Below the pieces are notes generated by a model. It did no database searches, was not told where the DNA came from, and saw only the letters and a list, made by a program, of their open reading frames with translations. The translations under genes and the position numbers were made by a program. Positions 1-36,206 of a stretch of DNA of 36,206 nucleotides are shown here, piece after piece (positions within the stretch are counted from its first letter, which is position 1; the number at the start of each line of letters is the position of its first letter). Origin of the DNA: a candidate division WOR-3 bacterium (GTDB taxonomy: Bacteria; Hydrothermota; UBA3073; NMUJ01); assembly GCA_021158725.1 (NCBI GenBank), contig JAGGUB010000042.1:1-36206 (forward strand), given 5' to 3'.

Positions 1-246
1 ACCACCACCTACTTTGATGTCCCAGCCACCTTTATCTAAAACTTTTCGCTCAACACTACATTCAACCCTATCCATACGTATCCCGTAATGATCAAACTCA
101 TATACTGCAAGATTGTACTTCACATTTGTTTCGTAACTTACGAATAATCCATCACCTGCAGGGTCGAACCTCACCAAATTAGAGATCGGTATCAACAAAC
201 TCAACCCCACATTCCAGCATCCCCACATGAACAATATCAACGCCAT
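1..246 (-). CDS. Hypothetical protein with N-terminal hydrophobic/signal segment (partial, runs off window start)
   Basis: Manual translation from ATG at 246, which overlaps the DUF503 stop: MALILFMWGCWNVGLSLLIPISNLVRFDPAGDGLFVSYETNVKYNLAVYEF..., open to position 1. No family recognised; it is not RbfA. Confidence 0.6.
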   Translation of the reverse strand, partial: MALILFMWGCWNVGLSLLIPISNLVRFDPAGDGLFVSYETNVKYNLAVYEFDHYGIRMDRVECSVERKVLDKGGWDIKVGGG

Positions 247-518
247 TCTATCCAGAAGTTGATCACCTCAACGTCTGGCTCCTTTTGTAACAACTCTCTA
301 ACGCCGTTCACGATACGTTCAACCCATTTCTGTTCACCACCCACACATGCAATACCCAACCTTGCCCTCTGCCATACGTTATCGTCGCCAATCTCTGCCA
401 CCGCTACGTTGAAACTATTACGTATTTTATCCTTGATGCGATTCATAACCCTACGTTTATCTTTAAGCGATAAACTATTCCATATATGGAGTTCAACCTC
501 ACATATACCTACTATCAT
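237..518 (-). CDS. DUF503 (YlxP-like) protein
   Basis: 93 aa; SLKDKRRV...KIRNSFNVAVAEIGDDNVWQRARLGIACV signature; usual position after infB; ATGA overlap with infB stop. Confidence 0.9.
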   Translation of the reverse strand: MIVGICEVELHIWNSLSLKDKRRVMNRIKDKIRNSFNVAVAEIGDDNVWQRARLGIACVGGEQKWVERIVNGVRELLQKEPDVEVINFWIEWR

Positions 519-2644
519 GCAGCCAACACTTTACGCTTTTCGTAAACCTCCAAGATATCACCCTCCCTTATGGGTGCTTTGGGATCACCAAGCCCTATCC
601 CACACTCGTTACCTGCACTTATCTCGTCTTTGTCTTCCTTGTAATGTTTAAGTGAAACAATTTTACCTTCAAAAACTTTCTTTCCGTTACGCATCACACG
701 TACCAGCGCACCTCGCTTTACTTTACCTTCGAGCACCTCCACACCTGCAACCTTACCCACCTCACGTATGTTGAAGATGGCCTTGATTCTCGCTTTACCT
801 AAGGTTACCTCCTCCTCTTCCGCCACAAGTATACCAGCTATTGCTGCCTCAACCGCCTTTACCACATCGTATATCACCTTAAACGTATGTATTTCGACAT
901 TTTTCTCCCTTGCCAATGTATGTGCCTGTGGCATCACCCCCACATTAAACCCTATTATAGGGGCTTCGGAAGCTTCTGCCAGCAACACATCCGATGGGTT
1001 AACATCCCCTATACCTTTGTGGATTATCTTTATTTCTAACCGCTTTTTAGTATCTATCTTGCTCACCGCATCCGCCAGCGCCTCAAGTGTACCCGTTACG
1101 TCTGCTTTCAAGATGAGTTTCAACTCTTTTACTTTACCCTCCTGTATCCGCTGTTGTATGCTTTCGAGCGATATCCTCGACCTGATACGTTGCCATTTGC
1201 TCATCTCTTCAATCTCCTTCCTTTTCTGTGCAACCTCTCTTGCACGCCGTTCGTCACTTACCACCACAAACTTATCACCCACCAACGGTAGCTCCTCAAA
1301 CTCCGCCACCTGTGCAGGCTCACCTGGTTTACATGCTTCTTTTTTGTTACCCCACTCATCCCATAAACAGCGTACTCTACCCCATGTTGTACCTGCAACA
1401 AATACATCACCTACTTTTAGTATACCTTCGAATACCAACACAGTGGCAACTTTACCCTTACCCTTATCAATGTGTGATTCCAATATTACACCTTTAGCCT
1501 TCACATCGTAGGGAGCTTTGAGATCGAGCTCCTCTGCTACCAACACTATCGTGTCGAGCAGGTCTTCTATACCTTGACGAGTTTTCGCCGATACGTAACA
1601 CACAGGTACCTTACCACCATACGGTTCAACGTCTACCTTATTCGCATATAGTTGTGATACTACCTTATCTACATTAGCTGTAGGTAGGTCTATTTTGTTG
1701 ATAGCTACGATCATAGGTATACCGGCTTCACGAATATGGTCGATCGCCTCTATAGTTTGTGGCATGACACCATCGTCTGCTGCCACCACCAATATCGCTA
1801 TATCAGTAACCTGTGCACCACGTGCCCTCATCGCTGTGAATGCCTCATGTCCAGGTGTATCGATAAACGTTATCCCATACTTACCGTACTTGACATGATA
1901 TGCGCCTATGTGTTGTGTAATGCGACCATACTCACGAGCTGCCACATCCGTATTACGGATGGCATCCAGTAACGTCGTCTTACCATGGTCAATATGTCCA
2001 AGCACTGACACCACTGGTGGACGTGGTTTCACTTCTTTTGGTTCTTCCTCCTCTACGAGCTCCGCCTCAATGCTAACTTTCTTCACTTCATAACCCAGAT
2101 CCTGTGCCAATATCTGTGCAGTCGTAAAATCGATCCTCTGATTAACAGTAAGCGTAAGTCCAAACTCCCGTAACGCATGTGCGACAAGGTCGACGGGATT
2201 CATCCCCAAAGTTTCAGCCAGCTCCTTCACCGAGATAACTTCTGGTATACCTATAACTTTTTGTTCCTTCTCCTTCTCCTTCTCTCTCTTCTCATATTCG
2301 GGACGCCTCTTCTTGTGGCGTTTGAACGGTTTGGACTCGATCCTTGCCCACGTTTGCCGTATTTCACGTTCCGCTTCGTCACGTGATGGCTCCTCCTTAT
2401 ACTCTTCGTATGGTAACAATGTACGTGGTTTGTGGAATTTGCGTTTCTTACGTTCCTCTATTTTGTAACGATATCGCTCCTGGTCTAATCTCTTGCGACA
2501 GGCTTCAATCCATTCCGGTGGCACCACACTACGGGAGCCGCCCTTCACTTCGTAACCAAGTTCAGCCAACAGCTTACGTAGCGCACCGGTTGACAAGTGT
2601 AACTCTTTTGCCACCTCAAACAGCGGTTTACCACCGTTACTCAC
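515..2644 (-). CDS. infB: Translation initiation factor IF-2
   Basis: [20 protein letters not shown] and AINKID GTPase motifs, IF2_N region; GTG start overlapping the nusA end. Confidence 0.99.
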
Positions 2645-3881
2645 CTGGTACCCCCTTAAGCTTTAGCTGACGTACTTCGTTCTCGATCTTCTCCGCTATG
2701 GTGAATATAAATTTCAACTCCTCATCAGTAAACTCACCCATCTCACGTAGGTCATCTTCATTCCTTAATATAGCTCTTGCCGTGAATAGGTTATGTTTTA
2801 CCAACCGTTCCTTTATGTCATCCGTAAATTCGGCTATATTAAGTACACTCTCACGTTCGTATTCTTCTGGGCTAAATATGTCGATATCATAATCCACGAG
2901 CCTCGATGCAAGGTACGCATTCTGTCCATTCTTACCTATGGCTTTGGGTAGATCTTCAGGTTCTATCACCACAGTGATCTCTTTCCTTTCGTTATCCACC
3001 TTCTGTGTGATAATACGTGCACCCGACAATGCACGTGAGACGAGCACCACCAACTCATCACTCCACTGTAGCACATCTATTTTCTCGCCCTGCAACTCCT
3101 TCACTATTGGTTTGATTCGCCACCCCTTATTACCCACACATGCACCTACGGGGTCGACTTTTGGATCGTTAGAAGCTACTGCAACCTTAGCTCGTTTGCC
3201 AGGTATGCGGGCGATAGCTTTTATCTCTACCACACCATCTGCGATTTCGGGGATCTCAAACTCCATCAACCGTTTGAGGAAACTCGGATGTGTACGTGAC
3301 AGTATGATGTTGTCCTTCTCATCTACCCTCAACACCACCGCTCTTATGTTGCCACCTTGACGGAAATAGCCATGTTCACCTGGTATCTCCTCACTCACAG
3401 GTAATATTGCTTCAGCATCCCCTAAATTAACGAGTATATTGTAACGATCAATCTTCTGAACCGTACCGGCAACCAATGTACCTACTTTCTTACGGTACTC
3501 CTCTGCTATCCTGTGACGTTCTTCTCTTTCTATGCGTTCCAACAGCAGCTGTTTTGCAACAATGACAACACTTCTGGGGAAATCCTCGGGTGCCAACGAT
3601 ATTTGGATAGTGTCACCTACTTTCGCATCTGGATTATATTTACGTGCCTGCCTTAAGGTGATCTCACCGGGCTCTTTGGGCCTATGTACTACCTTTTGTG
3701 TTACAACTATCCGTATATCACCTGTAGTCTCTGATACCCTAATTTGTATATCACCTGTAAGGTCCATCTTCTTGGATATCGCTTCTTTTAAGGATTCCTC
3801 AAAGATTTCACGTACCAGCTCCCAAGGTAGCTGCCGTTCGTCCGCTATATCTCTGATAGCTTGTGTTAATGCTCTCGACAT
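2637..3881 (-). CDS. nusA: Transcription termination/antitermination factor NusA
   Basis: S1 and KH domains (ARIPGKRAKVAV, DPVGACVG, AIGKNGQNA) plus a short C-terminal helical extension; ATG 3881 after AGGAGG, TGATG overlap with rimP. Confidence 0.98.
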   Translation of the reverse strand: MSRALTQAIRDIADERQLPWELVREIFEESLKEAISKKMDLTGDIQIRVSETTGDIRIVVTQKVVHRPKEPGEITLRQARKYNPDAKVGDTIQISLAPEDFPRSVVIVAKQLLLERIEREERHRIAEEYRKKVGTLVAGTVQKIDRYNILVNLGDAEAILPVSEEIPGEHGYFRQGGNIRAVVLRVDEKDNIILSRTHPSFLKRLMEFEIPEIADGVVEIKAIARIPGKRAKVAVASNDPKVDPVGACVGNKGWRIKPIVKELQGEKIDVLQWSDELVVLVSRALSGARIITQKVDNERKEITVVIEPEDLPKAIGKNGQNAYLASRLVDYDIDIFSPEEYERESVLNIAEFTDDIKERLVKHNLFTARAILRNEDDLREMGEFTDEELKFIFTIAEKIENEVRQLKLKGVPGE

Positions 3882-4153
3882 CAATACCTCCTTTTGCGGC
3901 CACCTGGCGAGGATACTTCCAGCGTGTAGTTACCTATGCTGTTGTCCATATCGAGATATTTCTTAAGCTCACGACTTACATATACACATTGATCTAATGT
4001 TATGCGGTTGGGTGTATCCACAAACACTCGAATATAAGCGTTATTTACAGTACCATGGGCTTCAATATCTACGAGGAATATATCGGTATCCTCGATGACA
4101 CGTTCCACAAGTGAACGCACCTTAGCGATAACTTCTGACTTATTGAGTCGCAT
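3881..4153 (-). CDS. rimP: Ribosome maturation factor RimP, N-terminal domain only
   Basis: ITLDQC...VSREL...LD...YTLEVSSPG signature, directly upstream of nusA; ORF stops 6 codons after SSPG (90 aa). Confidence 0.9.
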   Translation of the reverse strand: MRLNKSEVIAKVRSLVERVIEDTDIFLVDIEAHGTVNNAYIRVFVDTPNRITLDQCVYVSRELKKYLDMDNSIGNYTLEVSSPGGRKRRY

Positions 4154-5855
4154 CTTGCATCTCCTTTATGATATTCAATACCTTATCTACACACATCGTG
4201 TGCTTAACTTTTATCCGCTCATTTGTGGCTCGTATTTTGATTTCTACCATCCCATCCCTCCACACTTTCTCACCCAATATTAAAATAACTGGAATACCGA
4301 TTAAGTCACCATCTTTAAGTTTAACACCCGCACTCGTACTGCGGTCATCATAAAGTACTTCAATGTCTCTTTCCATCAACTCTTTATATAAATTATTGGC
4401 TGCCTGTACGAGGTCGCAATTCTCCGGGTTAAGGGTTGTAACGAGTACCTGAAAAGGTGCCACACTTATCGGCCATACAATGCCATGCTCGTCGTGATGT
4501 GTTTCAATGATCGCCATCATCGATCGTTCCACCCCTATACCATAACTACCCATAAGTATAGGCTTCTTTTTGCCATCACGGTCGAGGAAGGTTGCCCCCA
4601 TAGCTTCTGAATATTTTGTACCCAACCTAAATATGTGGCCAACCTCAATAGCGGGTTCGATTATAAGCTTGTCACCACATTGTGGGCATCTATCGCCAGG
4701 CGCTACCCTCGCAATATCCATGTATTCATTTACCTTGATGTCACGCTCAATGTTCACCCCTTCGTAATGGTAAAGGTCCTCATTTGCCCCTGTTATTAAC
4801 CCCTTTCTACCCTTTAAACTTATATCTGCATACACTGGGATATCTGTACCTATGGGGCTTATATAACCGATGGAGGCACCCATCCACTCCTTCACTTCAT
4901 CCGGTGTTGCGGGCCGCAAATTACCCAACTTCGATATCTTAGCTTCACTCACATCGTGTGCACCATCCACCAACAGAAATACTGGTTGTTCACCACTATC
5001 TGTTTGCTTCACGTATAGCAAGGATTTAAGTAACTGCTGTGGAGCAGTGTTGAAGAACTGCGATATCTCTTCGACCGACCCTCCCACCGGTGTGTAGACC
5101 CTACGTAGAGGTTTATCCTCAAACTCCACTTTCGGTGGTACACCACGTGCTATTTCGTAATTTGCCTTATAACTACAATTACCACAGTACACGATCGTAT
5201 CTTCACCTACAGGTGAGGGTACCATAAACTCCTCAGTCTCTGACCCACCCATTATGCCACCTGATGCACTGACTATCTTGAATTCTAACCCCAATCTTGT
5301 GAATATCCTAATGTAAGCATCACGATGTAGGTTATAACTACGTTGCCATCCCTCAACGGTAGCATCTAAGCTATATGAATCCTTCATTATGAACTCACGT
5401 GCCCTCATAACACCACCTCTTGGACGTGGTTCATCACGAAATTTCACCTGTATTTGGTACCATATCTGTGGTAGATCGCGATACGAACGTATCTCACGTC
5501 TTGCAATATCGGTTATGATCTCTTCATGTGTGGGTGCAAGTGCATAATCTTTATCTTTGCGATCCCTTACACGGAACATCTCCTTACCATATTCATACCA
5601 TCTGCCAGTTTCTCGCCATATTTCAGCTGGTGTTAACGCTGGCAAGAGTAGCTCCTGGCCACCGATACGATTCATCTCTTCACGTATGATTTGCATAATT
5701 TTGCATAGCACACGCCACCCCAATGGCAAGTATGAATAAATACCACTTGCCACCATCCGTATGAGGCCAGCCCTTATCGCAAGCGTATGGCTTGGTATCT
5801 CAGCCTCACGAGGTTTCTCTTTTAACGTAGGGATAAATAAATTACTCCAGCGCAT
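4140..5855 (-). CDS. proS: Proline--tRNA ligase, bacterial type with INS editing domain
   Basis: LAPTHEE, FRDEPRPRGGVMRAREFIMKDSYS, MGSYGIGVER; editing insertion and anticodon-binding domain. Confidence 0.99.
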   Translation of the reverse strand: MRWSNLFIPTLKEKPREAEIPSHTLAIRAGLIRMVASGIYSYLPLGWRVLCKIMQIIREEMNRIGGQELLLPALTPAEIWRETGRWYEYGKEMFRVRDRKDKDYALAPTHEEIITDIARREIRSYRDLPQIWYQIQVKFRDEPRPRGGVMRAREFIMKDSYSLDATVEGWQRSYNLHRDAYIRIFTRLGLEFKIVSASGGIMGGSETEEFMVPSPVGEDTIVYCGNCSYKANYEIARGVPPKVEFEDKPLRRVYTPVGGSVEEISQFFNTAPQQLLKSLLYVKQTDSGEQPVFLLVDGAHDVSEAKISKLGNLRPATPDEVKEWMGASIGYISPIGTDIPVYADISLKGRKGLITGANEDLYHYEGVNIERDIKVNEYMDIARVAPGDRCPQCGDKLIIEPAIEVGHIFRLGTKYSEAMGATFLDRDGKKKPILMGSYGIGVERSMMAIIETHHDEHGIVWPISVAPFQVLVTTLNPENCDLVQAANNLYKELMERDIEVLYDDRSTSAGVKLKDGDLIGIPVILILGEKVWRDGMVEIKIRATNERIKVKHTMCVDKVLNIIKEMQDATQ

Positions 5856-5891
5856 CAACTTACCTTTGGTTATAATGTATAGCTACCACTA

Positions 5892-7103
5892 TTATGTTTC
5901 GCCCTCCTCTTTTGTGGATTCTTCGGGTTTCTCCTTCTCTTCGGACGGTTTCTCTTCTCTTGTTTCGGTGGCTTCAACTTTTTCGGGTGTTTCCTCTTTC
6001 TTCTCTTCTTCCTCTTTTTCACGTTCTTTCTCTTCCTCTTCAATCTCTTTCAGTAGATCCCTATCATCTTTGTACTTCACGAGTACCGCATAAATGAGTG
6101 ATTGTCCTACTGCCCATATTGCTATTCCGTACCCAAGTACCATGAATATTATAAAGTACAGAGCAAGCCCCACACAGAAGCTACTCACAAGTTGTGCCCA
6201 GTTTACAGGTACCCACTCTGGTCCGTGTATGAGTGTGGGTGCTATCCTTGCAGTAAGTGCTTCAACCCACGTTATCGGTGGTACAGGCGATAGATACCAT
6301 AACCCATTGTTCCATACATTTTTCCACCAGCTGTGACCCCATACACTTAACACCCAGTTTGCAAGTAATAACCCCTTCTTTGTGAGCCACCCAAATATCC
6401 ACACACCTGCGAACGTACAGAATGCGATGAAGATCTCCCATAACACAAGCCGCCACGTCTGCTCATTTAATGTGCTGAAATTTTCAAACAACACATCAAA
6501 CACATCCTTTTCTACACCTGCTGCGATGGAAGGTGACAACAGAAATGATACAAAGAACACAATAATAAGGTATATCACAAACAGCGCCGCCAATGCTATA
6601 AGTATGAAAAGCAACCCGATAACAATCGGCCCCACATAGGGTATTCTACCAAATAGCCCCAACAGACATCCAATAAGTATAAATACACCTATGAAAATTG
6701 CCAATGTGATAGGTGCAAGTATGTTTGCCTTCGCTTTCTTTAGGGCGTACCTCAGTGCATCCATCACCTCATAGAACTCATTACCTCGTAGCTCTTCATA
6801 CGTTACCTTTGAGATCGCTGATATCGATAACATCTGTATAAAAACGAAGAGCGCCACACCGATACCCCAGATAGTCCAACTATACCAAGGGAAATGTGTC
6901 ACCCCAGGCACAGGTACTGGTATGTATCGATACGTACGCCATACCTCTTTTACCGTCCATTCAGGTAATATCGAATATGCCACATAGGTGAGCACCGAAT
7001 AGACGATGACGCCAATAAGTAACCCAAGGAATGCTATCCAGATCTTTTTCGCTGAAAACGCAATCCTTGGTGCCCTCACCACCTGTGCAAAACTGTACAC
7101 CAT
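5892..7103 (-). CDS. Polytopic membrane protein of unknown function with an acidic C-terminal tail
   Basis: 403 aa, several hydrophobic helices, E/K-rich tail of about 50 aa; AGGGGG upstream of ATG; co-oriented between trpS and proS. Confidence 0.85.
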   Translation of the reverse strand: MVYSFAQVVRAPRIAFSAKKIWIAFLGLLIGVIVYSVLTYVAYSILPEWTVKEVWRTYRYIPVPVPGVTHFPWYSWTIWGIGVALFVFIQMLSISAISKVTYEELRGNEFYEVMDALRYALKKAKANILAPITLAIFIGVFILIGCLLGLFGRIPYVGPIVIGLLFILIALAALFVIYLIIVFFVSFLLSPSIAAGVEKDVFDVLFENFSTLNEQTWRLVLWEIFIAFCTFAGVWIFGWLTKKGLLLANWVLSVWGHSWWKNVWNNGLWYLSPVPPITWVEALTARIAPTLIHGPEWVPVNWAQLVSSFCVGLALYFIIFMVLGYGIAIWAVGQSLIYAVLVKYKDDRDLLKEIEEEEKEREKEEEEKKEETPEKVEATETREEKPSEEKEKPEESTKEEGET

Positions 7104-7115
7104 TATGCCCCCTTT

Positions 7116-8087
7116 TTATTTTAAATGCATCCTTTCTTTAACTTCCTCCAATGTGGCCTGCGCTACTTTACGTGCCTTCCTCGAGCCCTCTACCAGTATC
7201 TCTTTCGTCTTCTCTAAGGTAAAGTTCTGAAGTTTTTCCCTAACAGGTGTGAAGAACTCGTATATAGCATGTGCACAACGTTTTTTGCATTCAACACAAC
7301 CTAATTTTCCACTCCTACAATCAGTTTCTATTTGAGCAATCTCATCTTTATTAACCAAATTATGGTATGCGAAGACTACACAGCCTTCAGGATGACCGGG
7401 GTCACCCAGCCTTATCTTCTTGGGATCAGTGAATGCTTGGTATACTTTCTTTTCTATATCTTCGTAAGTATCTCGTATGAAGATGGCATTTTGAAGCGAT
7501 TTCGACATCTTACGTCCATCAATACCTGGCACCTTAGGATGTTGTGAAAGTATGGGTTCAGGTACTGGGAACGTCTCACCATACAGGTGGTTGAAACGTT
7601 TCGCAATCTCACGTGCCAGCTCGATATGTGGTAACTGGTCTTGTCCAACGGGTACGCATTTTGCTTTGTAAATCAATATGTCTGCAGCCTGTAGAACCGG
7701 ATATCCTAACAATCCATAGGTTACATTACCCTGTAGGTTCATATCGCGTATCATCTCCTTGACCGTAGGGTTACGTTCGAGCCACGGCACGGGGACCAAC
7801 ATCGACAACAGTACATGTAACTCAGCATGCTCCGGTACTAACGATTGTATGAAAATGGTCGCCTTATCAGGTGACAACCCAGCCGCTAACCAATCCCTTG
7901 CCATTTCCAATTTATAATCCGGTAGTTCATCCGTATGTTGGTAATACGTGGTAAGTGCATGGTAATCGGCAACCTCAAAGTAACAATCATATTCGGACTG
8001 TAACTTTATCCAATTCACCAAACTGCCAAAATAATTACCCAAATGTATCATACCTGTGGGTCGATAACCACTGAGAATTCGCTCCAT
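7116..8087 (-). CDS. trpS: Tryptophan--tRNA ligase
   Basis: RPTGMIHLGN (HIGH), YPVLQAADIL, VPVGQDQ, KMSKS. Confidence 0.99.
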   Translation of the reverse strand: MERILSGYRPTGMIHLGNYFGSLVNWIKLQSEYDCYFEVADYHALTTYYQHTDELPDYKLEMARDWLAAGLSPDKATIFIQSLVPEHAELHVLLSMLVPVPWLERNPTVKEMIRDMNLQGNVTYGLLGYPVLQAADILIYKAKCVPVGQDQLPHIELAREIAKRFNHLYGETFPVPEPILSQHPKVPGIDGRKMSKSLQNAIFIRDTYEDIEKKVYQAFTDPKKIRLGDPGHPEGCVVFAYHNLVNKDEIAQIETDCRSGKLGCVECKKRCAHAIYEFFTPVREKLQNFTLEKTKEILVEGSRKARKVAQATLEEVKERMHLK

Positions 8088-8093
8088 CCTTCA

Positions 8094-8121
8094 AAAATAA
8101 GGATACACATACCATTGTCAA
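8094..8121 (-). promoter_or_regulatory. Putative sigma70-type promoter of trpS (probably leaderless transcript)
   Basis: Minus strand TTGACA (8121-8116)-16 nt-TATTTT (8099-8094), then 6 nt to the ATG at 8087. Confidence 0.65.
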
Positions 8122-8151
8122 GAATGGTAGCATAAGGATGGAATTCAGGTA

Positions 8152-8179
8152 TTGACAAAAAGGATTGTATCGCTATTTT
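8152..8179 (+). promoter_or_regulatory. Putative sigma70-type promoter of the tuf/S10 superoperon
   Basis: TTGACA (8152-8157)-16 nt-TATTTT (8174-8179); same hexamers and spacing as the divergent trpS promoter. Confidence 0.6.
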
Positions 8180-8290
8180 AGATAGGAATTTACGTTTATT
8201 GATTGAAAATCTTTAAAAATTGTAAGTTAAGCATGATGAGAATGAAGCACAAGGATATATTTTTAATTGAGGAGATGGGTAGGAGGTGAA

Positions 8291-9487
8291 ATGGCGAAGG
8301 AGAAGTTTGTACGTACTAAGCCACATGTTAACATAGGTACCATAGGGCATGTTGACCATGGTAAGACTACGTTGAGTTCAGCTATCACTATGTGTTTAGC
8401 TTCCAAGGGTTACGCTCAGTACATAACGGTTGACGCTATAGATAAAGCACCTGAGGAAAAAGCGCGTGGCCTGACAATACAGTTGTGGCATGGTGAATTT
8501 GAAACCGACAAACGTCACTATGCATTGATAGACTGTCCAGGGCACGCAGACTACATTAAGAACATGATAACAGGTGCGGCACAGATGGATGGTGCAATAC
8601 TGGTTGTATCAGCCCCCGATAGTGTTATGCCACAGACACGTGAACACGTATTATTGGCACGTCAGGTGAACGTTCCTGCTATAGTGGTGTTCATCAACAA
8701 AGTGGATCAGGTACCAGATCCTGAGTTGCTCGACCTTGTTGAGATGGAGGTACGCGAACTGCTCAATAAGTATGAATTTCCAGGTGATGAGGTACCAGTC
8801 ATCAGGGGGAGTGCGTTGAAGTGCCTCGAATCCGGTGATCCAAACTCTGACGCTTGTAAAGCTATCTGGGAGTTACTCGATGCAGTAGATAATTACATAC
8901 CAGAGCCAGTACGTGAGGTGGATAAGCCATTCCTGATGCCTATTGAGGATATATTCTCAATAACTGGTCGTGGTACAGTGGTAACAGGTAGAGTGGAACG
9001 CGGCATTTTAAGACCGGGTGACGAAGTTGAGATTGTCGGCTTCCGACCCACTCAGAAGACGGTTGCAGTGTCGATTGAGATGTTCCGAAAAGTGCTCGAT
9101 GAAGCCCAACCCGGTGACAACATAGGTGTGTTACTACGTGGTATCAAGAAGGAGGAGGTTGAGCGTGGTCAGGTACTTGCAGCACCCGGTACTATAACAC
9201 CGCATAAGAGGTTCAAAGGCCAAATCTATGCGCTAACGAAAGAGGAAGGTGGTCGGCATACACCATTCTTCGTGGGTTATGCACCACAATTCTACTTCAG
9301 GACACTCGATGTCACAGGTAAAATTGTCGGCTTACCGGAGGGTGTAGATATGGTGATGCCAGGTGATAACGTTGAGATAGAAGCTGAACTCATATATCCA
9401 GTGGCTATGGAAGAGGGGTTAAGGTTCGCTATACGTGAAGGTGGTAAGACCGTAGGTGCGGGTGTTGTTACAAAAATAGTAGAGTGA
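8291..9487 (+). CDS. tuf: Elongation factor Tu (divergent)
   Basis: [54 protein letters not shown]; AGGAGGTG SD before ATG 8291. Confidence 0.98.
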
Positions 9488-9789
9488 TGGCAAGGATACG
9501 GATAAAACTCAAAAGCTACGACCATGTGTTGTTAGATAAGGCATGTCGTGAGCTTGTAGAATCGATGAAGAACACAGGAGCAGAGATATCGGGTCCCATA
9601 CCACTGCCTACAAAACGTACGGTGGTTACGGTGCTACGGTCACCGCATATTAACAAGCGATCGCGTGAACAGTTTGAACTCCGTATACACAAGAGACTGA
9701 TTGAAATAAAGCGATTCACTACCAGAACCAGGGAGGTACTGCAACGTCTTAATTTACCTGCTGGTGTAGAAGCTGAAATCAAGGTGTAA
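9487..9789 (+). CDS. rpsJ: 30S ribosomal protein S10
   Basis: [10 protein letters not shown]...GPIPLPT...[14 protein letters not shown]; TGATG overlap with tuf. Confidence 0.99.
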
Positions 9790-9793
9790 TACG

Positions 9794-10450
9794 ATGGTAG
9801 GGCTTATAGGTAGGAAAATAGGGATGTCACAGCTTTTTCGCGAAACTGGTGAGGTAGTTCCTGTAACCGTCATAGAGGCGGGGCCGTGCCCCGTTATCGA
9901 TATACGGACAAAGGAGAAACATGGCTACCGTGCAGTGGTTTTGGGTTTCGGTGTTAAGAAGTCGCCCAACAAGCCATACGCTGGTATCTTCCAGAGAATA
10001 AAAAAGATACGACCAGATGCACCAGATATCCCACCTACGCAGGTGCTACGTGAGATACGTGACTTCAATGGTGATGTAAAGATAGGCGATTTCGTAGATG
10101 TCTCTATTTTTAAACCCGGGATGAAGGTCGATGTCACTGGATATACGAAGGGACGTGGTTTCGCCGGTGTCATGAAACGCTATGGGTTTGCGGGTGGGCC
10201 TGATTCACATGGTTCGAAATTCCATCGTCGACCAGGTTCAATAGGTACCAGCAAGACACCAGGCCGTGTACTCAAAGGTAAAAGGATGCCAGGTAGATAT
10301 GGATGTGACAAACAGACCGTGTTGGGATTAGAAGTTGTAAAAGTTGACAAAGAGCGTAACCTGCTATTTGTGAAAGGTTCGGTACCTGGGCCACGTGGTG
10401 GTTACCTCATAATACGTAGCCATAAAGGTGGTGAAGGAGATGGAGGTTAA
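9794..10450 (+). CDS. rplC: 50S ribosomal protein L3
   Basis: [10 protein letters not shown]...[10 protein letters not shown]; [11 protein letters not shown]; KGSVPG. Confidence 0.99.
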
Positions 10451-11105
10451 AGTTTACTCAGCAACTGGCGATATCGTGGGTAAAACTGAGCTACCGGATG
10501 AGATATTTCGTCACCCTATACGACCAGTTACGGTTGCTGAAGCTATACGGATGTATGAGATGAACCAACACCAGTTTACCGCCTGTAAGAAAACACGTGG
10601 TGAAGTGAGTGGCAGTGGTAGGAAACCATGGCCTCAAAAGCATACGGGGAGGGCACGTCAAGGTAGTATCAGGGCACCCCATTGGCGTGGTGGTGGTGTA
10701 GTTTTTGGCCCCAAACCTCGCAATGTCCATTATAGGTTACCACAAAAGAAGCTACGCATAGCGCTGCTGTCGGTACTTTCACAGCGTGCAAGTGAAGGCC
10801 GGATAATGGTGATAGATGATATACCCATTACTTATCCAAAAACGAAGGAATTTGTGAAGATACTGAAGAATCTCGGTTGGAACGAAGAGCATCCGGAACG
10901 CTATCTGTTTGTGGTGGATAAAATCGACGAGGCCGTATTTCGATCGATGCGTAACCTACGTAAGGTGGACATGCGTGAGGCATATAAAATTAATGCTTTC
11001 GATGTGTTATTGGCTAAAAGGATTGTCTTCACACTTAAAGGGTTGGAGGCCCTCAAAAATAGATTGCTGGAGAAACGTGCTGCAATGGTAGGGGTTGAAG
11101 AATGA
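10440..11105 (+). CDS. rplD: 50S ribosomal protein L4
   Basis: [43 protein letters not shown]; start uncertain (10428-10440). Confidence 0.98.
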
Positions 11106-11404
11106 GGGATCCAAGGGACATAATTCTGGAACCGATACTCACGGAGAAGGCAGATTTCTTGCGCCGTAAGTATAATATGTATACTTTTAAAGTAGCGATG
11201 GATGCAACTAAACCCGAGATCAAACGTGCGGTGGAGCAGCTTTTTGAGGTACACGTGGAACGTGTGCGTACACAAATAGTCAAGGGTAAACCACGTCGAA
11301 GGTGGGGCAGAGTAGTGGGTAGAAGATCCAACTGGAAGAAGGCCATTTGTAAGCTACGCGAAGGTGAAACTATTCCTATTTTCGAGACGGGTGGAGGTAA
11401 ATAA
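11102..11404 (+). CDS. rplW: 50S ribosomal protein L23
   Basis: PILTEKA...[24 protein letters not shown]...WKKAI. Confidence 0.99.
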
Positions 11405-11405
11405 G

Positions 11406-12251
11406 ATGGGAGTTAGAAAGTTGAACCCCGTCACACCTGGGCAACGGCAACAGGTGGTAGATGACTTTAGTGATATCACAAAAGAGGAACCTGAGAAAAG
11501 TCTCACGATAACACTCAAACGCACTGGTGGCAGGAATAACCAAGGTCGTATTACTGCACCACACAGGGGTGGTGGTGCAAAACGCAAGTACAGGATCATA
11601 GATTTTAAGCGACACGATAAGATAGGAATGAAAGCCAAAGTACTAAGCATAGAATACGATCCATATCGATCGGCTCGTATCGCACTTCTTGAATACGAGG
11701 ATGGTGAACGTCGCTACATTATAGCACCATTGGGGTTGCAGGTGGGTGACGAGGTGGTGGCCGGACCGGATGCCCCCATAAGGGTGGGCAATGCGTTACC
11801 TTTAGCTAATATACCTGAAGGTATAAAGATACACAATATTGAGTTACAACCTGGTAAAGGGGGACAGATCGTACGAGCTGCAGGCTCGTCTGCTACGATA
11901 CTTGCAAAAGAAGGTGATTATGCATTCGTTAAGTTACCATCGGGTGAGATACGTAAGATACATCTTTCATGTTATGCTACAATAGGGCAGGTGAGTAACC
12001 CCGATCATGACTCCATTGTGTTAGGTAAAGCCGGTAAAATGCGATGGCTGGGCCGTCGCCCCCATACACGTGGTGTAGCGATGAACCCTGTCGATCATCC
12101 GCTGGGTGGTGGCGAAGGTAGAGGTAAAGGCAACCGACCACCTGTTTCACGTACGGGAGTGTTAGCAAAAGGTGGTAAGACACGCAACCCCAGGAAACCT
12201 TCAACCAAGTTTATAGTACAGCCACGAACTAAGAAGAAAAGGGGTCGCTGA
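11406..12251 (+). CDS. rplB: 50S ribosomal protein L2
   Basis: GRNNQGRIT...YRIIDF...[12 protein letters not shown]...[17 protein letters not shown]; ATG 11406 after GGAGG. Confidence 0.99.
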
Positions 12252-12544
12252 TGGGTAGATCGAAGAAAAAGGGTCCATACGTGGATATGAAGCTACTCCG
12301 CAAGATACGTGAACTCGATACAACAAAGGAACGCAAAATAATAAACACCTATTCACGTGATTGCACTATAATACCGGATTTCGTTGGCCACACAATCGGT
12401 GTACATAATGGGAAAACATTCATCCCGGTGTATATAACCGAGGAGATGGTAGGTCATAAGTTGGGTGAGTTTGCACCTACCACAATATTTCGTGGCCACG
12501 GTGGTAAAAAAGCCAAACGTGCTATGCGCAAGAAGAAAGGATGA
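12251..12544 (+). CDS. rpsS: 30S ribosomal protein S19
   Basis: [12 protein letters not shown]...[10 protein letters not shown]...[12 protein letters not shown]. Confidence 0.99.
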
Positions 12545-12915
12545 TGGAAAAACTGTCAGTGGTGGAAGGTATTGCCAGGCAGCGCTACCTGAGGGTATCG
12601 CCACGTAAGCTGCATAAGTTGGCGAAACAGTTTGTGGGTAAGAGGGTGGATGAAGCTCTGTCGATGCTGGAACATTTTCCAGGCAAACGTGCCACAATCC
12701 TGTACAAGGCTATTAAATCAGCTGCAGCTAATGCACGGCAGAAGGTGGCACCCGATCCTCTACCGGATGAGGAGCTTTACATACATCAACTGAAGGTAGA
12801 TCGTGCGCTCATACTTAAGCGGTGGGAGTTTCGTGCACGTGGTCGTGCAGATATTAGAAGGACACGTTGGAGCCATTTAACCGTTAAAGTGAGCAACGAA
12901 GAACCGGAGACATAA
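12541..12915 (+). CDS. rplV: 50S ribosomal protein L22
   Basis: RVSPRK...AIKSAAANA...RARGRA...SHLTV; operon position. Confidence 0.98.
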
Positions 12916-13568
12916 TGGGCAGGAAAGTACATCCATTTGGATTTAGGCTCGGTTTTAATAAAGTTTGGAGGTCACGTGGGTTGGTTAAAAACTTGCCCGA
13001 ACTTATAATAACGGACTATAATATACGACGTTATATCAGGGAGAGGTTTGCCGAAGCCGATATAGCGGATATCGAGATAGAGCATGTCGGTGACTGGATA
13101 AGAGTGTTTATAAAGACTGCACGTCCCGCTATAATTATAGGTAGAGGTGGTAGAGAGATAAACAAGTTACGTCAAGAGTTGGAGCTTATGACCTCCAAGA
13201 AGATAGAGATAGAGATCATCGAGGTCGAAAATCCTGCACTTGAGGCATCACTTGTCGCCCAGAGGATCGCAAGGCAGTTGGAACAACGTGTTTCACACCG
13301 ACGTGCGATGAAACGTGCCATCATGGATGGTATGCGGGCAGGTGCTAAGGGTATAAAGATTAGGTGTAGTGGTAGATTGATGGGAGCTGAAATAGCACGT
13401 AGTGAATGGTATCTTCAGGGTCGTATGCCACTTAATACATTGCGTGCAGATATAGACTACGCCCAGGAGACGGCTATCACGCGTGCTGGTACAATAGGTG
13501 TTAAGGTATGGATCTACAAAGGCGATAAACCCAAGATGAAAGCTGAGGTGAAAAATGTTACAGCCTAA
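12915..13568 (+). CDS. rpsC: 30S ribosomal protein S3
   Basis: [45 protein letters not shown]. Confidence 0.99.
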
Positions 13569-13968
13569 GCGTTGGAAATATCGTAAACAACAACGAGGTA
13601 GGTTAAAAGGTAGGTCAAAGGGAGCTACTACGCTTGCGTTTGGTGACTATGGGTTACAGGCACTCGAACCTGCATGGATTACTGCACAACAGATAGAGGC
13701 AGCCCGTGTCGCCATAGGACGTGCTGTGAAGAAGGGTGGCAAGCTGTGGATCAGAATATTTCCTGATAAACCTATAACAAAGAAGCCCGCCGAAACTCGT
13801 ATGGGTAAAGGTAAGGGTGATGTGGCAGGTTATGTGGCGGTGGTGAAACCCGGTCGCATAATGTTCGAACTGGCAGGTGTTAAGGAATCGCTTGCATATG
13901 AAGCATTGAGGCTTGCTGGTCATAAGCTACCCATTAAGACAAGAATAGTGACAAGGGAGATGCTATGA
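13555..13968 (+). CDS. rplP: 50S ribosomal protein L16
   Basis: [40 protein letters not shown]. Confidence 0.99.
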
Positions 13969-14159
13969 AGGCGGCTGAATTGCGCCAAATGACAACCGAG
14001 GAGCTGTTGAACCATCTCAACAACCTCAAAGAGGAGCTATTCATGTTGAGGATGCGAAGGCGGTTTGAACAGCTTCCTAACCCTTTACGGATAAGGGTGT
14101 TGAGAAGAGAGATAGCACGTACATTGACAGTACTGCGTGAGAGGGGGATTAAACTATGA
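13965..14159 (+). CDS. rpmC: 50S ribosomal protein L29
   Basis: ELR...ELFMLR...[15 protein letters not shown]; position between rplP and rpsQ. Confidence 0.98.
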
Positions 14160-14458
14160 AGAAAAGGTTTGAAGGTCGTGTAGTAAGTGATAAGATGCAG
14201 AAGACAGTGGTGGTACAAATTGAACGTCGTGTGATGCATCCACTCTACAAAAAGTACATAACGAAACGTAAGAAGCTGGCTTGCCACGATCCCAAGGAGA
14301 TAGCACGTGAGGGCGATTGGGTGCTAATAGAGGAATGCCGTCCTATTAGCAAAACGAAACATTTCCGAGTAGTTAAAGTATTACGACGTGCAGGTGAAGA
14401 GGTACCCGAACCTGAGGAGGTAACCGAAATCAGCGAAGAAACATCGGAGGAACAATGA
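14156..14458 (+). CDS. rpsQ: 30S ribosomal protein S17
   Basis: [14 protein letters not shown]...HPLYKK...ECRPISKTK; acidic C-terminal tail. Confidence 0.99.
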
Positions 14459-14823
14459 TCCAGGAACAGACACGCCTGGTGGTGACAGACAATACCGGTG
14501 CAAAGGAAGCAATGTGTATAAAGGTGTTGGGCGGTACACGTAGAAAATATGCACATGTGGGTGATGTGATAGTGGTGGTTATAAAGGAAGCTACACCACG
14601 TTCGGAGATGAAGGAAGGCACAATAAAAAGGGCAGTAGTTGTGCGTACCAAAAAAGAGTATAGGCGTAAGGATGGTAGCTACATTAGGTTTGATGATAAC
14701 GCATGCGTATTGATAAACAGGGAAGGTGACCCCGTAGGTACACGCATATTTGGGCCTGTTGCTCGAGAGCTTCGTGAAAGGAAGTTTATGCGGATCGTTT
14801 CGTTAGCGAGTGAGGTTGTATAA
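14455..14823 (+). CDS. rplN: 50S ribosomal protein L14
   Basis: [17 protein letters not shown]...[11 protein letters not shown]...[13 protein letters not shown]. Confidence 0.99.
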
Positions 14824-15137
14824 TGCGTAAAATAAAGAAAGGTGATATCGTTGAGGTGATCACCGGTAAGGATAGGGGTAAACAAGGTAAGGTGCTTAAA
14901 GTTTTTCCAAAGACCTCACGCATAATAGTCGAAGGGGTAAACTTCCAGAAGAAACACTATCGTGCACGTAGGGCAGGTGAACAGTCTCAGATTATCACGC
15001 GCGAGGGTCCGATTCATATTTCGAATGTGAAATTGGTTTGCCCCAAATGTGGCCAACCTACTAGGGTAGGTTTTAAGATAATAGGAGATCGTAAGTTAAG
15101 GTATTGCAAGAAATGTCAGGAGCTGGTAGATGAGTAA
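14823..15137 (+). CDS. rplX: 50S ribosomal protein L24
   Basis: [22 protein letters not shown]...VEGVN...IHISNV. Confidence 0.99.
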
Positions 15138-15714
15138 AGAAGTCAAAGAAGAGGTTAAACAGGAAAAATATGTACCGAGGTTGAAAGAACTTTACATGAA
15201 TAAGGTACGTCCGGAGCTTATGAAACGCATGGGATACAAAAACATCTGGCAAGTACCGAGGCTCGTTAAGATTGTCATAAACAGTGCAGTAGGAGAGGCA
15301 GTTCGTGATCCTACGTATATAACAGAAGCTGAACAGACACTTGCTAAAATTACGGGCCAAAAACCCATAATCATAAAAGCCAAACGTAACGTATCAGCTT
15401 TTGGCTTAAGGAAAGGTAAGCCCATCGCAGCAAAGGTTACATTACGGGGTGACCGCATGTATGAATTTCTCGATCGCTTCATAACGTTTGCAGCACCACG
15501 GATACGTGATTTTAGGGGGTTTGATCCAGACTCATTTGATGGACGTGGTAACTACTCCTTGGGTATAAGTGAGCAACTTATTTTCCCCGAAATAAAGTAT
15601 GATGAGGTGAAACATGTCATAGGTATGGATATAACGATAGTGACAACAGCTAAAACTGACGATGAGGCACGTGCATTACTTGAGAGTTTAGGCTTCCCGT
15701 TTAGAAGGAGGTAA
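15130..15714 (+). CDS. rplE: 50S ribosomal protein L5
   Basis: [10 protein letters not shown]...ITGQKP...KVTLRG...[20 protein letters not shown]. Confidence 0.99.
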
Positions 15715-15715
15715 T

Positions 15716-15901
15716 ATGGCAAAGAAGAGTTGGATAGTTAAACAGAAAAAAGAACCCAAATATTCGACCCGAAAGTATAACCGATGTCCAGTCTGTGGCC
15801 GTGCACGTGCGTATCTGACAAAATTTGGACTGTGTCGAATATGTTTCAAGAAGTTTGCACTTGAAGGTTATATCCCTGGTGTTAAAAAGGCGAGTTGGTG
15901 A
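15716..15901 (+). CDS. rpsN: 30S ribosomal protein S14, Zn-binding (type Z)
   Basis: 61 aa, [11 protein letters not shown]...GLCRICF...[11 protein letters not shown]. Confidence 0.99.
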
Positions 15902-16293
15902 TGAGTAACGTAACCGATCCCATTGCGGATATGTTAACGAGGATACGTAACGCATTGATGGCAGATCATAAGGAAGTGTTAATACCGGCATCGAAAGTGA
16001 AGATCGGTATAGCTGATGTACTTAAGAGGGAAGGCTATATACAGGATTATGAGGTGATACCTGACAACAAACAAGGTAACATACGCATAATATTCAAACG
16101 TAACCCCAACCCACTTGTCGCACTCGTTCGTGTAAGCAAACCCGGCAGAAGAGTATATGTCTCAGCTAAGAAGATACCACGTGTTAAGGGTGGTCTGGGT
16201 ATATGCATATTGTCGACACCTATGGGTATATTATCGGATAATGAAGCACGTAAGAAAAATGTTGGCGGTGAGTTGCTGGCGATGGTCTGGTAG
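15901..16293 (+). CDS. rpsH: 30S ribosomal protein S8
   Basis: DPIADMLTRIRNA...RVSKPGRRVY...ILSTPMG...GGELL; TGATG overlap. Confidence 0.99.
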   Translation: MSNVTDPIADMLTRIRNALMADHKEVLIPASKVKIGIADVLKREGYIQDYEVIPDNKQGNIRIIFKRNPNPLVALVRVSKPGRRVYVSAKKIPRVKGGLGICILSTPMGILSDNEARKKNVGGELLAMVW

Positions 16294-16301
16294 GAGGTAT
16301 G

Positions 16302-16874
16302 ATGTCAAAGATTGGTAAGAAACCCATTTTATTGCCTGAAAACGTAAAGGTTGAGATAAAGGAAAATGCCGTAGAAGTAGTGGGTCCAAAAGGTAAGCTT
16401 ACACTCGAATTCCCTAACTACCTACAAATTGTAAAAGAAGATGGTAAGCTCCTCGTACGTGCTGTTGAAGATAAGAAGGCGTATCGTAGGATGTGGGGCA
16501 CTATACGTGCACATCTGAATAATATGGTGAAAGGTGTAACGGAAGGATTTACTAAAACTTTAATTCTACGTGGACGTGGTTACCAGATGAGTAAAGAGGG
16601 TAACAGGCTTAAGATTATGGTGGGGTTTTCACACCCTGTGTATGTAGATATACCGGATGATATAGAGGTGGAGTTACCAGATCCACAGAAACTTATTGTC
16701 AAAGGTATCGATAAACAAAAAGTAGGTAACTTTGCTGCTAAGATACGAGCTATAAAGCCGGCAAAGAAATTTCCCTATGTGCCTAAAGGTATGACGATGC
16801 CGAAAGGTTTCTATTACGAAGGTGAACATGTACGTGTTAAAGCAGGCAAGAAAGGGCAGGTTGGTGGCAAATGA
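16302..16874 (+). CDS. rplF: 50S ribosomal protein L6
   Basis: MSKIGKKPI...GPKGKL...[10 protein letters not shown]...GFSHPV...[15 protein letters not shown]; C-terminal motif altered. Confidence 0.98.
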
Positions 16875-17224
16875 AGCGCTTAGTTGGCAGAGAAAAACGT
16901 CATAAACGTGTAAGACGTAAAATAAGTGGTACACCTGAACGTCCACGTCTATGTGTGTTCAGGAGCCTCAAACACATATATGCGCAGATAATCGATGATA
17001 CAATAGGACATACACTTGTAGCTGCCTCTACGTTAGAGATACCAAAGGAACAGCTTGCTGGTAAGACTAAAGTCGAACAAGCATATATGGTGGGTAAATT
17101 AATTGCCGAGAAGGCACTCAAAAAGGGTATAACGAAGGTGGTTTTCGATCGTGGTGGTTACAAATATCATGGTAGGGTGAAGGCGCTTGCTGAAGGTGCA
17201 AGAGAAGGTGGCCTTCTATTTTAA
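16871..17224 (+). CDS. rplR: 50S ribosomal protein L18
   Basis: [20 protein letters not shown]...[26 protein letters not shown]. Confidence 0.99.
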
Positions 17225-17234
17225 GGAGGTTGCA

Positions 17235-17735
17235 ATGAAAGAGAGCGAAATTCTCTCTCAGATAGAAAAAGAGGGTGCATTGGAGGAGAGGGTGCTCGCT
17301 ATCCGACGGGTGACAAAAGTTATAACAGGTGGTAAAAGGTTACGTTTTTCGGTACTCTGTGCAGTGGGTGATAGGGCTGGTCGTGTAGGTGTAGCGCTCG
17401 CCAAGGCGCCAGAAGTTGCTGATGGTATACAGAAATGTTTCAGGCAAGCACGTAAAAACATGTTTCGTGTGAAAGTGGTGAATGATACGATTCCACATGA
17501 GGTGATGGTCAAATTTAAGGCGAGTAAAATGTTACTTAAGCCAGCAGCCCCCGGTACGGGTGTGATAGCCTGTGACCCCGTACGTGCAGTGTTGGAGCTT
17601 GCCGGCATTAAAAACATATTGACAAAGTCTTTGGGCTCGAATAATGTAATAAACATGATACAAGCTACGGTAAAAGCACTTAAGGAGCTACGTACTTACG
17701 AAGAGGTGATGCGTGCACGAGGTAAAATTAAATGA
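17235..17735 (+). CDS. rpsE: 30S ribosomal protein S5
   Basis: [16 protein letters not shown]...[12 protein letters not shown]...KSLGSNN; AAGGAGG before ATG 17235. Confidence 0.99.
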
Positions 17736-17929
17736 AAGCATTAAAAATAACGCAGATAAGGAGCGCTATAGGGAGGCCAAAGAAGCAGAAGCTTACCTTA
17801 TTAGCGTTGGGATTACGTAAAAGGGAGGCTACAGTTATACATCGTGATACACCACAGATTAGGGGTATGATCGAGAAGGTGAAACACCTTGTTAAGGTTG
17901 AAGAGATAGAATTGCCGGAGGTAGAATGA
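17732..17929 (+). CDS. rpmD: 50S ribosomal protein L30
   Basis: [12 protein letters not shown]...LGLRK...[15 protein letters not shown]. Confidence 0.99.
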
Positions 17930-18351
17930 TTGAGCTGAACGACTTACCTAAGTTGACCAAAAAGCGTAAAAGAGTAGGACGTGGCCCCGGTTGCCATGGT
18001 ACCACTGCAGGACGTGGTACAAAGGGCCAAAAGGCGCGTGGCCAGGTACATCCTGAGTTTGAAGGTGGCCAGATGCCACTCATTAGGAGGTTACCGAAGC
18101 GTGGGTTCAAAAACATAGGACGTGTAGAGTATGAAATCGTAAATGTCAAGCAGCTCAATATATTTCCAGATGGTACACGAGTTACCCCCGAGAAACTGAA
18201 ACAGGCGGGTTTATACAAAGGTAAACTACCTCTGAAGATATTGGGTGATGGCGAATTGTTGCGACAACTCACAGTTGTAGCACATAAGTTTAGCAAAAAA
18301 GCGAAAGAAGAGATAGAAAAGATGGGCGGTCAGATAGAAATACTTGAGTGA
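17926..18351 (+). CDS. rplO: 50S ribosomal protein L15
   Basis: [24 protein letters not shown]...[17 protein letters not shown]...KILGDG. Confidence 0.99.
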
Positions 18352-19658
18352 TGTTTGGTAGATTTCGTGACATATTTAAGATACCGGATCTACGAAATAG
18401 GATACTTTTTACGCTTGCATTACTTGCAGTTTATAGATTAGGGGGGCACATCCCATTACCGGGTGTGGATACCAAGGCGTTGTTGAGCTTCTTCGCTGGT
18501 GCGAGAGGTACAATACTTGGGTTATACGATATCTTTGTAGGTGGTAACCTCGCTAATGGTACAATATTTGGGCTTGGCATAATGCCGTATATTAGTGCAT
18601 CCATTATATTACAGTTGTTGGGTGCAGCAGTACCTTACTTCCAGAGATTGATGAAGGAAGGTGAAGAGGGTAGACGTAAAATCACGCAATACACACGTTA
18701 CCTTACAGTAGCTATAAGTACTTTACAGGGGTTTGGGATAGCAGTGATGTTAGAGAACCTCCGTACCCCCAGCGGTGTAGTGGTGGTGAATCCTGGGCTT
18801 AGATTCAAATTCTTAACAGTGCTCACACTTGTTGCGGGTACAATATTTATAATGTGGTTAGGTGAGCTCATAACCGAGCGTGGTATCGGAAACGGTATCT
18901 CACTCATAATAATGGTAGGGATTATTGCAAGGTTTCCAAACTATTTTATACGGACGTTACAGATGGTAAGGGTGGGGTTAAGTCCGGTTGCCGTATTTGT
19001 GGTGTTAGTGACGTTCTTCTTACTTACGTTAGCACTTGTGTGGGTGACACAAGCGCAACGTCGTATACCGGTACAGTATGCACAACGTGTGGTAGGTAGA
19101 AGGATATACGGGGGGAGGAGCACACATATACCATTAACCATGAATACAGCAGGCGTTATCCCTATAATTTTTGCACAATCTGCACTTATGCTACCGGCAA
19201 CGATGGCACGCTTCTTTTCTGCCAACCCCATTGCACAGGAAGTTGTCAACATACTTAACCCACAGAGCTGGATCTATAACCTAATTTATACAGGATTGAT
19301 AGTGTTCTTCGCATATTTCTACACAGCTATAGTGATAAATCCGCAGGACTTGGCCGATAACCTAAAGCGTTATGGCGGATTCATACCAGGGGTACGACCT
19401 GGTGAGAAAACTGCTCAATATATAGACCATGTTCTAACACGTATAACGCTACCGGGTGCATTGTTCTTCGCATTTGCAGCAATAGTACCAACCTATATAA
19501 CAGCTAAACTTAATGTACCATTCTATTTCGGGGGTACCTCACTCATAATTGTGGTGGGGGTTGCACTCGATACCTTACGTCAGATAGAGGCACACCTTGT
19601 TATGCGGCACTATGAGGGTTTCTTACACAGGGGTAGAATAAGAGGTAGACGCGGATGA
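18351..19658 (+). CDS. secY: Preprotein translocase subunit SecY
   Basis: RILFTL...YRLGGHIPLPG...LGIMPYISASIILQLL...GIGNGISLII...GFIPGVRPG...FYFGGTSLIIVVGVALDT. Confidence 0.99.
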   Translation: MFGRFRDIFKIPDLRNRILFTLALLAVYRLGGHIPLPGVDTKALLSFFAGARGTILGLYDIFVGGNLANGTIFGLGIMPYISASIILQLLGAAVPYFQRLMKEGEEGRRKITQYTRYLTVAISTLQGFGIAVMLENLRTPSGVVVVNPGLRFKFLTVLTLVAGTIFIMWLGELITERGIGNGISLIIMVGIIARFPNYFIRTLQMVRVGLSPVAVFVVLVTFFLLTLALVWVTQAQRRIPVQYAQRVVGRRIYGGRSTHIPLTMNTAGVIPIIFAQSALMLPATMARFFSANPIAQEVVNILNPQSWIYNLIYTGLIVFFAYFYTAIVINPQDLADNLKRYGGFIPGVRPGEKTAQYIDHVLTRITLPGALFFAFAAIVPTYITAKLNVPFYFGGTSLIIVVGVALDTLRQIEAHLVMRHYEGFLHRGRIRGRRG

Positions 19659-20296
19659 ATATTGTTATCTTAGGGCCACCAGGTGTAGGTAAAGGTACAC
19701 AGGCAGTGAGGTTGGCACAAATGGGTTGGATACATATCTCAACTGGCGATATACTACGTGAGAGCATAGAAAAGGGTGACACACTTGGCAATAAAGTAGC
19801 ACAATATGTACATAGGGGTGAGTTGGTCCCCAATCACCTAATTGTGGAGGTACTTAAGCAAAAGCTACAGGAGATCGATTGCAATTCCAACATCGTGCTG
19901 GATGGCTTCCCACGTAATGTCGAGCAGGCCAGGGCACTTGAGGGGTTGATTAAAGTGGATAAAGTATTATATTTAAAATGTGACGACGAACAGATCATTA
20001 AAAGGTTAACCGCAAGACGAATATGTCCACGATGTGGTGAGGTTTATAATATTATAACTAAACCACCCAGTGATAATATGAGATGTGATAAGTGTGGAAG
20101 CTCACTTATACAGCGGGAAGATGATCGTGAGGATGTAATACGTAAGCGGTTGGAAGTATATCATCGTGAAACTGCACCGTTGGTTGAATATTATCGAAGA
20201 AATGGGCTACTGGAAGAGATAGATGCAACTGGTACAATAGATGAGGTTTTTGACCAAATTCGTGAAAAAATAGAAGAATGGGCAAAAAGAAAATGA
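19655..20296 (+). CDS. adk: Adenylate kinase (Zn-binding LID)
   Basis: [29 protein letters not shown] with CPRC...CDKC. Confidence 0.99.
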
Positions 20297-20493
20297 TACA
20301 AATGGAAGGTACAGTCAAAGAGGTGTTGAAGGGTGGGCTATTCCGTGTAGTACTTGATAATGGATTGGAGGTGCTTGCACATAGCTCAGGTAAGATGCGT
20401 ATGCATTTTATTAGGATTGTGGAAGGTGACCGCGTACGGGTTGAACTTAGCCCTTATGATTTAACACGTGGACGTATTATATACAGGTTTTGA
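20278..20493 (+). CDS. infA: Translation initiation factor IF-1
   Basis: EGTV...FRVVLDNG...[34 protein letters not shown]. Confidence 0.98.
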
Positions 20494-20502
20494 GGAGGTA
20501 AA

Positions 20503-20619
20503 ATGAAAGTTAGAGCTTCCGTTAAAAAGCGTTGTAGGGATTGCAAGATTGTGCGTAGGAAAGGTATTGTCCGGGTAATATGTAAAAAGAATCCAAAACA
20601 TAACCAAAGGCAGGGCTGA
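20503..20619 (+). CDS. rpmJ: 50S ribosomal protein L36 (Zn-ribbon form); not in ORF track
   Basis: Manual translation [38 protein letters not shown] (38 aa) after GAGGAGG; TGATG overlap with rpsM. Confidence 0.98.
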
Positions 20620-20993
20620 TGGCACGTATAGCAGGACGTGATCTACCACCAAACAAGAGGATAGAGATTGCACTCACCTATATCTATGGGATTGGATTGT
20701 CACGTTCACGCAAGATACTGGAAGCTACGGGGGTGGACCCTGATAAAAGGGTGAAAGATCTGACCGAAAAGGAGATAGAATTACTACGTAAGGAGATAGA
20801 AGGTAAATACAAAGTTGAAGGTGCACTACGTGCAGAGGTGAGGGATAACATTAAAAGACTGATAGCGATAAGGTGTTGGCGTGGCTTAAGACATGAAGCC
20901 GGTTTGCCAGTACGGGGGCAACGTACACGGACGAATGCACGTACACGCAAGGGGCCACGAGGTGCACAAATAGGTAAACGTAAAAAGAGCTAA
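20619..20993 (+). CDS. rpsM: 30S ribosomal protein S13
   Basis: [10 protein letters not shown]...[10 protein letters not shown]...RGLRH...[14 protein letters not shown]. Confidence 0.99.
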
Positions 20994-21004
20994 TAGGAGA
21001 TAAA

Positions 21005-21388
21005 ATGGCACGCCGTGGTGGATCTAAGAAGTTAAAGAAGGTGCCAGTTGAGGGTATAGTACATATCCATACCACTTTTAACAACACAATAGTAACGGTT
21101 ACGGATAAGGAGGGTAACGTAATAACGTGGGCAAGCGGTGGTACCATAGGGTATAAGGGGACAAAGAAGGGGACACCATTTGCAGCTGGATTAGCCGCGC
21201 GTGAGGTTGCACGTAAAGTATACGATGCGGGTATGCGACGTGTGGAGATATGGATAAAGGGGCCAGGTCCCGGGCGAGAGACCGCCGTCCGTGCAATACA
21301 TGGTGAAGGGCTTGAGGTCACTGCTATAAGAGATAAAACCCCTATACCACATAATGGGTGTAGGCCACCCAAAAAACGGAGAGTGTGA
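21005..21388 (+). CDS. rpsK: 30S ribosomal protein S11
   Basis: [15 protein letters not shown]...TPFAA...[10 protein letters not shown]...[16 protein letters not shown]. Confidence 0.99.
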
Positions 21389-22014
21389 TGGCAAGATACA
21401 CTGGACCAAAATGTCGTCTATGTAGGCGTGAAGGTGTTAAACTGTATCTTAAGGGTGACAAATGTTATAGTGAGAAGTGTCCACTTGAACGCCGTAGACC
21501 CGGCCCGCCGGGCGAGCGTCCCAAGAAGATCATAAAGAAACCCACTGGTTATGCGTTACATCTGCGTGAGAAACAGAAAGTACGTCGCCACTATATGGTA
21601 TCAGAGACACAATTTAGACGCTACTTCGAGATGGCAGAAAGGATGGAGGGCGATACGGGTGAACTACTCTTCCAGCTACTCGAGAGGCGGCTCGACAATG
21701 TAGTGTATAGACTCAAATGGGCACCTTCACGTGCAGCAGCACGGCAGCTGGTAGCACATCGACATGTATTAGTTAATGGGAGAAGGGTTAGCATACCGTC
21801 AATACTTGTGCGTGTGGGAGATAAGATTGAGTTACATCCCGATAGTAGAGACATACAGCCGGTACAGTTGGGATTGAAACAGGATCGTGATATACCAAGT
21901 TGGTTGCAGCTCGACGGTGATCAGTTTACTGCAAAGGTGGTAGCATTGCCCACACTCGCAAACGTGGACATACCTGTTAACCCCGGTATGATAATTGAAT
22001 TCTATTCTAAATAA
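21388..22014 (+). CDS. rpsD: 30S ribosomal protein S4 (Zn-binding form)
   Basis: [16 protein letters not shown]...C...C; LREKQK; LERRLDNVVYR; AARQLVAH. Confidence 0.99.
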   Translation: MARYTGPKCRLCRREGVKLYLKGDKCYSEKCPLERRRPGPPGERPKKIIKKPTGYALHLREKQKVRRHYMVSETQFRRYFEMAERMEGDTGELLFQLLERRLDNVVYRLKWAPSRAAARQLVAHRHVLVNGRRVSIPSILVRVGDKIELHPDSRDIQPVQLGLKQDRDIPSWLQLDGDQFTAKVVALPTLANVDIPVNPGMIIEFYSK

Positions 22015-22025
22015 TTGGAGGGTAT

Positions 22026-23018
22026 ATGAAGTTTGTAAGATATAAATTACCAGAGAGAATTGAAATCCTGGAACATACTCCATCCTATGGTAAGTTCCTC
22101 TTTACACCACTTGAAAAAGGTATGGGTTGGGCGATAGGCAATGCACTAAGGAGGGTGCTTTTGTCGTCAATACCTGGGGCAGCGATAACCGCGTTACGGA
22201 TCGATGGTGTATCACATGAATTCTCGTCACTCGAAAACATACGCGAAGATGTACCTGAAATTATACTCAACCTTAAGAAGGTAAAGTTAAAGCTGACGGA
22301 GGTCTTCGAGACCACATTGAGGCTGGAGGTACAGAAGAAAGGTGAAGTGAAAGCTAAGGATTTAAAAGGTGATCACCATGTGGAGATCGTGAATCCCGAT
22401 CAATATCTATTTACGGTGGTTGAGGACCTCGAGCGTCCATTACGGATGGAGATGGAAGTGACTACTGGTCGAGGTTATACGCCGCTCGAGTATTTGAGAC
22501 GCAAAAATGCACCTGTAGGCACTATATTTATAGATGGATTGTATTCACCCGTCACAAGGGTGACCTTCGAGGTTGGCACTACACGTGTGGAGGAACGTGT
22601 GGATTATGATGAATTAACCATGGAGATATGGACTGATGGCAGGGTTGACCCTAAATCAGCGCTCGTGGCAGCAAGTAAGTTGCTCATATTACATATGGAA
22701 AGGATATCAGAGCTTGAGGCTGTACCGGTTGAACTCGTGAAGGGGCTCACAAAGGAGGAAGAAGAATTTCTACGTAAGATACAACAACCTATTGATACAC
22801 TCAAAGATATAATAAGTTCACGTACCCTGAAAGCACTTAAGGATGCAGGGATTGAAACCGTTAGTGACCTCATACAGTATTCCGAGGAAGAGATTTACCA
22901 AATACCCAATATTGGACGTAAGTCGATCGATCAATTGAAGGCAGCACTGGGTATGCTGAATCTTGCCCTCGGTATGCAGCTTGAGGAGAAGTTCAAAAAA
23001 TATATAATAGAGAAGTGA
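22026..23018 (+). CDS. rpoA: RNA polymerase subunit alpha
   Basis: PLEKGMGWAIGNALRRVLLSSIPGAAIT...HEFS...EDVPEIILNLK; CTD with PNIGRKS. Confidence 0.99.
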   Translation: MKFVRYKLPERIEILEHTPSYGKFLFTPLEKGMGWAIGNALRRVLLSSIPGAAITALRIDGVSHEFSSLENIREDVPEIILNLKKVKLKLTEVFETTLRLEVQKKGEVKAKDLKGDHHVEIVNPDQYLFTVVEDLERPLRMEMEVTTGRGYTPLEYLRRKNAPVGTIFIDGLYSPVTRVTFEVGTTRVEERVDYDELTMEIWTDGRVDPKSALVAASKLLILHMERISELEAVPVELVKGLTKEEEEFLRKIQQPIDTLKDIISSRTLKALKDAGIETVSDLIQYSEEEIYQIPNIGRKSIDQLKAALGMLNLALGMQLEEKFKKYIIEK

Positions 23019-23019
23019 C

Positions 23020-23427
23020 ATGCGTCACAAAGTGAAACGCATCAAATTGAGTCGGCACCTCGACCATAAGCGTGCTCTATTGCGTAACCTTGTAGCTGCA
23101 TTGTTCACACATAAAGCTATTGTCACCACAGAGGCGAAGGCACGTGCGGCACGCTCGCTTGCGGAACGGTTGATACATATCGCCAAAAGGGGAGACCTGG
23201 CTGCCCGTAGGGAAGTATTGGCGAGGTTACCACAACCAGATATCGTAAGGCATCTCTTTGACGTTATAGTGCCAAAAGTACGTGAGAGGGAAGGGGGTTA
23301 CACTCAAATATTACACTATGGGATAAGGAAGAGCGACGGTGCACGTCTTGTCCTCTGGAAGTTGACCGACTTCGAGAAAGAGGTGACAACCAAACCAGAG
23401 GAAAAATCCGCCAAACAAGGAGCATGA
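23020..23427 (+). CDS. rplQ: 50S ribosomal protein L17
   Basis: MRH...KLSR...HKRALLRNL...ITT.AKA...R.GGYT; last gene of the alpha cluster. Confidence 0.99.
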   Translation: MRHKVKRIKLSRHLDHKRALLRNLVAALFTHKAIVTTEAKARAARSLAERLIHIAKRGDLAARREVLARLPQPDIVRHLFDVIVPKVREREGGYTQILHYGIRKSDGARLVLWKLTDFEKEVTTKPEEKSAKQGA

Positions 23428-24386
23428 TGCGGAAGGTTGCATCTTTGTTATTTTTGTTTTGGATAGGTTCGTTATTTGCAGAGGTGAAGATTGGGTTCAT
23501 TAACTCACAAAGAATACTGGATGGATATCGTGGCAAAGAGACATTACTAAATGAATACAATAGACGTAAGCAAGAATGGGAGGCAAAGGCACAACAGATG
23601 CAAACCGAAATACGCGATATGTACAATGCCTTAGAAGAGCAACGTGCAATGCTATCCGAAGAGGCGTTTGATAGAAGGCTCTCAGAAATCCGTCAGAAGG
23701 AGGCTGAATATCAACAATTCTTACAGGAAGTGTTTGCCCCAGGTGGTAAGCTTGAGCAACTCTATAGCGAGGTGATGGATCCCTTCATACGTAGGGTGAA
23801 GGAGATAACCCAGAGAATAGCACAGGAGGAGGGTTATACGGTGATACTCGATCTTGCCAGCGGTATGGTACTTTACTATGATGAGAAAGACGACCTTACC
23901 CAGAAGGTGCTCAACGAGCTAAATGCTGAGTTTGTACAGGCTGAAATAGATACAACACCATCGTTGCTCGGTAAGCCACGTTTCTGGGTGTTTAAATTCA
24001 AAGAGTTGGACGATGAAAGCAAGCGGTTAGGGTTAGGTAGCAAGATGGCGAGCTTCATGAAGGCCGCTATCGCAGTCATCGGTAAATATGAGATAGCTGA
24101 AAAGGATCGTATCAACAGCGCCATAGGGGATGCAGGGCTTATAGGTAAGAGGGAAGAGGACTTCGATTTCCACGATGCATTGGAGGTGGGTAGGTTGGTA
24201 CCACTTGATCTGGTCATTATTGGTGAAGTTAGCACATCGGGTGGTGTAGTCACCGGCAAATGTAAAGTTATAAGTGTAAAAGAGGAGGCTGTGATAAGTG
24301 AGGTTGAAGAGACCATGACGGGTACGTCTGAGGAGGCTATAAAGACGCTTGTCTCGAAGATGGTGGAGAAAATACAGTTTCCATGA
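23424..24386 (+). CDS. OmpH/Skp periplasmic chaperone fused to a C-terminal alpha/beta domain (CsgG/FlgO/TolB_N-like)
   Basis: Signal peptide, then KIGFINSQRIL...coiled coil...IAQEEGYTVILD...DLTQKVLNELN (Skp), plus about 140 extra aa; directly upstream of lpxD as skp usually is. Confidence 0.85.
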   Translation: MMRKVASLLFLFWIGSLFAEVKIGFINSQRILDGYRGKETLLNEYNRRKQEWEAKAQQMQTEIRDMYNALEEQRAMLSEEAFDRRLSEIRQKEAEYQQFLQEVFAPGGKLEQLYSEVMDPFIRRVKEITQRIAQEEGYTVILDLASGMVLYYDEKDDLTQKVLNELNAEFVQAEIDTTPSLLGKPRFWVFKFKELDDESKRLGLGSKMASFMKAAIAVIGKYEIAEKDRINSAIGDAGLIGKREEDFDFHDALEVGRLVPLDLVIIGEVSTSGGVVTGKCKVISVKEEAVISEVEETMTGTSEEAIKTLVSKMVEKIQFP

Positions 24387-25390
24387 AAGTAAAAGATATA
24401 GCAGATATACTGGATGGTGAAGTAGATGGTGACCCCGAGCATGAGATCAAAGATATAGCACCTGTTGACGAAGTTGACGAAGATACGATCGCTGTATTAC
24501 GTAAGGAGGAGGATTGGCATAAGATTAAAAAGAAGGCTGGCGCTGTAGTGATCCCACCTAATGTAGTACCAGACCGCAAGTTAAGCTATAGTTTCATAAG
24601 GGTTAAAAATACAGAGGTTGCCTTTGTGCGGCTCGTTGAGCTATTTTATCCAAGGGAGGTACCACAGCCCTCCATAAGCCCAATGGCATACTTAGGTGAG
24701 GTCAAGTTAGGCAAAAATGTGCACATAGGTGCATATACATGGATAGGGGATGCGGTTGAGATAGGTGATCGTACCGTCGTACATCCGTTCGTATACATTG
24801 CAGGGGGTACCAAGATAGGTGCTAACACTGTAATATATCCAGGTGTCGTAATCTATCCACGTGTTACAATAGGGTCGAATGTCGTGATACATAGTGGTAC
24901 AATCATCGGTAGCCCCGGTTTTGGCTACGTAAGGTGTGAAGATGGATGGTTACATATACCACAGGTTGGCGGTGTAGTTATCGAGGATGACGTTCATATA
25001 GGGGCAAATGTCACCATAGATAGTGGAACGTTACGACCTACTCATATCGGTAAAGGGGTTAAGATCGATAATCTCGTCCAAATCGCACATAATGTGAAGA
25101 TAGGTGAGAACACGGTTATTGCGGCACAAACCGGTATCGCAGGTAGCTCAGAGCTCGGCAACTGGGTGATGTTGGGAGGGCAAGTGGGTATCACTGACCA
25201 TGTGAAGTTAGGCGATGGTGTTATGGTAGCTGCACAGTCAGGTGTTACGAAGAGTGCACCACCGAATACTAAGCTGTTTGGTTATCCCGCACGTGAATAT
25301 AATAAAGCACGACGTACCTATGCGATATTGTTTGAATTACCGCAAATTGCACGTAAAGTGAAAGAACTGGAGAAACGGTTAAAAGAATGA
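24383..25390 (+). CDS. lpxD: UDP-3-O-acyl-glucosamine N-acyltransferase LpxD
   Basis: Hexapeptide repeats; IGSPGFGY, IPQVGGVVIEDDVHIGANVTID, KIDNLVQIAHNVKIG, GQVGITDH. Confidence 0.97.
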   Translation: MKVKDIADILDGEVDGDPEHEIKDIAPVDEVDEDTIAVLRKEEDWHKIKKKAGAVVIPPNVVPDRKLSYSFIRVKNTEVAFVRLVELFYPREVPQPSISPMAYLGEVKLGKNVHIGAYTWIGDAVEIGDRTVVHPFVYIAGGTKIGANTVIYPGVVIYPRVTIGSNVVIHSGTIIGSPGFGYVRCEDGWLHIPQVGGVVIEDDVHIGANVTIDSGTLRPTHIGKGVKIDNLVQIAHNVKIGENTVIAAQTGIAGSSELGNWVMLGGQVGITDHVKLGDGVMVAAQSGVTKSAPPNTKLFGYPAREYNKARRTYAILFELPQIARKVKELEKRLKE

Positions 25391-25782
25391 GAGGTATGAA
25401 GATTTTTACACCACTCGAACAGAAGCTTCTACTTATATTGCTGGCAGGTGTATTCGTAGGGGTTATAGTGTATTGGCTAAAGCTAAAGGAAAGCCCAGTG
25501 GTGAGTGAGTTCGTAATTGAAACCATCGGCACATCTGTAGATACTATAAAAGAAGGTGAATCGAATATCCATATGGTATCACAAAAGAAGGTTAACCTCA
25601 ATACCGCTACGTTTGAGGAACTTTTGAGCCTACCAGGTGTAGGCCCCACCATTGCAAATGAGATCATAAAATATCGTGAGAAACATAAATTTACAAAGAT
25701 AACAGATATAATGAAGGTACCGGGGATAGGTAAGAAGAAGTTTGCAAGACTAAAAGATTTGATATGTGTAAATGAACGATAA
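25387..25782 (+). CDS. comEA: ComEA-family helix-hairpin-helix DNA-binding protein with N-terminal membrane anchor
   Basis: KVNLNTATFEELLSLPGVGPTIANEIIKYR...DIMKVPGIGKKKF; one N-terminal TM helix. Confidence 0.85.
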   Translation: MRGMKIFTPLEQKLLLILLAGVFVGVIVYWLKLKESPVVSEFVIETIGTSVDTIKEGESNIHMVSQKKVNLNTATFEELLSLPGVGPTIANEIIKYREKHKFTKITDIMKVPGIGKKKFARLKDLICVNER

Positions 25783-26071
25783 ACCCAAAGACGCAAAGAT
25801 AATCTGTAGGTGTGAAGATCTCACAGAGGATGAAATCATAAAATATATTGAACAGGGCTACCATACGCTCGAGGAGATTAAGAGAGCTTCACGTGCAGGC
25901 ATGGGACACTGTCAGGGTAGGACCTGTCAAAGATTGATCGCACAAATCATTAGCAAGAAACTTGGTATTCCACTGGAAAATATAAAACCACCTACGGCAC
26001 GTCCACCTGTAAAACCTATACCTATTAAAGCTATTCTAAACTTAAAACGTAAAGATACTACACAGGATTAA
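25772..26071 (+). CDS. BFD-like (2Fe-2S)-binding protein
   Basis: ICRCEDLT...LEEIKRASRAGMGHCQGRTC...RPPVKP. Confidence 0.9.
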   Translation: MNDKPKDAKIICRCEDLTEDEIIKYIEQGYHTLEEIKRASRAGMGHCQGRTCQRLIAQIISKKLGIPLENIKPPTARPPVKPIPIKAILNLKRKDTTQD

Positions 26072-27372
26072 CGACCTACACCGCTGTAGGTGAAGCCCAA
26101 CTCTTTCATAACTCTGGGTTCGAGGAGGTTTACCCCATCAATTATTATAGGGGTGGACATACCCTTCTTAAGGCGTCGATAATCGAGTTGCTTGAACTCC
26201 TCCCATCCTACTAATAGGAGTAATAGATCTAAATCTTTGAATTCATAAGGAGTGGCACAATACTCAATATCGGGGAGTATGGTTTTGGCTTCATCCATGG
26301 CCATTGGATCATAAGCTTTTATTAATGCACCCCCCTGTTTCAACAGTTTCACTATCCTAACAGCGGGTGAGTTACGTATGTCCTTGGTACCTGGTTTAAA
26401 AGATAGCCCCAACACACCGATTGTTTTCCCATAGAGGATACCACCAAGTGCCTTCTTTACTTTCCACACTATGGACTGTATTTGTTCCTCGTTTCTTTCG
26501 AGTATGGACTTTAAAAAGCGTGGCTCATAGTCATAGGATTGTGCCATGTGGATGAGCGCTTTCAAATCTTTTGTAAGACATGGTCCACCAAACCCTATAC
26601 CGGGGGAGAGATATCCATCGCCTAACCTGGGATCATAGCTTAACCCTTTTATGACATTTTTGATATCAGCGCCTACTCTTTCTGAGATCGTAGCTATCTC
26701 ATTTATAAACGATATGCGGGAAGCAAGAAAGGCATTTGCTGCATACTTTATCATCTGTGCATCTATTGGTGGGGTTATGAGGATCGGTGTTGATAATGGT
26801 TTATAAAGTTGAGCCACAACCTGAGCCGCTTGCTTGTTGTCTGCTCCTATGACCACTCTGGAGGGTTTGAAAAAGTCATGGATTGCATTCCCTTCACGCA
26901 GGAATTCGGGGTTAACCACGAGATCGAAATCTTTACCTTCCTTACGTTTTTGTGACAGTATGTTCCTGATGAGGTCGACGCTCCCCACAGGGACGGTACT
27001 TTTTATCACGATGATCTTATAGTTATTTATTGATTCACTTAACCCATGTGCTACATCTATTATCTGAGAGAGATCAGCTTCACCAGTATCTTTAGTTGGT
27101 GTACCCACAGCTACGAAGATGATGGAAGATGACCTAACTGCTTCGTTTAAGTCTACCGTAAAGGTGAGCCTATGTCGGTTTTTACGTAGTAGCTGGTCCA
27201 TACCTGTTTCATAAATGGGTGAGATGCCGCGGTTTAATGCCTTGATCTTCTCGTCATCAACGTCCACCCCGATAACTTTATGCCCTAACTCAGCAAACCC
27301 TACTGCTGTGGTAAGCCCCACGTAACCCAACCCTATAACAGATAAAGTTTGTGATGTGGGACTGTGGTTCAT
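26068..27372 (-). CDS. ugd: UDP-glucose 6-dehydrogenase family protein
   Basis: VIGLGYVGL, FVAVGTP, IKSTVPVG, NPEFLREG, KYAANAFLA.RISFINE, GFGGPCLTKD; start moved to ATG 27372 (ATGA overlap with the epimerase). Confidence 0.93.
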   Translation of the reverse strand: MNHSPTSQTLSVIGLGYVGLTTAVGFAELGHKVIGVDVDDEKIKALNRGISPIYETGMDQLLRKNRHRLTFTVDLNEAVRSSSIIFVAVGTPTKDTGEADLSQIIDVAHGLSESINNYKIIVIKSTVPVGSVDLIRNILSQKRKEGKDFDLVVNPEFLREGNAIHDFFKPSRVVIGADNKQAAQVVAQLYKPLSTPILITPPIDAQMIKYAANAFLASRISFINEIATISERVGADIKNVIKGLSYDPRLGDGYLSPGIGFGGPCLTKDLKALIHMAQSYDYEPRFLKSILERNEEQIQSIVWKVKKALGGILYGKTIGVLGLSFKPGTKDIRNSPAVRIVKLLKQGGALIKAYDPMAMDEAKTILPDIEYCATPYEFKDLDLLLLLVGWEEFKQLDYRRLKKGMSTPIIIDGVNLLEPRVMKELGFTYSGVGR

Positions 27373-28340
27373 AGTTGCACTTGTTTCAGCCAACCTCTGT
27401 TTTTCACATGCCACTCTACGGTCATTTTTAATCCGTCCTCTATACCTATACGGGGTTGCCAACCCAAAAGCTTATTTGCTTTCGATATATCAGCCCAGCT
27501 TGCTTTCATATCTGCTACATGGAATGGTTTATGTTCTATTTTTGCTTTTTTGTTGAGAAGCTTCTCAATCAACGAGATAATGTATTTCAGGGAGTAAGGT
27601 TTGTTACCGCCACCTAAATTTATTATCTCATAACCTACGTTTTTGAGCGCCTTTATTGTGCCTTCAGCAATGTCATCCACATAAGTGAAGTCACGACTCT
27701 GCGAACCATCTCCAAATAGTTGGAGGGGTGTCCCTTCATCTATCCATTTGATGAACCTAAATATACTCATATCGGGACGGCCAGCTGGCCCATAAACCGT
27801 GAAATATCTAAGAATGGATACATCAATCCCATATAAAGAGTGGTAAGTATAAGATAGAACTTCTGCCGCTTTTTTCGATGCAGCATAAGGAGAGATAGGT
27901 GTGTTGACAGGTAGGTCCTCCTTGAATGGCATATTTTGTCCTGCATATAGGGAAGATGTGGATGCAAGGACAAATTTTCTTATGTCAAATTCTTTACAGA
28001 GTTCCAACAGGTTAAGTGTACCAAGCGTGTTGGTGGTGAAGTATATGTGTGGATTTTCCACCGAGGCTCTTACACCAGCACGTGCAGCTAAATTTATGAC
28101 AGCATCGAATTTGTACTTCTGGAATAATGAGCGTAAGGCTTCGATATGTTCGATGTCAAGCTTGTGGAACGTAAAATTGGCGAATCTTTCCAGTTGATTC
28201 AACCGCCATTGCTTAAGTCTTACATCGTAGTGGTGATTTAAGTTGTCGATACCAACCACTGTGTAGCTATATTCTAACAACTTTTCACAAGTCTTCCAAC
28301 CTATAAAACCAGCCGCTCCCGTAACTAATATAGACCCCAT
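27369..28340 (-). CDS. NAD-dependent epimerase, UDP-glucuronate 4-epimerase-like
   Basis: TGAAGFIG, LAARAGVRAS, ASTSSLY, YAASK, RYFTVYGPAGRPDM, RDFTYVDDI. Confidence 0.88.
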   Translation of the reverse strand: MGSILVTGAAGFIGWKTCEKLLEYSYTVVGIDNLNHHYDVRLKQWRLNQLERFANFTFHKLDIEHIEALRSLFQKYKFDAVINLAARAGVRASVENPHIYFTTNTLGTLNLLELCKEFDIRKFVLASTSSLYAGQNMPFKEDLPVNTPISPYAASKKAAEVLSYTYHSLYGIDVSILRYFTVYGPAGRPDMSIFRFIKWIDEGTPLQLFGDGSQSRDFTYVDDIAEGTIKALKNVGYEIINLGGGNKPYSLKYIISLIEKLLNKKAKIEHKPFHVADMKASWADISKANKLLGWQPRIGIEDGLKMTVEWHVKNRGWLKQVQL

Positions 28341-28361
28341 AAGATGATTTCTGAATGTTTT

Positions 28362-28388
28362 AAGATACTAAACTATATTAATCGTCAA
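28362..28388 (-). promoter_or_regulatory. Putative promoter of epimerase-ugd
   Basis: Minus strand TTGACG-15 nt-TATCTT in the 89-nt divergent intergenic region. Confidence 0.4.
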
Positions 28389-28394
28389 GTTAGA

Positions 28395-28421
28395 TTGACT
28401 TTACTGAAAACCCCATAAAAT
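28395..28421 (+). promoter_or_regulatory. Putative promoter of SpoIID-like-nagB (leaderless or very short leader)
   Basis: TTGACT-15 nt-TAAAAT, 8 nt before ATG 28430; no SD. Confidence 0.55.
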
Positions 28422-28429
28422 AGAAGCAA

Positions 28430-29887
28430 ATGGCTACAGAGAAGCTGAAAGTATGTATATTCAAAGGGGATAAGGTGAAGATAGAGCTTCGGAAGCCCAT
28501 TAAATTCGGTAATCAAAAGCTACGTGCCGGGGTTTGGGAAGTAAGGAGCGAGATACTGAGTTCACCCCATATTGACTACTTTCTGGTAGTAGGTGAATCT
28601 GCCGAAAAGGATAGATTAGCAAGCACAATAAAAGAGTTTGAATCACGTGGCTATTCATCAAGTGTGATCAAATATAAAGGTATATGGTTTGCAGGTATAG
28701 GGCCGTTTCGGGTACCGGATCCGTTGCAGATATTGTCGCATCACAGTGTGTACTTCTTTCCCGAGGTGAAGCGTCCAGCTATAGCCAAGGTGATCGCCCG
28801 CAATATAAGCGATGGTCGAACAGTGCAGTTAGCTCAACACTTTTATGTATCACCAGGGGAGCCATTCGATCTCATCATATATAATAAAGTGGGTCGTGGG
28901 TTCCATTTTGAGTTTGAAGAGAGGCAGAGTTATGAAGGTGAGATCGAATTCACTATCGGTTATGATGGTAAACTTCTTCTTATTAATCATATAGAGCTCG
29001 AGAGATATCTTGCGAGTGTGATATCGTCGGAAATGCTGGTATCACTCCCAATGGAGGCGTTGAAGGCGCAAGCTGTGGTTGCCAGAAACTGGTTACTTAC
29101 GGCAGCCATCAAACACCATATAGGGGAGCCTTTTGATGTATGTAACGATGATCATTGTCAGGAATATCGCGGTATAAGAGATGGGAACAATATTGCCCGT
29201 AAGGTGATAGATGAGACCCGCGGTGAGGCGCTCTACTATAAGGGTAAACTTGTGGATACGAGGTTTGCGAAGGTATGTGGTGGTGTAACCGAGGAGTTTA
29301 ATAACGTATGGGGTGAAACCTTTTACTCATGCTCGATATTCGATGGCCCCGGTACGTATAATATGGATCTGCAAAAAGAAGATAATTTCAGGTTATGGAT
29401 AGAACAGCCACCACCTGCGTATTGCAACACACAGGGTGATACTGAATATTTCGAATACGGTAGAAAGTACTTCAGGTGGTACGAAACAATCGACCCATAT
29501 GCATTGCGTGAGATTATTAACAACAAGACTGGCATAGATATAGGGTATCCAGTACGGGTCAACCCCTTAAGACGTGGTAGATCTGGCCGTATATTACAGT
29601 TACAAATAAAGGGAGAAAAGGGGACACTCGATGTGACGGGTGAGCTTAAAATACGAGCAATACTGTCGCCCACGTATTTGCCAAGTTCTGCATTCTATGT
29701 GAAATACAATGGACAACAGTTCATATTGAGAGGAGCAGGTTGGGGCCACGGGGTTGGAATGTGTCAGGTAGGGGCAGCTAAGTTAGCATCTATAGGATGG
29801 AATTACAGGCAGATACTTTTACATTATTACCCAAATACGGAAGTTAGACAAATTCATGTCAAAAAGGAGGAGGGATGCGTGTCATAA
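28430..29887 (+). CDS. SpoIID/LytB-family peptidoglycan lytic transglycosylase
   Basis: ERYLASVISSEM, EALKAQAVVARN, DVCNDDHCQEYRG, GWGHGVGMCQVGA...YRQILLHYYP. Confidence 0.92.
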   Translation: MATEKLKVCIFKGDKVKIELRKPIKFGNQKLRAGVWEVRSEILSSPHIDYFLVVGESAEKDRLASTIKEFESRGYSSSVIKYKGIWFAGIGPFRVPDPLQILSHHSVYFFPEVKRPAIAKVIARNISDGRTVQLAQHFYVSPGEPFDLIIYNKVGRGFHFEFEERQSYEGEIEFTIGYDGKLLLINHIELERYLASVISSEMLVSLPMEALKAQAVVARNWLLTAAIKHHIGEPFDVCNDDHCQEYRGIRDGNNIARKVIDETRGEALYYKGKLVDTRFAKVCGGVTEEFNNVWGETFYSCSIFDGPGTYNMDLQKEDNFRLWIEQPPPAYCNTQGDTEYFEYGRKYFRWYETIDPYALREIINNKTGIDIGYPVRVNPLRRGRSGRILQLQIKGEKGTLDVTGELKIRAILSPTYLPSSAFYVKYNGQQFILRGAGWGHGVGMCQVGAAKLASIGWNYRQILLHYYPNTEVRQIHVKKEEGCVS

Positions 29888-30657
29888 AGGTAAAAGACTA
29901 CGAACGTTTGTCTAAATTGGCTGCTAAAATAGTAGCTACTCTGATACGAGAAAAGCCAGACGCAGTGCTGGGGTTAGCTACCGGTAATACGCCGTTGGGT
30001 TTGTACCGTGAACTCATACGTATGCACAAAGAAGAGGGGCTCGATTTCTCACGAGTGGTTACGTTTAACCTCGATGAGTACATAGGGCTACCCAAGAACC
30101 ATCCACAAAGCTATCACCATTTCATGTGGGAGAATTTCTTCCACCATGTGAATATAAATCCATCCAACGTGCATATACCAGATGGTAACGCTCCCAATAT
30201 ACGGCAACATTGTGACTGGTATGAAGCTCGTATACGTAAGTTCGGTGGCATAGATCTACAGATATTGGGTATAGGGCGTGATGGCCACATAGGGTTTAAT
30301 GAACCTGGGTCATCTTTAGGGTCACGTACTCGTATAAAGACGTTGCTCGAAGTTACACGTAGAGATAATGCGAGATTCTTCGACGGCAAGATCGAAAATG
30401 TACCCAAATACGCAATCACGATGGGGATAGGTACGATTTTGGATGCAAAGGCGATATTGTTGTTAGCAAGTGGTGAATCCAAAGCAGATGCAATTAAAAA
30501 GGCGGTAGAAGGCCCTATAACAGCGATGGTGCCTGCGAGTGTGCTACAATTGCATCGTGACACCACAGTTATAGTAGATGAGGCAGCTGCTAAGTATCTG
30601 GAACTACCATGGGAAACAGAAGAGGATTACGAACGTGTGGAGTCACTTTTCGGTTGA
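29875..30657 (+). CDS. nagB: Glucosamine-6-phosphate deaminase
   Basis: VLGLATGNTP, TFNLDEY, GGIDLQILGIGRDGHIGFNEPG, AITMGIGTI. Confidence 0.97.
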   Translation: MRVIKVKDYERLSKLAAKIVATLIREKPDAVLGLATGNTPLGLYRELIRMHKEEGLDFSRVVTFNLDEYIGLPKNHPQSYHHFMWENFFHHVNINPSNVHIPDGNAPNIRQHCDWYEARIRKFGGIDLQILGIGRDGHIGFNEPGSSLGSRTRIKTLLEVTRRDNARFFDGKIENVPKYAITMGIGTILDAKAILLLASGESKADAIKKAVEGPITAMVPASVLQLHRDTTVIVDEAAAKYLELPWETEEDYERVESLFG

Positions 30658-31613
30658 TATAACAGACGAAGTATGAGGATACCACCGATTATCATAGCGA
30701 GCAACCCAGTATAAAACCGCCATATAACCACGTAAAGACCAAGAAGATGCGTGGGACATATAAGACGCCAGAACCCGAATCCACCAGCTTCTGCTACACC
30801 GGTTGATCCAGGTGTCGGTATAAAAAGTAACAAGTACGACAGTATTATCTGTATTACAAAAGTTGTCAAAAAGGGTGGATCAACACCTAACCCTTTGAAT
30901 AAGACATAAGGTATGGTAAAAAATGCACAACGTGCAATAAGGGTCGTACCGAACGAAAGTAGGAAAAATAGTTTACCATGGGTGAAAGTCTGTTTAATAG
31001 CAACCCGTAACTTTTGTAGCTCATTATATACGCGGGAGAACTTACCTTTTGACCACCTTTTGGGCATAAAAAGGAATACAATAAATAGTATTACAAGAAG
31101 CAAGACAATTATGCCTACGTAACTGCCAGCCCTTACAACGAAACGACCGCGTAGCAATTCTTTCTCTAAGAGTATAATCGGTATAAATAGGGGTAAGATC
31201 AATACGTTAAGTATCGCACGCATGATAATCACATTGCCGGCCTCACCGAGGTTAAGCCCATCCCGGTGTAGTACATAGAGTTGAAAAGGTACACCCACAA
31301 CACCGGTCGGTACTATGGTAAGGAAACAGCCCCCGAAATAGAATTCGGATGCCGTACGTAACGATATGGGTTTACCCATGGCACGACCCAGCACCTGTAC
31401 ACGTAGGAGTTCAAAATAATAGAACGTAGCTGTCACCAACAGTGCAAGCAGAAAGTATAGGGGGGAAAAGTTTCTGAACGCCTGTAAGGTGTCTTTACCT
31501 GTAGTGAAGACAAGTACCACGATTATGCTCACAACAGTTATGATGAGAAAAATACGTAACCACCGTACTATTAGGTTGCGTTTGGATTGAAGTATGGTTA
31601 ACTTATCTTCCAT
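30627..31613 (-). CDS. UPF0104 / lysylphosphatidylglycerol-synthase-TM (flippase-like) membrane protein
   Basis: Polytopic; IPTPGSTGVAEAG and VVIWRFYT motifs; F...IVPTGVVGVP segment. Confidence 0.8.
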   Translation of the reverse strand: MEDKLTILQSKRNLIVRWLRIFLIITVVSIIVVLVFTTGKDTLQAFRNFSPLYFLLALLVTATFYYFELLRVQVLGRAMGKPISLRTASEFYFGGCFLTIVPTGVVGVPFQLYVLHRDGLNLGEAGNVIIMRAILNVLILPLFIPIILLEKELLRGRFVVRAGSYVGIIVLLLVILFIVFLFMPKRWSKGKFSRVYNELQKLRVAIKQTFTHGKLFFLLSFGTTLIARCAFFTIPYVLFKGLGVDPPFLTTFVIQIILSYLLLFIPTPGSTGVAEAGGFGFWRLICPTHLLGLYVVIWRFYTGLLAMIIGGILILRLLYQPKSDSTRS

Positions 31614-32892
31614 TTAACCTGCGTTTAACTAATACCCCATATATAACTGAACTTGATATGCTTGAAACTGATACACCAAGTGGTAACGCAACAAGTCCCA
31701 ACCTACCCACAAACGTAAGTGCTACACCAAGATGTATGGCCACCCCTATTAGGGTAACTTTAAGTGGCGTCGTGGGTTCCTTCAATGCATAAAATATAGA
31801 TGAAAATGTGCGATTGAGCGTCATCCCCAGTATAGCAAACGAGTAAAAGCGTATGACACGTGAGGTATGGTACGTATCTACTGCAGTGAATGCACCATGT
31901 TGGTAAACGATACGACATAATGGATGTGCGAATATCAACAGCAAGGTAATAGCGGCCACACTACAGAGTATGCCGAATTTCAACACTTTATGTAGATCTT
32001 GTGTTATCGAACCAGTATCCGCAAATTGGCGCGTAAAAGTGGGTATACCAACATTTGCTATCGTTACACCTATCATACCAACAGGTAAATATATAAATCT
32101 AAATGCATACTCAAGGTACGAGATAGAACCTACCGCCAAAAAGGATGCGATAATGGTGTTGATGATGCTGCTCAATCGTAAAACCAGAAACGATATAACC
32201 ACGGGCAACATAAGACGTAACATACGACGTACGGTGGGATCGCTGAAGATGGGATAAGGTCGAAACCTATAACCATGCGATTTCAAAAAATGGTATTGGA
32301 GGGTAGCCTGACCGATACCACCGATAAGCACCCCTATAGCGATACTATACACACCGATGTATTTAGCAAATATAACAGATGTTGCGATTATGCCGATATT
32401 GAATAATACAGGTGCAATACCTGTGACAAAGAAACGCGAGAAGTAGTTCAATATCCCCATAAAAAACGTAGCTACCACCATTATTGGAAGGAAAGGCGAC
32501 ATCATCCGTGTGAGGCGGGTGGCAAGGTTGAACCTAAACGTATCGTGATAGAAGCCTGGACTTATTATACGTACGAGATAGGGTGCAAACAATGCTGTAA
32601 ATATGGATATAATCAGCGCTGTTGTGAGTACAGTACATATGGCGGTATTGGCAAACCGATATCCAGCTTGCTGGTCGGATTTTACCTTATCTGTAAATAA
32701 TGGTACGAACGATGGTATGATGCTACCTTCGGCTAACATCTCACGTGCAAGGTTAGCTATACGGAAGGATACCCAAAATGCGTCAAGGCTGGCAGATGCA
32801 CCAAAGAAGTGTGCGATGACGATTTCGCGAATAAACCCGAATGCTCGCGATATACCGGTACCCAAGCTGAAGCCAAACAGCTTACGATACAT
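31603..32892 (-). CDS. murJ: Lipid II flippase MurJ (MviN), short form
   Basis: SRAFGFIRE...FGASASLDAF...RIANLAREMLAEG...PVLFN...GSISYLEYAFR...LPVG...FYALKEPTTP; 429 aa. Confidence 0.92.
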   Translation of the reverse strand: MYRKLFGFSLGTGISRAFGFIREIVIAHFFGASASLDAFWVSFRIANLAREMLAEGSIIPSFVPLFTDKVKSDQQAGYRFANTAICTVLTTALIISIFTALFAPYLVRIISPGFYHDTFRFNLATRLTRMMSPFLPIMVVATFFMGILNYFSRFFVTGIAPVLFNIGIIATSVIFAKYIGVYSIAIGVLIGGIGQATLQYHFLKSHGYRFRPYPIFSDPTVRRMLRLMLPVVISFLVLRLSSIINTIIASFLAVGSISYLEYAFRFIYLPVGMIGVTIANVGIPTFTRQFADTGSITQDLHKVLKFGILCSVAAITLLLIFAHPLCRIVYQHGAFTAVDTYHTSRVIRFYSFAILGMTLNRTFSSIFYALKEPTTPLKVTLIGVAIHLGVALTFVGRLGLVALPLGVSVSSISSSVIYGVLVKRRLNGR

Positions 32893-33101
32893 TAGATTAA
32901 TGGGTCATAGCCACCAGGGTGAAAAGGATGGCATTTAGATATACGGATGATGCCCTTGATTATACCCTTGAGTAAACCGTATTTCTTGATCGCTTGGTAC
33001 GTGTATTCGGAACAGGTTGGATAGAATCGGCAATGTCGTGGCAATATGGGGGAGATGAAATTCTGATAAAACCTAATCAGCAGAAGTGCTATCTCCTTCA
33101 T
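32892..33101 (-). CDS. yidD: Membrane protein insertion efficiency factor YidD
   Basis: [11 protein letters not shown]...[10 protein letters not shown]...[15 protein letters not shown]; TAATG overlap with murJ. Confidence 0.97.
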
Positions 33102-33525
33102 CAGCTGCTATTTGGTTGAGTAAATCAACAAGCTCATGGTATAGTGTACGAAAATCCTCATGTAAGACACTTTCAGTTCCTACAATCATCAGGTGCACAT
33201 TTTTGAGCCGCCACTTCTCACGACGATAGATCTCACGTAACCTACGTTTGATACGGTTGCGATCGACTTTGCGTTTCACCTTCTTTGAAACTGCAAACCC
33301 TGCCTTGCGGTCGGGCCTACCTGTTAAATAGTGTATAACCATATGGTTACCACTGATGGTTTTACCTTTTGTAAAGACCTCTAGTATCTGCTTGCGTCTC
33401 TTTAAACGTTCCTCCTTGGGTAAACGTTCGTCACGTCTACACGGTAAGCCGTTTCCTGCCAACACGTCTACGACGTTTGATAATAGCTCTACCGCTTCTT
33501 GTGCGCATACGTGCACGAAATCCAT
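33073..33525 (-). CDS. rnpA: Ribonuclease P protein component (start uncertain, lies within rpmH)
   Basis: [21 protein letters not shown]...AGFAVSKKV...[15 protein letters not shown] (RNR motif); between rpmH and yidD. Confidence 0.93.
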
Positions 33526-33574
33526 GCGTACGTTTGCGTTTGATGCGACTGGGTTGATAGGTTCTTTTGGGCAT
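33437..33574 (-). CDS. rpmH: 50S ribosomal protein L34; not in ORF track
   Basis: Manual translation [45 protein letters not shown] (45 aa), GGAGG 5 nt upstream. Confidence 0.98.
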
Positions 33575-33592
33575 CTTAACCTCCGTTTGTTA

Positions 33593-33619
33593 AATATAGA
33601 TAAATGGACAGAAAATCAA
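33593..33619 (-). promoter_or_regulatory. Putative promoter of rpmH-rnpA-yidD-murJ operon
   Basis: Minus strand TTGATT-15 nt-TATATT just upstream of the rpmH SD. Confidence 0.55.
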
Positions 33620-33663
33620 TATATAAGCTGGCGAATATGGGTTCATGTGTTAATTTTATAGCA

Positions 33664-34065
33664 ATGAAAGGATGCTATGTATTGCTGGTGGAATTACCCA
33701 GAGATATCAAAACAACAGTAGGTAAGCTCGGCAGCTTAACATTTGCACGTGGTTACTACGCATATGTGGGGTCAGCCATGAATAATATCGAGGTACGTGT
33801 GAAATACCACATATCCAACCATAAACGTAAACGCTGGCATATAGATTATCTGCTCGAATATGGACGGATTGTAGCAATCTACTATCGTGAAAGTGAATAC
33901 AGGTGTGAATGTGAGCTCGCAGATGGGTTGAGGTCAAGATTCAAACCCATCCAGAAGTTTGGTGCTACAGATTGTGGATGTGGAGGGCACCTCTTCTATA
34001 GTAAGGACTTATATGAATTGGTGCACTCAATGAGAGAGATGGGGTTAAAACAATATACGATGTAG
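33664..34065 (+). CDS. GIY-YIG/Uri-superfamily endonuclease-like protein (DUF123 type)
   Basis: KGCYVLLV...VGKLG...GYYAYVGSA...RWHIDYLL...FGATDCGCGGHLFY; start moved to ATG 33664. Confidence 0.85.
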   Translation: MKGCYVLLVELPRDIKTTVGKLGSLTFARGYYAYVGSAMNNIEVRVKYHISNHKRKRWHIDYLLEYGRIVAIYYRESEYRCECELADGLRSRFKPIQKFGATDCGCGGHLFYSKDLYELVHSMREMGLKQYTM

Positions 34066-34086
34066 AAAGGATAACATTCAAATAGG

Positions 34087-34118
34087 TTGACATTCGGGCT
34101 TTGCGATTAGTTTATAAT
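34087..34118 (+). promoter_or_regulatory. Putative promoter of tmRNA
   Basis: TTGACA (34087-92) with TAGTTT at a 15-nt spacer, or TATAAT (34113-18) 6 nt before the mature 5' end. Confidence 0.55.
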
Positions 34119-34124
34119 TGCTCT

Positions 34125-34460
34125 GGGGGTGAAAGGTCTCGACAGGGGTGATCAGAGTAAAGGGAGCATGCCGAGTCGCCCGACTCGTAAAATCGGGCAC
34201 TTTAAATAACTGCCGCCGAATATGCGGTTGCCTGATGATGAGCAGGCTTAACCTGTGGACCTACCCCCAAGGTCCACAGGGGATGGGTTAGGGGGTGGTC
34301 GTCCATACCTTTGATCCCGAGGTGGACGACGACACCAAAGGGATCTATCCCTTATGGTTCGGGGCCCAGCGGACCATAGGGGTAAAGCAAGCTGGGTCTA
34401 AGCATGTAGAGCCCTTTGCTCTGACACTTCTGGACGCGGGTTCGAGTCCCGCCACCTCCA
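34125..34460 (+). ncRNA. ssrA: tmRNA (transfer-messenger RNA), one-piece, 336 nt; 3' CCA not encoded
   Basis: 5' GGGGGTGAAAGGTCTCGAC and 3' GCGGGTTCGAGTCCCGC-CACCTCC-A form an Ala-type acceptor stem with G3.U70 and a T-arm. PK1 (CGAGT/ACTCG and GCCCGA/TCGGGC), resume context AAATAACT-GCC, tag ORF with stops in helix GCCTG/CAGGC. Confidence 0.97.
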
Positions 34461-34522
34461 TTATCTCTAAGTTGGATGATACTCCTCAATTCCCTTTCTA
34501 TTCATATGTTATAAGTGGTTGA

Positions 34523-34550
34523 TTGACTTTTATCCATCACATGTTAAGTT
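34523..34550 (+). promoter_or_regulatory. Putative promoter of fabZ operon
   Basis: TTGACT-16 nt-TAAGTT with TGn extended -10. Confidence 0.55.
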
Positions 34551-34566
34551 TAATCAGGAGGTGATG

Positions 34567-35016
34567 ATGGAGATCCATGAAATCATGGAGATATTGCCAC
34601 ATCGTTACCCATTCCTTTTGGTCGATAGGATCGTCGAGCTCGACGATAACCGTATTGTGGGTATCAAAAATGTCACCATAAACGAACCATTCTTCATCGG
34701 CCACTTCCCCGGTAACCCAATAATGCCAGGTGTGCTCATAGTTGAGTCTATGGCACAGACGGGTGGCATACTTCTATTAAAGAAGGTAGATAACCCCAAA
34801 GGTAAGTTGGTTTACTTTCTCGCTATTAAAGAGGCCAAATTTCGTGCCCCTGTACGACCTGGTGACACATTACGTAACGAGATGATACTGAAGAAGTTTA
34901 CCCGTGGCGTATGTGTGATGGAAGGTAAGGCTTATGTAGGTAATAGGCTTGTTGCAGAGGGTGAGTTTATGGCCAAAGTGGTTGAGGTAAACGATGGGCA
35001 AGAAAAAGAAGATTAA
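34567..35016 (+). CDS. fabZ: 3-hydroxyacyl-ACP dehydratase FabZ
   Basis: [55 protein letters not shown]; AGGAGG SD upstream. Confidence 0.98.
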
Positions 35017-36206
35017 ATCCAAACCCACACCACCTACGCATAAGCTTACCTCACGCGAAAGGTGGTTTCCACTGATATTTCTGGGGTTAGCATTCGCCTT
35101 CTATTTGCCACATTTGGGATTATTTGTGGGTAAGTCGACACTGTTTGGTACAGATTTCCTTATCACGTATGGTGGTGCTGTTCGGGTACATGAATATATG
35201 CTTAAACACTTACATCAACCACTGTGGAATCCATACATAATGGGTGGTTATTCCACATTCACCGGCGGTATGGGTTACACTGATCCTTTACGTTATATAC
35301 TCTTGCCATTACCGGTTTACGTGCGACATTTCTACTTCTTCTTCATATGTCTGTTTCTGGCAGGTTGGGGTATGTTCTATCTGCTAAGATATAGGTTAAA
35401 GTTTCAGTTATGGATCGCAGTAGTTGCCGGTATTGCATATGAGTTTACTGCGTTCGGTATAAGTCAAATGTATGGCGGACATTGGCCTAAACTTGCCAGC
35501 ATGGCATGGCTCGCCTGGTGCTTTTCTGCGCTATTGTATGCGTTTGAGACACAAAAGGTACGCCATTTCCTCTTGTTGGCAGGTGCATGGGCGATGATGA
35601 TGTGTGGCCACTTTCAGTTCGGTTATTACGCAAGCTATCTTATCGGTTTCTTCGTTATATATGAGCTCATACGTCATGCACGAGCGGGTAAACCAAGGGA
35701 GAGCGTTTCACTCGGCCTTAAGGTCATACTCGCCCTCATGGTTGTACTATGTGTGTTAGCACTGAGGTTTGGCCCCAGTTTGATACGACTGGAGACAGGT
35801 GTACGTGGTATAGAGCGTGGTTATGAATACGCCACCTCATGGGCGATGCCAACCTCTGAATTGGTCGACTTCTACAATCCACATTTCATGGGTATACTTG
35901 ATAACTATTGGGGGACTAACTATTTCAGGCTGCATTCAAGGTATTTCGGTGTTATAGTGCTTGTGATATCGCTTTTCGGTATAGTAATGGGATGGCGACG
36001 TCACAGTTACGTGCGATTCTTTACCGGCGGTTTAATAGTATCAACTTTGTTGGCACTTGGTGGCCACACTCCATTATATAGGATACCATACCATATTTTG
36101 CCTATGGTGGACAAGCTACGTGGCCCCGACATGTGGTGGATAATAGGTGCATTTTCCGTTGTCATACTATTTGCATACGGGTTAAGGTTGATGTTGGAAC
36201 ATAAGC
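34994..36206 (+). CDS. YfhO-family / GT-C-type polytopic membrane glycosyltransferase-like protein (partial, runs off window end)
   Basis: Manual translation from ATG 34994, open to window end: [10 protein letters not shown]...FGTDF...[10 protein letters not shown]...GHFQ...[12 protein letters not shown]...[10 protein letters not shown]...KLRGP; many TM helices. Confidence 0.75.

Follow-up and report, generated by a model that had tools for sequence, protein, structure and literature searches.

The tuf gene at positions 8291..9487 (+) of the 36,206-nucleotide stretch of DNA that we analysed (the window) is very probably the sole, everyday housekeeping elongation factor Tu (tufA) of a vent WOR-3 genus, with residues that vary by lineage. 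Most of its odd residues are inherited from the class and the phylum. The only lead of note is a Ser in place of Asp80 in the partner EF-Ts, paired with changes in EF-Tu. A literature search found no earlier account of WOR-3 EF-Tu.

The tuf gene and its genomic setting

The gene is preceded by a ribosome-binding site (8281-8287) and encodes a protein of 398 aa that passes the equivalog cut-off of NCBIfam TIGR00485 (682.8 bits against a cut-off of 522.4) and contains the Pfam matches for domains I-II-III (PF00009, PF03144 and PF03143). Its AlphaFold model (pLDDT 83.7, with low confidence at 59-62 and 89-97) matched solved EF-Tu structures, those in the GDP state most closely. The protein shares with EF-Tu of Thermus thermophilus and E. 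coli (TIGR00485, PRK00049) the three domains, the fold, the G1-G5 motifs, T61, H84, the amino-acid pocket and most of the contacts to tRNA (substitutions and conserved residues of EF-Tu are given in E. coli numbering). The SAL motif is intact, and the earlier note was correct in describing the P-loop, the catalytic His84 (D80-C81-P82-G83-H84) and NKxD as intact. H66, E215, D216, F218, T228, F261, N273, Q329, T338 and E378, which we take to make up the aminoacyl/CCA pocket and the T-stem contacts, are likewise retained, together with E259, R318 and H319. With these residues in place, the protein would bind GTP and aminoacyl-tRNA, hydrolyse GTP on the ribosome via His84 and be recycled by EF-Ts, and we infer normal ternary-complex delivery.

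The source genome, G000 (1.25 Mb, 88% complete), is a fragmented metagenome assembly with two congeners, G001 (99% complete) and G002. Proteins that cluster with its RpoA, IF2 and EF-Ts bear the name 'candidate division WOR-3 bacterium 4484_18'. The sequencing runs containing the tuf locus are hydrothermal-vent and marine-sediment metagenomes. Counting of tuf copies, which the earlier note had called for, gave one in G000, where the other matches to tblastn and PF03143 were IF2 and two EF-G proteins and no second tuf was found. G001 and the 22 class genomes, 12 of which are 90% complete or better, likewise yielded one tuf apiece. Two identical copies collapsed into one are unlikely, since unique sequence flanks the gene in the middle of its contig and a single independent contig covers 5800-12300. 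Besides fusA on contig C13, G000 encodes another EF-G-like protein at C60:3735-5747, which is of the EF-G2 type and scores below the fusA cut-off.

The gene heads the S10-spc-alpha operon, and the ATG of rpsJ (S10; 9487..9789, +) overlaps the tuf stop by 1 nt. The place before rpsJ and an identity of about 68-70% are shared with bacterial EF-Tu, but a single copy away from fusA is a difference. As the earlier note had observed, tuf is detached from rpsL-rpsG-fusA; these genes lie on C13, where a gmhA-like ORF begins a few bases past fusA. The usual place of fusA is taken by the divergent trpS (7116..8087, -), which marks the rearrangement point and has the same position in G001 and G002. Across the 22 class genomes, fusA was directly upstream of tuf in 7 and absent there in 15. 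In the closest outside relative, P0041 (81% identity; sister position supported by an SH-aLRT of 96), the order fusA-tuf-rpsJ persists, and this gene is therefore tufA, parted from fusA by rearrangement. At the tufB slots of G000, tRNA-Thr-Tyr-Gly runs into mutL and tRNA-Trp-secE-nusG has no tuf in front. Because the tRNA blocks and the fusA neighbourhood are without tuf, neither ancestral slot remains for a further copy. We believe that tufB was lost in the lineage and that a rearrangement moved rpsL-rpsG-fusA off, which would have left tuf heading the S10 operon.

The suggestion that tuf has its own promoter can be kept in part. A sigma70-like site (TTGACA-16-TATTTT; 8152..8179, +) lies upstream with 10 of 12 consensus matches, and both of its hexamers are kept in the three genus genomes, but it is a weak consensus match only; the promoter-site scan returned 4 sites against 1.6 ± 1.2 by chance. 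It stands back-to-back with a sigma70-like site for trpS (8094..8121, -), and may drive tuf together with the S10 operon. Two metatranscriptome runs contained the locus as long flat contigs across divergent genes, which may be DNA carry-over. The codon usage of tuf correlated about equally with that of r-proteins (r 0.76) and of other genes (0.77), and did not set tuf apart.

Elsewhere in the window, a 403-aa ORF between trpS and proS (5892-7103, -) had no Pfam (E 1e-3) or NCBIfam (E 1e-10) match, and a 320-aa ORF before lpxD (23424-24386, +) had no NCBIfam match at E 1e-10. A short RimP of 90 aa (3881-4153, -), matching the N-terminal domain only, precedes nusA-infB, and a tmRNA gene with the tag peptide AAEYAVA lies at 34125-34460 (+).

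Origin of the unusual residues

The divergent motifs quoted in the earlier note were all found in tuf, and its E. coli comparators agree with K-12 tufA. They lie at 8369-8389 (helix A, just before the interval that the note had assigned), 8420-8443, 8465-8506, 8513-8545 and 8609-8638, and in domain III at 9275-9292 and 9299-9319. The description of switch I as divergent holds to the extent that residues in the stretch comprising switch I and the following β-hairpin (8420..8545, +) differ (F46V, Q48A, I60L, N63Q, T64L, S65W, V67G, Y69F and H78L). The core of switch I (D50, P53, E54, E55, R58, G59, T61 and I62) is canonical, however, and H66, D80 and H84 are also retained in this stretch; most of the flagged changes sit in the hairpin past switch I (residues 63-78).

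We assigned residues to phylum, class or genus in a table of 143 other EF-Tu rows (19 from the class, 44 from other WOR-3 and 80 from outside WOR-3). Changes at the level of the phylum were I60L (18/19 class, 24/44 other WOR-3 and 12/80 outside rows), N63Q (17/19, 22/44 and 1/80, in the same order), T64L (19/19 class and 27/44 other WOR-3), G257S (19/19 and 43/44), and the pair G110S and P111V in the loop at 8609..8638 (+), present in 0/19 and 1/19 class rows and in 19/44 and 23/44 other WOR-3 rows, respectively. Class-level features were an aromatic residue at 65 and Gly at 67 (13/19 class rows each), a non-basic residue at 327 (S or A in 19/19 class rows; R or K in all 124 rows outside the class) and M or C at 335 (19/19 class rows), where this genus has L; the R327A and T335L of the present gene lie in domain III at 9275..9319 (+). 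T28S, Q48A, Y69F, H78L, D141P, K324V and E348D were confined to the genus or nearly so, and D141P, which is Pro142 of this protein (8714..8716, +), occurred in 0/143 other rows. F46V and W65 were common to the genus and a same-order genome, and V46 occurred as well in 9/80 outgroup rows, most of them from Patescibacteria. Compared with bacterial EF-Tu, then, I60L, N63Q, T64L, W65/G67, G110S/P111V, G257S, R327A and T335L are signatures of WOR-3 or the class, while Y69F with H78L and D141P are differences of genus level. The odd residues would have gathered stepwise, at the phylum, then the class, then the genus level, at a normal overall rate.

In 17 of the 44 non-class WOR-3 rows (including L159, L165, L167, L173-L176, L178 and L179) and in 5 of the 80 outgroup rows (L051, L062, L065, L076 and L088), switch I is remodelled: it has an insertion of 6 residues, lacks D50 and P53 and ends in K-I-L-T. 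This form is patchily distributed on the ribosomal-protein tree, and on the EF-Tu tree its rows fall together, a pattern that hints at spread by tuf transfer or at convergence. Past the SAL motif, class EF-Tus (L004-L021) have 3-4 cysteines, which may form a metal site and in family f4 follow the pattern CxxC-x4-CxxC; two of the cysteines, C178 and C189, remain in this genus (window 8822-8857, tuf residues 178-189).

Overall divergence was ordinary. Identity to E. coli EF-Tu was 67.8%, in a WOR-3 range of 63-71%. Of the 209 sites with 90% conservation or more outside WOR-3, 10 are changed in this protein, against an outgroup median of 4 and a WOR-3 range of 1-17; 24 of 65 other sampled WOR-3 orthologs depart at more of these sites, and this within-phylum comparison is the safer one, the non-WOR-3 outgroup having been retrieved with query peptides and being biased toward the query. 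With the topology fixed by nine ribosomal proteins of 80 taxa, the genus stem had an EF-Tu/r-protein length ratio of 0.37, which ranks 44th among 83 branches, compared to 0.42 for the whole tree; the EF-Tu depth from the WOR-3 root ranked 32 of 37. In a free EF-Tu tree, built without any tuf3 sequence, the genus grouped with its class. The branch length that the earlier note had wanted measured is thus unremarkable. The note had also said that its proposals would fall if the branch length were unremarkable and the residues standard across the phylum; the length is ordinary, and the residues are mostly class- or phylum-wide with a few private to the genus.

Two readings that would set this gene apart from an ordinary tufA can be weighed against these data. 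That the odd residues come from sequencing or assembly errors, as the earlier note allowed and as a fragmented metagenome assembly might invite one to suppose, is already refuted and has a vanishingly small probability: 20 contigs from five sources carried the exact protein, two other runs gave contigs over 8408-9444 and 8244-9253 with 0 differences, and the motifs were common to the two congeneric species (EF-Tu 99% and 97% identical), except for I45V and A49T in one. Within the genus, tuf dN/dS was 0.016-0.075, and the gene is under strong purifying selection. The earlier note also proposed a specialised, inessential paralog like EF-Tu3 (tuf3)/actEF-Tu of Streptomyces, with a canonical tuf elsewhere. 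EF-Tu3/actEF-Tu is an extra, inessential, stress-expressed and antibiotic-resistant paralog beside tuf1 (PMC4342817, PMC12309360). The present gene resembles it only in having some conserved-site differences from E. coli and in not being beside fusA. The distance from fusA with a promoter-like site of its own, the 88% completeness of G000 and the existence of degenerate tuf paralogs in WOR-3 (G129, locus L150) would favour this proposal. Against it, the gene is the only copy, and no second one was found in any of the 22 class genomes; it heads a ribosomal operon and overlaps rpsJ, and the tufB slots are empty; and it groups with class orthologs on a short branch, as expected of vertical inheritance, under purifying selection. 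Residues at what we take to be the kirromycin/pulvomycin/GE2270A site positions (L120, Q124, Y160, G316, Q329, A375, E378, R230, R233, R333 and T334) are E. coli-like by sequence, the kirromycin-site residues being unchanged; G257S, presumably at a GE2270A-resistance position, is phylum-wide in WOR-3. We consider a specialised paralog very improbable and already largely refuted.

A degenerate second tuf does occur in a WOR-3 genome of another family, at L150:3568-4824 (-) (G129:C72). Its open frame of 418 aa has D21G, H84N, C81Y/P82Q/G83E and an eroded switch I, with 54 conserved-site changes vs 10 here, and its long branch is nested with the tufA of its own genome. It is probably GTPase-dead, and makes a stronger candidate either for a specialised paralog or for a decaying duplicate.

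Hairpin repacking and the tRNA-facing loop

In the model, a single hairpin (strands 66-71 and 76-81) holds residues 65, 67, 69 and 78 on its two strands; these residues alternate with H66 and probably share one face. Among 354 EF-Tu rows, the 34 with an aromatic residue at 65 had Gly (32) or Ala (2) at 67, and all 11 rows with L78 had F69, including an independent Patescibacterium, L081. This covariation comprises only 2-4 independent events, a number too small to reach significance (sign test p 0.5). We believe that the hairpin changes most likely reflect compensated repacking on one strand face, given their co-occurrence and i/i+2 geometry: a large residue at 65 would be accommodated by Gly at 67, and the polar Tyr-His pair at 69/78 would be exchanged for Phe-Leu. 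The genus-private or near-private changes F46V, Y69F with H78L, and D141P look like compensated repacking.

L081 (Ca. Paceibacterota) has an independent EF-Tu with convergent F46V, Y69F and H78L, encoded by a tufA between fusA and rpsJ. It differs from the present genus in belonging to an unrelated lineage, in being without W65/G67 and in having a normal EF-Ts with Asp80. A tie between the hairpin changes and the loss of EF-Ts Asp80 was rejected, as the L081 genome keeps the Asp.

The EF-Tu loop at 327 borders the tRNA T-stem, and the class-wide loss of a basic residue there, along with the change at 335, could retune T-stem binding. The sharp division at 327, R/K in the 124 rows outside the class and S/A in every class row, speaks for such retuning, but no change has occurred at Q329, T338, E378, R318 or H319 or in the amino-acid pocket, and the T-stems of the 33 tRNAs of the genome are ordinary ones of 5 bp, with one mismatch in one of them. 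We regard retuned tRNA binding as quite unlikely. The mismatch is G50-A64 in tRNA-Lys(CTT) (G000:C44:16329-16401, -).

EF-Ts and the nucleotide exchange step

The sole EF-Ts of the genome is a short Thermus-type protein (G000:C3:7569-8171; L036:1351-1953), whose best solved-structure match was PDB 1aip (E 4e-59). Like the Thermus protein, it is about 200 aa long and keeps Phe81, Arg13 and Lys24, but it has Ser at both Thr79 and Asp80 of the TDFV motif; Ser79 is common in WOR-3 and Ser80 is not. The Asp80 to Ser change (EF-Ts residue 83) was found in all three genus genomes, in AGC and AGT codons and under purifying selection. Asp80 was kept in 49 of 49 other WOR-3 genomes checked and in 147 of 150 diverse 50%-cluster representatives, the other three having Glu, Thr and Ser. 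Non-Asp matches outside the genus turned out to be the C-subdomain repeat of long EF-Ts, and a normal N motif was present in the 18 that were checked. Most WOR-3 EF-Ts are of the short Thermus type, some genomes (G048, G065, G085, G093, G112 and G115) having a long two-subdomain form of about 290 aa; only one stop codon separates several of the short ones from neighbouring ORFs in the same frame.

The TDFV motif is highly conserved and displaces Mg2+ (PMC3747624). In the complex from M. tuberculosis, the equivalent EF-Ts Asp contacts EF-Tu H87/A88, K24 salt-bridges EF-Tu D144/D145 (E. coli 141/142) and R13 contacts EF-Tu P114 (E. coli 111), and the loop with G110S/P111V adjoins this EF-Ts contact (PMC9529903).

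These observations raise a reading that is compatible with, and additional to, the housekeeping explanation: an EF-Tu whose nucleotide exchange has been retuned, co-adjusted with EF-Ts, so that GDP release depends less on TDFV. We hold it to be rather unlikely. In its favour, Ser replaces the Asp that contacts the His84/Ala85 region; D141P and G110S/P111V are at the EF-Ts interface, where the M. tuberculosis equivalents make Tu-Ts contacts, and F46V/S65W are near the nucleotide; and D141P falls on the same branch as the loss of an Asp80 that is otherwise so widely kept. Neutral drift alone does not explain Asp80Ser, which counts against a plain housekeeping account. On the other hand, all of this falls on one branch, where changes may occur together without having co-evolved; the Patescibacterium L081, which shares F46V, Y69F and H78L, keeps a normal EF-Ts Asp; and EF-Ts Phe81, Arg13 and Lys24 are retained, as are EF-Tu H84, A85, H118, D142 and E152. 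The D80A change alone in E. coli EF-Ts reduces exchange only few-fold, and given this mild effect Asp80Ser may simply be tolerated.

From the paired replacements, a co-adjusted Tu-Ts exchange interface is a plausible proposal. Its more specific form, in which D141P, G110S/P111V, F46V and W65 let EF-Tu make up for the missing Asp80, either by releasing GDP intrinsically faster or with an altered interface, we judge unlikely. The alternative offered by the earlier note, a co-evolved lineage-specific factor, survives in a mild sense: the 10 departures at 209 conserved sites, the few genus-private changes and the loss of EF-Ts Asp80 stand, but most of the residues are class- or phylum-wide.

As it stands, the overall importance of the EF-Tu finding is small. 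In WOR-3, as an example of an under-sampled phylum, EF-Tu motifs called near-invariant on the evidence of E. coli do vary. The class gains marker residues (aromatic 65 with Gly67, non-basic 327 and M/L/C 335), and H78 and R327 gain natural, tolerated variants. If the co-adjustment of EF-Tu and EF-Ts is true, the pair would be a natural experiment on EF-Ts-catalysed exchange without Asp80, and would gauge the weight of the Asp80 wedge.

Follow-up and report, generated by a model that had tools for sequence, protein, structure and literature searches.

The window analyzed here, a stretch of 36,206 nucleotides, comes from the small genome of a candidate division WOR-3 bacterium. On its forward strand, an uninterrupted open reading frame with no internal stop codon (23424–24386) encodes a two-domain Skp protein of 320 residues if translation begins at the first ATG (23424), or of 319 residues if it begins at the second (23427). 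As the first ATG of the window corresponds to an isoleucine codon in close relatives, the true start is probably the second, giving a protein of 319 residues. A full-length family profile matches C9:23427–24377 (E-value of 4e-108). The 5′ end of the gene overlaps the stop codon of rplQ (23020–23427, + strand), the last gene of an rpsM-rpsK-rpsD-rpoA-rplQ block in the ORF list. Its own stop codon overlaps the start of lpxD by 4 nucleotides (ATGA), such that skp and lpxD are overlap-coupled. The lpxD gene (24383–25390, + strand), identified by the Pfam LpxD and Hexapep models, is the conserved downstream partner of skp.

The protein begins with a putative cleavable signal peptide, read directly from the sequence letters (MMRKVASLLFLFWIGSLFA|EVK, 23424–23480, + strand), in which a hydrophobic stretch at the N-terminus and the site LFA|EVK can be seen by eye. 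The leader looks like a signal-peptidase-I type, and inspection of its sequence revealed no lipobox cysteine, or indeed any cysteine. Hydrophobic leaders of the same kind precede a conserved KIGYI motif in an alignment of 41 family members. The leader is followed by a Skp/OmpH chaperone domain (residues 22–166, 23487–23921, + strand), which matches Pfam PF03938 with an E-value of 7.5e-29 and a score of 101.2 bits (cut-off 32.4) over profile positions 1–141 of 141. The Skp half is also matched by the sequences of Skp proteins in the PDB (8gl8_G, 9yju and 9nhx). In the AF2 model, it folds into three long helices (residues 38–72, 79–104 and 109–136) and the strands of a body, with pLDDT above 90 over residues 30–140, and Foldseek matches it to SkpA (8gl8), 4kqt, 1sg2 and 1u2m. 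Based on the Pfam, PDB sequence and Foldseek matches, the N-terminal half is a bona fide Skp. No other gene in the genome gives a real OmpH match, and this protein serves the cell as its one housekeeping Skp/OmpH periplasmic chaperone. The acidity of the Skp domain (pI ∼4.7) is not a peculiarity of this protein, as the short Skp proteins of neighboring phyla are just as acidic (median pI of 5.0).

The Skp domain is connected to the rest of the protein by an interdomain linker (residues 172–182, ...AEIDTTPSLLG..., 23937–23969, + strand). With ∼11 residues, it is the only stretch inside the protein whose pLDDT falls below 50 in the AF2 model, and both its length (roughly 10–15 residues) and its sequence vary across the family. 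The C-terminal α/β domain of ∼135 residues (residues ∼184–316, 23973–24371, + strand, delimited by a profile match) is predicted to consist of a first β-strand (β1, 186–189), helices 197–202 and 204–219, a short bridge (∼222–223), helices 227–236 and 249–258, three strands (263–272, 275–284 and 289–299) and a last helix (303–316), beyond which the protein extends for 4 residues. The model was built from a 41-sequence MSA and has a pLDDT of 89.6 overall and of ∼90–97 in the C-domain; it replaced a single-sequence run with a pLDDT of 55, in which the C-terminal half was below 50. With a pTM of only 0.47, the monomer model does not tell how the two domains are placed relative to each other. Only a few positions of the C-domain are strongly conserved in the family alignment (V189, E194, G205, G267 and V269) and, as a result, the sequence by itself points to no evident conserved surface for binding. 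Both observations count against the docking role discussed below.

The homology of the C-domain can be detected only through homologues and profiles, since direct scans of the C-terminal 138 residues against Pfam and NCBIfam gave noise (RPC3_helical and NuoB, E ≥0.01). The window protein itself reaches no Pfam gathering score for this domain, and the CsgG Pfam model has no match at E ≤1 in the window protein and none in the genome. A phmmer search with residues 175–320 (146 residues) identified CsgG/FlgO-domain proteins with E-values of 3e-5 to 6e-4 among 1.8 billion sequences. Alignment by hhalign to independent CsgG/FlgO-type domains gave a probability of 99.4% and an E-value of 6.8e-22 over 130 columns, and a profile of such independent domains matches C9:23973–24371 (E-value of 4.4e-13). 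The family profile identifies LpoB among PDB sequences with an E-value of 2.3e-5. Scanning of 22 family C-domains yielded six related Pfam families (FlgO, CsgG, DUF3280, TolB_N, LpoB and GNA1162-like), and some family members marginally pass the CsgG model (22.7 and 23.4 bits against 20.8). At the level of structure, Foldseek matches the C-domain to LpoB (4q6l), TolB (4pwz), PelC (9h80 and 5t10), GNA1162 (4hrv), CsgG (4uv2) and FlgT (3w1e), with E-values of 8e-6 to 7e-4 and a probability of 1.00 for LpoB, TolB-N, PelC, GNA1162 and CsgG. We conclude that the C-domain is homologous to the core fold of CsgG (its N-terminal part), FlgO, LpoB, the TolB N-domain, PelC and GNA1162, and we hold both this homology and the two-domain architecture with high confidence. 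The match of the CsgG/FlgO-type profile is the only one in the genome, and the TolB_N Pfam model has none; therefore, by these profiles and the CsgG Pfam model, the C-domain has no paralogue there.

These results agree closely with the preliminary description, which had been made from the sequence letters and had recognized a complete Skp domain followed by a domain of the CsgG/FlgO/LpoB/TolB_N type. The 320-residue, stop-free frame at 23424–24386 on the + strand is present as described, the Skp domain, expected to end near 23925, ends at 23921 in the Pfam match, and every sequence motif quoted is found in the ∼150 residues that follow it. The fold assignment is upheld by the phmmer, hhalign and LpoB profile results, and the Foldseek comparison, which had been proposed as a check, does not bear out a different fold.

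Compared to Skp/OmpH (E. coli Skp, 1sg2, 1u2m; PF03938), the N-terminal 170 residues fill the whole OmpH model and share the putative signal peptide, the predicted β body with long helical arms and the gene position directly upstream of lpxD and, in relatives, downstream of bamA. The WOR-3 protein differs in being twice as long, with a folded C-terminal domain added. The closest solved structure to this added domain is the C-terminal domain of LpoB (4q6l, 4q6z, 2mii; PF13036), with a Foldseek E-value of 8e-6 in addition to the profile match above. The two have the same size and α/β topology and can be superposed with a TM-score of 0.69 normalized to the target, at ∼12–15% sequence identity. 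LpoB, a lipoprotein of the outer membrane whose stalk is long and disordered, binds the UB2H domain of PBP1B and activates this enzyme. In contrast, the WOR-3 domain lacks both a lipobox and a stalk, and is located behind a Skp domain after the short linker.

The strongest sequence-profile relation of the C-domain is to CsgG/FlgO (PF03783, PF17680; the hhalign match above), and it shares with CsgG/FlgO, PelC, GNA1162 and the TolB N-domain a hydrophobic β1, a G-helix, a further helix and then "IGxV" β-strands. However, the family matches cover only about positions 5–105 of the 210-position CsgG model, and the TM-score normalized to CsgG is 0.32–0.38 with an rmsd of ∼13 Å (Foldseek). The C-domain is internal, following Skp, and has no lipid anchor. 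Since both the lipobox and the channel hairpins of CsgG are absent, it is not a CsgG pore. TolB (PF04052 and a six-bladed β-propeller) differs in its propeller, as no such propeller follows the domain in the WOR-3 protein.

The fusion is matched in 119 of the 121 sampled genomes of the WOR-3 phylum, representing 62 of 63 genera; in neighboring and outgroup phyla, only the Skp part is matched and Skp is short. Nearly all of the best matches listed in this phylum survey are full-length frames without an internal stop. When compared to relatives of 95% identity, dN/dS is 0.013–0.018 for the Skp domain and 0.044–0.046 for the C-domain, indicating that both are under strong purifying selection (dN/dS of 0.01–0.05). 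Thus, the same architecture in nearly all sampled genomes and a dN/dS of ∼0.045 for the C-terminal half show that the open frame of the fusion is not due to chance. A length twice that usual for Skp is all that would prompt one to suspect an assembly or annotation artefact, with two genes joined because a stop codon was lost or the frame shifted. This reading is refuted by the intact frames across the phylum and by the low dN/dS across the junction; the same frame is found in independent assemblies (NCBI, JGI, ENA and Logan), and AF2 is confident in both domains. We give it practically no weight, and the read error at a stop codon that the preliminary description had named as a risk is dismissed with it.

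We examined 83 related loci (L006–L088), searched with a 10-sequence alignment, for C-domain content and neighbors. In relatives, the gene order is bamA-skp-lpxD-lpxC/fabZ-lpxA: of the related loci whose upstream flank is available, most have bamA immediately before the fusion gene or no more than ∼2 kb further upstream, and the next gene after the fusion is lpxD-like in most loci and fabZ or lpxA in some. In many WOR-3 genomes, two lineage-specific genes, encoding a lipoprotein and a β-barrel-like protein, are inserted between bamA and the fusion gene; a search of the genome of the window found no clear counterpart of either, with one weak match (E-value of 8e-7). In this genus, rplQ takes the place usually held by bamA, and the order RpoA-RplQ-Skp-LpxD is also seen in L009 and L010, two relatives with 95% identity. 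The bamA gene of this genome stands alone on another contig (C41:2828–5053). The genome further encodes a BamD-like protein (C115:13995–14534) and a SurA_N_3 protein (C36:96568–97062). The absence of bamA upstream, pointed out in the preliminary description, is thus real. It is not linked to the fusion, as relatives with the canonical bamA-skp-lpxD order have the same fusion. That skp is not adjacent to bamA in this genome is an observation that speaks against docking of its product at BAM. C-domain profiles run against the ORFs of the 83 loci, BamA included, gave no match beyond the Skp fusions. Elsewhere in the phylum, domains of this class are found in long ORFs encoding Ser/Thr kinase-TPR, VWA-looking and PEGA-type proteins, none of them BamA; a word-indexed search starting from one of these ORFs returned no other sequence than itself.

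The function of the two-domain Skp is inferred from its fold and gene context. Skp is a trimer in the structures that have been solved (1sg2, 1u2m and 8gl8), and the Skp C-terminus exits at the "body" end. We assume that the WOR-3 Skp likewise forms trimers and holds outer-membrane proteins (OMPs). By analogy with these structures, the mature protein would be a jellyfish-shaped trimer that accommodates unfolded OMPs between its helical arms, and it would bear three C-domains on short tethers at the body, far from the tips of the arms. Holding of clients would still be the task of the Skp domain, and the C-domains would dock the trimer to, or concentrate it at, a partner in the envelope close to the outer membrane.

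To our knowledge, the fold serves as an outer-membrane-proximal module for protein-protein interaction or oligomerization in every characterized relative. LpoB binds PBP1B, the TolB N-domain binds TolA, and PelC, CsgG and FlgT form rings. For this reason, docking is the most likely role of the C-domain, although we propose it tentatively. The bamA-skp-lpxD operon context makes BAM the first candidate for the partner; the fold alone does not point to BAM, since the same class is fused to kinase-TPR and VWA-looking modules in the phylum. Taken as a whole, an explanation in which this is the only Skp of the cell, is two-domain across the phylum and uses its C-domains to dock the trimer at an envelope partner appears reasonably probable. 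A stricter version, in which the WOR-3 Skp is not free-diffusing at all and the trimer is fixed to BAM or to a lineage-specific partner (e.g. the lipoprotein and barrel pair), seems doubtful.

The C-domain could also handle clients itself: it might act as a lid, bind unfolded OMPs or lipoproteins at a second site, or serve as a sensor controlling their release. Strong purifying selection on the domain would fit such a role, as would its occurrence, in the loci examined, always joined to the chaperone and never as a separate neighboring gene. However, the disordered linker of ∼11 residues leaves from the body, so that the cavity opening at the arm tips would be out of reach in the geometry of 1sg2 and 1u2m, and we know of no member of the CsgG-core/LpoB/TolB-N fold that binds unfolded proteins. 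We therefore consider client handling very unlikely.

The tethering of three C-domains close together near the body by a short linker is also consistent with their self-association, whereby they would form a cap or clamp on the Skp trimer, or join trimers into larger assemblies, and so stabilize it rather than bind another machine. The structural relatives identified by Foldseek include proteins that form rings or oligomers (12-mers of PelC, 9-mers of CsgG, and FlgT), and extra stability could be of help in a setting such as that of the closest named relative (WOR-3 4484_18), whose source looks like a hydrothermal metagenome-assembled genome. Nevertheless, Skp trimerizes unaided in all solved structures, and a special need for stabilization is not evident for a fusion that occurs in 62 of 63 sampled genera. 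Self-association in place of docking is thus unlikely.

The best PDB match to the protein, by both sequence (E-value of 1.6e-8) and structure (E-value of 9e-9), is SkpA of the type 9 secretion extended translocon from Flavobacterium johnsoniae (8gl8), a member of the same FCB superphylum. In Flavobacterium, SkpA is built permanently into an outer-membrane machine, where the Skp scaffold has taken on a structural role, and its C-terminal extension contacts the outer-membrane partner PorV (PMC10994853). SkpA is a precedent for docking of the WOR-3 Skp as well. By analogy, the WOR-3 protein might not act mainly as a free OMP chaperone but belong permanently to the structure of some other outer-membrane complex, to which the C-domain would attach it, and the lipoprotein and β-barrel-like genes of many WOR-3 genomes would be in keeping with this. 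Both proteins are Skps with a C-terminal extension, but that of SkpA is mainly unresolved save for one ordered helix and contains no folded α/β domain (PMC10994853). No homology between it and the WOR-3 C-domain is seen, as the alignment ends at residue 168. Moreover, Bacteroidota retain a second, essential SkpB for other roles (PMC10994853), whereas the WOR-3 protein is the sole Skp of its genome and occupies the housekeeping slot before lpxD, so that a general chaperone would still be needed. With no clear counterpart of the lipoprotein and β-barrel genes here, a purely structural role is less likely still than self-association, and docking of a working chaperone remains our preferred reading.

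Proteins of this architecture are named only "OmpH family" or "hypothetical" in databases. The preliminary description had named an architecture already common and characterized as a finding that would refute its claim. It is common, being near-universal in the phylum sample and present in precomputed Pfam tables; as for characterization, literature searches on Skp/OmpH with CsgG/LpoB, or on WOR-3 with Skp, found no paper on it. Such proteins deserve a second domain call besides "OmpH family", and the two-domain Skp can serve as a clean sequence marker of the WOR-3 lineage. WOR-3 organisms are uncultured, as far as we know; the protein itself is small, soluble and easily expressed.

Textbooks present Skp as a holdase that is small, free and made of one domain. 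Across the WOR-3 phylum, nearly all sampled genomes have a two-domain Skp in place of this usual form, and the fold class of the added module is otherwise found in outer-membrane-associated adaptors and ring-formers. In E. coli, chaperone and insertase interact transiently, and their contact is difficult to trap. WOR-3 would offer a natural, genetically fixed coupling of the two if the module attaches Skp to BAM or another envelope machine. Should the Skp be permanently docked, the hand-over of OMPs would take place inside a standing chaperone-insertase supercomplex, a new mode of periplasmic chaperone organization, which, together with SkpA of Bacteroidota, would point to machine-bound Skp being widespread in the FCB group.

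The Skp fusion is encoded by an uninterrupted open reading frame of 320 residues on the forward strand (23424..24386). Its start overlaps the stop codon of rplQ (ATGATG), and at the other end its stop codon shares the sequence ATGA with the start codon of the following gene, identified by Pfam as lpxD. The second ATG, at 23427, appears to be the likelier start, giving a protein of 319 residues, because two 95%-identical relatives (L009 and L010) carry an Ile codon at the position of the first. The N-terminus (MMRKVASLLFLFWIGSLFA, followed by EVK) has the appearance of an ordinary cleavable signal peptide, and its inspection revealed no lipobox cysteine. All the features listed in the preliminary description are present at 23424..24386. 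Pfam OmpH (PF03938) covers residues 22–166 over the whole model, with 101 bits against a cut-off of 32.4 (E 7.5e-29). Among solved structures, the best sequence match is to Flavobacterium johnsoniae SkpA (8gl8_G, E 1.6e-8), whose alignment ends at residue 168, and a Foldseek search of the PDB with an AlphaFold2 model matched the first half to Skp structures (8gl8, 4kqt, 1sg2 and 1u2m). A scan of the whole 1.25-Mb, 88%-complete MAG found no second credible OmpH gene; the fusion is the sole Skp of the organism.

The remainder of the protein is an α/β domain (C-domain, residues ~184–316), and direct Pfam and NCBIfam scans of residues 183–320 gave nothing usable. A phmmer search with residues 175–320 against 1.84 billion representatives identified 15 proteins, mostly Skp fusions of 313–327 residues or their fragments. 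Four (P0016, P0017, P0018 and P0023; E 3e-5 to 6e-4) are unrelated proteins, and their matched stretches are Pfam CsgG/FlgO/LpoB domains (CsgG E 1e-14 to 2e-35). When 22 C-domains of the fusion family were scanned one by one, Pfam matches were obtained to FlgO (9/22), CsgG (7/22), DUF3280 (7/22), TolB_N (6/22), LpoB (4/22) and GNA1162-like (3/22) models, and two full-length homologues exceeded the CsgG gathering score. A profile of these 22 domains matched LpoB among PDB sequences (4q6z, E 2.3e-5) and aligned in hhalign with the independent CsgG/FlgO-type domains over 130 columns (99.4% probability, E 6.8e-22). The sole match of the independent profile in the six-frame genome was C9:23973-24371, within this gene (E 4.4e-13). 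The AlphaFold2 model, built with a 41-sequence family alignment, has a mean pLDDT of 89.6, residues 172–182 being the only internal low-confidence stretch. Its second half matched LpoB (4q6l, Foldseek E 8e-6, TM 0.69 to target), the TolB N-domain (4pwz, E 4.5e-5), PelC (9h80/5t10, E about 2e-4), GNA1162 (4hrv, E 2e-4) and CsgG (4uv2, E 7e-4), and more weakly FlgT (3w1e) and HpaA (8t8d). These five independent lines (phmmer, Pfam on homologues, PDB profile, hhalign, and AlphaFold2 with Foldseek) establish the C-domain as a real domain of the CsgG-core/FlgO/LpoB/TolB-N class, and therefore bear out the fold class proposed in the preliminary description.

The C-domain is a member of this fold class and of none of the named families CsgG, TolB and LpoB. 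A CsgG channel is rejected: the domain has only ~135 residues, family members match only roughly positions 5–105 of the 210-position model, and CsgG structures over their full length fit poorly (TM 0.3, rmsd about 13 Å with Foldseek). It is not TolB, since no propeller comes after it, nor LpoB in the functional sense, since the lipoprotein stalk and the lipobox are both lacking; the domain carries no lipid anchor. Conservation within the domain is modest, with V189, E194, A199, G205, G267 and V269 standing out and a family-specific 'KE-x3-EA' segment between β1 and the first long helix; no binding site could be named from it. The CsgG and TolB_N Pfam models and the independent profile found no other member of the class in this genome.

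An even sample of the organism's own phylum (121 genomes, 95 of high quality, 63 genera) gave matches in 119 genomes, including 94 of the high-quality ones and 62 genera. Among the best matches listed, nearly all span positions ~1–314 of 315 in one open frame without stops; the few partial ones mostly reach contig ends. This makes the fusion a phylum-wide trait and not an error such as a misread stop codon. Comparison with the two 95%-identical relatives gave dN/dS values of 0.013–0.018 for the Skp domain and 0.044–0.046 for the C-domain (dS about 0.4–0.6), in agreement with a genuine phylum-wide trait. In a profile search of 5.8 billion proteins, about 45 clusters (90% identity) had the long architecture (300–347 residues). 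They come from WOR-3 and TA06 MAGs, under the names 'OmpH family outer membrane protein' or 'hypothetical'; a few entries have precomputed CsgG, FlgO or LpoB calls next to OmpH. A species-level genome collection yielded 37 loci whose match continues well past the Skp part, to query residue about 272–320; their NCBI labels are WOR-3 or TA06, except for a few Cloacimonadota- or Acetofilamentum-labelled bins. Eight of nine checked fusion loci are the same records as own-phylum sample genomes, with identical coordinates and scores, and include a TA06-labelled, two Cloacimonadota-labelled and an Acetofilamentum-labelled bin; SM23_40, a TA06-labelled fusion genome, lies outside the sample. Matches from other phyla in the collection (Eisenbacteria, Gemmatimonadota, Calditrichota, Fibrobacterota, Krumholzibacteria, a Cloacimonadota bin and others) end at residue about 167–186, covering the Skp part only, and there the next gene starts about 500–700 nt after the skp start, compared to about 900–1000 nt in fusion carriers. 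A single early fusion is the simplest explanation of this distribution.

Domains of the CsgG-core/FlgO type also occur in other architectures in the phylum and in a Calditrichaceae bin (reverse strand, L093:1656-4622, L094:1033-3363, L095:1147-3447, L096:2077-4890, L098:1315-2955 and L097:939-2969; forward strand, L099:2073-3608). These comprise a Ser/Thr kinase, TM segment and the domain followed by long TPR arrays (767–989 residues), the domain followed by a region whose sequence appears VWA-like (512–547 residues), and a 663-residue protein to which precomputed calls assign PF16538, PF08308 (PEGA) and CsgG. In all of them the domain directly follows a membrane anchor or signal peptide, which fits a general periplasmic interaction module. 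Across 83 loci examined (L006–L088), no BamA gene carries an added domain of the TolB-N/LpoB/CsgG type ahead of POTRA1.

In relatives, the fusion gene lies within the classical envelope cluster bamA-skp-lpxD-(lpxC/fabZ)-lpxA, whereas in this genus skp-lpxD is located behind rpoA-rplQ, the end of rpsM-rpsK-rpsD-rpoA-rplQ being joined to it by overlapping stop and start codons (window 23020-25390; also L009 and L010). A ComEA-like HHH protein and a BFD-like [2Fe-2S] protein follow lpxD in place of lpxC/fabZ-lpxA. As the preliminary description stated, bamA is missing from its usual upstream position; it stands alone on another contig (C41), facing the gatB end. Its absence upstream thus represents a local rearrangement with no connection to the fusion. 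Genes for a BamD-like protein and a SurA_N_3 protein are also present in the genome. Downstream of the lpxD region is an envelope and sugar-nucleotide neighbourhood (26068-28340 and 30627-32892, reverse; 28430-29887, forward) with a UDP-glucose/GDP-mannose dehydrogenase, an NAD-dependent epimerase/dehydratase, a SpoIID-domain protein, a glucosamine-6-P isomerase/6-phosphogluconolactonase-family protein, an LPG_synthase_TM protein and a 429-residue MurJ. A subset of WOR-3 genomes has a pair of lineage-specific genes separating bamA from the fusion (L012:2086-4004 and L030:2009-4017; also L013, L014, L021, L025, L026, L029 and L033). The first encodes a lipoprotein of 324–349 residues (lipobox ...SGCG/IGCE) and the second a putative β-barrel of 315–320 residues. 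Each of the four genes overlaps or abuts its neighbour, marking the pair as candidate BAM accessory proteins; this genome has one weak match only to the barrel-like protein (C40, E 8e-7).

The domain composition of the fusion, its flexible linker, its lack of a lipid anchor, its conservation and its context are established by observation. Known Skp structures (1sg2, 1u2m and 8gl8) trimerize via the β body, from which the C-terminus exits. By analogy, the fusion would trimerize through this body and hold unfolded OMPs between its helical arms. With the C-terminus exiting at the body and only ~11 disordered residues following it, three C-domains would decorate the body end, out of reach of the arm tips; direct handling of clients by the C-domain is improbable. 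To our knowledge, all characterised relatives of the fold are binding or ring-forming modules at or under the outer membrane. Tentatively, the most likely function of the C-domains would be to dock the trimer to an envelope partner, with BAM as the first candidate; self-association or stabilisation through the C-domains seems unlikely. SkpA of Bacteroidota, an FCB relative, is a Skp whose C-terminal extension contacts PorV and which is itself integral to the T9SS translocon (PMC10994853). This precedent is relevant, and a similar role for the fusion, as a fixed structural part of another machine, is rather doubtful.

Full-text literature searches found no paper on this architecture, and public names of these proteins do not mention the second domain. 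The carriers in WOR-3 are, as far as we know, uncultured. The fusion joins a known chaperone to a known fold in a combination not found characterised in the literature searched. The fusion itself is a solid finding that can be cleanly tested.
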